NCBI GenBank assembly: GCA_902587125.1
Contig: CACIJW010000006.1
Location: forward strand, 4,529-68,528
Source: an uncultured Bacteroidota bacterium
GTDB taxonomy: Bacteria; Bacteroidota; Bacteroidia; Flavobacteriales; BACL11
Length of the DNA stretch: 64,000 nucleotides
Reading direction: 5' to 3'
Shown here: positions 1-64,000 of the stretch, piece by piece
Layout: each line of letters starts with the position of its first letter
How positions within the stretch are numbered: the stretch's first letter is position 1
The notes under the pieces: generated by a model
Database searches by the model: none
Told to the model about the DNA's origin: nothing
The model's input: the letters and a program-made list of their open reading frames with translations, nothing else
Position numbers and translations under genes: made by a program

Positions 1-804
1 TCCAGTAAAGAAATGTAGGACAGGTATATTCTTTAGGTAAAATGATGTGTGATCTGATGGACCTACTCCTGACTCAGAAGTCACTAGCTTAAAATCAAAA
101 TTTTCATTGGATTTAGCTAGCAAATCTTTCCAAGATGAGCTAGTTCCAACACCATTAACAGCAAGTCCAACGCTATCAACATATCTTCCAATCATATCAA
201 AATTAATCATGTAAGAAACATTACTTAGGTTGATAGTTGGGTTTTTTGCATAAAACGAGGAACCATATAACCCGTATTCTTCTCCAGAGAAGGCAATGAA
301 CAAAAAGTTGTAATCCTTAATTAATTTCAGTTGATTAGCCAACTGTATCATTACACTAACTCCACTAGCATTATCGTCTGCTCCATTATGTACATCAGGA
401 TCTCCGAAGTATCTTGATCCATATTCTCCATAGCCAATATGATCGTAATGAGCTCCAATAATAACCGTATTTTCTGCCTGATTGTCTAAATATCCTACTA
501 CATTCAGTCCAGTAATCTCTCTGGCATCAGTATTTGTATGAGGATTAGCATTAATTTTTGCTGTAAATTCTTGAAAAAATCCCTTGGTACCTTTGGGTTT
601 TACTTGATAAAAATTTAATCTTTCGATAATGTAATCAGCAGCTTTTTTTTCAGATTCTGTACCAGTATTTCTGCCTTCCAGTTCATCTGATGAGAGGTAA
701 ATAACATCTTTTTTTAAATTTTCAATTAGTGGACTATCAAGTGATTGTGATGAACATATGTTAAAAGTTATAGAAAATAGGGCGATTAAAATTATTTTAT
801 TCAT
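1..804 (-). CDS. M28 family zinc metallopeptidase, secreted (3' end runs off window)
   Basis: Not in ORF track. Manual translation from ATG at 804 gives MNKIILIALFSITFNICSSQ (signal peptide), then LSSDELEGRNTG, IIGAHYDHIG, HNGADDNASG and FSGEEYGLYGS, which are M28 metal-ligand motifs. Confidence 0.9.
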   Translation of the reverse strand, partial: MNKIILIALFSITFNICSSQSLDSPLIENLKKDVIYLSSDELEGRNTGTESEKKAADYIIERLNFYQVKPKGTKGFFQEFTAKINANPHTNTDAREITGLNVVGYLDNQAENTVIIGAHYDHIGYGEYGSRYFGDPDVHNGADDNASGVSVMIQLANQLKLIKDYNFLFIAFSGEEYGLYGSSFYAKNPTINLSNVSYMINFDMIGRYVDSVGLAVNGVGTSSSWKDLLAKSNENFDFKLVTSESGVGPSDHTSFYLKNIPVLHFFTG

Positions 805-843
805 ATGTGTTGGTTTATTTTTGCAAAAAATTTTTACAAAATT

Positions 844-1926
844 ATGAAACATCTTGTCAACTTAGCAGTCATAATGACTTTATTATTTTCATGCAAAAAC
901 AATGAAACTAAAACAAAATTTTCCAACCCTCTGATATACGAAAACGAAGTTAACTTCAAAAATATGAGGCAACTTACTTTTGAAGGAGAAAACGCAGAAG
1001 CTTATTGGAGTTTTGATGACTCTAAATTAATTTTTCAAGCAACTAATGAAAATTGGGGCCAAAGCTGTGACCAAATTTATATTATTGATACAAATAATTA
1101 TACGCTTAAAACCGAAATACCACAAATGGTTAGTCTAGGTTTGGGAAGAACAACATGTTCATATTTTTTACCTGGTGATAGCACTATAGTGTATGCTTCA
1201 ACACACCTAGAGGATTCTAAATGCCCTCATGTCCCTGACAGAAGAGTTGATGGAAAATATGTTTGGCCGATATATGATTCATATGATATTTTTATTGCTG
1301 ATCTTGAGGGAAATATTTTAAGAAAACTAACCGATTCTGATGGTTATGATGCTGAGGCTACAGTTTCTCCTATGGGAGATAAAATAGTTTTCACATCAAT
1401 AAGATCCGGAGATTTAGAGTTATACACTTGCGATTTGAACGGAGATAATGTAAAACAAATTACTAGCCAACTTGGATACGATGGAGGCGCATTTTTTTCA
1501 CATGACGGAAATAAGCTAGTTTTTAGATCATCAAGACCAAAAACAGAAAGCGAGGTGAAAGAGTATAAAGATTTACTCAGTCAAGGTCTTGTTCAGCCTA
1601 CAAACATGGAAATATACACTTGCAATATCGATGGAAGTGATTTGAAGCAAGTTACTGATCTTGGTAAAGCAAATTGGTCTCCTTTTTTTCACCCATCAAA
1701 TGAAAAAATTATTTTTTGCTCTAACCACAATAGTCAAAGAGGATTTCCCTTTAATTTATTTATTATTGACATTGATGGTAATAATTTAAAGCAAATTACT
1801 TATGATGACACATTTGACTCTTTTCCTGTTTTCTCTAATGACGGTAAAAAAATTGTTTTTTCATCCAATAGAAATAACGGTGGTACTAGAAGCACTAATG
1901 TTTTTATTGCTGACTGGGTTGAATAA
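844..1926 (+). CDS. TolB-like/PD40 beta-propeller lipoprotein
   Basis: Start moved to 844 for lipobox MKHLVNLAVIMTLLFSC. Repeated PD40-type motifs (SPMGDKIVFTS, FSHDGNKLVFRS, FSNDGKKIVFSS). TATTTTTG promoter motif lies just upstream. Confidence 0.85.
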   Translation: MKHLVNLAVIMTLLFSCKNNETKTKFSNPLIYENEVNFKNMRQLTFEGENAEAYWSFDDSKLIFQATNENWGQSCDQIYIIDTNNYTLKTEIPQMVSLGLGRTTCSYFLPGDSTIVYASTHLEDSKCPHVPDRRVDGKYVWPIYDSYDIFIADLEGNILRKLTDSDGYDAEATVSPMGDKIVFTSIRSGDLELYTCDLNGDNVKQITSQLGYDGGAFFSHDGNKLVFRSSRPKTESEVKEYKDLLSQGLVQPTNMEIYTCNIDGSDLKQVTDLGKANWSPFFHPSNEKIIFCSNHNSQRGFPFNLFIIDIDGNNLKQITYDDTFDSFPVFSNDGKKIVFSSNRNNGGTRSTNVFIADWVE

Positions 1927-1928
1927 AA

Positions 1929-4574
1929 CTATTTTTTAATAATTATTTTATTCAAATATGTTTCTTGAGAGAGAACGTTAAGTAAATATGTTCCATATTC
2001 AAGATTTGAGATATCAACTTTAAGAATATTGTTTTGGCTTTCTTTTCTTATTACAACTTGTCCAAGGCTATTAGCTATTTCTGCCAGTTCAATAATACTA
2101 TTTTCAGTAACAATATTGATTATGTTTTCAGCAGGATTAGGGTAGATTTTAATTTGCTCAGAAATATTTAAGTTATACGAGGGAACAAAGTCAACGTTAA
2201 CAAACACTGTATCAGAATAACAACCATTTGCATCAACCACGACAAGCCAATAGGTTCCGTTACTCATAGGACTAATTATTGGTAATGTTTCACCGTTACT
2301 CCAAATATAATTATATGGAATGTTTCCTCCAAATGGGGTTGCAATTAAAGATGTCCCAGATTGACTAACAGAAAGAGAAGGAGAGGTACTTAAATTTAAA
2401 TTTAAATAAATTGTACTATCGCATCCTAAAATATTGGTAAATGTTTCCGAGTATGTGCCACTGTTAGTATATGTATCTCCATACCACTCATACTCATCAC
2501 ATGTGTCAACACTCACAGTTGTGGAATAGGAATTATTGATTTGTAAAGTTAGATATGCTGTTGTGTCACATCCAGACGAGGTGATATCATTCCAAACATA
2601 TGTTCCGGAAGAGTTGTATAATATCCCATTCCAAAAATAACTGTCGCAATTAGTTACATTTGAGTATGATGTGTCAGGATATTGAATATCAAGAATTATA
2701 TTAACTAAACTATCATAGCCACAATTATTTGTATAAATAAAATTATAAGTACCTGAACTTGTGTAAGTATATCCGTCATATGTAAAGTTAAAACATGAGC
2801 TGGTGTCTACATTTGTAGTTGTAATGTAACAGCAAGAGCTGTCATCAAAGCAAGCCAATGAGTCATAGTTAGCTGCAATTAAATCAGTACATCCTGCAAC
2901 ATAGCAACAACTTCCATCATCCAGTCCAGCAGAAGGATTAAAGTTAAGGGCAGTGGAATCTGTACAACCTGACATTAAACCAAAACACGCATCCTCAATC
3001 TCTATATCATAATAAAAATAATAGTAGCCTGTTGGTGAGGAATTAGCGCTAGAGCTGGTTATAGTCATAGCTGAACCAATTACGTAAGGGTAATCAGGGC
3101 CAGCATTATTTCTATATAATCCTGAATTACTTGCTGAAATGCCTAGCTCAAAGTCTGTTCCAATGGGAACATCAAAATCAAAATAAAGTCTTTGCTGTCC
3201 AGATACTACATTTATTGTTGTGTCATCAATTACAGCTGAATTATTGTCTCTAAGCTCAAAGGTTATCGTGTTTGAGTTTTGCGCATAAACAACTGCTGAC
3301 TTAATCTTAAATGGTTTTGTTGCATCAAAAATGAGATGTTGATTACCATTAAAGTAACCTCCTGTTCCTATTGTGTTGTCAACTGCACCTCCAAACGCAA
3401 TTGAAGTGTTTGCATTTGGATCGTAGTTACTTGCACTTGGATCTGTACACCCCAAAATTGCAGGGACACAAGAACCATCATCAATACATGCCGTGGAATC
3501 AAAATTAAAAGCTGATATATCTGTGCATCCTGCTACATAACAACAAGAGCCATCATTAAAAATGGCTAGACTATCATAATTTAGAGCTGTTGAATCAGTA
3601 CATCCATAATCAGTATTACAACCATTGCTAGTTAACAATCCTTGACGTGATGTGTTGATTGCAGCAATCATCCTTGCTTTTTGATCAAGTGTAAAAATAT
3701 TCATGCATGCATCGTTAGTATAATCCATATAGTTCTGAAACATATCTCCATAGGCACCATTTCCAGAGCAAGAGGATGTATGAGGATATGATGGACATCC
3801 ATAATTAGAACCATCATGCTCAGGTGTATCATTGCAAAAGTCATTACCGCAATTTGAATCACCCCAAATGTGGCGCAAGTTAAGCCAATGACCAACTTCA
3901 TGAGTAGCTGTCCTTCCTAAATCGTAGGGAGATGAAGCTGTTCCTATATTACCAAAGTACTGGTAATCAACCACAATTCCATCCTCGTTTGGATTTCCGC
4001 CTGGAAATTGTGCATATCCTAGAATTCCTCCAGAAATATCACATACCCAAATATTCATGTATTCACTAGTATTCCAAGCATCATGCCCACCAGAGGCAGT
4101 ATATTTTACATCATCATTAGTGCTAAATGATGTTTGAGATGTTTGAGTTCTTGTAATGCCAGTAGTTGTATTTCCGTTTGGATCTTTTTGTGCTAAACAA
4201 AATTCAATTTCGCAATCAGCAGCAACAGGTAAGAATCCCGTTGGTGTGTTTGTAGTATCAGCATTTAGTCTTCTGAAGTCTTCGTTTAAGATATCAATTT
4301 GAGAAAAAATCTGATTGTCAGAAATATTTTCTGTGTTATTGTAATAAACTACATGAACAACAACGGGTATAGTTATAACAGAAGTGTTTTCCGTGCTAGT
4401 GTTATTTAAAATCCATTGTTGAATTTGTATCTCCTGATTTTGCATTTTTTGAAAAAGATAAGGATCTTCATCAAGCATTTGCTGATGGTACTGCATAGTA
4501 CCACAATTTCTTTGTGAGAATAACGAAAAAGAGGTTAGTAGAAAGAAAAATATTAGTGTAGGCCTCAAAAACAT
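1929..4574 (-). CDS. M43 (pappalysin/ulilysin-like) metalloprotease with Cys-rich repeats and T9SS type A CTD
   Basis: Signal peptide; RNCGTM cysteine-switch-like propeptide; HEVGHWLNLRH zinc motif; NYMDY Met-turn; C-terminal IKIYPNP...GTYLLNV...KIIIKK. Confidence 0.92.
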   Translation of the reverse strand: MFLRPTLIFFFLLTSFSLFSQRNCGTMQYHQQMLDEDPYLFQKMQNQEIQIQQWILNNTSTENTSVITIPVVVHVVYYNNTENISDNQIFSQIDILNEDFRRLNADTTNTPTGFLPVAADCEIEFCLAQKDPNGNTTTGITRTQTSQTSFSTNDDVKYTASGGHDAWNTSEYMNIWVCDISGGILGYAQFPGGNPNEDGIVVDYQYFGNIGTASSPYDLGRTATHEVGHWLNLRHIWGDSNCGNDFCNDTPEHDGSNYGCPSYPHTSSCSGNGAYGDMFQNYMDYTNDACMNIFTLDQKARMIAAINTSRQGLLTSNGCNTDYGCTDSTALNYDSLAIFNDGSCCYVAGCTDISAFNFDSTACIDDGSCVPAILGCTDPSASNYDPNANTSIAFGGAVDNTIGTGGYFNGNQHLIFDATKPFKIKSAVVYAQNSNTITFELRDNNSAVIDDTTINVVSGQQRLYFDFDVPIGTDFELGISASNSGLYRNNAGPDYPYVIGSAMTITSSSANSSPTGYYYFYYDIEIEDACFGLMSGCTDSTALNFNPSAGLDDGSCCYVAGCTDLIAANYDSLACFDDSSCCYITTTNVDTSSCFNFTYDGYTYTSSGTYNFIYTNNCGYDSLVNIILDIQYPDTSYSNVTNCDSYFWNGILYNSSGTYVWNDITSSGCDTTAYLTLQINNSYSTTVSVDTCDEYEWYGDTYTNSGTYSETFTNILGCDSTIYLNLNLSTSPSLSVSQSGTSLIATPFGGNIPYNYIWSNGETLPIISPMSNGTYWLVVVDANGCYSDTVFVNVDFVPSYNLNISEQIKIYPNPAENIINIVTENSIIELAEIANSLGQVVIRKESQNNILKVDISNLEYGTYLLNVLSQETYLNKIIIKK
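2826..3605 (-). repeat. Five protein-level GCTDxxAxN(Y/F)...DDGSC repeats inside the M43 protease
   Basis: GCTDSTALNYDSLAIFNDGSC, GCTDISAFNFDSTACIDDGSC, GCTDPSASNYDPNA (interrupted), GCTDSTALNFNPSAGLDDGSC, GCTDLIAANYDSLACFDDSSC. Confidence 0.9.
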
Positions 4575-4608
4575 ATTTGTAAAATTAAGACTTAGTTTTA
4601 AAGAAAAA

Positions 4609-5577
4609 TTATTTCAAGGGAATTATTTGTGTGTTTCTTGAAATCAATGCCCCTAATCCGTTTTGAACATTAGAGTATACAGAAACTACCTCGCCGCCAA
4701 AAATATCAACTTCTCCGCTTTCCAAATGACTTTCTAAAGATGTATAGTACGAATAAGTATCTTCACTAAAAGTTGAAAATTCTATATTTACTGTATCACA
4801 ATAACTAAATTTATATTCATATGTTTCAACATCAAGAATTATATTTTTTTCTTGTCCATCAAAAAGAGCATCTGAAAATATTACCTCATCGCCAATAAAA
4901 CTGTAAGGCTCATCAAGTTCAAAAAAATTAGTTTGTGGAAAAGAAGGATCGTTGGATGAAAAGTCTACATCTCCGTCCCAATAATAATCATCAATATAGC
5001 CATACTCATCTTCAAATGATTTAGAGCATTGAGCAAAGACTCTAATTCTGTAGTAATTTCTTACAGTACCGTCATCATTAAAGCTAAAATTCAGTCTAGT
5101 TCTATCTCCTCCATCAAATGTAGTGTCAATATCAATATTAAAAATATTTATATCATCTGGTATTTTTGTCTCAGCTACTGCAGTCTCGTTAAAAGCTGGA
5201 TGATTAACCTCAATTCGATAAGTAAAATTTTTAGTAGGAGTATGATTAATTTTATAAACATACATTGGATAAGTAATTTGAAGACCATCTCCATATACAT
5301 TTACTTGGTATGCAGTGTCAGTATCTGGAAAAATTTGTCCAACTAGAGAGTTATTTTCAAATAAGAAAGCTTCAGCGTTAGGTAAAAAAGCAGGATTTGT
5401 ATTAGAAAATGCACCAACAGAATTAGATATTATAACACTAATTGTTGTATCTGTATCGAGGACACCATTTAACACAATCATAGGTGGGTCCTGTGGTATT
5501 TCTAAATCAATTACAGTCTCCATGTCACAGGAAGCAATTAGCGATAAGATAAAAGTTATTTTGATAAAATTATTCAT
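4609..5577 (-). CDS. DUF4249-like outer-membrane lipoprotein
   Basis: Lipobox LIASC; PPMIVLNGVL at N-term and YSNVQNGLG at C-term; lies 2 bp downstream of a TonB-dependent receptor, the usual arrangement for this family. Confidence 0.75.
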   Translation of the reverse strand: MNNFIKITFILSLIASCDMETVIDLEIPQDPPMIVLNGVLDTDTTISVIISNSVGAFSNTNPAFLPNAEAFLFENNSLVGQIFPDTDTAYQVNVYGDGLQITYPMYVYKINHTPTKNFTYRIEVNHPAFNETAVAETKIPDDINIFNIDIDTTFDGGDRTRLNFSFNDDGTVRNYYRIRVFAQCSKSFEDEYGYIDDYYWDGDVDFSSNDPSFPQTNFFELDEPYSFIGDEVIFSDALFDGQEKNIILDVETYEYKFSYCDTVNIEFSTFSEDTYSYYTSLESHLESGEVDIFGGEVVSVYSNVQNGLGALISRNTQIIPLK

Positions 5578-5579
5578 TG

Positions 5580-7982
5580 TTAAAATTGTATTCTGTATGA
5601 AACTGAAGGTATGATTGGAAATAGAGAAACTTGCTTTGCAACTCTTCTAGTGTTTTGGTAAGCAAGATAGGCAAAAAATGGATTTTTTCTATTATACAAG
5701 TTATAAGCTCCAAATGACCAAGTTCCTTTATAATTTTTTTTCTGACTGTGTCTGTTTACACCAAAGTCAAGTCTATGATAGGAAGGAAGTCTGACGCTAT
5801 TTCTATCTCCATAAGACTCAATATTCCATACATAAAAATTATCATTTCTTCCGCTTTGCAGAGTACTAAAATATGTAGATCTTGGAAATGTAATTGCATT
5901 TCCAGTACCATACACCCAAGTTAAACCAAGATCCCACTTATCGTTAAAATTATGATTCAAAACTATTGACAAATCGTTTCTTCTATCGTATTTATACGGA
6001 TACCAGTTTCCCTGATTAATATTATCAAATTTCCTATTGCTCCAACTGAGTGTGTATCCAATCCATCCTGTTGTTTTTCCTTTTTGTTTTTGGATAAAAA
6101 GTTCAAGTCCGTACGACTCTCCCTCTCCTCCAGTTTCAATAGAATTTTCCCAAGATTCTGTACTCTGTAAGTTTGAGTAGCCCGCCTCATATGTTATTAA
6201 ATTATTCATTGTTTTGTAATATCCTTCTAAGCTGACTTCAATTTCACCATTTAATAATTCAGTATTAATACTTGCTGCTATCTGCTCAGAGTTTTGGGAT
6301 GGTGCTGCATCTACTGCAGGTAGCCATAAATCAGATGGAAATCCAACTGAAGAGTTAGAAAGCAAATGAATATTTTGACGCATTTTTGCATAAGATGCTT
6401 TTGCTGACCAAGTGTCTGAAAGCAAATATCTAACTGATAATCTTGGCTCAAAGCTAATATCAGTGTCACTAAACTGATTTAAAGCTGACCTCAGATTCAA
6501 TGAGTTATATATACCAAAATGTACACCTATGTTTGCTTTTAACCTGTTCGTGAATTTAATATTATCCTCAAAATAAAAAAATGTTTCATTTGCTTTTACT
6601 TGTGGGGAAAAGAATAGAGTTGTGTCAACAGAAATATTAACATTAGAAGTATCAGCTGGTGGATAAGAAACATTAATACTTAAATCATTTTGACCAGGTG
6701 TGAAGTTATGATTTGTGAATGAGACTCCAAATTTAATATCATGGTTAGGATTGGGAGTGTAGTCAAAATCAATTCTTCCTCCAATGTCCTCAATACCACT
6801 TTTATAGCCAAAATCAATATCATAATTTTCATTACCTAGAGTAGTGCCTAAAGTTGATTCTACACCAAATCCAGTATTAAATTGATATTTACTGTATATT
6901 AACGTTGTATTAGAAAAAAGTTTATCACCAAATAAATGATTCCATCTGATTGTGGAGGTTATATTGCCATAACCTAGACCTGCAATTAATCTTGTATCCT
7001 CATTAAAACCTGAGCCATCTGAAAAATTTTCAGTAAAATCAACTGCAAAAATATCATCCCCTGCATATGCACTAATAAATAATCTGTCTTTTCTTGAAAA
7101 TCTATGATTGACTTTAGCATTAAGATCATAAAAATGTAATGTCAAGTCAGTATTGTTAGGCATAAATGGCCGCACAAACAAATCAATATATGTTCTTCTA
7201 CCAGCAACAATAAAAGAGGTTTTATCTTTGACAATTGGCCCCTCTATCATAAGTTTTGAGGAAATTAAACCAACTGTGGCATCTGATTTAAACTCTTTCA
7301 TATTACCATCTTTCATATCAATTTCTAGTACTGAAGATAATCTCCCGCCATATCTGGCTGGAAATCCTCCCTTAGTTAATCTCACATTTTTTATTGCATC
7401 AGCATTAAAAACAGAAAAAAGCCCACCAATATGTGATACATTATATACTGGTACACCATCCATTAAAATTAAATTCTGGTCTGGACTTCCTCCTCTAACA
7501 TAAAAGCCTGACGTTCCCTCACTGGATTGAACACCAGGTAGTAATTGAACAGCCTTTAAAACATCAACTTCTCCCATCAATGCTGGTATCGATTTAATCT
7601 GCTGAATTGGTATTTCTATTACTGATGTTTCAGTTCTTTGAACAACATTAGCTTTTCCCGTTACAGTTACCTCGTCAGTGACAATATTTGATAATTTAAA
7701 TTCAGCATTAAATTCAATATCTTTATTTAAATTAAATTCTTTTGTAATTGTTTCGTAACCAATGAACTTAAAAGAAATAACATGAATCCCTTCATCAAGA
7801 GTAATGCTGTAAAATCCATATTTATTTGATGAAACTCCTGCGCTGTAATCGTTTGAAAAAATATTTGCTCCAATGACACTTTCACCACTTTCAAAGTCAC
7901 TTGCATATCCGCTTATGGTGTATTTCTGAGCTAATGTGGAAATATGAAAAAGAAATAAAAAAATAACTAAAAAAGCTCTCAT
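5580..7982 (-). CDS. TonB-dependent receptor with N-terminal carboxypeptidase-regulatory-like domain
   Basis: Plug motifs LLPGV...YVRGGSPDQNLILMDG and KGGFPARYGGRLSSVL; YHRLD near the C-term; terminal Phe. Confidence 0.92.
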   Translation of the reverse strand: MRAFLVIFLFLFHISTLAQKYTISGYASDFESGESVIGANIFSNDYSAGVSSNKYGFYSITLDEGIHVISFKFIGYETITKEFNLNKDIEFNAEFKLSNIVTDEVTVTGKANVVQRTETSVIEIPIQQIKSIPALMGEVDVLKAVQLLPGVQSSEGTSGFYVRGGSPDQNLILMDGVPVYNVSHIGGLFSVFNADAIKNVRLTKGGFPARYGGRLSSVLEIDMKDGNMKEFKSDATVGLISSKLMIEGPIVKDKTSFIVAGRRTYIDLFVRPFMPNNTDLTLHFYDLNAKVNHRFSRKDRLFISAYAGDDIFAVDFTENFSDGSGFNEDTRLIAGLGYGNITSTIRWNHLFGDKLFSNTTLIYSKYQFNTGFGVESTLGTTLGNENYDIDFGYKSGIEDIGGRIDFDYTPNPNHDIKFGVSFTNHNFTPGQNDLSINVSYPPADTSNVNISVDTTLFFSPQVKANETFFYFEDNIKFTNRLKANIGVHFGIYNSLNLRSALNQFSDTDISFEPRLSVRYLLSDTWSAKASYAKMRQNIHLLSNSSVGFPSDLWLPAVDAAPSQNSEQIAASINTELLNGEIEVSLEGYYKTMNNLITYEAGYSNLQSTESWENSIETGGEGESYGLELFIQKQKGKTTGWIGYTLSWSNRKFDNINQGNWYPYKYDRRNDLSIVLNHNFNDKWDLGLTWVYGTGNAITFPRSTYFSTLQSGRNDNFYVWNIESYGDRNSVRLPSYHRLDFGVNRHSQKKNYKGTWSFGAYNLYNRKNPFFAYLAYQNTRRVAKQVSLFPIIPSVSYRIQF

Positions 7983-7991
7983 AAGTTAATT

Positions 7992-8031
7992 CAAAACTAC
8001 GAAAAGGAACCACCAAAAGGTTATATATTTG
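7992..8031. promoter_or_regulatory. Divergent Bacteroidota -7 promoter elements (TAnnTTTG)
   Basis: TAGTTTTG on minus strand (7992-7999) before the TBDR; TATATTTG on plus strand (8024-8031) before folE2. Confidence 0.6.
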
Positions 8032-8051
8032 CAAAAAATATTAATTGAAAT

Positions 8052-9086
8052 ATGAAAAAATTCAGTGAGGGTAGTATTAAAAGTAAATATGAATGGGTTG
8101 GTGATGTTAAGTCTTACAAGGAACCTAATAATAATAAGCACTCGCTAAAATATAATGAACCTGATAGAGAATTTGACTCAAAGTATAAGCCAACCAAAGA
8201 GGAAATTGAAACTTTTCCAGATTTACAAAACGGACCTTCTTCTTTGATACAAGGGTCTGCTGTTGAAATACAGCAGGTTGGAATTCATAATTTCAGAATT
8301 CCGTTAAAGTTCAAAACTAGAGACAACGGGATCATTGAGCTTGAGACCAAAGTAACAGGTACGGTATCTCTCGAGGCACATAAAAAGGGAATTAATATGT
8401 CTAGGATTATGAGATCCTTTTATGAGCATAAAAAAGAAACTTTTAGCATCAATAAACTTGAAAATATTTTAGCAAAGTACAAAGAGAAATTAAAGTCTTT
8501 TGACTCAAAAATAGCCCTGAAAATTTCATATCCAATCATACAGAAATCGCTAAGGTCAGATTTAGAGGGATATCAATATTACAATGTAACCTTTGAAGGT
8601 GACCTCAACAAAGAAGGTGAATTAAAAAAAATAATGCATTTTGATTTTGTTTATTCATCCGCATGCCCCTGCTCTTACGAACTAGCAGAGCATGCTCGAA
8701 AATATAGAAACAAAGTAACTGTTTCTCATTCACAAAGATCAGTTGCTAGACTATCCATTGAATTTGAAGATATGATATGGATAGAAGATTTGAAAGAAAT
8801 TTGTGAAAAGGCTTTAAAAACAGAAACTCAAGTGATTGTCAAAAGAGAAGATGAAATGGCGTTTGCAGAACTTAATGGATCTTATCTTAAATTTGTTGAG
8901 GATGCTGCTAGGCTATTATATAAGGAGTTGGTCCATGACAAGCGTATCAAAGATTTTCGTATTGTTTGTTCACATCAAGAGTCGCTTCACTCGCACGATG
9001 CAGTTTCCGTCATACTAGCCCCAAATAGTAAGTTTAGTAAAGATATTTCTCATGAACTTTGGTCAAGCTTAATTCATACCTCATAA
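8052..9086 (+). CDS. folE2: GTP cyclohydrolase I type IB (FolE2)
   Basis: [38 protein letters not shown] and ESLHSHDA motifs. Confidence 0.93.
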
Positions 9087-9098
9087 AAAAATTAAAAA

Positions 9099-9794
9099 AT
9101 GAAAAAAATTATTATTTTAACACTTTTGCCTTTAATCTCATATTCACAAATAGATAAAATTTTACCAATATTCTCTAGTCCTCAATTAGAAAAAATTGTC
9201 TACAATCAAACTCAGGACATTAATTATGTAAAAAATATAAAAAACAACACAACAGTTGATAGCTATGAAACAAAAGATAAACACTTAATTAAAGTTGGTG
9301 ATACTATCACAATAGGAACTGCTTTCAATAAAAAAGGTAGGAACATTTTAGGAGATTTATTTTCAACCATTGCAACTGGAAATATAAAAGGTACTACCAA
9401 AGAGCCAGATTATTTACCCCACAGTTACAATGGACAAAAAGTAATTGTTGAATCAATTTATGTCCTGCATGAAAAATATAATGGTTATAACCCTCTATAC
9501 AATAGAAAAGAAATGCCTCTTTACGTATTAGTTTATGCCAAAAGACCCAAAGTTCAAAATGTTAATATTAAAAATATATCTACTGCCTTATCTCACAAAA
9601 GAATAACTGTCATAGATATTGAAAAAGCTTTTGACTTAGGTGAAGTAATCAATCCCGTAAAAAAGATAAATAGAGAAGAAGCAATTAAAAAACTCAAAGA
9701 AGCTAAAGATTTGTATGAATTAGACTTAATGAGTAAATCTGAATATAAAAAATTAAGATTAGAGCTCACTCCAATAATAACTAACAAGAACTAA
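9099..9794 (+). CDS. Secreted hypothetical protein with C-terminal SHOCT-like helix pair
   Basis: Signal peptide; C-term REEAIKKLKEAKDLYELDLMSKSEYKKLRLEL. Confidence 0.6.
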   Translation: MKKIIILTLLPLISYSQIDKILPIFSSPQLEKIVYNQTQDINYVKNIKNNTTVDSYETKDKHLIKVGDTITIGTAFNKKGRNILGDLFSTIATGNIKGTTKEPDYLPHSYNGQKVIVESIYVLHEKYNGYNPLYNRKEMPLYVLVYAKRPKVQNVNIKNISTALSHKRITVIDIEKAFDLGEVINPVKKINREEAIKKLKEAKDLYELDLMSKSEYKKLRLELTPIITNKN

Positions 9795-9795
9795 C

Positions 9796-10686
9796 ATGAA
9801 TGCTTTTGTTTTCCCTGGACAAGGTTCACAACATCTTGGAATGGGTGCTGACTTGTATAACTCAAATCAAAAAGCTCAACAAATATTTGAAGATGCTAAT
9901 GAAATTCTTGGTTTCAAGATAACAGACATAATGTTTGGTGAGGACCAAGAAGCTTTAAAACAAACCAACATTACTCAACCCGCAATTTATATACATTCAA
10001 TGGTAACTGCTCTAATCGCTAACAAATTTTTTAAGCCTGACGCAGTTGCAGGTCACTCTCTTGGGGAATTCACAGCTTTGGCTGCAGCAAACTACATAAG
10101 TTTTGAAGATGGTCTTAGATTGGTTCAAAAAAGAGCTCTCGCAATGCAAGAAGCATGCGAGAAAAATGAATCTTCTATGGCAGCAATCGTTGGACTTGAA
10201 GACAAGATAGTTGAGGACGTTTGCTTGCAATCAAAGGAAACATTGGTAGCAGCTAATTATAACTATCCTGGGCAGATTGTTATTTCTGGCACAATTAATG
10301 CTGTTAATTTAGCCTGTAATAAATTGACTGAACTTGGAGCAAGAAGGGCTTTAGTTCTTCCTGTAAGAGGAGCATTTCATTCTCCACTGATGAAAAGTGC
10401 TGAAGAATCTCTTTCAAAAGCGATTAATGGCATACAGTTCAAAGAAGGTACTTGTCCAATATATCAAAACATTACAGGAATGCCTTACACAGATATTGAG
10501 AAAATAAAACATAACTTAGTTAATCAGTTGACCAGCTCTGTCAAATGGACTCAAACAATGGAAAATATGAAACTTAATGGTTTGACATCCGTTACAGAAG
10601 TCGGCCCTGGAAAAGTCATTCAAGGATTATTCAAAAGAATATCTCGAGATTTAGAGACAAAAAGTTTACATCAGCTGATCGTTTAG
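9796..10686 (+). CDS. fabD: Malonyl CoA-ACP transacylase
   Basis: FVFPGQGSQ, TQPA, GHSLGE and GAFHS motifs. Confidence 0.97.
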   Translation: MNAFVFPGQGSQHLGMGADLYNSNQKAQQIFEDANEILGFKITDIMFGEDQEALKQTNITQPAIYIHSMVTALIANKFFKPDAVAGHSLGEFTALAAANYISFEDGLRLVQKRALAMQEACEKNESSMAAIVGLEDKIVEDVCLQSKETLVAANYNYPGQIVISGTINAVNLACNKLTELGARRALVLPVRGAFHSPLMKSAEESLSKAINGIQFKEGTCPIYQNITGMPYTDIEKIKHNLVNQLTSSVKWTQTMENMKLNGLTSVTEVGPGKVIQGLFKRISRDLETKSLHQLIV

Positions 10687-11409
10687 AAGCTTGCCAGAAT
10701 TTAATAAAACTGATAGCATAGGTTCAATTTTACACTTATCATACAACTTTGTTTGATTCAAATTATGACAGTCAGTGCCAATAAATGATATCATATTGTT
10801 ATCAATTAACCAATTTGCTCTTTCCCTCACATTATTTGAATAATATCCAATCGAGGATAAAATATTTAATTGCAAGTAAACTCCTCTGTTTATAAAATCC
10901 TCTAAATCACTTTCTGTTAAGTATAGATATCTTTCAGCATGAGCTAAAATTACCTTATACCCTTTTAATTGCAATTGAAAGATAGTCTCGAGATAATTAT
11001 GTGGAGCTGTTAAAAAAGAAAACTCAATTAGAATATAATTATCACCTAGAGTTAGAAATTTTTCTCCAGCTAGAACTTTTTGTTGAAAATCATAATCAAC
11101 AAAGTATTCTGCAGCAGCTTCCATTTTTATGTCAATTGATTGCTTTAAAAGCTCCTCTTTCACTGTTTTAAGCCCAGATCTAATGGTTTCAATGCTATTG
11201 TTATAAAAATCTGTCATTATATGTGGAGTAGTAATAATTTTTTTAAATCCATGATTTTGAAGAGCATTAATTAGTTCAATGCTGTTTTGAAGGTCTTTAG
11301 CCCCGTCGTCTATAGAAGGAATTAAATGTGAATGCATATCCAGTCCAATTTCAGCAAAATCTAACGGCTGAATTTCTTTTTTTTTCTTTTTTTTAAACCA
11401 ACTGAACAT
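10666..11409 (-). CDS. CpsB/CapC-type PHP-family tyrosine phosphatase
   Basis: DMHSHLIPSIDDGA, ITTPH, LAHAERY and GTDCH motifs. Confidence 0.88.
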   Translation of the reverse strand: MFSWFKKKKKKEIQPLDFAEIGLDMHSHLIPSIDDGAKDLQNSIELINALQNHGFKKIITTPHIMTDFYNNSIETIRSGLKTVKEELLKQSIDIKMEAAAEYFVDYDFQQKVLAGEKFLTLGDNYILIEFSFLTAPHNYLETIFQLQLKGYKVILAHAERYLYLTESDLEDFINRGVYLQLNILSSIGYYSNNVRERANWLIDNNMISFIGTDCHNLNQTKLYDKCKIEPMLSVLLNSGKLLNDQLM

Positions 11410-11478
11410 TTATTAAAAATATCAACAAACAAATATATTTATTTGTTACTTTATTGAAAATTTATTGTAGTAATAATA

Positions 11479-12204
11479 ATGAGGTTTGCAAAACTATTTT
11501 TTGTTGTAACATTTGTGAGTAGCTCTGCTTCATCTCAAATCTCAAACTTTATTAATATTAATTATCGTTATTTAACTCCTCATTTTGAAACAAAGAAAAC
11601 ATATGGCCCTAGCTCATCAATAGGGCTAGAACATACCAAAAGTTTAAAATCATACTTTTATTCAGTTGATTGCAACTATGAGTTTGGAAATAAAATCAAT
11701 GACTCTTTAATTTTAGAAAACATTACAACAAATAACAACGAGTTAATCTCATCTGATGGAAGTTTTGCTAATATACTATTATACAAAAGAGGTTTTTTTT
11801 CGCATTTTTCAATTGGTAAAATTGTCAGAACTGGTAAATCACAAAAAACCGGTTTTTATCCCTCAATAGGCATTGGATATTCTCAAAGTAAAATTTTGAT
11901 TGAAACAAGAAACCAAAACATACCTTTTCTTAATGAAGAATACAAAAAAGGATATGATAAAAAAAGAGGAGGACTTAGTACTAAAGCAAGCATAGATTTT
12001 AGATACTTTAATAGAAAAAATAATTGGCAATTCATTGTTGGTTCAGAGTTAATTCATTCGCTAACAAAAAACTACAGAAGATACTTTTACAGTGATCAGA
12101 TTTTTTCTGATAATAATTTAAAAAACGATCTTTTATTTAGCTTAAAATTTGGACTTATTATACCAATAAATAGAGCTAATAATGAAAAATTTCATTACTT
12201 CTAA
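11479..12204 (+). CDS. Hypothetical outer-membrane beta-barrel protein
   Basis: Signal peptide, alternating beta-strand pattern, aromatic C-terminus. Confidence 0.55.
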   Translation: MRFAKLFFVVTFVSSSASSQISNFININYRYLTPHFETKKTYGPSSSIGLEHTKSLKSYFYSVDCNYEFGNKINDSLILENITTNNNELISSDGSFANILLYKRGFFSHFSIGKIVRTGKSQKTGFYPSIGIGYSQSKILIETRNQNIPFLNEEYKKGYDKKRGGLSTKASIDFRYFNRKNNWQFIVGSELIHSLTKNYRRYFYSDQIFSDNNLKNDLLFSLKFGLIIPINRANNEKFHYF

Positions 12205-13386
12205 ATGAGGGTTTTATATAATATTTCATTGTCTTTAATATGGCTGATAATCAAAGCTTATTCTTTATTTGATAAAAAGACCAAATTATTTGTTGAGCTT
12301 AGAAAAAACCAAAAAATTATTTCTAAAGAAAATGTTGTTTTATTTCACTGCTCATCATTAGGAGAATATGAAAGTATTAAATATTTCATTCGCTTATACA
12401 AAGAAAGAAATAAAAACTCATCAATTTTTTTATCAGCTTTCTCACCATCTCTTCAGCATCATAATATTGATTTTAACTACATAGATTATTTCTTTTATCT
12501 GCCAATTGATTTAAGCAAAAATGCTAAAAAAATAATTTCTTTAATAAATCCAAAAAAAGTATTTTTTGTAAAAAAGGAAATATGGTTAAATTATATTTTT
12601 GAAATATCAAAAAGAAACATACCACTGTATCTTATTTCCGGAAAATTCAAAAAAAAAGATATAATATTTAGTTCTAATTGGGTAATCAATCATCTAAAAA
12701 TGTTTGATTTTATTTTTACCAATGACCATGAAAGCAATGATGTTCTAAAATCAAAAAACATAAATAATTATATATTTTCTGGTGATACAAGATTCGACTC
12801 CATTTCTAACAATAACAAGGGCATTTTTAATTTAAAAAGAATTAATGATTTTTGTGGTGATAAAGATATAATTGTATTTGGAAGTGTTTATAAAGAGGAT
12901 ATAAAATTAATTGAAGATTTCATTACAAAAAATAATTCGTACAAATACTTAATTGCTTTTCATAATGATTGCAAAAAGAACAATGATATTATAAAAAAAT
13001 ATGATTATATAAATTATTCTGACAATAGCCAAAATAAAGCTAACATTATGATAATTGATGAATTTGGAATATTAAAAAACATATACAAGTTTGCGAAAAT
13101 AGTATATGTGGGAGGAGGATTTAATAAAGGAGTTCACAACATTTTAGAACCAATATTTTTTGGGAATCCTGTTTTATTTGGACCTAAATTTAAAAACTTT
13201 AATGAAGCAAAAAAAGCTATCAGACTTGGCATAGCTATACCAGTTTCAAATAAAAATGAATTCGAAGTTAGCGTAGAAAAATTTAAAAATTTTGACAGGA
13301 CTAAATCAAGAAAGTACTTTAAATCAAATTTAGGGGCATCTAATAATATCATGCTTGAACTAGATAAACAAAAAAACGAGAAGTAA
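12205..13386 (+). CDS. waaA: 3-deoxy-D-manno-octulosonic acid (Kdo) transferase
   Basis: FHCSSLGE, YLPID, GDTRFD, YVGGGF and HNILEP...PVLFGP motifs. Confidence 0.9.
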   Translation: MRVLYNISLSLIWLIIKAYSLFDKKTKLFVELRKNQKIISKENVVLFHCSSLGEYESIKYFIRLYKERNKNSSIFLSAFSPSLQHHNIDFNYIDYFFYLPIDLSKNAKKIISLINPKKVFFVKKEIWLNYIFEISKRNIPLYLISGKFKKKDIIFSSNWVINHLKMFDFIFTNDHESNDVLKSKNINNYIFSGDTRFDSISNNNKGIFNLKRINDFCGDKDIIVFGSVYKEDIKLIEDFITKNNSYKYLIAFHNDCKKNNDIIKKYDYINYSDNSQNKANIMIIDEFGILKNIYKFAKIVYVGGGFNKGVHNILEPIFFGNPVLFGPKFKNFNEAKKAIRLGIAIPVSNKNEFEVSVEKFKNFDRTKSRKYFKSNLGASNNIMLELDKQKNEK

Positions 13387-13406
13387 ACTAAATTACTTCT
13401 CGTCTG

Positions 13407-13491
13407 TACCCGGGACGGGACTTGAACCCGTACGAACGCAATGTTCATTGGATTTTAAGTCCAACGTGTCTACCAATTCCACCACCCGGGC
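13407..13491 (-). tRNA. tRNA-Leu (anticodon TAA)
   Basis: Reverse complement GCCCGGGTGGTGGAATTGGTAGACACGTTGGACTTAAAATCCAA...GGGTTCAAGTCCCGTCCCGGGTA; long variable arm; CCA not encoded. Confidence 0.95.
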
Positions 13492-13493
13492 TT

Positions 13494-13519
13494 AAAAAAA
13501 ATCCTCTAAATGAGGATTT
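13494..13519 (-). terminator. Terminator-like hairpin between tRNA-Gly and tRNA-Leu
   Basis: Minus strand AAATCCTC-ATTTA-GAGGATTT followed by further T residues. Confidence 0.45.
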
Positions 13520-13520
13520 G

Positions 13521-13592
13521 AGCGAGTGATGGGATTTGAACCCACGACCCTCACCTTGGCAAGGTGATGCTCTACCCCTGAGCTACACTCGC
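13521..13592 (-). tRNA. tRNA-Gly (anticodon GCC)
   Basis: Reverse complement GCGAGTGTAGCTCAGGGGTAGAGCATCACCTTGCCAAGGTGAGGGTCGTGGGTTCAAATCCCATCACTCGCT; TAAATTTG promoter motif at 13608-13615 on minus strand. Confidence 0.95.
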
Positions 13593-13630
13593 ATTTTCAA
13601 AGAGGAGCAAATTTAAATAAAAAAGCTCAA

Positions 13631-16198
13631 TTACTTGTTTTTTAATATTTGTTTTAACTTACTAAGTTGTATAAGAGAATCTACTGGAGTCATATTTTCA
13701 ATATCAACATTATCAAGAATTTTTTTAATCTCTTTCATTTCAGAACTATTACTATCGAAAATTGTAAGTTGAAGCTCATTTATCTCATTCACTTTATTTG
13801 ATGGCTTTTTTTGCTCTAAATCTTTCAAAATCTTCTCAGAGGTATTAATAATTTGTGTGGGTAGCCCTGCCATTTTACCAACATGAATACCAAAACTATG
13901 AGAAGTCCCTCCTTTAATTAATTTTCTTAAAAAAAGTATTTTGTCTCCTAGGTTTTTTATACTGACATGAAAGTTCTTAATTCTTGAATATTTTTTTTCC
14001 ATTTCATTTAGTTCATGGTAATGTGTTGCAAAAAGTGTTAGAGGCTTATAATCAATATCATGAATATATTTTGCTATAGCCCATGCGATTGATATTCCAT
14101 CATATGTTGATGTTCCTCTGCCAATCTCATCTAAGATAATCAAACTTCTACTAGACAAATTATTAACTATGCTAGCAGTTTCATTCATTTCCACCATAAA
14201 AGTTGATTCTCCTGAACTTATATTATCTGATGCTCCAACTCTTGTAAAAATTTTATCAAAAATTCCAATCTTAGCTTTTTCTGCAGGAACAAAACAACCA
14301 ATTTGCGCAAGAATCACAATTAATGCTGTTTGTCTAAGAACTGCTGATTTACCTGACATATTTGGTCCTGTAATCATTAAAATTTGTTGATAATCCTTAT
14401 TAAGGATAATATTGTTTGGTATGTACCGTTCACCAATAGGCAAAGATTTTTCAATTATTGGATGTCTTCCATTTTTAATTTCTATTGAAACTTTATCAAT
14501 TATTTTAGGACGAACATAATTATTATCAATGGAAACTTTCGAAAAACAAAGTAAACAATCTATTGTTGAGATGATATTACTATTTGACTTTATATCGTTT
14601 ACAAATTCATTTAGTTTTTCAATTAATATTTCATATTCTGACAACTCGATTTCTTGGATGCGGCTATTAGATGATAGGATTTTGATTTCAAGCTCTTTTA
14701 ACTCTTCATTAATATATCTTTCGGCACTAACTAACGTTTGCTTTCTTGTCCAATTAACTGGAACTTTTTCTTTGTGTGTATTTCTTACTTCAAAGTAATA
14801 TCCAAATATGTTGTTAAATCCAATTTTTAAAGATGATATTTCTGTTTTCTCAATTTCTTCTTTTAGCAAGTTATCAAGATAAATTTCAGTGTTTCTTTTG
14901 ACTTTTCTTAATTCATCTAGCTCATCATTAACACCATTTTTAATAAAGTTACCTTTGCTTACAAGAGCTGGAGGATTATCAACTATAGTGTGATTAATAA
15001 TATTTATTAAATTTTCTAGGGGATTAATTTTAGCCGATATTTTTTTAAAGTCTAAACTATTGTTTAGGTAAACTTTAATTTCATTAATAAAAATGCTAGA
15101 GTTCATTAAATCAATACAAGACTTTGGAGATATTTTTGTAGTAGCTATTTTGGAGCATATTCTCTCAATATCAGAAATAAACTTTAACTTTTCATCAATA
15201 AATAACCTCAGTGCTCGATCATCTTTTAAAAGTTGAACTTTTTTGTGTCTTTCAATAATATCTTTTTTGGAAGTTAATGGAAATAAAACCCATCTTTTTA
15301 AGAGCCTGGAACCCATTGGAGTATTAGTGCTGTCGATAATATCAATTAGTGATAAATCCTCAGAGTTTTTATTTATAATTTCTAAATTTTTAATTGTGAA
15401 TTGATCAATCCAAACATTTGACTTATTATCAATTCTAGAAATTGAGTTTATATGAAAAATATTATTGTTACTAGTTTCTTTTATATAATGTAGGCATACT
15501 CCAGCAGTAACAATTGAGTTTTTCATGTCATTAATTCCGAACCCTTTCAAACTTTTGGTATTGAAATGTTCTTTTAAAATATTTATGTTGAAATCATAGT
15601 CAAAAATCCAATCATCAATTTCAGTTTTATAAAAGCTTGTAAATTTATTTTTAAGCTCATTGACCTGAGTTTTGGAAATCAAAATTTCTTTTGGTTTAAA
15701 ACTATTGATTAGCCTTGTAATTGAAATTTCGTCACCTTCATATGTAAAAAAATCTCCTGTTGTAACATCTAAAAAAGATATTCCAAACAGTTTATCTACA
15801 TAAACACTTGCTAAAAAATTATTTTTCTTTATTTCAAGTGTGTTATCATTAAATGTAACACCAGGTGTAATTATTTCAGTAACTCCCCTTTTGACAATTT
15901 TTTTTGTCGTTTTTGGGTCTTCAAGTTGTTCGCAGATTGCAACCTTGTTTCCAGATTTGACTAATTTTGGTAAATATGTCTGCAAAGAGTGGTATGGAAA
16001 GCCAGCTAGCTCAATATTAGAAGAGCCATTAGCTCTCTTAGTCAAAACAATATCTAAAATTTTTGAAGCAATAACTGCATCATTACCAAATGTTTCATAA
16101 AAATCTCCAACTCTAAATAATAAAATATTTTCAGGATATTTCGCCTTTATGCGATTATACTGCGACATTAATGGAGTTTCTTTAACTTTGCTTTTCAT
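13631..16198 (-). CDS. mutS: DNA mismatch repair protein MutS
   Basis: TPLMSQY, FRVGDFYE, ITGPNMSGKS, STFMVEM, DEIGRGT and FATHYHEL motifs. Confidence 0.98.
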   Translation of the reverse strand: MKSKVKETPLMSQYNRIKAKYPENILLFRVGDFYETFGNDAVIASKILDIVLTKRANGSSNIELAGFPYHSLQTYLPKLVKSGNKVAICEQLEDPKTTKKIVKRGVTEIITPGVTFNDNTLEIKKNNFLASVYVDKLFGISFLDVTTGDFFTYEGDEISITRLINSFKPKEILISKTQVNELKNKFTSFYKTEIDDWIFDYDFNINILKEHFNTKSLKGFGINDMKNSIVTAGVCLHYIKETSNNNIFHINSISRIDNKSNVWIDQFTIKNLEIINKNSEDLSLIDIIDSTNTPMGSRLLKRWVLFPLTSKKDIIERHKKVQLLKDDRALRLFIDEKLKFISDIERICSKIATTKISPKSCIDLMNSSIFINEIKVYLNNSLDFKKISAKINPLENLINIINHTIVDNPPALVSKGNFIKNGVNDELDELRKVKRNTEIYLDNLLKEEIEKTEISSLKIGFNNIFGYYFEVRNTHKEKVPVNWTRKQTLVSAERYINEELKELEIKILSSNSRIQEIELSEYEILIEKLNEFVNDIKSNSNIISTIDCLLCFSKVSIDNNYVRPKIIDKVSIEIKNGRHPIIEKSLPIGERYIPNNIILNKDYQQILMITGPNMSGKSAVLRQTALIVILAQIGCFVPAEKAKIGIFDKIFTRVGASDNISSGESTFMVEMNETASIVNNLSSRSLIILDEIGRGTSTYDGISIAWAIAKYIHDIDYKPLTLFATHYHELNEMEKKYSRIKNFHVSIKNLGDKILFLRKLIKGGTSHSFGIHVGKMAGLPTQIINTSEKILKDLEQKKPSNKVNEINELQLTIFDSNSSEMKEIKKILDNVDIENMTPVDSLIQLSKLKQILKNK

Positions 16199-16207
16199 AA
16201 ATTTAAG

Positions 16208-16738
16208 TTGAGAAAGTTAACAAATATTGAATTAAATAGACCTAATCTTAAAGAATTTAAATCTTTAAAGAAAAGTAACATAATTATAGTACTTGATAAC
16301 ATTAGAAGTGCTCACAACGTAGGTTCAATTTTTAGAAGCTCAGATGCTTTCAAAGTTCAAAAAATTTTGACGGTAGGTATTACTGCAACACCTCCAAATA
16401 ATGATATTAGAAAAACAGCTCTAGGTGCAGAACAATCAGTAGATTGGGCGATATCTAAAAATATTTCTGAAGATTTGATCAATTTAAAAGAAATAGGCTA
16501 TGAAATTATTTCTGTTGAGCAAACAAATAATTCAATTTCGTTAGAAAATTTTACACCAAAAAAAAATAAGATTGTTTTAATATTTGGTAATGAAATTAAG
16601 GGTATCAGTCAAGAAATTATTGATATTACTGACACTGCAGTTGAAATCAAGCAATATGGCACAAAACATTCTTTTAATGTTTCAGTAACATCAGCAATAT
16701 GTTTATGGGAAATTAGTAAAAGTTTAGAAGGGTTTTGA
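16208..16738 (+). CDS. TrmH/SpoU family RNA methyltransferase
   Basis: LDNIRSAHNVGSIFR, FGNE..G and SFNVSV SPOUT motifs; TTG start. Confidence 0.9.
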   Translation: MRKLTNIELNRPNLKEFKSLKKSNIIIVLDNIRSAHNVGSIFRSSDAFKVQKILTVGITATPPNNDIRKTALGAEQSVDWAISKNISEDLINLKEIGYEIISVEQTNNSISLENFTPKKNKIVLIFGNEIKGISQEIIDITDTAVEIKQYGTKHSFNVSVTSAICLWEISKSLEGF

Positions 16739-16743
16739 TCTAA

Positions 16744-17544
16744 TTAATAGTCATACACATCGTAAGCAACACCTATTCCAAAATAATAGTAGGAATCATT
16801 ATCACCAACAAGAGTAGCATCCCATGCATCGTCCATTGAGGTTTTGTATGTGGATTCAAAAATTAAGTTTAACTCTTTGGTGATTCCATATTCTCCGACT
16901 AAGCCAATGCATAAGGTCGAAGTTCTTGGAGCATTTGACCAAGAATTTTTGTCATTTCCATTCACATCGTCATCGTATCCATATGAATAGATGTGTTCGT
17001 CAGTAAATAAATCCTCTTTCTGGGAGGTAAAAATATTCATACCTAAACCTGCTTTAACTGAAACATCAAAATCAGTGAAATAAGTATTAAGTTCTTTTAG
17101 CGGATATAAATACGAGGCATTAAATTCAATAAATTGATTCATAAATTTTTCTCCATTTCCATCAAAATTATTATAGGGATCATATATTTCTTCTCTAGAA
17201 TGTACAATATCATCATCTTCTTCATTACCTGTGTATCTTTTTAATCCTGCCATTTCTCCTTTTGAAAAAGACAACTCAATTACACCTCCGTAAGAGATTC
17301 TTCTTATTCCAACATTGTAAGCGTATCTTAATTCATCAAAATCACCAATTTCTTGAGTGGCTGTTCCAAAATCGTATTGTTTGATATCTCCATTGAAATT
17401 AACAGCTCCATATGAGAATAGAATTCCCCACGCTTGAGAACTGGGTGGCCTAACATTTTCACCATTAGGATATACTGGATTTTCCTGAGCATTAGAAATC
17501 ATAACACTAAATAAAAATGAAACAAACAGAATAAAGTTTTTCAT
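16744..17544 (-). CDS. Hypothetical outer-membrane beta-barrel protein
   Basis: Start moved to MKNFILF (signal peptide); C-terminal YYYFGIGVAY barrel strand; acidic loops. Confidence 0.6.
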   Translation of the reverse strand: MKNFILFVSFLFSVMISNAQENPVYPNGENVRPPSSQAWGILFSYGAVNFNGDIKQYDFGTATQEIGDFDELRYAYNVGIRRISYGGVIELSFSKGEMAGLKRYTGNEEDDDIVHSREEIYDPYNNFDGNGEKFMNQFIEFNASYLYPLKELNTYFTDFDVSVKAGLGMNIFTSQKEDLFTDEHIYSYGYDDDVNGNDKNSWSNAPRTSTLCIGLVGEYGITKELNLIFESTYKTSMDDAWDATLVGDNDSYYYFGIGVAYDVYDY

Positions 17545-17671
17545 ATGAACAATAATTGAATACAATATTACGTTTTTTTAATTAATATTAACAGTGAGTT
17601 ATGAATTGATTATTATTTATTAAATAATGAGTCAACTTAAGCTTTTTTTTAAATTTGCAAAAAACAAACAA

Positions 17672-19315
17672 ATGAAACTAAGATCAATACTGTACCTAAG
17701 TGTAATATCAATAATACTTTCAAGTTGTGGAATTGGCATGATGTCAACTAAATACAACACAACAAAATTCACAGTTACGCCTCCAAATCTTCAAGTACAT
17801 GGGAATAAGATTAAAATTAGTGTTGATGGCTTCTTTCCAGAGAAATACTTTGCGAAAAAAGCTGTAGTTGAATTTACACCTGTATTAGTCCACAACAGCG
17901 GTGAAGAAAAGTTTAAAACTATAACTGTACAGGGCGAAAATGCGAATGGTGGAGAGGCTACAATATTTTTTGAGCCTGGAGGAAGCTTTAATTATGTTGA
18001 CGAAATTCCTTACAACAATAACATGAAAGAATCAGTGCTTGAGCTAAGAGCTAAAGCAACTCTAAATGATAAGAGTTTAAATTTTGCAACAATTAAGATT
18101 GCAGAGGGAACTAACATAACATCTACAAGAGTTATTGATAATGAGATTGCTGCAATAGCAGATCATAAGTACGAAACAGAAACAATATTAGAAGAAAGTG
18201 CAATTGTATATTTTTTAGTAAATCAATCAAACATTCGCTCCACTGAAAAAACAGACTCTGATATACAAAAATTAAAAGATTTTATTAACAGTGGTAATGA
18301 AATACACTCAATTGAAATTAAGTCATTTGCCTCACCTGAGGGAACGGTGAATGCAAATGATGATGTTTCAGATAGAAGATTAAAATCAACAGAAAATTAC
18401 ACAAAATGGTTGCTGAATAAACTTGATGTCAAGCCTGAGCTTTACACAATCAAATCATTTGGAGAAGATTGGGAAGGCTTTAATATGTTAATGAGGTCTT
18501 CTGAAATTAAAGATAAAAGAAGAATTACAAAAATAGTTAACTCAGTTGAAGATTTGGAGAAAAGAGAACAGGCTATTAGAGACATGGCAGAGTTATATGA
18601 GGCAATTGAGAAAGATATTTTACCACAACTGAGAAAAGCAGAAATTACAATAAAATCTTTTGAGCCAAAAAAATCTACAGAGACCATCAAAAGGATGTCT
18701 AATATGAGTCCTGATTCCCTAGAGATTAATGAATTGCTTTACTCTGCTACTCTAGCAGAGTCTGATGTAGATAAAATAAAAATATATGAAAGTGCAAAAT
18801 CTCTACACAATGATTGGAGAGCATACAACAATACTGCTTGTATATACATTAATAAAAAAGAACATGAAAAGGCTAAAAATGAATTGGAAAATTCACCAGC
18901 AAAAGAAAATGAAATTAATCAAAACTTAGCTATCATTTTTGCAAGAAAAGGAGATTTTAAAAAAGCAGATCAATTTTATGCACTTTCAAATCCTAATGAA
19001 AAGAACATTGCACTTCTAAACTTAAGGAAAGGTGAATACAATAAAGCAGCAAGATTTTTTAAAGGGAAAAAGAACCACAATGCCGCATTAGCTCAAATTC
19101 TTAGTGGAAATAATAATGCTTCATGCAATGAAAAAACTGCAGAGTGCTATTATCTCAACGCAATAATCGCAGCTAGAAATAGCAATGAGTTTGTTTTGCT
19201 TAATAATTTAGAAAAGGCTATTAATCTTAATGATTACTATAAGTCTGAAGCAAAATCTGATATTGAATTTAGCAACTACTCTCAAAATCCGTCATTTGTT
19301 GAGTTACTAAAATAA
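17672..19315 (+). CDS. Lipoprotein with OmpA-like domain and C-terminal TPR repeats
   Basis: Start moved to 17672, behind TAAATTTG (17650-17657); lipobox ILSSC; SFASPEG..N...SDRR; TPR-like helices (RAYNN, YYLNAIIAAR). Confidence 0.75.
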   Translation: MKLRSILYLSVISIILSSCGIGMMSTKYNTTKFTVTPPNLQVHGNKIKISVDGFFPEKYFAKKAVVEFTPVLVHNSGEEKFKTITVQGENANGGEATIFFEPGGSFNYVDEIPYNNNMKESVLELRAKATLNDKSLNFATIKIAEGTNITSTRVIDNEIAAIADHKYETETILEESAIVYFLVNQSNIRSTEKTDSDIQKLKDFINSGNEIHSIEIKSFASPEGTVNANDDVSDRRLKSTENYTKWLLNKLDVKPELYTIKSFGEDWEGFNMLMRSSEIKDKRRITKIVNSVEDLEKREQAIRDMAELYEAIEKDILPQLRKAEITIKSFEPKKSTETIKRMSNMSPDSLEINELLYSATLAESDVDKIKIYESAKSLHNDWRAYNNTACIYINKKEHEKAKNELENSPAKENEINQNLAIIFARKGDFKKADQFYALSNPNEKNIALLNLRKGEYNKAARFFKGKKNHNAALAQILSGNNNASCNEKTAECYYLNAIIAARNSNEFVLLNNLEKAINLNDYYKSEAKSDIEFSNYSQNPSFVELLK

Positions 19316-19319
19316 TTTC

Positions 19320-20156
19320 ATGAAGCTTCCAAATCTAATTGTTGGAGGAGCTCCAAAATCAGGCACTAGCTCACTATATTTTTGGCTTAGCGAACACCCT
19401 AATATTTTTGCATCAAAAGTTAAAGAGACCTTTTTTTTTAACGATAAAATAAACAAGTTTAATATAAATTGTAACTGTATTGAACATGACATTCATCAAT
19501 ACTCTAAATTTTTTGCAGGAGCAAAAAACGAGAGAATCATATTTGAGGCCACTGCTGCATATATCTACTCAAAAAATGCACTGAAAAATTTGAGTGATTT
19601 TGATGACCCTCCAAAAATTATTTTTTTGCTTAGAGAACCATCACAGCAGATTTACAGTCACTACAAAATGGAAAATTTCAGAACCAAAAGAGTAAATGAA
19701 AGCTTCTCTGAGTATTCAAAAAGAGAAATAATTATTAATCGAGCAAACTACTATCAATACCTTAAAAATTGGTACGATCTTTACCCTAACGAAAAAATTA
19801 AGTTAATTCTCTTTGAAGATTTAATTAAAAATAAAAAAGAGGTTTTATTTGATATCTGTGATTTTTTAGAAATTGATAAAAAACATTTCGAAAACTTTGA
19901 CTTTCAACACAGAAATAAATCAATTAAAATTAAAAGCAAAAAACTACATAATATATCACAAAAGATTCAGCCATATATTCCTCACGCAGTTCAAAAACTA
20001 ATCTTGCCCATGTATCTTAAGCTTAACAGTAGTGATAATATAAATTTAGTTGATACAGATATAAAGATTTTGAAAGACTTAAAACACAAATTTATTTTTT
20101 TAAAAAGTGAGTTGTCAAATTTAGACTCTTCTCTTAATTTTAAATACTGGGAATAA
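19320..20156 (+). CDS. Sulfotransferase family protein
   Basis: GAPKSGTSSL (5'-PSB loop), KETFFF and LLREP (3'-PB) motifs. Confidence 0.88.
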   Translation: MKLPNLIVGGAPKSGTSSLYFWLSEHPNIFASKVKETFFFNDKINKFNINCNCIEHDIHQYSKFFAGAKNERIIFEATAAYIYSKNALKNLSDFDDPPKIIFLLREPSQQIYSHYKMENFRTKRVNESFSEYSKREIIINRANYYQYLKNWYDLYPNEKIKLILFEDLIKNKKEVLFDICDFLEIDKKHFENFDFQHRNKSIKIKSKKLHNISQKIQPYIPHAVQKLILPMYLKLNSSDNINLVDTDIKILKDLKHKFIFLKSELSNLDSSLNFKYWE

Positions 20157-20778
20157 ATTTAGTTACTCCATTTTCATGATCTTGGAAAATAATGTTTTTA
20201 ATCAACTCAAAATGCTTAGAATTATTTTTAAAATCTAAGTTGGTAACATCAATTAGTATTACAGGAAACTCAGTTCTTTTGCTTATGTAATCTAAGTAAG
20301 TGTCATTTAACTTTTTTAAATATTCTGACTGAATATTATTTTCATATTCTCTGCCTCTTTTTGTTATTTTATTTTGCAAAGAACTTAGATCAGAATGCAG
20401 ATAAATTAAGATTTCAGGATTTTTAACTGATTTTTTCATCAAAGAGAAAATTTTGTTAAAGATGTTGAGTTCATAATCTTGTAAAGTATTAACAGCAAAG
20501 AGCTTGGACTTATCAAAAATAAAATCTGAAACAGTACCTGAAAAGAACATGTCTTCACTGTTCAATTTTAACAACTCATATCTTTCAGCCAAAAAAAATA
20601 GTTCAAGAGGTAGCGCATTCTTGTTTAAGTTTTCATAAAAATCTTTAAGAAATGGATTATTTTCAAAAGTCTCAAGTATTAGTTTATATCCTAAATCATT
20701 TGACAATAACTTAGCCAATGTTGTTTTTCCTACGCCAATATTTCCTTCTATTGATATTGATTTAAAATTCATATTCAA
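20140..20778 (-). CDS. Deoxynucleoside kinase
   Basis: ISIEGNIGVGKTT, NPFLKDFY and KRGREYE lid motifs. Confidence 0.9.
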   Translation of the reverse strand: MNMNFKSISIEGNIGVGKTTLAKLLSNDLGYKLILETFENNPFLKDFYENLNKNALPLELFFLAERYELLKLNSEDMFFSGTVSDFIFDKSKLFAVNTLQDYELNIFNKIFSLMKKSVKNPEILIYLHSDLSSLQNKITKRGREYENNIQSEYLKKLNDTYLDYISKRTEFPVILIDVTNLDFKNNSKHFELIKNIIFQDHENGVTKFIPSI

Positions 20779-21241
20779 AAACTTTGCTGTCGTCTTTACA
20801 CTCTTTAATTAACTGTTTGATATTTTTTTTTGATTCAGGGTGAATAAAAAAAGGAGCTATGTCTGCCAAAGGCCTTAACACAAACATTCTTTGATCAAGG
20901 TGTTTATGTGGTATTATTAGTTCTTTTGTTTTGATAATTTGTTTGTCAAAAAATAATATATCTATATCAATAGTTCTTGAATCCCACTTCTTTTTTCTGA
21001 TTCTACCCATATCATTTTCTATTATTGATATAATTTTTAAAACTTTGTTAGGATTATAAATTGATTTTATTGCAACTACCATATTAAAATAATCTCTTTG
21101 ATTTTTGACCCCCCAACATTCGCTAACATATATTTTTGATTTGTTGATGATTTTTCCAATTAATAACTCAATGTTTTTTATACATGTCATCAAATTAGAA
21201 AACCTATCACCAATGTTTGAGCCAATTTGTAAAAAAATCAT
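20762..21241 (-). CDS. folK: 2-amino-4-hydroxy-6-hydroxymethyldihydropteridine pyrophosphokinase
   Basis: IGSNIG, MGR...KWDSRTIDIDIL and IPH...RMFVL.P motifs. Confidence 0.93.
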   Translation of the reverse strand: MIFLQIGSNIGDRFSNLMTCIKNIELLIGKIINKSKIYVSECWGVKNQRDYFNMVVAIKSIYNPNKVLKIISIIENDMGRIRKKKWDSRTIDIDILFFDKQIIKTKELIIPHKHLDQRMFVLRPLADIAPFFIHPESKKNIKQLIKECKDDSKVFEYEF

Positions 21242-21294
21242 AGCATTTTTATAAAAGAAATATTCATAAATTTACATCAAAATCTTATAAGCTT

Positions 21295-23034
21295 GTGAAC
21301 TTTATTAAAAAAATTTTTTCTAATATTTTGTCTACTATTATTAGTACAATAATACTTTTTGTTATTCTGTTAATTTTCTTTTCGACCTTAGGTAATTATA
21401 TGAACAAAAAAGACCGCATATCAGTAGAAGAGAATACCGTATTAAAAATTGATTTATCAACACCAGTCGTAGAGCGCTCAGCTGATAACCCTATTGAGTT
21501 TATAAACAATTCGGGAGATAATCCTATAGAACTAAAGGACGTTCTTATGTCTATTGAAAAAGCAAAAAATGATGACAGGATAAAATTAATTTACTTAAAT
21601 TTTAGTGAAGTAAATGCAGGTCTTTCCTGTATTGAAGAAATAAGAACAAAGCTAATAGACTTCAAAACAAGCGGTAAGCAAATCATTGCATATTCTAATT
21701 ATTATAGTCAGTATTCCTATTTATTGTGTTCTATTGCAGATAAAATTTATCTTAACCCAAATGGATTTATTGACTTAAAAGGAATATCAGCAAGTGTAGT
21801 TTTTTTCAAAAACTTACTTGCAAAAATTGGAATTGAAACCCAAATAATAAGAAAAGGTCAGTTTAAAAGTGCTGTAGAGCCTTTTACCGAAACAAAGATG
21901 AGTAAGTCTAGTAGACTACAAACTAAGCTATTGATAGAGGATATTTCAGAATTTATGACAAATTGTATTAGTGAGGAAAGAAATATTGAAGTATCAAAAA
22001 TTAACAATGATATCAATGAACTAAGATTAAATTCTGCAGCAGCATGTAAAAAGCTTAATTATATTGATGATATTTTATATGAGGATCAATTGAAAGACTC
22101 ACTAAAACTTTTTAGTAGCTCCACAAAAATAAAAACAATTAATCTAAAGAACTATGTAAATGTAAAATTGAACAACAAACAAAAAATCAGCAGGAACAAA
22201 ATTGCGGTTATTTACGCCAATGGAACAATTTCTAATAACAAAGGTTCAATAAATGAGATTGGTACACAAACAATTACAAAATCATTAATTCAAGCTAGAG
22301 AGGACAAAAACGTCAAAGCAATTGTACTAAGAGTTAATTCACCAGGCGGAAGTGCAATGACATCAGACTTAATTTGGAGAGAAACAATAATTACAAAAAA
22401 AGAAAAACCAATAATTGTTTCAATGGGAGATTATGCGGCATCAGGAGGCTACTATATTGCCTGTGCAGCTGATAGTATTTTTTCAAATAAAACAACTGTA
22501 ACAGGTTCGATTGGTGTTTTTGGTATTATTCCCAATTTTAAAAAATTATATAATGAAAAATTATCTGTTTTTTTTGATACGGTTAATACTCACAAATACT
22601 CAGACATGGGATCTAATAGAGGGTTAACCAACTTTGAGATTGATAAAATAAGAGAAAACATAAATCAAATTTATAGTGACTTTATAAATAAAGTTGCAGA
22701 TGGAAGAAATATGGATACACTATATGTAGATAGTATTGGTCAAGGAAGAGTGTGGAGTGGAACAAAAGCCAAAGAAATAGGACTTATTGACACTCATGGA
22801 GGTCTTTTTGATGCTATTGATGCTGCTAAATTAATTGCTAATATTGATGACTACAGGTTAATAGAACTACCAAAGAAAAAAGACCCATTCGAAGATATCT
22901 TTTCAAAAATTAATTCAAGCACAAAATTTCTAAATTTAATAGATAATTATAATTTTAAAAATCTAGAAGAATCACTAGAACTTGAAAGAGATATTTTGCA
23001 AATGCACATGGACAACTTAATTTTTTTTAATTGA
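21295..23034 (+). CDS. sppA: Signal peptide peptidase SppA (long form)
   Basis: FKSAVEPF, RVNSPGGS, AASGGYY, TGSIGV and GRVWSG motifs. Confidence 0.95.
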   Translation: MNFIKKIFSNILSTIISTIILFVILLIFFSTLGNYMNKKDRISVEENTVLKIDLSTPVVERSADNPIEFINNSGDNPIELKDVLMSIEKAKNDDRIKLIYLNFSEVNAGLSCIEEIRTKLIDFKTSGKQIIAYSNYYSQYSYLLCSIADKIYLNPNGFIDLKGISASVVFFKNLLAKIGIETQIIRKGQFKSAVEPFTETKMSKSSRLQTKLLIEDISEFMTNCISEERNIEVSKINNDINELRLNSAAACKKLNYIDDILYEDQLKDSLKLFSSSTKIKTINLKNYVNVKLNNKQKISRNKIAVIYANGTISNNKGSINEIGTQTITKSLIQAREDKNVKAIVLRVNSPGGSAMTSDLIWRETIITKKEKPIIVSMGDYAASGGYYIACAADSIFSNKTTVTGSIGVFGIIPNFKKLYNEKLSVFFDTVNTHKYSDMGSNRGLTNFEIDKIRENINQIYSDFINKVADGRNMDTLYVDSIGQGRVWSGTKAKEIGLIDTHGGLFDAIDAAKLIANIDDYRLIELPKKKDPFEDIFSKINSSTKFLNLIDNYNFKNLEESLELERDILQMHMDNLIFFN

Positions 23035-23050
23035 ACAATGTTTTAATTTT

Positions 23051-23833
23051 TTACTTAGAAGTATTAAAATCAACAATATATCCTTCATGTGATCTTACAT
23101 TAAATACCTCTCCACCATCGAAGATCAAGTATTGTCCCTTAATTCCTGACAACTTACCAGAAATTAAATTATTTTTTTCTAGCTTTAAGCTTTTAATCTT
23201 TGTAGGATATTTTTCTACTGGATAATTAATAATATTTACTGTATCATCATCATGTACATATTTTCTAAGATCATCTGACAATAGTATAGATAGTTTATTT
23301 TTCCAATCTACTAAATTAACATCATCGGGATTGCCTGAAAGCATTTTCCTCCAATTTGTTTTATCACTAATTTCAGACTTCAAGATAACCTCTATCTCAC
23401 CTGACAATCTTCTGTTTGGTACTTCAGCAAAAATTATCGCCTGTGATGCTCCTTGATCCATCCATCTAGTAAAGATTTGTGATTTTCTTGTTATTCCTAC
23501 TTTTATACCTGTTGAATTTGCCAAATACACATAATGGGGCACCAATTGAAATTTTTTTTCCCATTCTAAATCTCTCTCTTCAATTCCTAAATGAGCAGTG
23601 CATAATTCAGGCTTAAAAACACTTTGTGATGCTTGAGGTAATGTCCAATAACAGTTATAACAAAAGTTTTGTCTGTAAAAACTTTTACATAATTTATCAC
23701 AAAAACATTTCATTTTTCCTGTCCAAAAAATCTCAATGTCATGTCCTATTAAATCATTCATTGAAATATCACAGAGATTGTAATTAACTTGACTTAAGTT
23801 TTCGGTTTTCATTTTTTTAATTACAAATTGCAT
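23051..23833 (-). CDS. DUF2797-like protein
   Basis: PHYVYLANS..IKVGITR, RWMDQGA, DKTNWRKML and GIKGQYL; Cys pairs. Start moved to MQFVIKKMKTE. Confidence 0.8.
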   Translation of the reverse strand: MQFVIKKMKTENLSQVNYNLCDISMNDLIGHDIEIFWTGKMKCFCDKLCKSFYRQNFCYNCYWTLPQASQSVFKPELCTAHLGIEERDLEWEKKFQLVPHYVYLANSTGIKVGITRKSQIFTRWMDQGASQAIIFAEVPNRRLSGEIEVILKSEISDKTNWRKMLSGNPDDVNLVDWKNKLSILLSDDLRKYVHDDDTVNIINYPVEKYPTKIKSLKLEKNNLISGKLSGIKGQYLIFDGGEVFNVRSHEGYIVDFNTSK

Positions 23834-23866
23834 GCTATTTTTGTATTTCAAACTAAAAATATAAAA

Positions 23867-25369
23867 TTGATTAATATTTCTATAAAAAATTCTCTTTTAT
23901 CTTGGATTGTTAAAAAAAGAATTTATCAAATTGATCAATTTATTTTACATCCGAAAAAAACTCAAGAAGAAGTCTTAAGTTCTTTAATATATAAATCAAA
24001 GGGTACTTTTTTTGGAATTGAACATAATTTTAATAAAATAAAAAGTTATTCTGATTTTTCAAATCATGTTCCAATAAGAAAATATGAAGAGATATTTAAT
24101 TACATCAAACTGACCAGAAAAGGGAAAAAAGATATTCTATGGCCAGGTAAAATTAAATGGTACGCTATTTCTTCAGGTACTACAAACTCAAATAGAAAAT
24201 ATATTCCAATGACAAAAGCTTCAATAATGGACTGCCATTTGAATGCAGGCAAGGATATGCTTTCAATGTACTGTAATAACTTTTCTTCAACTAATGTGTT
24301 TAATGGGAAAGGAATAATGCTAGGTGGTAGTCAAAATGTTAAAAATGATTTTGTGGAGGGAGATTTATCTGCAATTCTTCTTGAAAATTTACCATTTTGG
24401 GTAAGCATACATAGCTCTACTGATGTTGAAACATTATTAATTGATGATTGGGAGGACAAGCTAAAGAAAATAGCGGATAATGCAGTTCGAGAAAATATCA
24501 CTAATCTTACCGGAGTGCCTTCATGGATGTTGGTATTGTTAAAAAAAATAAAGGAGATGAGTGGCGTTAATGATTTAACTGAGATTTGGCCAAATCTTGA
24601 ACTATTCATGCATGGTGGAATAAGTTTTTCACCATATAAGAAACAATTTTATGATTTATATCCATCATCTAAATTGAATTATTTGGAAATCTACAACGCA
24701 TCTGAAGGATTTTTTGGAATTAAAAATGATTTTGAGAAAGAAGACTTGTTACTTATGCTTGATTATGGTATTTTCTACGAATTCATAAAGAAGTCAGATT
24801 TTATAAATGAAATATATAATGCTATTCCGTTGTGGGAAGTTGAGAAAAATATGGAATATGCTATGATAATTTCAACAAATTCTGGTCTATGGAGATATTT
24901 AATTGGCGACACTGTAATCTTTACTAATACGAATCCGTTCAAAATTAAAATTAGTGGGCGAATTAAATCGTACATTAATTCATTTGGAGAAGAACTAGTA
25001 GTCGATAATGCAGAAAAGGGTATAGCAGAAACATGTGAGATTCTTAATTGTAAGGTTAATAATTACACTGCAGGACCAAAATTTCTACAGAACGGAACTG
25101 GACAACACCTCTGGCTTATTGAATTTGAAAATAAAAACACAAACACTTTAGATTTTGAAAAGGCTTTAGATACTAGGCTTAGACAGCTTAATAATGATTA
25201 CAATGCTAAAAGATTTAAAAACCTTGTACTTAAAAACCTTAAAATTATATCACTTGAAAAAGGAACTTTCTATAAATGGTTAAAAAAGAATAATAAATTA
25301 GGCGGTCAACATAAGATACCAAGACTAAGAAATGATGATAAACTAATAAAAGAACTACTAAATATTTAG
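23867..25369 (+). CDS. GH3 (auxin-responsive) family adenylating enzyme
   Basis: SSGTT, YNASEG, GLWRYLIGD and GGQHKIPRL motifs. Probable TTG start at 23867, downstream of TATTTTTG (23836-23843). Confidence 0.88.
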   Translation: MINISIKNSLLSWIVKKRIYQIDQFILHPKKTQEEVLSSLIYKSKGTFFGIEHNFNKIKSYSDFSNHVPIRKYEEIFNYIKLTRKGKKDILWPGKIKWYAISSGTTNSNRKYIPMTKASIMDCHLNAGKDMLSMYCNNFSSTNVFNGKGIMLGGSQNVKNDFVEGDLSAILLENLPFWVSIHSSTDVETLLIDDWEDKLKKIADNAVRENITNLTGVPSWMLVLLKKIKEMSGVNDLTEIWPNLELFMHGGISFSPYKKQFYDLYPSSKLNYLEIYNASEGFFGIKNDFEKEDLLLMLDYGIFYEFIKKSDFINEIYNAIPLWEVEKNMEYAMIISTNSGLWRYLIGDTVIFTNTNPFKIKISGRIKSYINSFGEELVVDNAEKGIAETCEILNCKVNNYTAGPKFLQNGTGQHLWLIEFENKNTNTLDFEKALDTRLRQLNNDYNAKRFKNLVLKNLKIISLEKGTFYKWLKKNNKLGGQHKIPRLRNDDKLIKELLNI

Positions 25370-25420
25370 TCTCAACTAATAAATAATTAATTATGTTTTT
25401 TATTTTCGAAGAAAAAAAAA

Positions 25421-26035
25421 ATGCACTTAGCAATTTCAGGAAACATAGGATCAGGTAAAACAACTTTAACAAAAAAACTTTCTGAGCATTACAAATGGAT
25501 AGCAAACTATGAGGACGTAGAAAACAACCCTTACTTGAATGATTTTTACAAGGATATGCAACGCTGGTCATTCAATTTACAGGTTTATTTTCTAAATAGC
25601 AGATTTCGTCAAGTCATAGATATAAAAAATAGTAAAAAAACGCATATACAAGACAGAACTATTTATGAAGACGCACATATATTTGCCCCTAATCTGCATA
25701 CAATGGGCTTAATGAGTACAAGAGACTTTAACAATTATCAAGAAATTTTTAATCTCATGGACGAGTTCGTTAAAGGACCTGACCTTTTAATATATTTAAG
25801 AGCATCTGTCTCAACACTTGTTGAACAAATACAAAAAAGAGGAAGAGAATATGAAAACAGTATCAGACTTGATTATCTTACAAGATTAAACGAAAGATAT
25901 GAAGCATGGATTTCCGAGTACAACAAAGGAAACCTGTTAATCATAGATGTAGACGATATTAACTTTTCTGAAAACGAAGAAGACTTTGGTAACATCATTG
26001 AAAAAATTGATGCAGAAATTAATGGATTATTCTAA
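25421..26035 (+). CDS. Deoxynucleoside kinase (dAK/dGK/dCK family)
   Basis: [19 protein letters not shown] and KRGREYE motifs. Confidence 0.92.
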
Positions 26036-28440
26036 TATTTAGCCTTTTCCTTAGCTCTTATATTAAGAGATTCCAATCCAGTTAAGAGTTTATTTTGTGA
26101 ATGATTTGCAACAATCAGGTGCTTAAAAGAATCATTTTCTTCATTAGAAAGCATAATGTATTTTACATCACACATATCAGATTTAGATTGATTATTAAAA
26201 AGGAGATCTGATGATACAGTTTGATGAGCATATGTCATACTCATATCGTCAACAAAAATATTGTTAAGTGGCTCAATTTCGCTATCAGATGAAATAGTTT
26301 TCATTGAAATTGAAGGTGCTATTACAAGTGCAACAACTGACATCAACTTTAGTAAAATATTTAAAGATGGTCCGGAGGTATCCTTAAATGGATCACCAAC
26401 AGTATCACCAACAACAGCTGCCTTGTGAGCTTCAGTTCCTTTTTTTCCCTGCTCTTCTATCATTTTTTTTGCATTATCCCATGCTCCACCAGCATTAGAT
26501 TGAAAAATTGCCATTAGCACACCACATGTTGTAACTCCTGCTAATAAACCACCAAGCATTTCTGCTCCACCAAAAAAGCCAATTAAAACAGGAACTATTA
26601 TGGCTAGTAAGCCTGGAGTGACCATTTCTTTGATTGACGCTTGAGTTGAAATTTCAACACATTTGTCATATTCAGCAACTCCAATTGCAGCATCAAAAAT
26701 TTTCTTATCAGCTGCACTAGCTTTTGACATATCTGAATTATTTTTTTTCATTACTTCTAAGGCGGCTTTTAAAGCTGGTATGTCTTTAAACTGTCTTCTA
26801 ACTTCTTCAATCATTGACATAGCTGCTCTTCCAACAGCGTTCATAGAAAGAGCTGAAAAAACAAAAGGTAGCATACCTCCAACAAGTAGACCTGCCATAA
26901 TATCAGGCTTAGATACATCAATTGTTTCGACACCAGCTGTTTTCATAAACGCAGCAAAAAGAGCCAAAGCAGTCAAAGCCGCAGATGCTATCGCAAAACC
27001 TTTTCCTATTGCAGCTGTTGTATTACCTACTGCATCAAGCTTATCTGTTCTTTCTCTTACCTCGGCTGGAAGCTCAGACATTTCAGCGATTCCTCCTGCG
27101 TTATCTGAAATTGGTCCATATGCATCAACTGCTAATTGTATTCCAGTGTTAGCTAACATACCCACGGCAGCTATAGCAATTCCATATAAGCCAGCAAAGC
27201 TATGTGAAACAATGATAGCAGTTGCTATAATTATTATGGGTAATGCTGTAGACATCATTCCAACTCCTAAGCCTGCAATTATGTTTGTTGCTGAACCAGT
27301 TTCTGATTGTTCAACAATAGATGAGACTGGCTTTGTTCCTGTTCCAGTATAATATTCTGTTATCTTTCCAACTAGAAGACCTGCAATTAGTCCAGAAATA
27401 GTGGCCCAAAAAACTCCTATTGAGGAATAACTTTGACCTCCTTCACTCCAATTTTCAGGTAATAATCCTTGTATTAAAAAGTAGGATGCTACTAACATGA
27501 GTCCTGCAGATCCAAATTCACCAATATTCAGCGCTTTGTGTGGAGATCCTCCCTCTTTTACTTTCACAAAAAATGTACCTAAGATTGACATAATAATACC
27601 AACCGCAGCTAAAGCCATTGGTAAATAAACTGCTCCTAGACCATTGTATGAGCTAGAAAATTCAGGTAAATTAACAAATACTGCTCCCAAAACCATTGTG
27701 CCAATAATTGAGCCAACATATGACTCAAATAAATCAGCTCCCATTCCAGCCACATCTCCTACATTATCACCTACATTATCAGCAATTGTAGCGGGGTTAA
27801 GTGGGTGATCCTCAGGAATTCCTGCTTCAACTTTACCTACAAGGTCTGCCCCTACATCAGCGGCTTTGGTATATATACCACCTCCAACTCTAGCAAAAAG
27901 TGCTATTGAGGATGCTCCTAATGAAAACCCAGATAAAACGTTTAATACCATTTCAATGTTTGTTCCCCATTGCATACTACTATATATCATAAATAAGCTA
28001 CTCAAGCCAAGAACACCAAGACCTACAACTCCAAGTCCCATAACAGAGCCTCCTGCAAATGCAACCTCAAGAGCTTTCGCTAATGAGCTTCTTGCAGCAT
28101 TGGTAGTTCTAACATTAGCCTTTGTAGCAACTTTCATTCCAATAAATCCAGCCAGTGCAGAACAAATTGCCCCAACTACGAAGGAGACTGCTACCATTCC
28201 ATTAGACCCTTCTTCAGAATTTCCTTTGAATACTAATAACACCGCAACGGCAATAACAAAAACTGATAAAATTTTGTATTCAGCTTTTAAAAATGACATT
28301 GCTCCCTCAGCAATGTTTTTTGCAATATTTGACATTTTTTCATCTCCGACAGGCTGCTTAGAAACCCATGAGTTTTTCCAAAAAACAAAAACAAGTGCAA
28401 CCAAACCAAATGCTGGTAAAAAACTAATTATAAACTCCAT
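26032..28440 (-). CDS. hppA: Membrane-bound K+-dependent pyrophosphatase, probably Na+-translocating
   Basis: [31 protein letters not shown] and [10 protein letters not shown] motifs; start moved to MEFIISF. Confidence 0.95.
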
Positions 28441-28555
28441 GATATATTTTTTAAATTTTCGCAAAAATAGAACTTTTTGATAAATAAATCATTAAGGTCA
28501 ATTTTATATTATTTTTAACGCGGTAATTTGTTAAATTTGTTAAAACTATTTAACA

Positions 28556-29299
28556 ATGAAAATAGCAGTATGCATAAGTTGTGTTCCTGACACAACATCA
28601 AAAATAAATTTTACTGAAAATAACACTGAGTTCAACAAAGAAGGTATTCAATTCATTATTAATCCCAATGATGAATTTGGGTTAACCAAGGCAATTTTTA
28701 TTAAAGAAAAAAATCAAGCTGAGGTAATTGTAGTATCAGTAGGAGAGTCATCAATTGAACCAGTTCTTAGAAAAGCTCTAGCAATTGGAGCTGATTCTGC
28801 GGTTAGAATTGATAATAAAGCTAAGGACAGTATCTGTGTTGCAAAAAATCTATCTTCTTTTTTAGTAGAAAATAAGTTTGATCTCATAATTATGGGAAAA
28901 GAATCTGCTGACTATAATGGTGGTATTGTTCATGGAATTGTAGCAGAGAATATTGGAATGCAGTTTGTAAATGCTTGTGTTGGTCTAGAAATTTCTGATA
29001 ACTCATACATCATTGATAGAGAAATGGAAGGAGGTACAGAAAAGGTTAAAATAAAATCTCCTGTTATTATCGCTGGACAGAAAGGACTTGTAGAAGAAAA
29101 AGATCTAAAAATCCCAAACATGAGAGGTATAATGCAAGCAAGAACAAAACCACTAAATGTTTTAGAGTCCGAAAGCTTTGATTTTATTCAATCAATTGAG
29201 TTTAGTAAGCCTTCTGAGAACAAAGAATGCGTTTTTATCGATGAAGAAAATGTAGCTGAGTTAGTCAAAATTTTAAATGAAAAAGAAAAAGTGCTATAA
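28556..29299 (+). CDS. etfB: Electron transfer flavoprotein beta subunit
   Basis: VCISCVPD, INPNDE and ALAIGAD motifs; TAAATTTG at 28532-28539. Confidence 0.93.
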   Translation: MKIAVCISCVPDTTSKINFTENNTEFNKEGIQFIINPNDEFGLTKAIFIKEKNQAEVIVVSVGESSIEPVLRKALAIGADSAVRIDNKAKDSICVAKNLSSFLVENKFDLIIMGKESADYNGGIVHGIVAENIGMQFVNACVGLEISDNSYIIDREMEGGTEKVKIKSPVIIAGQKGLVEEKDLKIPNMRGIMQARTKPLNVLESESFDFIQSIEFSKPSENKECVFIDEENVAELVKILNEKEKVL

Positions 29300-30252
29300 T
29301 GAAAATGTTAGTATTCGCAGAAAATTGGGACGGAATTTTTAAAAAAAGTTCTTTTGAAGCAATATCATATTCAAGAGGATTAGCAGAACAAAACAATTAT
29401 GAACTTATTACACTTTGCTTCAATAATGTTTCTGAAGATGAACTTAATAAACTTTCTAAGTATGGTAGTTCAATGGTAATTACTACTAACCCCATTGACA
29501 AAGTAGATAGTATTTCAATGTCAAAAATGATTTCTGATTTAACAATTCAACATGATATTAAGTTATTTGTTTTTTCATCAACTTATTCCTCTAAAATGTT
29601 TGCTCCTCGTCTTTCAGCTAAGTTAAACTCATCAATTTTTACAAATGTTGTTGAATTACCCTCATCTGTAAATCCACTACAGCTAAAGAAAAAAGTATTC
29701 TCAAGTAAAGCTTTTGAAATTGCAAAGTCTAGTTCAGAGAAAAATATAATAATGTTACACCCAAACTCATATGGTGTCAAAGAATTCTCATCTGATCTGA
29801 AGTCATCTGAATTTACTGCTGAAAGTAATAGTGAAATTGAAATAATTAACATTGAAAAAAGTTCTGGTAAAGTAAATCTTTCTGAAGCTGAAATAGTTGT
29901 TTCTGCCGGAAGAGGAATGAAAGGGCCCGAAAATTGGGAGCTCATTGAAGAGTTAGCAAATTGTCTAAATGCTGCAACAGCATGTTCAAAACCTGTCTCA
30001 GATATTGGGTGGAGACCTCACAGCGAACATGTAGGACAAACTGGTAAAACAGTTGCTCCAAATCTTTATTTTGCAATAGGAATTTCAGGTGCAATACAAC
30101 ACTTAGCTGGCGTTAATTCTTCAAAAGTTATGGTCGCAATAAACACAGATCCTGAAGCCTCATTTTTTAAAGCTGCTCATTATGGAATCGTTGGAGATGC
30201 CTTTAACGTAGTCCCCAAATTGATTGAAGAAATAAAGAATATTAAAAATTAG
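29299..30252 (+). CDS. etfA: Electron transfer flavoprotein alpha subunit
   Basis: VVSAGRG, VGQTGK and GISGAIQHLAG motifs. Confidence 0.95.
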   Translation: MKMLVFAENWDGIFKKSSFEAISYSRGLAEQNNYELITLCFNNVSEDELNKLSKYGSSMVITTNPIDKVDSISMSKMISDLTIQHDIKLFVFSSTYSSKMFAPRLSAKLNSSIFTNVVELPSSVNPLQLKKKVFSSKAFEIAKSSSEKNIIMLHPNSYGVKEFSSDLKSSEFTAESNSEIEIINIEKSSGKVNLSEAEIVVSAGRGMKGPENWELIEELANCLNAATACSKPVSDIGWRPHSEHVGQTGKTVAPNLYFAIGISGAIQHLAGVNSSKVMVAINTDPEASFFKAAHYGIVGDAFNVVPKLIEEIKNIKN

Positions 30253-30254
30253 CT

Positions 30255-30851
30255 GTGGAAATCATTCAGCTTGATATAGTAGCTATAAGGGCAAGTGATA
30301 CACAAAATAACGCTTATGTTCTTCTTTTAAAAGAACTGAGAGGTTCTCGACAATTGCCAGTTGTTATTGGCTGGTGTGAGGCAAGATCAATTGCAATTGC
30401 TCTTGACGGAACTGAAGAAAATGAGCGACCTCTCACACATGATCTCTTTAAGGTCATGACAAATGAGCATGACATCACTGTCACCAAAATAATTATCCAT
30501 AGTCTAAAAGATGGGGTTTTTCACTCTAGTTTTTACTGTAAAAGTCAAACTCACGGTGAAATAGAAATTGATGCAAGAACCTCAGACGCAATTGCATTAG
30601 CATTAAGGTTTTCTTGTCCAATTTTTACTTACGAAAAAATACTTGATAAAGCTGGTGTACTTGTAAGAAAGAATAAGAAATATGAAAATCAAAAAACCAC
30701 TGAAAGGACCGTTCAGAAGAAACAGGAGAAGACTTATGGAGAAATGAGACTTTCAGAACTAAAAAAATTACTTAAAAAAGCAATTGAATCTGAAAATTAT
30801 GAAAAAGCGTCTAAAATAAGAGATGAAATCAATAAAAGAGGTAATAATTAA
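30255..30851 (+). CDS. Bifunctional nuclease (DUF151) with C-terminal UVR domain
   Basis: LPVVIG..EA, RPLTHDL, IDARTSDAIALA and AIESENYEKASKIRD motifs. Confidence 0.9.
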   Translation: MEIIQLDIVAIRASDTQNNAYVLLLKELRGSRQLPVVIGWCEARSIAIALDGTEENERPLTHDLFKVMTNEHDITVTKIIIHSLKDGVFHSSFYCKSQTHGEIEIDARTSDAIALALRFSCPIFTYEKILDKAGVLVRKNKKYENQKTTERTVQKKQEKTYGEMRLSELKKLLKKAIESENYEKASKIRDEINKRGNN

Positions 30852-30852
30852 A

Positions 30853-32508
30853 ATGAGATTCTGTTTTTTTCTTGTATTTGCTCTTAGCTTCACAAAAATT
30901 TCTGCTGATGAAAATATATTTGGCTCATGGTCATTTGAAGCCATATTTCATGAAAAATCTAATAAAAACGAAAATTTAAAACCCATTGGACCAAAAGATT
31001 TTCTAAAAATTAATTTAGATAATACGTTTGAATATAAAATTGATTCTCTGAAGCTAGAAGCAAAAGGAAACTTCACTATTGAGAATGATATTTTAGTACT
31101 AAATTATACAAGTCCAAAAGATACCACAAGATTATATAAACTTTCTATTCAAAAAGATAGAATGACATTAATTGAAGATGACATAATATTTGAATTCAAA
31201 AAAATTCAAAAAAATTGGATAAATGATATTTTAAGGGGAATTTTAGGATTAGCTAGTCTTGTACTCTTATTATTTGCCTTTAGCAGAAACAAGGGATCTG
31301 TAAAATGGGGATTAGTTTTTAAGGGCATAATAATTCAAATACTTTTTGCTATATGTATACTGAAGGTACCAGTGATAATGAATATTTTTGAATATGTAAG
31401 CAAAACTTTTGTTGTTATCTTGAATTTTACTGAACAGGGTTCATTGTTTTTATTTGGTAGTTTAATTTCGGATACAGAATCATTTGGATATATTTTTGCA
31501 TTTCAAGTATTACCTACAATCATATTTTTTTCATCACTAACAAGTGTTTTATTTTACTATGGGATTTTACAAAAAGTTGTTTTATTTTTCGCAAAATGGA
31601 TGAAAAAATTTTTCAACTTGTCTGGGTCAGAAAGTTTAACTGCGGTAGGAAATATTTTTTTAGGACAAACAGAATCTCCATTACTGGTTAAACCATACAT
31701 AAAGAATATGACCACATCAGAACTTTTGTGTTTAATGAGTGGAGGAATGGCAACTATTGCAGGTGGTGTGTTGGCTGCTTACATCGGATTTCTTGGTGGG
31801 TCAGACATTGATTCTCAAATATTTTTTGCAAAGCATCTAATTGCAGCCTCAGTCATGTCAGCTCCTGCAGCGATAGTCGCTTCTAAGATATTAATTCCTG
31901 AAACTAAAGAAATAAATCAAGGATTAGAAATCAATAATGAAGATTTAGGCACAAATGTTTTAGAAGCAATAAGTATTGGAACTAAACAGGGAATTAGTCT
32001 TGCTGTGAATGTAGGTGCAATGTTGTTAGTTTTTGTTGCTTTTATAAGTATGATAAATTATTTTCTTTCTGATTTTTTTGGAAATTTAACTGGTGCTAAT
32101 GAATTAATTGAAAATATTACTAATGGAAATTACTCTAGCTTGTCAATGGAATTTATATTTGGATATTTATTTGCTCCGCTTTCTTGGCTTATTGGTGTTT
32201 GCTACGAAGATATTTTATTAGTAGGTCAATTACTTGGTGAAAAGACAATATTAAATGAATTTGTAGCATACAAAACATTGGCTGATCTCAAAGAATCTAA
32301 TATGTTTTTTGAGCAAAAATCTCTGATAATAGTAACCTATATTCTTTGTGGTTTTGCAAATTTTGCATCAATAGGCATTCAAATAGGTGGAATTGGAGCA
32401 ATTGCACCAACAAGAACCAAAGATTTATCAAAATTGGGTATCTTAGCTTTAGTTGCTGGAACTGCTGCATGTTTATTTACAGCAACTATCGTTGGAATAA
32501 TAATCTAA
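30853..32508 (+). CDS. Concentrative nucleoside transporter (CNT/NupC) with extra N-terminal soluble domain
   Basis: FAFQVLPTIIFFS, GQTESPL, KTILNEFVAY and CGFANFASIGIQIGG motifs; about 120-aa N-terminal extension with signal peptide. Confidence 0.92.
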   Translation: MRFCFFLVFALSFTKISADENIFGSWSFEAIFHEKSNKNENLKPIGPKDFLKINLDNTFEYKIDSLKLEAKGNFTIENDILVLNYTSPKDTTRLYKLSIQKDRMTLIEDDIIFEFKKIQKNWINDILRGILGLASLVLLLFAFSRNKGSVKWGLVFKGIIIQILFAICILKVPVIMNIFEYVSKTFVVILNFTEQGSLFLFGSLISDTESFGYIFAFQVLPTIIFFSSLTSVLFYYGILQKVVLFFAKWMKKFFNLSGSESLTAVGNIFLGQTESPLLVKPYIKNMTTSELLCLMSGGMATIAGGVLAAYIGFLGGSDIDSQIFFAKHLIAASVMSAPAAIVASKILIPETKEINQGLEINNEDLGTNVLEAISIGTKQGISLAVNVGAMLLVFVAFISMINYFLSDFFGNLTGANELIENITNGNYSSLSMEFIFGYLFAPLSWLIGVCYEDILLVGQLLGEKTILNEFVAYKTLADLKESNMFFEQKSLIIVTYILCGFANFASIGIQIGGIGAIAPTRTKDLSKLGILALVAGTAACLFTATIVGIII

Positions 32509-32511
32509 ACT

Positions 32512-33306
32512 ATGAAACAATATCTTAACTTAATCGATAGGGTGATGAAAGAAGGTTCAGTGAAAAATGATCGAACAGGTACTGGCACAAAAAGTATTTT
32601 TGGACATCAAATGAGATTCGATTTATCTAAAGGATTTCCATGTGTCACAACTAAAAAGCTACATTTAAAATCAATAATACACGAACTATTATGGTTTTTA
32701 GCTGGAGATACAAACACAAAATATTTAAATGATAATGGTGTACGTATTTGGGACGAGTGGGCTGATGGTGATGGTAATTTAGGTAGCATTTACGGCTATC
32801 AGTGGAGAAGTTGGCCGTCTCCAGATGGTAATCATATTGATCAGATTTCACAAGTTATTAATGATATTAAATCAAATCCAAATAGCAGAAGATTAATTGT
32901 TAGTGCATGGAATGTCGGTGATATAAAAAATATGGCTTTGCCACCATGCCATGCTTTTTTTCAATTCTATGTGAATGAAAATAAATTATCTTGTCAGCTT
33001 TATCAAAGAAGTGCTGATATTTTTTTAGGGGTTCCATTTAATATTGCATCGTATTCACTACTAACAATGATGATAGCTCAAGTTTGTAATTTACAATATG
33101 GTGATTTTGTTCATACATTAGGAGATGCTCACATATACAAAAATCACTTTGAACAAGTTAAAACTCAACTTACAAGAAAGCCAAAGACTTTACCAAAAAT
33201 GATGATAAACCCTAAAATTAAAAATATTTTTGATTTTAAATTTGAGGATTTTTTTCTAGTAGATTATGATCCTCATCCTCACATAAAAGGAAAAGTTGCC
33301 ATATGA
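32512..33306 (+). CDS. thyA: Thymidylate synthase
   Basis: DRTGTG, ELLWFL, MALPPCH and YQRSAD.FLGVPFN motifs. Confidence 0.98.
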
Positions 33307-34412
33307 AAAAGAGAGTTACTGTGCTTGGCTCTGGACTGGTTGGCAGTGTTATAGCAAATGACTTATCAACTTTTTGTGATGTTACTTGCATTGATATCTC
33401 AGAAAAAAATCTTTCAAGAACGAACGATTCTATAACCAAAAAGCAATGTGACATTAGAGATAAATCCAATATTAGAGAGGCTATAAAAGATTGTGATATA
33501 GTAGTTGGGGCAGTACCTGGTTACATGGGTTTTAATACTTTAAAAGATGTGATTGATAAAGGAAAAAATATAGTAGATATTTCTTTTTTCTCTGAAGATC
33601 CTTTTGAGCTAGATGATTTAGCAAAAAAAAATAATGTTATAGCAATCACTGATTGCGGAGTTGCACCTGGCATGGGAAATATAATTTTTGGTTTTCATGA
33701 CAAGCTTATGCAAATTGATTCTTACGAATGTTATGTTGGAGGATTACCAGTGGAAAGGGAATGGCCATATGAATACAAAGCTGTTTTTTCCCCAATTGAC
33801 GTTATCGAGGAGTACACAAGGCCTGCTAGATTTGTTCAAAACTCAAAAATTATTACCAAAGAAGCTCTTTCAGAAACTGAACTCATGAATTTTAAAGGTG
33901 TAGGAACTCTTGAGAGTTGGAACTCAGATGGACTTAGAACTTTAATAAAAACCATGGCTCATGTGCCAAACATGATAGAAAAAACACTTCGCTATCCTGG
34001 CTGTATTGAATATATAAAAGTTCTCAGAGAAACTGGATTTTTTTCAAAAAAAGAAATAGAAGTAAATGGCATAAAAATTAAACCCGTTGATGTAACCGCA
34101 AAGCTTTTGTTTCCAATTTGGAAAATGAATGAGGAAGATAGGGATTTTACAGTTATGAAAATTATAATTAAAGGGGCAGAAAAAAATAATATCACAAGAC
34201 ATGAATATAATCTTTTTGATCAATTTCAAAATGATACACTTTCAATGGCTAGAACAACAGGATTTACATGTTCTGCAGCTGTTAAACTTATTTTAGAAAA
34301 AGAATACAAAAAAGTAGGAATATCTCCTCCTGAATTTTTAGGTGATCATATGCGTTTTTTTATGAACTACCTAAGTGCAAGAAATGTCAAATATAATTAT
34401 GAAAAAAAATGA
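33303..34412 (+). CDS. Saccharopine/lysine dehydrogenase family oxidoreductase
   Basis: GSGLVG Rossmann motif; DCGVAPG, YVGGLP, KTLRYPG and MARTTG motifs. Confidence 0.87.
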
Positions 34413-34909
34413 TAGTATCAATTATTGTAGCTGCATCTGAAAATAATGTCATTGGAAACAATAATGATTTAATTTGGAGTTTTCCAAATGATATGAGCTT
34501 TTTCAAGCAGAAAACGTTAAACCATCATGTAATAATGGGAAGGAAAAATTTTGAGTCAATACCACATAAATTTAAGCCACTACCAAACAGGACTAATATT
34601 GTAATTACAAGAAACTTATCTTATGATGCTGAGGGTGCAGTAGTAGTTAATTCTCTTTCTCAAGCTATTGAATTCTCAAAAAAAGAAAAACAAAAAGAAA
34701 CTTTTGTAATTGGAGGTGGACAAATCTATGATCTTTCACTTAAAGAAAATCTCATAGACAGAATTTATCTAACCAGAATTCACAAATATTATGAGGGTGA
34801 TACATTTTTCCCAATACTAGATGAAGAATGGAAAGTGAAAGAAGAAAGAAAATTTTATTCAGATGAAAAACATGAATCTAATTATACATTTTTTACCTAT
34901 GAAAAATAA
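34409..34909 (+). CDS. folA: Dihydrofolate reductase
   Basis: IVAASENNVIG, IMGRK, PLPNR, IGGG and GDTFFP motifs. Confidence 0.96.
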   Translation: MIVSIIVAASENNVIGNNNDLIWSFPNDMSFFKQKTLNHHVIMGRKNFESIPHKFKPLPNRTNIVITRNLSYDAEGAVVVNSLSQAIEFSKKEKQKETFVIGGGQIYDLSLKENLIDRIYLTRIHKYYEGDTFFPILDEEWKVKEERKFYSDEKHESNYTFFTYEK

Positions 34910-35699
34910 TATTTTTTTTGATTTGAAATTCAACATCATTTTTTTGGGATATTTTCTTATTATTTCCTGTATTGATGATAAAGTGATTATGGTGCCAGAA
35001 CAAGAAATAACTCAAACCTCATCTGATTATATTAAATGCGAAGTTTATTTCAATAGTATTGTCTATGAAATTGAGAAAGGATTCTCAACTAATGTTAGTT
35101 CTAGAGCATTTCCTATATATATTAATTACAATCTAAATCCTTTAAATGAGGATACTTTAATTATTGATTACGGCAATTCAAACACTTTAATTAATGGTAA
35201 ATTTTTTAGAGGTAGAATAATTAATATTTACTCAGCTTCAGTGAATAACACAAACTTTAATTGCTCATCTAACTTTGATAATTTTTACTTAAATAATAAT
35301 TTAATTAATGGTACAATAACAATTGATAATAATGAGGGAGAGATTCAAATTATAAATGGTGAGGTTACAGATATCTCAGGAAAAATCAATTGGAACTCTA
35401 TACAAATAAGAACACAATCTCACGGACTTCAAACTGTCAATATTGAAGATGATAAATTTACTGTAAACTCCTTAACTACAGGAAATGGGAAAAACAATAT
35501 AAACTTTTCAACCAAATCAGACAGTTTAAAAATAAGATATGACTGTGTTGAAAGTTGCTTGGTTTATGATGGAATTTCTGTAATAAACGTTGAAATGGAT
35601 GATGTTTCAAAAAAAGATATAATTTTTGGTTCTCAAAGCTGTAGTTGTAATTACAACGTAATCATTAACGGAAATTCTTACCCTCTTTATTTAGATTAG
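34899..35699 (+). CDS. Hypothetical lipoprotein
   Basis: Lipobox-like FLIISC; Asn-rich beta sequence; start uncertain (34863, 34899 or TTG 34923). Confidence 0.55.
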
Positions 35700-36928
35700 G
35701 CTGCTTTTTTTGAAAATTGAATTTCTTGCAGTTGTGATTTTGCAAATGACTTTGTAATTCTCAACTTATTATTTTTAACTCTTTTCGAGGGAGAAAACAT
35801 GTCATCCAAAAGAATTTTTTCACAAATTGACTTTAAGCCTCTGGCACCTAAGTTTAATTCAATTGCATTGTTAACAATTATTTCTATTACACTCTTATCT
35901 ATTATTAACTCTATATTATCAATACTAAACAATTTCTTGTATTGATTAATAATTGAGTTCTTTGGCTCAGTTAAAATCCTAGTGAGTGCTGATTTATCTA
36001 ATTTGTTCAAATGTGTTAGTACAGGAAGTCTACCAATAAGTTCTGGTATCAAGCCAAAATTCTTTAAATCGACAGGTGATATCTGCTCAATAACTGAATC
36101 TATTTTTGAGTAATCATATGAGCTTTTCTTAAATCCTATTGTTGATGTATTTAATCTACTGGAAATTCTTTTCTCAATTCCATCAAAAGCACCTCCGCAA
36201 ATAAACAAAATATTTTTTGTATCGAGAGCTATCATTTTTTGGTCAGGATGTTTTCTTCCACCTTGTGGAGGCACATTCACAATTGTTCCCTCAAGAAGTT
36301 TCAATAAGGCTTGTTGAACTCCCTCACCACTGACATCGCGTGTTATTGATGGATTATCACTTTTTCTTGCTATTTTATCAATTTCGTCAATAAAGACAAT
36401 TCCAAGAGCTGCCTTTTCTACATTATAGTCAGATGCTTGTAAAAGTCTTGTTAAAATACTTTCTACATCCTCTCCAACGTATCCAGCTTCAGTTAAAACT
36501 GTTGCATCTGCAATACAAAAAGGAACATCTAAAATCTTAGCTATTGTTTTAGCAAGTAATGTTTTTCCTATACCTGTTTCACCCACCATTATTATGTTAG
36601 ATTTTTCAATTTCAACATCTAGTGATGAATCATCTGGCTCTGCAAGAACAACTCTTTTGTAATGATTATAAACTGCAACTGATAATATTTTTTTTGCAGT
36701 ATCCTGACCAATCACATAGTCGTTTAAGTGATTAAAGATCTCTTTTGGCTTCTTAATATTTAAATTAAATTCCTTTTTTCTTTTATTTGATACATCCGCT
36801 TGAACAATCTGATGGGCTTTTTCAATACAAACTTCGCAGATATGTGCTCCATCTCCTGCGATTAATATTTCTGTTTGATTTTTATCTTTTTTACAAAAAG
36901 AACATGAAACACTTTTGTTCGAATTCAT
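35696..36928 (-). CDS. clpX: ATP-dependent Clp protease ATP-binding subunit ClpX
   Basis: C4 zinc finger, Walker [32 protein letters not shown] and IGF loops. Confidence 0.98.
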
Positions 36929-37602
36929 TATTTATTCTTCTGTAAAACTTCATCAATCATGCCATAATCTTTGGCTTCATCCGATTTCATCCAAAAATCT
37001 CTATCTCCGTCAGCCCAAACCTTATCAAATTTTTGACCAGTATGATTTGAAATAATCTCATAAAGTTCGGTTTTTAATTTCTTGATTTCATTGGCTGTTA
37101 TTTCGATATCAGATGCCTGACCGTGTGCTCCTCCTAATGGCTGATGTATCATCACTCTTGAATGTTTTAGCGCAGTACGCTTTCCTTTTTCTCCAGCACA
37201 AAGCAGAACAGCTCCCATAGAGGCAGCCATACCTGTACAGATTGTAGAAACATCACAATTTATATACTGCATGGTATCATATATACCAAGGCCAGCATAA
37301 ACACTTCCCCCTGGAGTATTTAAATAAATTAAGATATCTTTTTTTGCATCAACTGATTCTAAGAAAAGAAGTTGTGCTTGAATAATGTTAGCTACATAAT
37401 CATTTATTGGTACTCCAAGAAAAATAATTCTATCCATCATTAGTCTCGAGAAAACATCCATGGTAGCAATATTCATTTGTCTTTCCTCAATTATAGTTGG
37501 TGAAATATAATTTGAATAAACTGAGGTGAATTTATCTAGTGTTAAACTACTAATTCCTCTGTCTAGTTTTGCAAATTTTTTAAATTCTTTATTGTAATCC
37601 AT
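36928..37602 (-). CDS. clpP: Clp protease proteolytic subunit
   Basis: [18 protein letters not shown] and MIHQP motifs. Confidence 0.98.
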
Positions 37603-38960
37603 TATTTATTTTTTTCAGTTGCTAATTTAACAAAATCATCATAGCTGATTTTTTTTGACTTTAAAGTGAATGATTTCTTGTAATGATCAAGGGTTTTTTT
37701 ATCATATAGCTGGTCAATTATTTTCTTTTTTTCGTCTTCATTTTTCATTATGTTCTTACAGATATCTTTTAATTCATTGTCACTAATATCACTTCTGCCA
37801 TACTGCATCATCTGATTTTTAACAAGATTTTTAGCAAATGATTTTATTTCATTTTCATCTGCTTTCAGATTATTATCTTCAATAATTTTATTCTCAATAA
37901 TCTGCCACTTCAAACTTTTAGAATACATTTCATATTCTTTTTCTACATCTTCGCTTGAAATAGGATTCTTTGAGGATACTTGCAACCATCTTTTTAAAAA
38001 CTCGTCAGGTAAACTAATTTTAGTTTTTTTCATTAGATAAATTACAATATCATTTTTCAGCATTCTATCACTTTCTAGTTTGTAAGAAGTTCTTGCCTCC
38101 TCTTTTATTTTGTTTAAGAAATCTTTCTTTGTTTTTACATTATCCTTCCCATATAACTTATCGAATAAATCTTTATCTATCTTCGCAGGGGTTAGTCTTT
38201 TTATATCTTTTACCTCAAAAAGAAACAAGTCATTTTCTAATTTTTCTAATGATCCCTTATCAATATTAAGCATAGCAGAAAGGTCTGCCATATTTGTAAA
38301 TACTTTTTTCACATTTGCTTTGACTTTATCTTTTTGTTTTAGACTTATAAATTTGTTTTTTTCTTTTTCGGAATCAATATACTCGGTAGTTATTGATGCT
38401 TCATTTGTAATTCCATTTTTTATGATCTCACCATTACCATCTATCTGATTTATTTTACAAAATAAAACATCACCCTCCTTACTTAATTTATGACTTTCCA
38501 TTTTTCCATATCTTTTGGAAATATCATTTACATAATTATCAATGGTTTGCTTTTCGGGCTCAATCAAGAAAAAATCTAATTTATCTTTTTTGGAAATTAC
38601 AGCCTTTATTTCTGGATATATTCCAACCTCAAAAACAAAATTAAAATCAGACCCAATTTTCCATTCTATTTTATTTTCAATATTGGGAATCGGAGAGCCT
38701 AATGTTTTTACTTCATTTTCTTTTATATAATCATATAATTTATTTTGTACTAGTTTATTTACCTCTTCAACCATTATTGAGATACCGTATTTTTTCTCAA
38801 TAATTCCAGTTGGGACTTTTCCTTTTCTGAAACCTGGCAATAGCATATCTCTTTTATAGCTTTTTAATACTTTATGATAGCTATCAAAATAATCATCTTT
38901 TACTACTTTCACACTTAGTTCAAGTACTTTATCTTTTTTTTCTTTTGTTGTAATTTGCAT
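37602..38960 (-). CDS. tig: Trigger factor
   Basis: PGFRKGKVP ribosome-binding motif; lies upstream of clpP-clpX. Confidence 0.93.
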   Translation of the reverse strand: MQITTKEKKDKVLELSVKVVKDDYFDSYHKVLKSYKRDMLLPGFRKGKVPTGIIEKKYGISIMVEEVNKLVQNKLYDYIKENEVKTLGSPIPNIENKIEWKIGSDFNFVFEVGIYPEIKAVISKKDKLDFFLIEPEKQTIDNYVNDISKRYGKMESHKLSKEGDVLFCKINQIDGNGEIIKNGITNEASITTEYIDSEKEKNKFISLKQKDKVKANVKKVFTNMADLSAMLNIDKGSLEKLENDLFLFEVKDIKRLTPAKIDKDLFDKLYGKDNVKTKKDFLNKIKEEARTSYKLESDRMLKNDIVIYLMKKTKISLPDEFLKRWLQVSSKNPISSEDVEKEYEMYSKSLKWQIIENKIIEDNNLKADENEIKSFAKNLVKNQMMQYGRSDISDNELKDICKNIMKNEDEKKKIIDQLYDKKTLDHYKKSFTLKSKKISYDDFVKLATEKNK

Positions 38961-38979
38961 GTTTATTAACTGAGGTTTG

Positions 38980-39061
38980 TGCGGGTGAAGGGAGTCGAAC
39001 CCCCACGCCTTGCGGCACTAGATCCTAAATCTAGCATGTCTACCAATTCCATCACACCCGC
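38980..39061 (-). tRNA. tRNA-Leu (anticodon TAG)
   Basis: Reverse complement GCGGGTGTGATGGAATTGGTAGACATGCTAGATTTAGGATCTAG...GGTTCGACTCCCTTCACCCGCA; TATCTTTG promoter motif at 39073-39080 on minus strand. Confidence 0.95.
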
Positions 39062-39137
39062 AAAATAGGCTGCAAAGATATTATTTTTAATTTTCATAGA
39101 TTATAATATTATCATAAGATGTATATTTACAATAAAA

Positions 39138-39491
39138 ATGAGTTTTAGTATCAAAGGAAAATTATCCCAAAAATTAAGTATTGAATCAGGAGTTGCCAAG
39201 AGTGGCAATGAGTGGAAAAAACAATCATTTGTACTTGACACAGATGCTCAATATAATCCACTTATTTGCTTCCAACTTTTTGGAGAAGAAAAAATAAATT
39301 TATTGACTAATTTCAAAGAAGGTGAAATGATTGAAGTCTTTTTTAACCTATCATCAAAAGAATATAATGGAAGGTATTTCCACAATATAGATGCTTGGAA
39401 AATTCAACAAATAAACAATGAAATTTATGATGATGAGCCTCCACCTGTTTTTGAAAATGATTTAGACAAAGAGGATGACCTGCCCTTCTAA
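39138..39491 (+). CDS. DUF3127 family protein (OB-fold-like, SSB-like acidic tail)
   Basis: SGNEWKKQSFV, YNGRYFHNIDAWKI; ends EDDLPF. Confidence 0.85.
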   Translation: MSFSIKGKLSQKLSIESGVAKSGNEWKKQSFVLDTDAQYNPLICFQLFGEEKINLLTNFKEGEMIEVFFNLSSKEYNGRYFHNIDAWKIQQINNEIYDDEPPPVFENDLDKEDDLPF

Positions 39492-39493
39492 TA

Positions 39494-40840
39494 ATGAATA
39501 TCATTACTTCAGTAGAAAAGTTTTTTAAAAATTTTTTACCCTCCCCTTTTTCAATAGCAATATTACTAACATTACTAACTATTCTCTTTGCTTATTTAGC
39601 TCAAAGTAATGAGAGCTCCAACAGCATACTAGAAATTGTTCAGTTTTGGGAAAGAGGTATTTGGGATAAAGCACTAATGGTTTTTGCTTTGCAAATGATG
39701 TTAATGCTTGTACTGGGCTATTCCCTTGCACTATCCAAACCCATAGAAAATTTTATAAATTATTTTTTAAAATTTTGTGGTTCTAACTCCAGAGCTGCAC
39801 TAATTATAACCTTCCTAACTATACTAATTTCACTATTAAATTGGGGACTTGGATTAATATTTGGAGCTATTTTTGTAAAAAAAGTAGGGATCTACGCTTC
39901 CAAAAATAATATTAAAATAAATTACCCTTTTCTTGGTGCTTGTGGCTACAGTGGTTTAATGGTTTGGCATGGTGGACTTTCAGGTTCAGCACCCATTAAA
40001 ATTGCTGAGAAAGGTCATTTTTTAAGTGATAAAATTGGAGTTATAAGCCTTGAAGAAACTATATTCTCAGACCTAAATATTACAGTTTCAATTTTGTTAA
40101 TTTTTATTGTACCAACTTTAATGTATTTTCTTGCAAAGAAGATTAAAGTAGCTGAACATGTCATTTCTGTTGAAAATAAAACCTCTGAGAACACCAATAA
40201 TAAAACACTTTCAGAAAAAATTGATAATTCATTTATTTTCTCAAAAATCATCGGCACTCTATTACTTATTTATCTTTTTATAAAACACATATATATTACT
40301 GATGGTTCCTTCATAGCATCAATTAATCCTAATCTTATTAATCTTTGGTTATTATCATTTTGTATATTCTCACATAAAAATTTATCCAGTTTTATTAAAT
40401 CTGTTAATAAAGCAATCATCAGCGCAACTGGTATCCTCATTCAATTTCCTCTTTATTTTGGAATAATGGGAATTATGAAATACTCCGGACTGATTAATGT
40501 ATTATCAGATTTTTTCATTAGTATCTCAAGTGAAAACACTTTCCCAATCTTTACTTTTCTCAGTGCTGGTTTAGTAAATATTTTTGTACCAAGTGGAGGA
40601 GGTCAATGGGCAGTTCAAGGGCCTATAATTGTTGAAGCTGCAAATTATTTAAATTTAAGTATTTCAAAGAGTGTTATGGCACTAGCTTATGGAGATCAAA
40701 TAACAAACATGCTACAGCCTTTCTGGGCTTTGCCATTATTAGGAATAACAAAGATTAATGCAAAAGATTTACTACCGTATACGCTAATTTTACTTTTAAT
40801 TGGATCAGCAATTTTTATAACTTGTCTTTTGATATTTTAA
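39494..40840 (+). CDS. Short-chain fatty acid transporter (AtoE family)
   Basis: LPSPF, NWG, WHGGLSGSAP, QFPLYFGIMG, VPSGGGQW and NMLQPFWALP motifs. Confidence 0.9.
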   Translation: MNIITSVEKFFKNFLPSPFSIAILLTLLTILFAYLAQSNESSNSILEIVQFWERGIWDKALMVFALQMMLMLVLGYSLALSKPIENFINYFLKFCGSNSRAALIITFLTILISLLNWGLGLIFGAIFVKKVGIYASKNNIKINYPFLGACGYSGLMVWHGGLSGSAPIKIAEKGHFLSDKIGVISLEETIFSDLNITVSILLIFIVPTLMYFLAKKIKVAEHVISVENKTSENTNNKTLSEKIDNSFIFSKIIGTLLLIYLFIKHIYITDGSFIASINPNLINLWLLSFCIFSHKNLSSFIKSVNKAIISATGILIQFPLYFGIMGIMKYSGLINVLSDFFISISSENTFPIFTFLSAGLVNIFVPSGGGQWAVQGPIIVEAANYLNLSISKSVMALAYGDQITNMLQPFWALPLLGITKINAKDLLPYTLILLLIGSAIFITCLLIF

Positions 40841-41835
40841 CTTTTAACATCCAATAAATCTCTTAGTCCATTTCCAAGGTTTATAAATGACAGAACTAAA
40901 GTCATTATGAAAAGTCCAGGAATTATCGCAAGATAAGACTTATCCATAAATATAAAATAATAATGGTCTCTTAACATTGAACCCCATGTTGGTACCGGTG
41001 GTTGGGCTCCAAGACCTAAAAAAGACAAGCCAGACTCAAGCAATATAGCTGCTGAAAAGTTTGCTGTTGAAATTACCAAGATGGTTGAAAAAATGTTGGG
41101 TAAGATATGTTTAACTATCAATCTGCTTGATTTATATCCAAGAACTTCACCGGCTTCTACAAACTCTTTTTCTTTTAACGACATAAATTGTCCCCTTACT
41201 ATTCTCGCTACATCAACCCACATGGTTAAACCAATTGCTATAAAAACTTGATTAAACCCTTTACCAATTGCTAAGGAGATAGCTATTACAAGAAGTAATG
41301 TTGGTATAGACCATGTTACATTTATTAACCACATTATGGCCTTATCAATTTTTCCACCGTAAAAACCTGAAATTGAGCCTAAAAAAATTCCTATAGCTAA
41401 TGAAATTAAAACAGACAAGAAACCAATTGTCAAAGACACTTTCATACCATAAATTATTCTACTAAAAAAATCTCTTCCAAATTTATCCGTTCCCATTAAG
41501 AAAAATTGGCTCTGAATATTCCCTAAACCTAAACTACTACTAAAAATAATTTTTTCGTTATTACCAAATTTTTCGAAACTAATCAGATCTCCGTTTTTTT
41601 TGTTTATTAAAATAGTACCTTCTTTGATATAAATTTTTTTATCATCAATTAAAATGAAATCTAATTTAGATAAAGGTTTTAATGTTGCTATTTGCAAATT
41701 CATATCATTAGCAAACTTTGATTTATCATTAATGATTGTAAAACCAAAAATTGAAAGCAAAGCATATGCGAAAATTATTAAAAGAGATAATTTAGTTATT
41801 AAGGTTGCTCTATTTATTAGTTCAAATAATTTCAT
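40837..41835 (-). CDS. Oligopeptide/dipeptide ABC transporter permease (OppC/DppC type)
   Basis: MGTDKFGRD, EFVEAGEVLG (EAA loop), HILPN and ESGLSFLGLG motifs. Confidence 0.9.
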   Translation of the reverse strand: MKLFELINRATLITKLSLLIIFAYALLSIFGFTIINDKSKFANDMNLQIATLKPLSKLDFILIDDKKIYIKEGTILINKKNGDLISFEKFGNNEKIIFSSSLGLGNIQSQFFLMGTDKFGRDFFSRIIYGMKVSLTIGFLSVLISLAIGIFLGSISGFYGGKIDKAIMWLINVTWSIPTLLLVIAISLAIGKGFNQVFIAIGLTMWVDVARIVRGQFMSLKEKEFVEAGEVLGYKSSRLIVKHILPNIFSTILVISTANFSAAILLESGLSFLGLGAQPPVPTWGSMLRDHYYFIFMDKSYLAIIPGLFIMTLVLSFINLGNGLRDLLDVKS

Positions 41836-42929
41836 TTTGATAATGATCTACCCTTCCATTCAAATTTAGTGAATAATGATATTATCATAATGTAAGGAAT
41901 GTAAAAACAATACAAAATCTCAACAAAAAAAAGGTACTTAATTAGTTTCTTTTTTTTAAAAAATTTCAAAATTTCATGTAGAAAAAATAAATCTATCAAA
42001 AACTTAGAAGTAAAAATAAATATTAAGGTCAAAAACTCACTGTATAATATGTAATTAAACAAAAGAGCAACCACATTTAAATGCATTAAAAGAATAAGAA
42101 ACCCTAAAAAAATTGTGTCTTTATCTGAATAAAATATACTTTTTTTTGTCCATCTTTTTCTTTGATTAATGAATTCATTGATATTTTTTTTAGGTTGAGT
42201 AAGTACAATTGCCTCAAAAGATTTCATAAACCTAATTGATTTTTTAGAATTATTTTTAACTGAATGCATCAAGAATACATCATCACCAGATGATATCTCG
42301 TTTCTTATTTTATTTTTATTTTTTTCAAAAATAGTTTTTCTTATGGCTAGATTTGCTCCATTACAAAAGAGAGAACTATGCAATCCAATTGAAGCAGCTC
42401 CTGTGCCAATTAATGACAAAAACTCTAAATTTTGTATTTGATCTAAAATATTATTTTCAATAAACATAACTGGCCCACTTACCATATTAACAGATTTATC
42501 ATTGAAAATTGATAACATTTCGATAGCCCAATTTTTATTTAACCTACAATCTGCGTCTGTAAATAATAATATATTTCCTTTAGCATGCTTTACACCCTCT
42601 TGTATGGCTTGTTTTTTTCCTTTATTCCCACCGCTGAGTTGATATAATTTAAAATCAAATCTTGATTTATTTTCTTTCAAAATTTGTAATGTTTTATCAC
42701 TAGAACCATCATCTACCAAGATTGTTTCAATATTTCTTTTGGGATAGTTTTGAGCAGAAATATCTTTGAGAATATTTAAAATGTTTTCTTCCTCATTTCT
42801 AACAGCAATTATTATTGAAGTACTTACGTCCAATGAAGAAAAATTTTTTTTTAAATTTTTCCAAGAAAACCGCAATACAATAAAGACTACAGAATACAGC
42901 AGTAATATGATTAAAGAAAAAAATATCAT
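41832..42929 (-). CDS. Glycosyltransferase family 2, membrane-bound
   Basis: IIAVRNEE, DDGSSD, GKK, TDAD, NGAN, SGDD and QRKRW motifs. Confidence 0.92.
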   Translation of the reverse strand: MIFFSLIILLLYSVVFIVLRFSWKNLKKNFSSLDVSTSIIIAVRNEEENILNILKDISAQNYPKRNIETILVDDGSSDKTLQILKENKSRFDFKLYQLSGGNKGKKQAIQEGVKHAKGNILLFTDADCRLNKNWAIEMLSIFNDKSVNMVSGPVMFIENNILDQIQNLEFLSLIGTGAASIGLHSSLFCNGANLAIRKTIFEKNKNKIRNEISSGDDVFLMHSVKNNSKKSIRFMKSFEAIVLTQPKKNINEFINQRKRWTKKSIFYSDKDTIFLGFLILLMHLNVVALLFNYILYSEFLTLIFIFTSKFLIDLFFLHEILKFFKKKKLIKYLFFVEILYCFYIPYIMIISLFTKFEWKGRSLSK

Positions 42930-43894
42930 GCCTGGCTTTTTAATTTATTAAAAAAAAGAAGACCAATTAATGAAGGTATTACGAGGTTTACTAACCAAAC
43001 TAGTATTGTAGCAGAAATTATGTTAGTTGAAATATCAACTAATGCAAAAATCGCAAGAGCTGAACTTACTCTTACACCAGCATCTGTTATTGAAACTGTT
43101 GGTATCGCTGTTACTAATAGAATAGATATTGGTTTTAGTATTACAAAATCTATTAAAGAAACACGAATATCAAACGTTAAAAAAGCAATATAATACTGAA
43201 TCATAAAAATTATATATCTAAAAATTGAATATAAATATGAAATCAAAAGCTCTTTTTTGCTATAAATTTTAAAAACTTCAATTTGACTTAAGTATTTATT
43301 TTTTTTTGAGAAAATTGATGCAAAATCATAAACTTTGTTTGTAAAAAAATATAAAATGTTTGATATAATTAATGTAAAAAAAATTATGAAGTAGTAATAA
43401 TTTATATCTAAATACTCATCAATATTAAAATAGTTTGGGAAATAAAATAATGAAATTAGTCCAGTAGTAATTGTAGTCAGCAATTGACTATAATTTCCAA
43501 TAAATGTTATTATTGAAGCCTTAATCCTATTTCCTTTTGAAATAAAAATAATTCTTCCTAAAAATTCTCCCGTTCTGTTTGGTGTTAAAAAAGAAACAGA
43601 CAATCCAGAAAAAATCGCTTTAATACTTTGTCCAAGTTTCAAATATTGAACTTTATATAATAAAAACCTCCACTTTTGAGCCTCTACAAACCACTGAATA
43701 AACATAAGCATGAACAATAGAGATAAATAAAAATAATTTTTTTTGAGAAGTGGTAAATTTTGAGCTATGTTATAATCGGCAAACTTCGAATCAAATTGCC
43801 TGTACAAAACAAAAATTATAGTAAATGATATTAAAACTTTTAATATCTTCAAAATATTTGTTTTCTTTAACACTTTTAATTTGTAACTGGACAA
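42926..43894 (-). CDS. Lysylphosphatidylglycerol synthase TM-region (flippase-like) protein
   Basis: EAQKW, TPNRTGE..GR and GVR motifs; multiple TM helices; start uncertain. Confidence 0.75.
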   Translation of the reverse strand: MSSYKLKVLKKTNILKILKVLISFTIIFVLYRQFDSKFADYNIAQNLPLLKKNYFYLSLLFMLMFIQWFVEAQKWRFLLYKVQYLKLGQSIKAIFSGLSVSFLTPNRTGEFLGRIIFISKGNRIKASIITFIGNYSQLLTTITTGLISLFYFPNYFNIDEYLDINYYYFIIFFTLIISNILYFFTNKVYDFASIFSKKNKYLSQIEVFKIYSKKELLISYLYSIFRYIIFMIQYYIAFLTFDIRVSLIDFVILKPISILLVTAIPTVSITDAGVRVSSALAIFALVDISTNIISATILVWLVNLVIPSLIGLLFFNKLKSQA

Positions 43895-43909
43895 TAATAC
43901 AAAGAAAAT

Positions 43910-44464
43910 ATGGTTAGCGATAAAATAATTTTAGGTATTGATCCTGGGACAATTGTAATGGGCTACGGACTAGTACACATAAAAAATAAAAAAATTGAGC
44001 TAATAAATTTTGGTATTATTAAACTTGCTCAATATCAATCTCATCAAGATAAACTGAAAAAAATTTTTGAAAGAATCACTGAGCTAATTACAGAATACAA
44101 ACCTGATGAAATTTCGATTGAAGCTCCTTTTTTTGGAAAGAATGTTCAATCAATGTTAAAACTGGGGAGGGCTCAAGGGGTTGCAATGGCTGCTGCACTT
44201 AATAAAAATATACCAGTTTTTGAATACAGCCCAAGAAAAATAAAAAAATCTATCACTGGAAAAGGGAATTCATCTAAAGATCAAGTTGCTGGAATGATTC
44301 AAAATCTTTTAAATATGAAAAGTAAACCAGAGAACCTTGATGCAACTGATGGACTAGCTGCAGCTTTATGTCACCATTTTCAACGCGATAACACAAATAA
44401 CAAAACTAACTATTCAAATTGGTCATCATTTGTTAAACAAAACAAAGATAAGATTAAACAGTAA
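43910..44464 (+). CDS. ruvC: Holliday junction resolvase RuvC
   Basis: ILGIDPG, E.PF, LGRAQG, ITGKG..SKDQV and DATDGLAAALCH motifs. Confidence 0.97.
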   Translation: MVSDKIILGIDPGTIVMGYGLVHIKNKKIELINFGIIKLAQYQSHQDKLKKIFERITELITEYKPDEISIEAPFFGKNVQSMLKLGRAQGVAMAAALNKNIPVFEYSPRKIKKSITGKGNSSKDQVAGMIQNLLNMKSKPENLDATDGLAAALCHHFQRDNTNNKTNYSNWSSFVKQNKDKIKQ

Positions 44465-44852
44465 ATTTTAACAATTGACAAATGTTAAGCATTTCTTCGT
44501 CAGTTAATTTTAAAGGAGATTTGTTGAAGTTCATATCCTCAAAAGAATTTATTGGTATTAAATGAATATGAGCATGAGGAACATCTAATCCAACAACTGA
44601 CATACCAATTTTGTCGCAAGTTATTTTTTTTTTCATATTAATAGCAACTCTTTTTGCAAAAGAAAATAAACTATTGTATGAATTTTCATTAAGACTAAAA
44701 ATGTTTTCAACTTGTAATTTTGGGACTATTAGTGTATGTCCTTTTCTTAAGGGTTTTATATCTAGAAAAGCAATGTTCTCCTTGTCCTCACAAACTATAT
44801 AAGAAGGTAATTCTCTATTTATTATTCTGGTAAATATTGAATGTGAACTCAA
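44454..44852 (-). CDS. HIT family nucleotide hydrolase
   Basis: SIFTRII, GHTLIVPK and VPHAHIHLIP (histidine triad). Confidence 0.93.
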   Translation of the reverse strand: MSSHSIFTRIINRELPSYIVCEDKENIAFLDIKPLRKGHTLIVPKLQVENIFSLNENSYNSLFSFAKRVAINMKKKITCDKIGMSVVGLDVPHAHIHLIPINSFEDMNFNKSPLKLTDEEMLNICQLLKFTV

Positions 44853-45322
44853 ATTGTAATATCTAATATCTTGAATTTGATAATTCCTGAAGGAACTGAT
44901 ATATCAACAATTTCACCAACTTTTTTTCCCATTAGTCCTTTTCCAATTGGTGAGCTTATTGAAATCTTCTTATTTTTCAAATCGGCTTCGGATTCTGAGA
45001 CTAAAGTGTAAGACATCTTTTGTTTTGATTGAGTATTTTCAATTTCGACTGTAGTTAAAAGTTTGGCAGTAGATAAATCAATATTTTTTTCGTCTAATAC
45101 TCTTGATTTTGACAACTCATTTTCTAGCCTGGCAATTCTTGCCTCGAGTAATCCTTGGGCTTCTTTCGCAGCATCATACTCTGCATTCTCGGACAAATCT
45201 CCTTTGTCTCTAGCTTCAGCAATTTGATTTATTATTTTTGGACGCTCAATGCTTTTAAGATTATTGAGCTCATCTTTTAATTTTTCCATTCCCTCTTTTG
45301 AGAGATAAATAAAGCTACTCAT
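44849..45322 (-). CDS. greA: Transcription elongation factor GreA
   Basis: ARDKGDLSENAEYDAAKE and SPIGKGL motifs. Confidence 0.97.
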   Translation of the reverse strand: MSSFIYLSKEGMEKLKDELNNLKSIERPKIINQIAEARDKGDLSENAEYDAAKEAQGLLEARIARLENELSKSRVLDEKNIDLSTAKLLTTVEIENTQSKQKMSYTLVSESEADLKNKKISISSPIGKGLMGKKVGEIVDISVPSGIIKFKILDITI

Positions 45323-45326
45323 AATA

Positions 45327-46445
45327 TTATAAATTTATTCTTGCTCCTATACTATGCGATCCCTGAAAAGGATTAGTATGTCTGTAAGAATAATCTAAAC
45401 CAAAAGTTGAGCCATTACCCATAGGTAGTTCAAGTGTAAATCCTGCGGAAGGACCTCTCAGAGCAGTTGTTCTATAGCTATCTAGTGAATTTTCTTCAGC
45501 AGCTTTTTTGCTATTCATAATTCCGTCCTCCGCAACATAACCACCTCTTAGCATTAAAATTTCTTTGTAAGAATACTCAACACCAAGCCTATATTGATCT
45601 TTTTGAAAAGAATTAGAAGTAAATGTTCCTGCAGTTGTTACTCTATGTAAATTTACATTGACATCGTAAGATGCTCCAATATTTAAAAGAGCAGGAAGCT
45701 CAAACTCTGATGATCTTTGCTCTACAGTCATTTCGTAATTTGGATCGACATAATTTCTGAATGATAAACCATCTCCAGAAAATGACATTCTTGGACCAAC
45801 ATTCTTTAATGAAATACCAAATTTAAGATTATCCTTTTTTCCTGTCACATACTGTATTCCAGCATCTAGTGCTATGCCCTGGGCAGCTAGATTAGATATC
45901 TGCTCAGAAACCAATTTGACTGTAACACCGCCGTATATGCTATTTGAAAATATCCTTGCATAAGAAAACCCTAGGTTTAAATATTTTGGTGAAAAAGTTC
46001 CAATTCCACCATCAGGCAACTCGACTGTTGTAATTTCAATTTCACCGAAGTCCATAGACATAACTGACATTCCTAAGACTCCTGATTCTCCTACTTTTTG
46101 AGAAAAACCAAATGAACTTATGTTACTAACGGATTCATTAGCATCAAACATTTTACTTCCGTATTGAAGCCAAGATGTCTGTGAAAAGATTAATTCAGTT
46201 TTTTCTGTAAATGCTAGACCTGCAACATTAGAATAAATACCTTCTAAACCCCTAACTCCTGCAACGTTAGCGGTTCCCCATCCTGAAGATCTTGACCATG
46301 GATTTATTAATAACTCAGATGCACCAGCCTGTCCTGATCTTTGTTCATTACCAGCGTATATGTTAGAAGAATAGAAAATCTCAGCTAAAATTACAGTAAG
46401 AACTATAAAGCTTTTAAGTATTATATTTTTATTTAATTTCTTCAT
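45327..46445 (-). CDS. PorV/PorQ-family (FadL-like) outer-membrane barrel
   Basis: Signal peptide; N-term GASELLINPWSRSSGWG and NVAGLA hatch motifs; DAG.QY...FGISLKNVG; LRGGY. Confidence 0.8.
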   Translation of the reverse strand: MKKLNKNIILKSFIVLTVILAEIFYSSNIYAGNEQRSGQAGASELLINPWSRSSGWGTANVAGVRGLEGIYSNVAGLAFTEKTELIFSQTSWLQYGSKMFDANESVSNISSFGFSQKVGESGVLGMSVMSMDFGEIEITTVELPDGGIGTFSPKYLNLGFSYARIFSNSIYGGVTVKLVSEQISNLAAQGIALDAGIQYVTGKKDNLKFGISLKNVGPRMSFSGDGLSFRNYVDPNYEMTVEQRSSEFELPALLNIGASYDVNVNLHRVTTAGTFTSNSFQKDQYRLGVEYSYKEILMLRGGYVAEDGIMNSKKAAEENSLDSYRTTALRGPSAGFTLELPMGNGSTFGLDYSYRHTNPFQGSHSIGARINL

Positions 46446-46455
46446 AATCTTCTTT

Positions 46456-49400
46456 TTAGAATGTGTCTAAGTCAATTGGTCTAAGTGCACCAAACCATTT
46501 AAGTACTTTTTCTCCTTCATTTGTTTTCACATGTATTACGTATAATCCACTAGCAATTGGAATACCGTAATCATTTTTTAAATCCCAATCTATCGAGCTA
46601 ATGCTAGAATCATCTTTTTTGAGTGTTCTAACTAGTGTTCCACTTAATGTAAAAATTGAAATGGTTGCTTTTTGAGGAAGATTGGTTATTTTTATTCTAT
46701 TGTCCAACTGATTTGTTTCATATTCTGAATAACCATAATATGGGTTTGGAACTACATTAATCATGTCGATTGATGATCTTGCAACAGAGTTATTACCTAT
46801 TTCAGCTACTATATCATCAGTTGAAAATCTATATATTGGATTAAAATTATTTGATGATTCTCCCTCAACAACTCTAGCACGTGAATTTCCTGTAAATGAA
46901 GTTGTAGTTGCAATGAAAGACTCTCCAGGCTTATAAGTTGTTCCATTATGTGTAATATTAAATCCTCCCCATGTAGTTTGATCATTTTTAAAAGTTACAA
47001 CATAATTGGTTCCAACTATCAAATCATCATCCTTTGATAGAAATCTTGAAGGATCAACAGATTCAAATTGTTTATAAGGCTTGGATACTCTTAGCTTCAC
47101 TCTTGCGTCAGTGGTGAGTAAATTTCTTCCAGGAGCTAATAAGGGAACTGATGTCCAGGTAACATGCTTAAAAACGTTAAACTGAGCAGGTAAACCCCCA
47201 TCGCTTAGTTGTGCATACGCCCATGCTCCCTCATCATAGTTTGGACAATTGTCAACCTCTAAATAATCTCCACTTATATAATCTTCTGTCCCTTTTACCC
47301 ACGACTCCCCTCTTAAAATGTATATAAAGTGCTTACCGCCAAGCAAGTAATTTCCACCTGAAAATTGTTGACCTTGAGGAGCAGTAGGGTCATACTGTGG
47401 AAAATCACTAGTGACGATGTTGGATGTAGGGTTCCATATCATATCATTTCCATTTTCGTTAGTCAGCCATGAATCTTCAGCAAAAATTATATTCAATCTT
47501 TCACCTGTTTGTACGTCAATGGCATATCCAGGGAACCAACCCATACCAACTCCAGACTCCGGATTACCGTCTTTATCAACAGAAGGACTTTGTCTAAGTC
47601 CCATTTTAATTTGACCTCCGATTGATAATGTTGGATCATCTTGTGCTTCAACAACTGGACATCTTGTCCATAAGTCTTTATTTTGAGTAAATACAACATC
47701 AACTGAGTTTAATTTATCAATTTTTACATACGAATTAGTGACGGTATTATTAAAGCCAGGACCATCATTAAAATTAGATGCAAACCTGTAAGGAGCCCAA
47801 GTTCCTCCAGTTACGTCAATAGAGAAATTACCAAAACCGACGGTAACAGATTTTTCGATTACAGTTTCAAAAACACCATTAGGGTCATCTGTTTGATTGT
47901 AATCGCTCAAAGAAGCATCATTATCATTTGTGAACGAACCAGCTCTGATCCAATTAAGCCCCCACAGACTGAAGAAAGCTGACTCATCATCCCTGTCTGG
48001 AACACCAGAAAGCCACCTGTCATTAGGGTCATCATAATCAACTGAGCCAGAGATAAGACCATTACTATTAATATTGTTAGGATCTGCACCAGGGTTACTT
48101 GATTGTTTAATTTTAAAACTTAGACCAAGTTCATCAATGAACTGATTATCACCAATAGTGATTGACTTTTCTGAGCTAGAAATAATCTCTCCATTGTCAT
48201 CCTCCAAAGTCCATCCATAATAACTTTCAACAAAGTTTTGATTTGAAACTTGTGGACTATCTAACTTTAAAACATAAGTACCTGCAACAACACTTACTGG
48301 ATCAACTACAGTAATTTCAATTGGTCCACTACCTGCTTCGTATTCAATCTCCGAGGATCTATAGTCGATTCCATTTAAGATTGCATTTTCAGAATTTTGT
48401 GTCATAATTAATTCCAAACCTCCATTTCCTTGACCCTCCACTCTTGTAATTTTTACTCCATCACCATAGCTTGAGTTTAGTTGAGTACCTCCACCATCAG
48501 GGCTAATATTGTGTGGAATGGCTGAGTAAACCTTAATATTTCTTCTGCCTCCAATGTAGGGTTGATTTCTTCCATCATAATTTGGATCATTTACATTATA
48601 TGGATCAGCATTTTCTTCCGCTTGGTTGTAACCATATGCAATACTCATAAAATAATATGTTTTATGATTAACTAGCTTCGTGCTACCTAGTGCAAACTTA
48701 TCATCTAAAATCTGAAATGAGTACTCTGTACCTTCATCGACTGAACCAATAACTCCTTGACTTAAAACTGATGAGACCTCTTCAACTGGAGTAAATACTC
48801 CTAATACCGGATCTAAGTATTGATTAATTATTCCAGTAACTCCATCTTTTACATCTGATCGATAAACAAGCCTTGCTTTGTCAGGGTTATCTAAGTCAGT
48901 AACTGAGACTGTTGCATCAACTAACTGATAAACTAAATATCCTTGAAACTCGTAATTAGGACTATTTAATAAATTATCAGGTTTTGTTATGTAAGGATCT
49001 TTTTCAGAATATGATTCTTCATAATTATTAGAAGTAACTTTATTGGACAAAGTAATTATTAATTCTTGGTCTAACTCCCTGATCTCTAGGTCTGGGGCAT
49101 CTGGTCCATTTAATATGTTGAAATTATTATCGAACAAAGCTTGAGCTTCTTTATCATAAATTTTAACAAGTTGCACCGACGCAGTTTGTCCACCTGTGTT
49201 AGCTCTAGCCCATACAACACCTGTAGTAATTTCATTTACTGCTCCAGGTTGCAAAGTAAAGGGACCAGCAGATTGTAAAAATCTTCTGTCAGCAGGAGTA
49301 TTACCTGCAGTTACTTCAGTCCACTCTTGTCCTGGAAAGTCAGGATCTGATGTACCTGGGAACATAAAATTACAGAGGTCTGTTGTAGATCCTTGTCCGC

Positions 49401-50652
49401 TTCCGTGACCATCTCCACCATATGTCATTGGAACATTGTCTTTCCAAATTCCTCTTAAGTAATTATAAATATGTGTACCGGTGGAAGGATTTCCTGTAAC
49501 AGTAAAGTCATTGTTATAGTAGACGAATTTTGACATTATAATTTGCTCTCCATATTCATCTACGGTACCATCTCTATCATTATCTATTCCATCATTTGGA
49601 TCAGCTAATGGTCCTTGGAAAAAGTCAACTCCTATTGCTGGAGGATTAAAACCGTAGCCTGCAGCTCCTTCATCTTCAGCATCTCCGTTATAGCAAAAGC
49701 CAAGCCCTAAACCTACATCACATCCTACGTAATCATCAAGATAATATCCTAAATCTGGATCTACCCACTGACCAAAATATGTGTCTAAAAGTGGAAGAGT
49801 AGACCTGTTAATAATTTTGTAATTGTAGAAAGTCATATCATTGACTTCATTGTCAGCAGTAAAACCAAATGCTTGAGCATGAATTTCAAGACCTAAAGCC
49901 TCAGCTTCAGATTCTGTATGTATATTTCCTTTGTCATTAAAAATCCAAAAAAGAGTTTGATCTCCATATAATTTAGAATCATCATTTGTTCCTGTCACAT
50001 TGTAATCAGGATAGTCACCAGCAAGAGGATTATAGTTCCCATCGCCATTTCTGTCGTAAAAAGGTGCCAAGTAATAATCTTGACCTTGTGACACATCACC
50101 ATGAGCTGGCCATTCTAAAACTGATTCAGGAATGTCACTTTGGTTGATTGCTCCATTGGAATTATCGTAATCAGAAACGAATTGCTCTACCTCAGTTCTG
50201 TTGATTTTAAAATGCTTATCCCATTCTTCACATTCCTCAGGTGATATAGTTGCAGTATTAACATCAAGAGGACCAGGCCAAAAGTCATTACCTCCTTGCC
50301 TATATGTCATAGCTGCCACTTTTAATTGACCCCCAGCATCAACACCACCAATCCATAAAGCACCAGCAAACATTGAATGTTTATTTCCATCTTTTGGAAT
50401 TTCATATCTTGCATCATCTAAATTCCACCACATATCTCCTCCGCCCATGATAGTTGTCCTAACATTATTAACATCTAAGTCTGTTTGTGAAGTGGAGGGT
50501 GTACATCCAGCTGCAACTCTTTCGTTTTTGACATTAGAAATACCAGGATAATTAATATTTTCTTTAGCTGAAACATAAACTGAAATGAGTAAGGCTAAAA
50601 GGGTAATTTTTATTTTCTCAATTTTAATCATATGTGTATTATTCAATTTCAT
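46456..50652 (-). CDS. Large acidic secreted protein with FlgD-Ig/T9SS-like C-terminal domain
   Basis: Signal peptide; LDVNNVR..., FAGALWIGG, DFWPGP; Dx(D/N)xDG loops; C-term VVPNPY...ITNLP...IFTLSGTLVRTL...WDLKN...IASGLYVIHV. Confidence 0.82.
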   Translation of the reverse strand: MKLNNTHMIKIEKIKITLLALLISVYVSAKENINYPGISNVKNERVAAGCTPSTSQTDLDVNNVRTTIMGGGDMWWNLDDARYEIPKDGNKHSMFAGALWIGGVDAGGQLKVAAMTYRQGGNDFWPGPLDVNTATISPEECEEWDKHFKINRTEVEQFVSDYDNSNGAINQSDIPESVLEWPAHGDVSQGQDYYLAPFYDRNGDGNYNPLAGDYPDYNVTGTNDDSKLYGDQTLFWIFNDKGNIHTESEAEALGLEIHAQAFGFTADNEVNDMTFYNYKIINRSTLPLLDTYFGQWVDPDLGYYLDDYVGCDVGLGLGFCYNGDAEDEGAAGYGFNPPAIGVDFFQGPLADPNDGIDNDRDGTVDEYGEQIIMSKFVYYNNDFTVTGNPSTGTHIYNYLRGIWKDNVPMTYGGDGHGSGQGSTTDLCNFMFPGTSDPDFPGQEWTEVTAGNTPADRRFLQSAGPFTLQPGAVNEITTGVVWARANTGGQTASVQLVKIYDKEAQALFDNNFNILNGPDAPDLEIRELDQELIITLSNKVTSNNYEESYSEKDPYITKPDNLLNSPNYEFQGYLVYQLVDATVSVTDLDNPDKARLVYRSDVKDGVTGIINQYLDPVLGVFTPVEEVSSVLSQGVIGSVDEGTEYSFQILDDKFALGSTKLVNHKTYYFMSIAYGYNQAEENADPYNVNDPNYDGRNQPYIGGRRNIKVYSAIPHNISPDGGGTQLNSSYGDGVKITRVEGQGNGGLELIMTQNSENAILNGIDYRSSEIEYEAGSGPIEITVVDPVSVVAGTYVLKLDSPQVSNQNFVESYYGWTLEDDNGEIISSSEKSITIGDNQFIDELGLSFKIKQSSNPGADPNNINSNGLISGSVDYDDPNDRWLSGVPDRDDESAFFSLWGLNWIRAGSFTNDNDASLSDYNQTDDPNGVFETVIEKSVTVGFGNFSIDVTGGTWAPYRFASNFNDGPGFNNTVTNSYVKIDKLNSVDVVFTQNKDLWTRCPVVEAQDDPTLSIGGQIKMGLRQSPSVDKDGNPESGVGMGWFPGYAIDVQTGERLNIIFAEDSWLTNENGNDMIWNPTSNIVTSDFPQYDPTAPQGQQFSGGNYLLGGKHFIYILRGESWVKGTEDYISGDYLEVDNCPNYDEGAWAYAQLSDGGLPAQFNVFKHVTWTSVPLLAPGRNLLTTDARVKLRVSKPYKQFESVDPSRFLSKDDDLIVGTNYVVTFKNDQTTWGGFNITHNGTTYKPGESFIATTTSFTGNSRARVVEGESSNNFNPIYRFSTDDIVAEIGNNSVARSSIDMINVVPNPYYGYSEYETNQLDNRIKITNLPQKATISIFTLSGTLVRTLKKDDSSISSIDWDLKNDYGIPIASGLYVIHVKTNEGEKVLKWFGALRPIDLDTF

Positions 50653-50657
50653 TTTGT

Positions 50658-53600
50658 TTAAAAATCTATACTAATTCCAGCTCTCCACATTCTTGGTAAA
50701 CTATAATTTGAAGGATTATTTACAGCCAAAGAGTAAAGATATCTGAAAGAATCAGGATCGTTTTTTGAGTTTATTGAATTTTGTGCTGCTGCATCAGTCA
50801 AATATCCATCGTCGTCTGGGTTTCCGGTAGCTCTATATACACTGATAACATTTTTTGCATCAAGTAAATTTTGAACTTGAACATAAACATTAAGATTTGA
50901 TTTCTTCTTGTCAGTCCAATTAATAACAAAGTTTTTATTTAATTTCATACTCAATCTAAACTGCCACGGTAATCTTGATCCATTTAAACTTCCTTCTAGA
51001 GTAGAGCGATCATTTATTCCGGATGCAGCTTCTTGTGTAATATTAGATTGTTTTGAATATGGTGTTCCAGAACCAGCTGTCATAATAATGTTAGCTCCTG
51101 CATCTTGTAAAATTTTCCTGCCGAATAAAATTGGACCATTATATTTCTTGCCTGTTCCATAGCTGTAATCAACAGAAGCCATTAATGAATGTCTCTGATC
51201 AAAGCTAAGAGGAATAGTTGTTCTCAAATTTGGCTGTCCAGTATTTACTAAACTTTGCCCTGAAGTTGCAGATGATCCAGTACCATCAGCAAATTGTAAT
51301 GTGTAATTTGCAGTCATACTGACGTTGCTGGTTCTTCTCAAGTCATAATTAATTGACATTCCTTTAACCGTTCCAAAATCAATATTTCCATAAGTAAGAT
51401 ATTGAGCTGGATATGCTCCAAGAGTATTAATTACCTGTATCATATCTCTCATTTCTTTGTAGAAAGCTGATATTTTCAAAGCTGAACTCAGAGATAATGT
51501 CTTTGCAAAACCAAGCTCATAATCTATTGTCTTCTCAGGCTTTAAATCTGGATTATTTAGTAAAGCTCCAACCTTATCAGCCATGAACAGATAATCAACT
51601 GGCTCTAATCGATTATTACTTGGTGGTCTTTGTGTCAAAACATCGTAATGAGCAAAAAATTGAGCTTCATCAGATATTGGGAATGAGAAAGCTATTCTAG
51701 GCATGAAAACAATCTCCGGCTCATAATCTTTGAAAGATTCACTTACACTTATATCATTATTTAATGCATTTTGATCTTGCAAATACGGTGCAATTTTACC
51801 TCCTGCTGCATCTGCTAATATTGTTGGATCTGAAATTTGTAATCCTTCGGCATTATACCAGGTTTCTCCATTTCTATATCCAACTGCAGTAGGTGAATTT
51901 GAAGAAAAGTCATCGACATAAACTACATAATCATTGCCAATTGTTGATGGTAATCCTCCTGCTCTATCGGCGGCTTCGCTCCCCTGAATAGTACCTGCTG
52001 TATAAGTTGGATATAATACATACCTGTCTTTCAAGACTTGCTGATTAGCATCATACCGATCAACTCTTAATCCAATGTTAAATATTAAATCTTCTACAGC
52101 AAACTTATCTTGAATATATCCAGCCATGTATACAGGCTCAAAAGGGGCTATTTCTCTAGAGTAGCGAACATCATCAAATTGGTCTGTCTCGTCTCCAGTA
52201 AAGAAATCTTGAAGTGACGGTTTATTGTCTAACTTGTTTCCATAAATATCGAAACCATAATAATACACAAGATTACTTCCATTGTTTAATAACTCGTCTT
52301 GGCTAAACATACTAATGTCAAAAGTACTTGGGTCATACGAATCTATGTCTATATACTCTAATCCGTCAATACTGATATTAAGAGCATCCCTCAAACTTTT
52401 ATCAAAGGTTGAATGAATTTCAGAGTTATAAAGTCTATTATAGTTGATTGTATCATTGAAAATACCGTTTTGATTAAATCCAGGTATTGGATTACTTAAG
52501 TCTCTTTCAAGAATGTGATTATTAGCTAACTGCCTACCCAATGTCCATAGTGATCTTGGACTTGAACCCCAATAATAATCTTGTCTTTGCTCAAACTCAA
52601 ATCCAAATGAAACTTCATGAGAGCCTATATCTGCCGATCCTGAGGCTTTGAAGGTAGTTTGAGTATTTTCTTGCTTTGCTGCACCGTTGTAGTAATATCC
52701 ATGATTACCGAACAATGAGTAAACTGATGTTGGTAATTCACCATTAAGCAGACCTTGACCTTGCAAATCAGCAGCTGTTCTAATTATACCATCATTTGAA
52801 CTACCAACATATGATGATAATCCATAGTCCCTGAACATTCTGTAGTAAGCTGATGTGTAATTAACCAGATTAGTGTTGTAGTCTCCTGCACTGAAAGTCA
52901 TTAAAGTATCTTGCCATCCATTATGAACTTGAACATTATTCCACCAAACTGGATTACCATTAATTGTATCCAATACATCACCAGTATTATAAACTCTTGT
53001 TTTATACGTGTTAAATGTTCCAACATAGCCATATTTAAATAAATCAAATTGATGATCAGAATCTACAAATGTGTATTTGTTGTTGGTGTAGTCTCCTTGA
53101 ATTGTTATAAATGCATTTTTTACCGTCGAAGCACTATTTTCATCATTTGATTCTTCAGAGCCAAACTTTTGAGTTAACTTTCCAAATAATCTGAAAGTAT
53201 TTTGTGATGACTCTCTGTTATTGTCCCAGGCGAACATGGATCTCCAATAAGAAAAGTCTCTACTTTTTCTATAATAGTAGCTACCTCCCAAAGTTAAAAA
53301 AGTGTTGTTTGATGGTTTGAAATCTAATTTTCCAGACACATTCAGTCTTCTTTGATTTGTGTTTAGCTTGGCTTGAACATTTTCAAAGTCTGATTCACTC
53401 AAAAAGTCAGAGGTACTCAGAAAACCGGCTGCAGCATTGGGTGCTATCACAAACGGATTGTTTCTTAGGTTGTTTAAAACATTATCTTTTACTTTCCAAA
53501 CTCCAACTGCTGAGGGGTCTGTATCATCAACACTTCTAAGTTCTCCAGAGATAAAGTAACCTAGAATTGAGCTTCCTTTAGTTCCGTCTGAATTTCTTTT

Positions 53601-54374
53601 TTTTATTATCGGACCCGATAGAGCAAATCCTAAAAGATTGTAATCATATTCATCGAACAAGTCAGAGGATTCAAACTCTAATTGCCCAAAAAACTTATTG
53701 GAGGGACCTTTAGTTGTAACAGAAATAACACCACCTGTTGCATCACCATATTGTGCAGGGACACCACCAGTTACAACTTTAATTTGTTCAATTCCAGATG
53801 TTGGAACACCAAGAGCTCCCCTAACCTTAATTCCATCTATGTAATACTCTGTGGCATCGGAACGAGATCCCCTTATGTTTACAGCATCACCTTCATCTCT
53901 TTGATAAATTCCTGCAGTTGTTGCAGCTACTGAAGCCACAGACCTTGTTGGCAATGCGACAATTTCTTCGGAGGTTTTAGTTTCTCCAGATAAATTTCCT
54001 TGGTCAATTAAAGGCTTTGTCCATACGACAACCTCGGCGACTTCTAACTGTATTCCTTCTTGTAATTTAATATCAACGAATCTAATTTGATCAGCTGAAA
54101 TAACAACTCCGGTAATTTCTTTTGTTTGATAACCAACAAACGTTGCTTTTATGTTATAAGTACCAGGGTCTATTGGTTTAATAGTATATTTTCCATCAAA
54201 ATCAGTAGTTGTTCCAGCAGATTGATTTCCATTTTTTGTCAAAACGACGTTTGCAAATGGTATTGGTTCATTGGTCATGGCATCTATAATTGTACCTTGT
54301 AACGTACCTGTTTGAGCAAAGGATAAAGTACTATATAAAACAAAAGCTAAATACAAAAGAGTCTTTCTAAGCAT
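50658..54374 (-). CDS. Large TonB-dependent-type transporter (Oar-like) with carboxypeptidase-regulatory-like N-domain
   Basis: TTTDFDGKY...PGTY; plug NIRGSR..YYIDG...TGGVPAQYGDATGGVI; PRIAFSFPI; NPDLKPEKT; terminal Phe. Confidence 0.9.
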   Translation of the reverse strand: MLRKTLLYLAFVLYSTLSFAQTGTLQGTIIDAMTNEPIPFANVVLTKNGNQSAGTTTDFDGKYTIKPIDPGTYNIKATFVGYQTKEITGVVISADQIRFVDIKLQEGIQLEVAEVVVWTKPLIDQGNLSGETKTSEEIVALPTRSVASVAATTAGIYQRDEGDAVNIRGSRSDATEYYIDGIKVRGALGVPTSGIEQIKVVTGGVPAQYGDATGGVISVTTKGPSNKFFGQLEFESSDLFDEYDYNLLGFALSGPIIKKRNSDGTKGSSILGYFISGELRSVDDTDPSAVGVWKVKDNVLNNLRNNPFVIAPNAAAGFLSTSDFLSESDFENVQAKLNTNQRRLNVSGKLDFKPSNNTFLTLGGSYYYRKSRDFSYWRSMFAWDNNRESSQNTFRLFGKLTQKFGSEESNDENSASTVKNAFITIQGDYTNNKYTFVDSDHQFDLFKYGYVGTFNTYKTRVYNTGDVLDTINGNPVWWNNVQVHNGWQDTLMTFSAGDYNTNLVNYTSAYYRMFRDYGLSSYVGSSNDGIIRTAADLQGQGLLNGELPTSVYSLFGNHGYYYNGAAKQENTQTTFKASGSADIGSHEVSFGFEFEQRQDYYWGSSPRSLWTLGRQLANNHILERDLSNPIPGFNQNGIFNDTINYNRLYNSEIHSTFDKSLRDALNISIDGLEYIDIDSYDPSTFDISMFSQDELLNNGSNLVYYYGFDIYGNKLDNKPSLQDFFTGDETDQFDDVRYSREIAPFEPVYMAGYIQDKFAVEDLIFNIGLRVDRYDANQQVLKDRYVLYPTYTAGTIQGSEAADRAGGLPSTIGNDYVVYVDDFSSNSPTAVGYRNGETWYNAEGLQISDPTILADAAGGKIAPYLQDQNALNNDISVSESFKDYEPEIVFMPRIAFSFPISDEAQFFAHYDVLTQRPPSNNRLEPVDYLFMADKVGALLNNPDLKPEKTIDYELGFAKTLSLSSALKISAFYKEMRDMIQVINTLGAYPAQYLTYGNIDFGTVKGMSINYDLRRTSNVSMTANYTLQFADGTGSSATSGQSLVNTGQPNLRTTIPLSFDQRHSLMASVDYSYGTGKKYNGPILFGRKILQDAGANIIMTAGSGTPYSKQSNITQEAASGINDRSTLEGSLNGSRLPWQFRLSMKLNKNFVINWTDKKKSNLNVYVQVQNLLDAKNVISVYRATGNPDDDGYLTDAAAQNSINSKNDPDSFRYLYSLAVNNPSNYSLPRMWRAGISIDF

Positions 54375-54467
54375 ATATTGTCATTTCTATTTGTAAATCT
54401 TTTAGAAATGTAAATATATAAATTCTTAATATAGATTTGATTAATTTTTAATTCTTTTGTAAAATAG

Positions 54468-54881
54468 ATGAGATATAGTTTACACATTATTTTTTTGATT
54501 TTTTTTATCTCATGTGGAGAAAGAAACAATTATATTCCTGACGTCTTTATAAATCATGAGATTGACTTAAATTCTCCAGAAAATATTTCTTTAAGCGCAC
54601 TTGGTGGTAGTTTAATTATAGAAAATCATGGCTACAATGGCCTAATTATCTACAGATTTTCAAATTATGAATATCATGCATATGATAAAAGTTGTACATA
54701 TGAGCCATTGACGTCTTGTGCAGAAATAGACTCAATAAATTCATCGCTAGCTATTTGTAGCTGTTGTAACTCAGTTTTTTTACTAGACCAAGACGGGTCT
54801 GTCGCAAATGGCCCTGCAATTTTACCTTTAAAAAAATACTCAACATTTTTAGAAGGTAATATGCTGTTTATATCAAATTAA
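54468..54881 (+). CDS. Rieske-like fold lipoprotein lacking His ligands
   Basis: Lipobox FFISC; AYDKSCTY...[14 protein letters not shown]...GPA..PLKKY. Confidence 0.7.
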
Positions 54882-56173
54882 TAACGATAATACTCAGGCT
54901 TATATGGTCCGTTAACATCAACGCCAATATAATCTGCTTGATCTTGTCTTAAAACATCTAATTCTGCTCCAATTTTCTTTAGATGAAGTCTTGCAACTTT
55001 TTCGTCTAATTGCTTTGGCAACATATAAACCTTATTTTCATAATTTTTATGATTTTTCCAAAGCTCAATCTGAGCAAGAACTTGATTTGTAAACGAATTT
55101 GACATTACAAATGAAGGGTGACCAGTTGCACATCCAAGATTGACCAATCTACCTTCAGCTAATAATATTATATCATTTCCGTTCACATTATACAAATCGA
55201 CCTGTGGTTTGATTTCTTGCTTTGTATCACCCCACTTTTTATTCAACCAACTAACGTCAATTTCGTTATCAAAATGACCAATATTACAAACAATTGTTTT
55301 GTCTTTCATGATTTCAAAGTGGTGAGATTGAATAATATCCTTGTTACCTGTTGTTGTTACAACTATATCTGACTCAGGAATTGCATCAACCATTTTCATA
55401 ACTTTGTAACCGTCCATAGCGGCTTGAAGTGCACAAATAGGATCAATTTCAGTGACAATTACTCTGGCACCAGCACCTCTTAGTGATGCAGCTGATCCTT
55501 TTCCAACATCTCCGTACCCGGCAACAACAGCAACCTTTCCTGCCATCATTGTATCTGTAGCTCTTCTAATTGCATCAACTAATGATTCTTTGCAGCCATA
55601 TTTATTATCAAATTTTGATTTTGTTACTGAATCGTTAACATTTATTGCTGGAAGCGTTAAAGTTCCTTTTTCAACGCGCTCATACAATCTATGAACACCT
55701 GTAGTTGTTTCTTCTGATAATCCTTTAATGCCTTTTACTAAATTAGGATATTTGTCTAAAACCATATTAGTTAAATCTCCACCATCATCAAGAATCATAT
55801 TTAACGGTTTGCTGTCTTTGAATGCAGTCAAAGTTTGTTCAATGCACCAGTCAAATTCTTCTTCATTCATTCCTTTCCAAGCAAAAACTGGAATACCTTC
55901 TTTTGCTATCGCTGCAGCGGCTTGATCTTGGGTTGAAAAAATATTGCAAGAAGACCAGGTAACTTCAGCTCCAAGTTCAACAAGTGTTTCTATTAAAACA
56001 GCTGTTTGTATGGTCATATGTAAACAACCTGCAATTCTTGCTCCGGCTAAAGGTTTTTGATTTGAATATTCTTCTCTTAGTGACATCAAACCTGGCATTT
56101 CAGCTTCAGCTAATCTTATTTCTTTTCTTCCCCATGAGGCTAATGATATGTCTTTTACTTTATAATTGTTCAT
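54878..56173 (-). CDS. ahcY: S-adenosylhomocysteine hydrolase
   Basis: [37 protein letters not shown] and YYRY motifs. Start moved to MNNYKVKD, behind TATTTTTG (56192-56199, minus). Confidence 0.98.
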
Positions 56174-56223
56174 GTGTTTTAAAATTGGACGCAAAAATAC
56201 TCATATTTATTATATTAGCAACA

Positions 56224-56796
56224 ATGCCTTTTCTAAAAACAATAATTGATGATAATTCAAAAATTGGATTATGGGAAATTAATGAATCTATGCCTAAAAT
56301 AAACGAAATTGCAGAAAAATTAGATGAACAAATCCCAAAAAATTTTACAAGCTCAAAAAGAAAGAAAGAATGGGTTTGCACAAGGGCTTTACTGAAAGAA
56401 ATTTCAGAACAATCAAAGATTTTTTATGATTCATCTGGCTCTCCTAAAATTGATGAAAATTTTATTTCAATTTCGCACAGCAAAAATCTAGTGGCTATAA
56501 TATTATCTGACAAAAACTGTGCAATTGATATTGAGGAAATAAGTGTAAAATCAAAAGTTCTACTAAGTAAATTTTCAAACAAACAGAATCTAAACATGAA
56601 AGAATCGACAATAGTATGGTCTGCAAAGGAATGTATTTTTAAATTACATAAAACGAAAAAAATTAGCTTTAAAAATGATATAACTATAGAAACCAAAAAT
56701 ATACAGAAAAATAATAAAGTGTTTGCTATGTATAACAATCATAGATACACTTTAAAAATCTTTACTTTTAAAAAACACATTATAGTATATTTGTAA
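56224..56796 (+). CDS. 4'-phosphopantetheinyl transferase superfamily protein (Sfp-like)
   Basis: Start moved to MPFLKT; G.P, SISHS, AIDIE and WSAKE..FK motifs. Confidence 0.85.
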   Translation: MPFLKTIIDDNSKIGLWEINESMPKINEIAEKLDEQIPKNFTSSKRKKEWVCTRALLKEISEQSKIFYDSSGSPKIDENFISISHSKNLVAIILSDKNCAIDIEEISVKSKVLLSKFSNKQNLNMKESTIVWSAKECIFKLHKTKKISFKNDITIETKNIQKNNKVFAMYNNHRYTLKIFTFKKHIIVYL

Positions 56797-56799
56797 TAT

Positions 56800-57531
56800 A
56801 TGAAAATAATTGAGCAAATAAGAAATTCCAAAAAAAACAATAAAAAAATTATATCTATACTAATTGATCCCGATAAAACCACAGAAGATAAACTTACCTC
56901 AACAATAAAATTATGTAATTCAAATAAAATAGACTTGATTTTTTTTGGAGGAAGCTTAATTAACTCAACAACATCTGAACATTATCTTCGCCTAATCAAA
57001 AAAAATAGTAAAATACCTGTTGTTTTATTTCCCGGGACCAATACCAAAATTAGCAATATAGCTGATGGATTTCTTCTTCTTTCCCTAATCTCAGGACGAA
57101 ATCCGAATTTTTTGATTGGAAAACATGTTGAACAAGCTTTCAAACTAAAAAATTCATCTTTAGAACTAATATCTACAGGATACATACTGGTTGGAAATGA
57201 AAAAAATACTGCTGTTTCTTACATTAGTAACACTAGTCCAATTCCTTCTGAACAGCATGATATTGGAGTTGCAACTGCAATAGCAGGAGAGTTACTGGGG
57301 TTTCAATTAATTTATTTAGAAGCGGGAAGTGGATCAAAGAACTGCGTAAATGAAAATATGATTCTTAATGTTTCAAAAAATATTGATTGCCCCTTAATTG
57401 TTGGTGGCGGGTTAAATACTATTGAAAAAATAGAAATCGCATTTGAAAACGGAGCTGACATAGTAGTTATTGGAAACGCAGTTGAGAAAAATCAAAAAAT
57501 TTTAAATCAAATCGGAAAAATTAAAAAATAG
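56800..57531 (+). CDS. Geranylgeranylglyceryl/heptaprenylglyceryl phosphate synthase (group II GGGPS)
   Basis: LIDPDK, GGS, LFPG, SLISGRNP, YLEAGSG, IVGGG and VVIGN motifs. Confidence 0.92.
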   Translation: MKIIEQIRNSKKNNKKIISILIDPDKTTEDKLTSTIKLCNSNKIDLIFFGGSLINSTTSEHYLRLIKKNSKIPVVLFPGTNTKISNIADGFLLLSLISGRNPNFLIGKHVEQAFKLKNSSLELISTGYILVGNEKNTAVSYISNTSPIPSEQHDIGVATAIAGELLGFQLIYLEAGSGSKNCVNENMILNVSKNIDCPLIVGGGLNTIEKIEIAFENGADIVVIGNAVEKNQKILNQIGKIKK

Positions 57532-58118
57532 TGATAGAGCAAATTGAATTGATTGCAGTGACTCTAAGTATCATTTACGTGATACTGGCAAGTAGAGAAA
57601 ATCATAACTGTTGGTATTTTGGAATTCTAAGTGTATCTATCTACATTTACATATGTCTTGATGCATTATTATACGCTGAAACCTTATTGCAAATTGTTTA
57701 TCTGTTTTTATCATTTTATGGGCTGTATAATTGGAAAAAAAAATCTATTGTCAATGAACCACTAGAAAATACTAAAGTTCTCAAATTAAAAATTTCTGAG
57801 TGGCCTTTAAAAAAACACTTCACATATATTTCAATTTTTACAATATTGAGTTTTTCAATTGGCATATTACTCAATTCTTTCACAAAATCTGAGCTTCCAT
57901 TTATTGATGCATTTACAACATCCTTTAGCTTACTAGCAACTTACATGACAGTAAAAAAGGTTTTAGAAAATTGGCTATATTGGATTATAATTGATCTAAC
58001 ATCTGTATTTTTATACCATGAAAGAGATCTTCATTTGACAGCTTTTCTTTTTATTGTTTACACTGTCATTGCAACCTTCGCTTACTTCAACTGGAAGAGT
58101 AAATCATCTAATGCCTAG
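57531..58118 (+). CDS. pnuC: PnuC-family vitamin transporter
   Basis: Multi-TM protein; YGLYNW, PFIDAFTT and LENWLYWIIID (WxxWxxxD) motifs. Confidence 0.9.
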   Translation: MIEQIELIAVTLSIIYVILASRENHNCWYFGILSVSIYIYICLDALLYAETLLQIVYLFLSFYGLYNWKKKSIVNEPLENTKVLKLKISEWPLKKHFTYISIFTILSFSIGILLNSFTKSELPFIDAFTTSFSLLATYMTVKKVLENWLYWIIIDLTSVFLYHERDLHLTAFLFIVYTVIATFAYFNWKSKSSNA

Positions 58119-58632
58119 AAAGCTAATTTTAGTTGGTCCTGAGAGCACTGGAAAAACAACATTGTCTAACTATCTTGCAAAGCTTTATAATTTTGATTTA
58201 ATTACAGAATATTCTAGAATATACCTATCAAAAAAAAGAAACTATTACGTCTATGAAGACTTAAAAAAAATTGCTATTAAACAAAATCAAATTGAGAAAA
58301 ATAACAGCTCTGAAAAAATTATTATGGATACCGACCTTCTTACAATAAAAATATGGAGTGAGTTCAAGTATGGTTCATGCGATCCTGAAATTGAAAAAAT
58401 AATTTCAAGTTATGACAGAAACAAAAGGTATTATTTATTGCTTAAAGATGATATTAAATGGGAATACGACCAATTGAGAGAGAGCAAGAACGACAGATCT
58501 GAAATTTTTTCGCTACATAAAAATCTTCTTCAAAAAAAAGGTTTTAGTTATAGTATAATTAGTGGCATCGCTGATAATAGAATTAATAACGCAATTAAAG
58601 TAGTTGAAGAAAGATTTTTATCTAAAAATTAA
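58111..58632 (+). CDS. NadR-type (AAA_28) P-loop kinase, stand-alone
   Basis: Start moved to MPRK; GPESTGKTTL, EYSRIY, DTDLL and W..D.LRE motifs. Confidence 0.85.
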   Translation: MPRKLILVGPESTGKTTLSNYLAKLYNFDLITEYSRIYLSKKRNYYVYEDLKKIAIKQNQIEKNNSSEKIIMDTDLLTIKIWSEFKYGSCDPEIEKIISSYDRNKRYYLLLKDDIKWEYDQLRESKNDRSEIFSLHKNLLQKKGFSYSIISGIADNRINNAIKVVEERFLSKN

Positions 58633-58633
58633 T

Positions 58634-58641
58634 TAATTTTG
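58634..58641 (+). promoter_or_regulatory. Bacteroidota -7 promoter element for the riboswitch leader
   Basis: TAATTTTG lies 3 nt before riboswitch P1. Confidence 0.6.
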
Positions 58642-58644
58642 AAA

Positions 58645-58718
58645 TGTTATTGGGGTGCCATTGTGCTGAGATTATACCCATTGAACCTGACATGGTAATT
58701 CATGTAAGGAAAATGACA
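58645..58718 (+). ncRNA. TPP (THI-box) riboswitch, variant form
   Basis: P1 TGTTATT/AATGACA; GGGGTGC...GCTGAGA...ATACCC..TGAACCTGA; P5 CATG/CATG with GTAATT loop; ends AGGAA. Confidence 0.85.
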
Positions 58719-58756
58719 AAATCAACTCCCCTATTTATTTTTTAAATTAGATATAC

Positions 58757-60958
58757 ATGAGAATATTTACAATTGCGGTATTGTTTTTAGTTAGTAACAT
58801 AAATTATGCCCAAATCCAAAATGATACAATTAAATTAAATCGTTTGCTGAAAGAGCTTGAAATAAATGCATCTCTAGCAGACAAAAAAACCCCTATTTCT
58901 TTTACAAACATCAAAAAAATTGAAATTGACAAAATTAATTTTGGAAAAGACATTCCATATGTAATAGAAAACACTCCCTCGATTGTAAGCTCATCAGATG
59001 CTGGTACAGGCATCGGTTATACAAATTTCAGATTAAGAGGAAGTGATCAAACAAGAATAAATGTTACCATAAACGGTATCCCAATAAATGACTCTGAAAG
59101 TCAGGGTGTTTGGTGGGTAAATATGCCTGATTTAGTTAGCTCAGTTGACGAAATACAAATTCAAAGAGGAGTAGGAACTTCAACAAACGGAGCTTCAGCC
59201 TTTGGTGGAACAATTAATTTAAAAACAAACACAATTAACCCATTACCATATTTTAACTCAAGAAATACAATTGGATCCTTTAATACTTTTAAAAGAAGTG
59301 CAAGCTTTGGAACTGGAAATATAAACGGGTTTTCTTTTGACGGTAGAATATCAAAAGTAAATTCTGACGGATATATTGATAGAGCTACAGCAGACTTGGA
59401 ATCCTATTATCTTTCTGCTAACTATGTTGGAGATGATGAAATCATTAACATTATAAACTTTAAAGGTAATGAGGTTACTTATCAAGCATGGTACGGTGTG
59501 CCAAAAAATTATTTGGAAAATGATTCTTTAAGAACATATAATTATTACACTTACAAAAATGAAATTGATAACTACACTCAAGACCATTATCAACTACACT
59601 ACAAAAAGCAGCTAAATAGCGGCAGATATTTCAATTTTTCTGTTCACCATACTTTAGGTGCAGGCTACTACGAGCAGGAAAAATTAAATGAAAGTTTATC
59701 AGACTACGGCTTATCAGATTTATATTTTGAAAATGATACTGTTTCAACTACTAATTTGGTCAGAAGAAAGTGGCTAGACAATGATTTTACTGGTGCTATA
59801 TATTCCTTTGAGAACTCATTAGATAAAGCTAAATTAATTTTAGGTGGTAGTTATAATATTTACAGAGGAAAACATTTTGGAAATGTAATCTGGTCTCAAT
59901 TTATGTCTGATGGTTCATATCCACACAGATACTACAACAATAAATCTACAAAAACAGATAATAATGTATATGCAAAAATCAATTATGAATTTAATCAAAG
60001 TGTAAGCATGTTTGTCGACGTTCAATCAAGAAATATTTCATATGATTTTGAAGGCTATGACGAGGATAATACATCATTAACAAACCTTAATCAAAAGCTT
60101 AATTTTTTGAATCCCAAGATTGGGATCAACTTTGATAACAATGATAAAAGAACTTATTTATATTTTGGAAAAGCAGAGAAAGAGCCTAGCAGAAATGACT
60201 ATGTTGACAGTGAATATAATAATTACCCAAAAAGTGAAAAACTTTACAATGTTGAACTTGGACATGAAATCAAAAACTCTGCTTCGATGATTTCTATCAA
60301 CGGATATTTTATGTACTACGAAGATCAACTCGTTAATACTGGTAAACTGAATGATGTAGGTGCATACATAAGAACAAATGTAGATGAATCCTACAGAACT
60401 GGAGTTGAAATTTCTGCTATATCTAATTTTGGAAATGGATTTCTTTTTAATGGGTCATTATCAATCAGTGACAACAAAATTACTAGATATGATGAATATG
60501 TCGACAATTGGGATCCACCATATGAACAAACTATTGTTACTCATGAAAATGTAGATTTAGCATTTTCTCCAAACATCATATATTCTTCAACATTTGAAAA
60601 AATATTTAATAATGGAATAGAAATCGCATTAAACTCAAAATATGTTGGTGAGCAATTTATTGACAACACCTCATCAGATGAAAGAAAATTAGATGATTAT
60701 TTTGTAAACAACTTGATTTTAAGTTACAATATCAATTTTTTTAATTTTTCTAATTCAAAAATTACATTAATTGTTAACAATATTTTTGATGAACTGTATG
60801 CAAATAACGCATGGACTTACAGATACTATTCTGAGGGTTATGACCCAAGAGCTGATGACCCCTACACAAATTTAAATAGTGATAATAGTTATAGTATGAG
60901 TGCTTACTTCCCACAAGCTGGTAGAAATTACATGTTGAGTTTGAATATTGGACTTTAA
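58757..60958 (+). CDS. TonB-dependent receptor, probable thiamine or thiamine-precursor importer
   Basis: SDAGTGIGY..RLRGSD..RINVTINGIP.ND.ES and QIQRGVGTSTNG..AFGG plug motifs; C-term FPQAGRN; preceded by a TPP-type riboswitch. Confidence 0.9.
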   Translation: MRIFTIAVLFLVSNINYAQIQNDTIKLNRLLKELEINASLADKKTPISFTNIKKIEIDKINFGKDIPYVIENTPSIVSSSDAGTGIGYTNFRLRGSDQTRINVTINGIPINDSESQGVWWVNMPDLVSSVDEIQIQRGVGTSTNGASAFGGTINLKTNTINPLPYFNSRNTIGSFNTFKRSASFGTGNINGFSFDGRISKVNSDGYIDRATADLESYYLSANYVGDDEIINIINFKGNEVTYQAWYGVPKNYLENDSLRTYNYYTYKNEIDNYTQDHYQLHYKKQLNSGRYFNFSVHHTLGAGYYEQEKLNESLSDYGLSDLYFENDTVSTTNLVRRKWLDNDFTGAIYSFENSLDKAKLILGGSYNIYRGKHFGNVIWSQFMSDGSYPHRYYNNKSTKTDNNVYAKINYEFNQSVSMFVDVQSRNISYDFEGYDEDNTSLTNLNQKLNFLNPKIGINFDNNDKRTYLYFGKAEKEPSRNDYVDSEYNNYPKSEKLYNVELGHEIKNSASMISINGYFMYYEDQLVNTGKLNDVGAYIRTNVDESYRTGVEISAISNFGNGFLFNGSLSISDNKITRYDEYVDNWDPPYEQTIVTHENVDLAFSPNIIYSSTFEKIFNNGIEIALNSKYVGEQFIDNTSSDERKLDDYFVNNLILSYNINFFNFSNSKITLIVNNIFDELYANNAWTYRYYSEGYDPRADDPYTNLNSDNSYSMSAYFPQAGRNYMLSLNIGL

Positions 60959-60985
60959 TATTTCAAAATAACTACATTTGCATTC

Positions 60986-61585
60986 ATGCAATATAACACA
61001 ACAAGAGAAAAACTCATCAAGCCTGAATACGGTAGGCATATCCAAAAAATGGTTCAACATGCAATGACACTAAGCTCAAAAGAAGAGAGAACTAAGTGTG
61101 CAAAAGCAATTGTAAGTTTTTTGGTTCAGTCGAACAATGTGTCTGCAAAGAATATTGAGGAAGCTGAAAAAAAATATTGGAACCAGATTCACATAATCTC
61201 TGATTTCAAATTAGATGTGGATTCTAAATACCCTCTACCTGAAATGGAAAAGCTTGCTGAAAAACCAAAAAAATTATCATATCCAATAAGAAATATTCAA
61301 TTTTCGTTTTATGGGCTATCTATTGAAAAGATGATAAAAAAAGCGATTGAAACAACTGATGAAAAAGAAAAACAATCAATAGTATGTATGACTGCTAACC
61401 ACATGAAAAAGGCATACCTTTCTTTTAATAAAGATTCTGTTGATAACAAAACTATCTTGTCCCACTTAAAGATTTTGTCCAAGGGACAACTATCTGTTCC
61501 TGAGGATTTTGATTTTATTGAATCAAAATCTGTAAACAAAAACAAAAAACCGATTTACAAAAAGAAATTCAAAAAGAGAAAATGA
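60986..61585 (+). CDS. DUF4290-like protein
   Basis: YNT.R..L..PEYGRHIQKMV motif; directly upstream of murA; TACATTTG at 60973-60980. Confidence 0.8.
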   Translation: MQYNTTREKLIKPEYGRHIQKMVQHAMTLSSKEERTKCAKAIVSFLVQSNNVSAKNIEEAEKKYWNQIHIISDFKLDVDSKYPLPEMEKLAEKPKKLSYPIRNIQFSFYGLSIEKMIKKAIETTDEKEKQSIVCMTANHMKKAYLSFNKDSVDNKTILSHLKILSKGQLSVPEDFDFIESKSVNKNKKPIYKKKFKKRK

Positions 61586-62892
61586 ATTCTTTTAAAATCC
61601 AAGGTGGAACAAGTCTGAGTGGTACTATAACTCCCCAAGGTGCCAAGAACGAAGCACTTCAAATAATTTGTGCTGTTCTTTTGACTGGCGAAAAAATAAC
61701 TATTAAAAATGTTCCTGATATAAGAGATATTCGTGTCTTGATTGATCTAATTAAAAAATTTGGTGTTGAGGTTAATCAACTCAGTAGAAATGATTTTGAG
61801 TTTAAATCTGAAAATGTAAATCTCAATTTCATGCAATCAGATGAGTTTTATGTACTCAGTACAAAAATTAGAGGTTCCATTATGATAATGGGGCCACTAT
61901 TAGCAAGATTTCAGAAAGCATATATTCCTCGCCCTGGTGGTGATAAAATAGGAAGAAGAAGATTGGATACGCACTTCATTGGTTTCGAAAAATTAGGCGC
62001 AAAATTCTCATATGATGATGAGAAAAAATTCTACAGTGTTAAGGCTTCAAAAATAAAAGGTAATGAAATTCTTTTGGATGAGGCTTCAGTTACAGGAACA
62101 GCTAATATTTTGATGGCCTCAGTGCTTTGTGAAGGAACCACCAAAATATATAATGCAGCTTGTGAGCCATATCTACAGCAATTATGCAGGATGCTAAATA
62201 ATATGGGAGCAAAAATCAGTGGAATAGGCTCTAATCTATTAACTATTATTGGAGTTCATAAATTGAATGGCTGTACACATAAAATTCTACCAGACATGAT
62301 TGAAATAGGTTCATTTATTGGACTTGCTGCCATAACTAAATCTGAACTGAGAATTAAAGATGTTAGTGTAAAAAATCTTGGAATTATTCCTTCTGTGTTC
62401 AAAAAATTAGGAATTAATTTAGAAATCAGTGGCGATGATATTATTGTAAAAAAGCAAAACAGCTATGAAGTTGAAAATTTTATTGATGGGTCTATTCTAA
62501 CAATCTCTGATGCTCCATGGCCTGGATTTACACCTGATTTAATTAGCATCATCCTTGTTGTAGCCACTCAGGCTAAAGGATCGGTTTTAATACACCAAAA
62601 AATGTTTGAATCTAGACTCTTTTTTGTTGATAAACTTATAGAAATGGGCGCAAAAATCATTTTATGTGATCCACATAGAGCTACAGTGATCGGACTTGAA
62701 CAAAAATCTAAACTCAAAGGTACAGTAATGACATCTCCAGACATAAGAGCAGGTGTAGCGTTACTCATTGCTGCATTGTCTGCTAAAGGAACCAGTATTA
62801 TTCATAACGTAGAACAAATAGACAGAGGTTATGAAGATATCGATATAAGATTAAATCAATTAGGAGCAAAAATCAGTAGAATTGATAGTTAG
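61582..62892 (+). CDS. murA: UDP-N-acetylglucosamine 1-carboxyvinyltransferase
   Basis: GAKNEAL, PGGDKIGRR, SVTGTAN, PWPGF, MFESR, DIRAG and IDRGY motifs. Confidence 0.97.
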   Translation: MNSFKIQGGTSLSGTITPQGAKNEALQIICAVLLTGEKITIKNVPDIRDIRVLIDLIKKFGVEVNQLSRNDFEFKSENVNLNFMQSDEFYVLSTKIRGSIMIMGPLLARFQKAYIPRPGGDKIGRRRLDTHFIGFEKLGAKFSYDDEKKFYSVKASKIKGNEILLDEASVTGTANILMASVLCEGTTKIYNAACEPYLQQLCRMLNNMGAKISGIGSNLLTIIGVHKLNGCTHKILPDMIEIGSFIGLAAITKSELRIKDVSVKNLGIIPSVFKKLGINLEISGDDIIVKKQNSYEVENFIDGSILTISDAPWPGFTPDLISIILVVATQAKGSVLIHQKMFESRLFFVDKLIEMGAKIILCDPHRATVIGLEQKSKLKGTVMTSPDIRAGVALLIAALSAKGTSIIHNVEQIDRGYEDIDIRLNQLGAKISRIDS

Positions 62893-63405
62893 ATGAAAAA
62901 GATAAGCCTTCTTGTTATCAGTACTTTCTTTGTAGTTCAATTATGCAACTCTCAAGTTGTTGGTACTAACATTGGCAATATTGCACCTGAGCTAAAATAC
63001 AAAAACCCAGATGGAGAGATGATGAGCTTATCTACCCTTCGAGGGAAAATAGTACTAATTGATTTTTGGGCATCTTGGTGTAAACCCTGTCGAATTGAAA
63101 ACCCGAATATTGTTAGTGCTTATGAAAAATATAAAAACACCTCTTTCAAATATGGAGAAAAGTTTGAGGTATACAGTGTTTCCTTAGATAAGTCAAAAAA
63201 AAGCTGGCAAGAAGCGATACTGAAGGACAAATTAAGCTGGGAATTTCATGTTTCTGATTTAGGTGGCTGGCAGTCTAAAGGAGCTAGACTATATTCTGTT
63301 AGAAGTATTCCAACAAATCTAATAATTGACAAAGACGGTAAAATACTGGCTAAAAATTTGAAAGGAGCAAGACTACACAGATTTTTAGAGGGATTGAAAA
63401 AATAG
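62893..63405 (+). CDS. TlpA/ResA-family thiol-disulfide oxidoreductase
   Basis: Signal peptide; DFWASWCKPC and SIPT motifs. Confidence 0.92.
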   Translation: MKKISLLVISTFFVVQLCNSQVVGTNIGNIAPELKYKNPDGEMMSLSTLRGKIVLIDFWASWCKPCRIENPNIVSAYEKYKNTSFKYGEKFEVYSVSLDKSKKSWQEAILKDKLSWEFHVSDLGGWQSKGARLYSVRSIPTNLIIDKDGKILAKNLKGARLHRFLEGLKK

Positions 63406-63448
63406 ATCTGATAATTAAATACTGACAAAATGACTGATTGAAGTAATG

Positions 63449-63464
63449 AGGCAAAGTTTTTGCA
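63449..63464 (+). promoter_or_regulatory. Putative sigma-54 (-24/-12) promoter of grpE-dnaJ
   Basis: AGGCAAAGTTTTTGCA: GG (63450-63451) and GC (63462-63463) separated by exactly 10 nt, with TTGCA at -12. Confidence 0.65.
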
Positions 63465-63484
63465 CAGATTTCAATTAAAAATAA

Positions 63485-63958
63485 ATGGCAAAGAAAAAGA
63501 ATATAAATAAAAAGGTAGCACAAAAGAAGTTAACATTAAAAGAACAATTAGCTGAGGAAAAAGACAGATACCTGAGGCTCTTCGCTGAATTTGATAATTA
63601 TAGAAAAAGAACTACCAAAGAAAGAGTCGAATTATACACGACAGCAGGTCATGATATTATGACATCAATTGTATCCGTAATTGACGATCTTGAGAGATGT
63701 ATTAAATCAAACAACTATGAAGAAGATCATGGCGTTTCACTAATTTTAAAGAAAATGAAGTCAGAAATGGAAAAGAAAGGATTGGTTGAAATAGAAAATC
63801 CAATTGGTAAAAGTTTGGACACAGATTTCCATGAAGCCATTACTAGTATACCTGCTAAAAGCAAAAAAGATTCTGGAAAAATTATTGATGTAATTGAAAA
63901 AGGTTATAAAATGGGAAATAAAGTTATCAGATTTACAAAGGTTGTTATAGGAAAGTAA
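63485..63958 (+). CDS. grpE: Nucleotide exchange factor GrpE
   Basis: LRLFAEFDNYRKR, HEAI and KGY....VIR motifs. Confidence 0.95.
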   Translation: MAKKKNINKKVAQKKLTLKEQLAEEKDRYLRLFAEFDNYRKRTTKERVELYTTAGHDIMTSIVSVIDDLERCIKSNNYEEDHGVSLILKKMKSEMEKKGLVEIENPIGKSLDTDFHEAITSIPAKSKKDSGKIIDVIEKGYKMGNKVIRFTKVVIGK

Positions 63959-63959
63959 T

Positions 63960-64000
63960 ATGAGTAAAAGAGACTATTATGATGTGTTAGGTGTTTCAAA
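63960..64000 (+). CDS. dnaJ: Chaperone DnaJ (5' fragment, runs off window)
   Basis: Manual translation MSKRDYYDVLGVS, the start of a J-domain, 1 nt after grpE. Confidence 0.88.
   Translation, partial: MSKRDYYDVLGVS

Follow-up and report, generated by a model that had tools for sequence, protein, structure and literature searches.

The window, a stretch of 64,000 nucleotides from an uncultured Bacteroidota bacterium, carries a run of three genes on the minus strand encoding a TonB-dependent transporter (TBDT, 1238 amino acids, 50658..54374), a large acidic secreted protein (1398 amino acids, 46456..50652), and a PorV/PorQ-family barrel of the 14-strand type (372 amino acids, 45327..46445). 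An earlier sequence-only reading had described three co-oriented genes with gaps of 5 and 10 bp, and the open reading frame list returns these gaps and exactly the same coordinates; the identities it gave to the products (a TBDT, an acidic protein with a signal peptide and a C-terminal sorting domain, and a PorV/PorQ barrel) are borne out, the domain families by profile matches over the respective cut-offs. It had also noted the lack of a SusD-like lipoprotein, carbohydrate-active enzyme (CAZyme), or regulator, and none was found among the 18 flanking open reading frames scanned, with the SusD_RagB model (PF07980) having no match across the whole genome (95.85% complete). Conserved neighbors on the strand of the trio (44454..45322) are greA (44849..45322), placed 4 bp after the barrel gene, and a HIT-family gene (44454..44852) that overlaps greA by 4 bp; both are probably not functional parts of the unit. 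Divergent from the TBDT gene on the plus strand lies an open reading frame of 137 amino acids (54468..54881) that has no Pfam match and no assigned family. A promoter/terminator scan gave background values (56 vs 47.5 expected and 4 vs 4.9) using a method ill-suited to Bacteroidota promoters. Contigs from four seawater RNA libraries (four studies) span the trio at 95-99+% identity and run across both gene junctions. Contig depth in all four runs is apparently much lower over greA, the HIT-family gene, and beyond than over the trio, from which no operon boundary is drawn because the trio served to find the runs and genes cannot be ranked by the depth of contigs.

The TBDT is composed of a signal peptide, a CarboxypepD_reg domain (residues 24-105, 77.1 bits), a Plug domain (residues 133-216, PF07715, 43.1 bits with a cut-off of 23.9), and a very large barrel of the 22-strand type matched by TonB_dep_Rec (PF00593, 30.9 bits with a cut-off of 27) over residues 536-1170. 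A putative TonB box-like motif, EVVVW (residues 114-118, 54021..54035, minus strand), follows the N-terminal domain and precedes the plug. None of the other Plug-domain proteins of the genome, 15 in all with this one, is as large. No NCBIfam SusC/RagA model matches it at E ≤ 0.01, the scan at this threshold giving only PRK13483 and TonB_dep_CU fragments far under their cut-offs. The term Oar-like used in the sequence-only reading is consistent with the CarboxypepD_reg domain; the Oar-type barrel (PF25183) is absent from the matches and the label is not established for this protein, with PF25183 matching three TBDTs of the paralogous modules described below.

The large protein has a pI of 4.29, a signal peptide, and no lipobox, occurs as a single copy in this genome, and is not a lipoprotein because its first cysteine is residue 50. 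It belongs to a family of 7844 representatives (E ≤ 0.001), and sequence searches of the PDB with all three proteins gave no match. The only Pfam/NCBIfam matches are a C-terminal type IX secretion system (T9SS) type A sorting domain and, under its cut-off, FlgD_ig. No catalytic family was found in these scans and no HExxH motif is present, in agreement with the earlier statement that the protein has no recognizable catalytic motif.

The model of the first half (m3fd708fa58c7, pLDDT 89.2, pTM 0.83) and its structural matches define a galactose-mutarotase-like β-supersandwich with long inserts at about residues 50-510 (49123..50505, minus strand), with DxDxDG-like motifs at residues 200 and 357. 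The closest structures are 9ju0 (Z 19.0, rmsd 3.2, 252 aligned residues, that is only 252 of the ~460 residues of the domain), 1ulv (Z 18.5), and 1lf6 (Z 18.4), all three enzymes being matched via the N-terminal sandwich domain only (model 21-483). For the first half Foldseek gave nothing but low TM-scores (0.13-0.25, to glycoside hydrolase sandwich domains), and the fold shows no function by itself. A β-rich region follows at about residues 511-800 (48253..49122, minus strand), as seen in the secondary structure of the model. The common core of the family stops near residues 750-800 with alignment break points near residues 797-805, and relatives from other classes match the protein at residues ~30-750 and in the C-terminal domain. 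The middle region (about residues 801-1289, 46786..48252, minus strand; second-half model m96e5f531404b, pLDDT 84.6) is found in the full-length relatives (its own genome and four regions of the same class) and is absent from the shorter relatives elsewhere in the phylum. The three fold searches without a match to the middle region say nothing on its fold because the C-terminal domain filled the match lists, Foldseek for instance matching the second half to PorZ/PorU. Both the TBDT (residues ~450-700) and the large protein (residues ~800-1270) are longer in the 4 same-class regions than in the 14 same-phylum regions; this joint lengthening is one split of the tree and no independent evidence of contact between the two.

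These features bear on a reading in which the large protein is an unrecognized enzyme, for example a glycan-active or calcium-dependent hydrolase feeding the TBDT, with the supersandwich in the accessory role that it has in enzymes of GH15, GH65, and GH94. The supersandwich accompanies a catalytic domain in all the top structural matches, and the middle region, barely covered by the fold searches, contains the invariant residues Phe-1040, Pro-1041, Gly-1042, Arg-1052, Glu-1059, Asp-1070, and His-1108. However, no family or PDB sequence match was obtained, the models contain few helices, and the matches include neither an (α/α)6 nor any other catalytic fold, only the N-terminal sandwich of the supersandwich-bearing hydrolases and phosphorylases (GH15, GH65, GH94, and GH116) being aligned; the relatives of other classes keep the trio yet have no middle region. 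An enzymatic role is considered quite improbable, the least probable of the readings weighed here.

The C-terminal domain (CTD, about residues 1290-1398, 46459..46785, minus strand) is a divergent T9SS type A sorting domain with an invariant VPNP (residues 1301-1304) and Lys-1385. It scores 26.1 bits against TIGR04183 (cut-off 23; 29.9 bits in the genome scan), a weak match ranking 42nd of the 47 above-cut-off CTD matches of the genome. The β-sandwich is akin to the CTDs of PorZ, PorU, mirolase, RemA, NucA, and RgpB and is nearest to that of PorZ (Z 10.5, rmsd 2.3, 88 aligned residues), followed by PorU (Z 9.1), with the cargo CTDs trailing at Z 7.0-8.1, a lead that is partly due to longer alignments (88 vs 65-74 residues). 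A profile search of the PDB gave PorZ and PorU only (E 0.033 and 0.073), and the C-terminal part alone of the PorZ model matches the large protein (34.2 bits). Type A CTDs are usually cut off by PorU, the cargo then being tied to lipopolysaccharide; PorU and PorZ keep their CTDs, with PorZ sitting on PorQ and PorU on PorV.

The barrel matches the PorV/PorQ family model NF033709 over positions 3-325 of 326 with 133 bits (cut-off 90) and lies under the equivalog cut-offs of PorV (63.8 of 250) and PorQ (57.3 of 220), as well as the cut-offs of PorV2 (NF052325, 36.3 of 325) and PorP/SprF (TIGR03519, 17.8 vs 90.55 bits; PF11751, 20.5 vs 22.3 bits). The genome encodes a T9SS, as judged from a canonical PorV (490 bits) adjoining the PorU sortase (499 bits) on contig C3, PorQ (235 bits) on contig C9, and the 47 above-cut-off CTD matches. 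In the barrel tree four clades are resolved (SH-aLRT 97-100) and the trio barrels form a clade of their own (SH-aLRT 100), so the proposal that the barrel is a paralogue rather than the sole canonical PorV of the genome holds, and it stands as a third paralogue besides PorV and PorQ. The fourth clade of PorV-family proteins from related genomes may be BamG. An assignment of the trio barrel itself as BamG was set aside, as it scores as PorV/PorQ family, adjoins a CTD protein, and is separate from this fourth clade.

The sequence-only reading had also proposed modeling a PorV-CTD pair, and an interface is predicted between the CTD and the trio barrel with a score of 0.89 compared with 0.00 for the best of three controls. 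Of 157 solved complexes 116 attain this mark, as do 2 of 215 mismatched pairs, benchmarks that are only approximate here because the authors' own alignments were the input. Contact agreement among runs is at least 86% with a partner pLDDT of at least 72, and the predicted interface holds the invariants of the CTD (VPNP and Lys-1385) together with those of the barrel (Gly-38, Gly-41, Leu-45, and Pro-144). The score may mirror likeness to the solved PorV-CTD complexes, 8gl6 and 8glk being among the structural matches, and the predicted interface is silent both on a preference for the trio barrel over canonical PorV and on whether the CTD is retained.

The barrel might be a private shuttle or assembly helper, with the CTD cleaved and the large protein freed or tied to lipopolysaccharide to bind or process a polymer alone, the TBDT only importing the products with no complex or lid formed. 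The CTD passes the type A cut-off, and cleavage is the rule for cargo of this type; the cited literature portrays PorV as a shuttle, and the gene linkage is as compatible with a shared pathway as with a complex. Against this, a shuttle does not need one barrel per cargo, the single canonical PorV serving, on this model, the ~47 CTD proteins of this genome; the CTD is closer to those of PorZ and PorU, which are retained; and no catalytic domain was found in the large protein. This arrangement is judged unlikely, while being the strongest of the competing readings.

Conservation was surveyed in 80 related loci, of which 62 have DNA on both sides. In 56 of the 80 a TBDT gene immediately precedes that of the large protein, and in 58 a barrel gene immediately follows it. 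Both partners are present on the same strand in 53 of the 62 loci, neither in 9, and one alone in none; 5 of the 9 genomes with neither partner carry a large protein-barrel-greA-HIT locus elsewhere, so that their partnerless loci are extra paralogues. GreA is encoded in 52 of the 80 related loci, a HIT protein in 49, and homologues of the 137-amino acid open reading frame in 28, its place before the TBDT gene being kept in some relatives. The order of the trio is kept in 18 of 19 regions of a phylum-wide sample that includes Rhodothermia and Ignavibacteriales (protein records from Rhodocaloribacter litoris, Rhodothermales, Ignavibacteriales, Sphingobacteriales, and Saprospiraceae), greA and the HIT gene not being beside the trio in the 14 same-phylum regions of other classes. 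In this sample L133 has two tandem large-protein genes on a 12.7-kb contig with no TBDT or barrel. With 7844 family representatives and the order kept at these two rates, the co-occurrence of the three genes is far beyond chance, and the neighborhood survey across Bacteroidia, Rhodothermia, and Ignavibacteriales supports the linkage proposed from the one locus. PorV is found at E ≤ 1e-50 in 128 of the 132 genomes with a family match, an association that is partly circular because weak matches (E about 1e-23) may be to the CTD only. Among 22 genomes of one family within the same order, all of which have PorV, there is no family match, illustrating that the unit is dispensable. The ESM Atlas gave unnamed clusters apart from a lower-scoring one (0.91) labeled Fidelibacterota, a lead that the large-protein family extends past Bacteroidota.

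Paralogous modules with the same architecture are found in other classes. In the Rhodothermia genome labeled R. litoris, 9 of 14 further barrel loci comprise a CarboxypepD_reg-type TBDT, a protein of 615-1285 amino acids, and a barrel, with all nine middle proteins matching the CTD part of the family profile (iE 1e-12 to 5e-26). Among the remaining loci of this genome, L153 has the TBDT immediately before the barrel with no middle protein, and in L154, L157, and L158 no TBDT was seen. In two Ignavibacteriales genomes such a TBDT starts 2.3-6.5 kb upstream of 6 of 10 and 9 of 13 barrels, and PorV-family copies in five genomes of other classes number 18, 16, 9, 20, and 25. A glucoamylase-family domain occurs among the neighbors of the paralogous modules. 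In the available text on Rhodothermus marinus, the alginate locus contains a run of TBDT, T9SS protein, and PorV/PorQ protein that is left uninterpreted there (PMC9530828), and the xylan locus includes a TBDT followed by a CTD-bearing hypothetical protein (PMC6987092); a figure legend in a Porphyromonas heme paper names "T9SS" and "porV/Q" genes within hmu-type clusters (PMC12106395). A PorV/PorQ-family protein in Bacteroides thetaiotaomicron proteomics was considered and is unrelated to the trio. Literature searches and one review yielded no published description of the module, in line with the earlier view of it as uncharacterized. As part of the explanation given below, the trio of the window would be the one deeply conserved single-copy member of a wider module class, which would be multi-copy in Rhodothermia and Ignavibacteriales and lie partly inside polysaccharide utilization loci.

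Both here and in other classes, housekeeping genes surround the orthologous trio, and no CAZyme, regulator, or inner-membrane transporter adjoins it. This setting would suit a surface-structure or envelope unit rather than an importer, such as a barrel-anchored adhesin or surface-layer element whose TBDT-like protein would serve export or assembly, a role that has been proposed for Oar of Myxococcus. Synteny with greA and the HIT gene in related loci, the single copy, the ancient conservation, and the lack of substrate-specific genes nearby point the same way, as does the FadL/PorV-like barrel BamG, described in the available text as holding a surface protein within the BAM machine of Bacteroidota. 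The TBDT, however, has a Plug domain and a TonB box-like motif at the usual position; paralogous modules occupy loci for alginate and xylan and adjoin a glucoamylase-family gene; and the lack of any match to the large-protein family in all 22 genomes of one family of the same order, which does have the T9SS, argues against a core envelope role. A non-importing envelope unit is regarded as improbable.

The favored explanation, which we hold to be somewhat better than evenly probable, is that the three proteins form one outer-membrane unit performing the job of SusC and SusD with no lipoprotein. The divergent CTD would dock on the co-encoded PorV-family barrel, rather than being passed on and released, in the manner of PorZ on PorQ and PorU on PorV, and the large protein would thereby be displayed at the cell surface beside the TBDT. 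Its galactose-mutarotase-like domain would catch a substrate, in all likelihood a glycan, and the TBDT would import it using TonB energy. The analysis itself supplies the linkage of the genes, the paralogous status of the barrel, and the folds, along with the CTD-barrel interface as a prediction; from these we infer retention of the CTD, contact with the TBDT, import, and the kind of substrate. Counted for an uptake role are the modules in alginate and xylan loci, the glucoamylase-family neighbor, a genome with no SusD match, and an N-terminal domain fold known from glycoside hydrolases and phosphorylases; counted against a unit are the usual cleavage of type A CTDs, the placement of the trio amid housekeeping genes, and the 0 of 22 genomes in one family. 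The interpretation of the sequence-only reading as a whole is partly supported; of the outcomes that it named as refuting, checked as far as the tools allowed, none came out against it. Its suggestion of an alternative to SusCD gains support from the paralogous modules: the R. marinus alginate locus and 9 of 14 further R. litoris barrel loci repeat this gene order, and the xylan locus has a TBDT ahead of a CTD-bearing hypothetical protein.

A broader proposal is put forward more tentatively, as plausible but falling short of an even chance. The trio may represent a second ancient class of Bacteroidota uptake machine, in which a TBDT works with a T9SS-delivered non-lipoprotein partner permanently parked via an uncleaved CTD on its own PorV-family barrel. 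The PorV family would then supply general docking sockets, not just a secretion shuttle, with one per module in Rhodothermia and Ignavibacteriales and one universal module left in Bacteroidia, among them marine Flavobacteriales with streamlined genomes and no SusD, in which its transcripts occur in seawater. Bacteroidota feed on polymers in the sea, soil, and gut by means of TonB-dependent uptake with surface partners, and the accepted picture is built on the lipoprotein partners SusD, RagB, and BtuG. If true, the module would join TonB-dependent uptake and the T9SS, the two outer-membrane hallmarks of the phylum, and would account for the 9-25 PorV-family genes in Rhodothermia and Ignavibacteriales genomes. 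It would be a candidate for substrate capture in SusD-poor or SusD-less lineages, such as the marine bacterium studied here, whose 1.54-Mb genome encodes 15 TBDTs and has no match to SusD, and would assign a function to very common "hypothetical" genes, both the 7844 representatives and the hypotheticals drawn in published utilization loci. The module is testable in cultured Rhodothermus, whose alginate locus, in the available text, contains one.

In comparison with known systems, the trio resembles SusC/SusD and RagA/RagB in having a CarboxypepD_reg-type domain before the plug of the TBDT and a co-encoded, non-catalytic partner that is predicted here to be surface-exposed, with paralogous modules in polysaccharide utilization loci as for SusC/SusD. 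It differs in that the partner has ~1400 amino acids, is neither a lipoprotein nor SusD-like, and carries a T9SS CTD, a PorV-family barrel being encoded by a third gene; the TBDT has no NCBIfam SusC/RagA match at E ≤ 0.01, and the role of the partner as a lid is a proposal. The pairing of a PorV/PorQ-family barrel with one CTD protein is shared with PorU-PorV and PorZ-PorQ of the Porphyromonas gingivalis attachment complex, whereas the trio partner has no sortase or PorZ body, the TBDT gene is always joined, and the barrel falls outside the PorV and PorQ clades. Type B CTD cargo is described in the available text as having co-encoded PorP/SprF-like barrels (PMC9143113), which is similarly one dedicated outer-membrane barrel per T9SS cargo for surface anchorage, although the trio CTD is type A and its barrel is of the PorV/PorQ rather than the PorP/SprF family. 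A barrel holding a surface-exposed protein, as predicted for the trio, is also seen in BamG, which the available text presents as a FadL/PorV-like 14-strand barrel holding the surface-exposed BamH by its extracellular side (PMC12611786, PMC12578637); BamH differs in being a lipoprotein, and BamG binds BamA with no TBDT or CTD involved. In BtuB-BtuG the vitamin B12 TBDT is stably capped by a surface lipoprotein lid (PMC10404256, available text), and BtuG is not SusD, indicating that lids need not be SusD-like; BtuG differs from the trio partner in being a lipoprotein with no T9SS signal and no third barrel.

The trio is encoded on the minus strand by a TonB-dependent transporter (TBDT) gene at 50658..54374 (1238-aa ORF), a large-protein gene at 46456..50652 (1398-aa ORF) and a barrel gene at 45327..46445 (372-aa ORF), with gaps of 5 and 10 bp, and the ORF listing matches the three co-oriented genes that the sequence-only reading had proposed as an alternative to SusCD. 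The TBDT bears a signal peptide and matches the CarboxypepD_reg (77 bits), Plug (43 bits against a cut-off of 23.9) and TonB-dependent receptor barrel models (30.9 bits against a cut-off of 27). An EVVVW motif between the N-terminal domain and the plug is at the place expected for a TonB box and is a candidate for one. The large protein is acidic (pI 4.29) and carries a signal peptide without a lipobox, and its end is a T9SS type A sorting domain (CTD; TIGR04183, 26.1 bits against a cut-off of 23), with no other family over cut-off in scans with Pfam/NCBIfam-type models; the C-terminal part of the PorZ model matches it at 34.2 bits. The barrel is a member of the PorV/PorQ family (133 bits against a cut-off of 90) and falls far under the cut-offs of the PorV, PorQ, PorV2 and PorP/SprF models. 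No SusD, CAZyme or regulator is present among the 18 flanking ORFs scanned, in agreement with the original claim of their absence.

Directly past the barrel gene on the minus strand (44454-45322), greA begins after 4 bp and is overlapped by 4 bp by a HIT-family gene, a pair unmentioned in that reading. Divergent from the TBDT gene is a 137-aa ORF (54468-54881, plus strand) with no Pfam match, and 28 of 80 loci have a homologue of it in this upstream position. At 56800-60958 the plus strand carries genes for a PcrB-family protein, a nicotinamide mononucleotide transporter of the PnuC type, an AAA_28 protein and another TBDT (733 aa), and these may form a small vitamin-salvage cluster.

The assembly of the window's own genome (1.54 Mb, 36 contigs, 95.85% complete) has a canonical PorV (490 bits) adjoining the PorU sortase (499 bits) together with a PorQ (235 bits), and the window's barrel is therefore a third paralogue, as had been supposed, and not the genome's only canonical PorV; these are the only three PorV-family matches at E<=0.001. 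The PorV family falls into four score classes in five related genomes, and a tree of 45 barrel proteins likewise shows four clades, PorV (SH-aLRT 100), PorQ (97), the trio barrels (26 rows, 100) and a fourth clade (100), with the deeper joins being weak (44). The separation from canonical PorV expected by the sequence-only reading is thus seen in the tree, and the assignment of the barrel as a private paralogue is strongly supported. The fourth clade (81-103 bits; loci L112-L116) has one copy in each of the five related genomes (G001-G005), and our guess, from papers on the Bacteroidota BAM complex, is that it may be BamG. One control genome, Bacteroides thetaiotaomicron, which is not known to have a T9SS, has a match over the PorV/PorQ family cut-off and not one to the PorV equivalog, and the family model therefore takes in barrels that function outside the T9SS.

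The large protein is single-copy in its own genome, where its CTD ranks 42nd (29.9 bits in the genome scan) among 47 type A CTD matches over cut-off, with the CTD of PorU itself scoring 20.3 bits in the genome scan. The trio TBDT is the longest of 15 Plug-domain proteins. At three places outside the window (contig positions C10:25174-26062, C1:198882-199740 and C15:18305-22470) other T9SS CTD proteins are encoded next to Plug-domain TBDTs in the same orientation, with no PorV-family gene there. The 95.85% complete assembly gave no SusD_RagB match, and T9SS cargo next to TBDTs may be a broader pattern of this genome.

The large-protein family is very big and unnamed: one collection yields 7836 matches out of 8000 candidates scored and a second yields 7844 representatives at E<=0.001, with no Pfam family on any member among the matches listed. 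The species-genome scan gave at least 707 loci encoding the family, the best 80 of which were kept. DNA is available on both flanks of the large-protein gene in 62 of these. In 53 of the 62 the gene is immediately preceded by that of the TBDT and immediately followed by that of the barrel, all in the same orientation; nine have neither partner and none has one only. In five of the nine genomes the C-terminus of a large protein, a barrel, greA and HIT lie together elsewhere in the genome, so that these five loci represent extra large-protein paralogues. The remaining 18 loci lack at least one flank and comprise three with the TBDT only, five with the barrel only, eight without a partner on the sole visible side and two flankless. 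Wider synteny among the 80 loci includes greA (52), HIT (49), ruvC (31) and the small divergent ORF (28). A tandem duplication in genome G004 (L087 and L090, C26:80108-89847) has the order large protein, barrel, large protein, barrel, greA, HIT, with the second barrel being much more divergent (35-38% identity to the window's barrel).

The family profile run on 301 genomes of the phylum is positive (E<=1e-20) in 132, with full-length matches in the own genome and 11 genomes of the same class, and shorter relatives of ~1100 aa, matching the N-terminal ~650 residues and the CTD, in many genomes labelled as same phylum. It matched none of 22 genomes in one family of the same order and none of 63 in a family also without PorV. 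PorV is present at E<=1e-50 in 128 of the 132 positive genomes, the four exceptions being draft assemblies, a link that is in part circular, as the profile itself includes a CTD. The order TBDT, large protein, barrel is found in 18 of 19 fetched regions around profile matches, and the co-occurrence in other genomes mentioned in the sequence-only reading is borne out here and in the two-flank loci. Adjacent greA and HIT occur only in the four same-class regions and not in the 14 same-phylum regions of other classes; outside Bacteroidia the orthologous trio is again among housekeeping genes. A functional link between the three genes is strongly supported. A GWxTD-domain gene (PF20094) lies directly downstream of the orthologous trio in four non-Bacteroidia loci (L125:12717-14249, L126, L139 and L142:12265-13626). 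Barrel proteins identified by exact look-up bear the source labels Rhodocaloribacter litoris (a named species), Rhodothermales, Rhodothermia, Ignavibacteriales, Sphingobacteriales and Saprospiraceae, and carry only the annotation 'PorV/PorQ family protein' or hypothetical.

Five genomes of other classes have 18, 16, 9, 20 and 25 PorV-family matches. Among 14 further barrel loci inspected in the R. litoris-labelled genome, one is PorV with PorU, one has a TBDT immediately ahead of the barrel, three are without a TBDT and nine have a CarboxypepD_reg-TBDT followed by a 615-1285-aa protein without a Pfam family and then the barrel, with a transposase inserted in one of the nine. Each of the nine middle proteins has a match to the CTD part of the large-protein family profile (iE 1e-12 to 5e-26), and four have one to its N-terminal domain as well. 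Their tails have in common VPNP, an 'NLP..CTI.IYT' stretch and a 'GKFAIIK' end, and the tail of a generic cargo encoded in the same region is of the ordinary kind. Genes near these modules encode, among others, a glucoamylase-family domain, a protein with a TIG domain and an amidase. At L148:8961-11927 (genome G041) one 989-aa open frame covers both a barrel region of the PorV family and a 'putative glucoamylase' domain (PF10091, 298 bits), and is either a fusion or an ORF-calling artefact in high-GC DNA. A CarbopepD_reg-TBDT starts 2.3-6.5 kb upstream on the same strand in 6 of 10 and 9 of 13 barrels of at least 121 bits in two Ignavibacteriales genomes. That such modules form a phylum-wide class is strongly supported.

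Twenty RNA runs from 19 studies (seawater or marine metagenomes) contain 26-43% of the stretch's sampled words, and contigs from four runs, each of a different study, cover the trio at 95-99+% identity. Single contigs span the barrel/large-protein junction in three runs and the large-protein/TBDT junction in two, establishing presence in RNA libraries and not a single transcript.

The model of large-protein residues 30-800 is confident (pLDDT 89.2, pTM 0.83), and residues ~50-510 are predicted to form a galactose-mutarotase-like supersandwich, with Foldseek TM-scores for the model being low. The best match is dextran dextrinase (Z 19.0, rmsd 3.2, 252 aligned), followed by glucodextranase (Z 18.5), bacterial glucoamylase (Z 18.4) and GH94, GH116 and GH65 enzymes (Z 16-18), in every case through the N-terminal sandwich of the enzyme and not its catalytic domain. 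In the model of residues 795-1398 (pLDDT 84.6) the CTD is closest to the PorZ CTD (Z 10.5, rmsd 2.3, 88 aligned, 22% identity), then the PorU CTD (Z 9.1) and cargo CTDs (Z 7.0-8.1, 65-74 aligned residues), and a profile search of PDB sequences gave weak matches to PorZ and PorU only.

A complex predicted for the barrel, from an alignment of 54 orthologues, with the C-terminal 135 residues of the large protein scores 0.89 compared with 0.00 for the best of three controls, so the PorV-CTD interface anticipated in the sequence-only reading is indeed predicted. The score mark is attained by 116 of 157 complexes of solved structure and by 2 of 215 mismatched pairs, counts that apply only approximately here as own alignments were used. 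Contact agreement between runs is at least 86%, partner pLDDT is at least 72, and the predicted contacts take in invariant residues of both CTD and barrel. The pass may reflect likeness because PorV-CTD complexes are already solved, and neither specificity for the trio barrel nor CTD retention follows from the prediction. The pairing of each CTD protein with one barrel, the distinct kind of CTD and the predicted interface together point to stable docking of the large protein on the barrel and not to shuttling. An uptake role is suggested by the TBDT itself, the utilisation-locus contexts, published and observed, of paralogous modules, and a fold common in glycan-handling proteins. We lean, by a narrow measure, towards the explanation that the large protein is exported by the T9SS, docks on its own barrel and serves uptake by the TBDT, the nearest rival being a private secretion helper barrel that forms no complex; we infer the contact with the TBDT, the action as a lid, the substrate and what becomes of the CTD.

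Full-text searching of the literature found no description of the module, in keeping with its original designation as uncharacterised. Passages from BAM-complex papers do not describe it, and the terms PorV, T9SS and 'type IX' are absent from a 2026 review on glycoside transporters. Neither of two papers on R. marinus, in the passages considered, treats the genes concerned as a unit. The first leaves as hypothetical two alginate-locus genes, hypA and hypB, in a run of TBDT, T9SS protein and PorV/PorQ protein (PMC9530828), and the second describes a xylan locus in which a classical SusC/SusD pair is accompanied by Rmar_1070 (TBDT), Rmar_1071 (hypothetical, Por sorting domain) and Rmar_1072 (hypothetical) (PMC6987092). 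Going by these published descriptions, the R. marinus locus genes may be counterparts of the window's trio.
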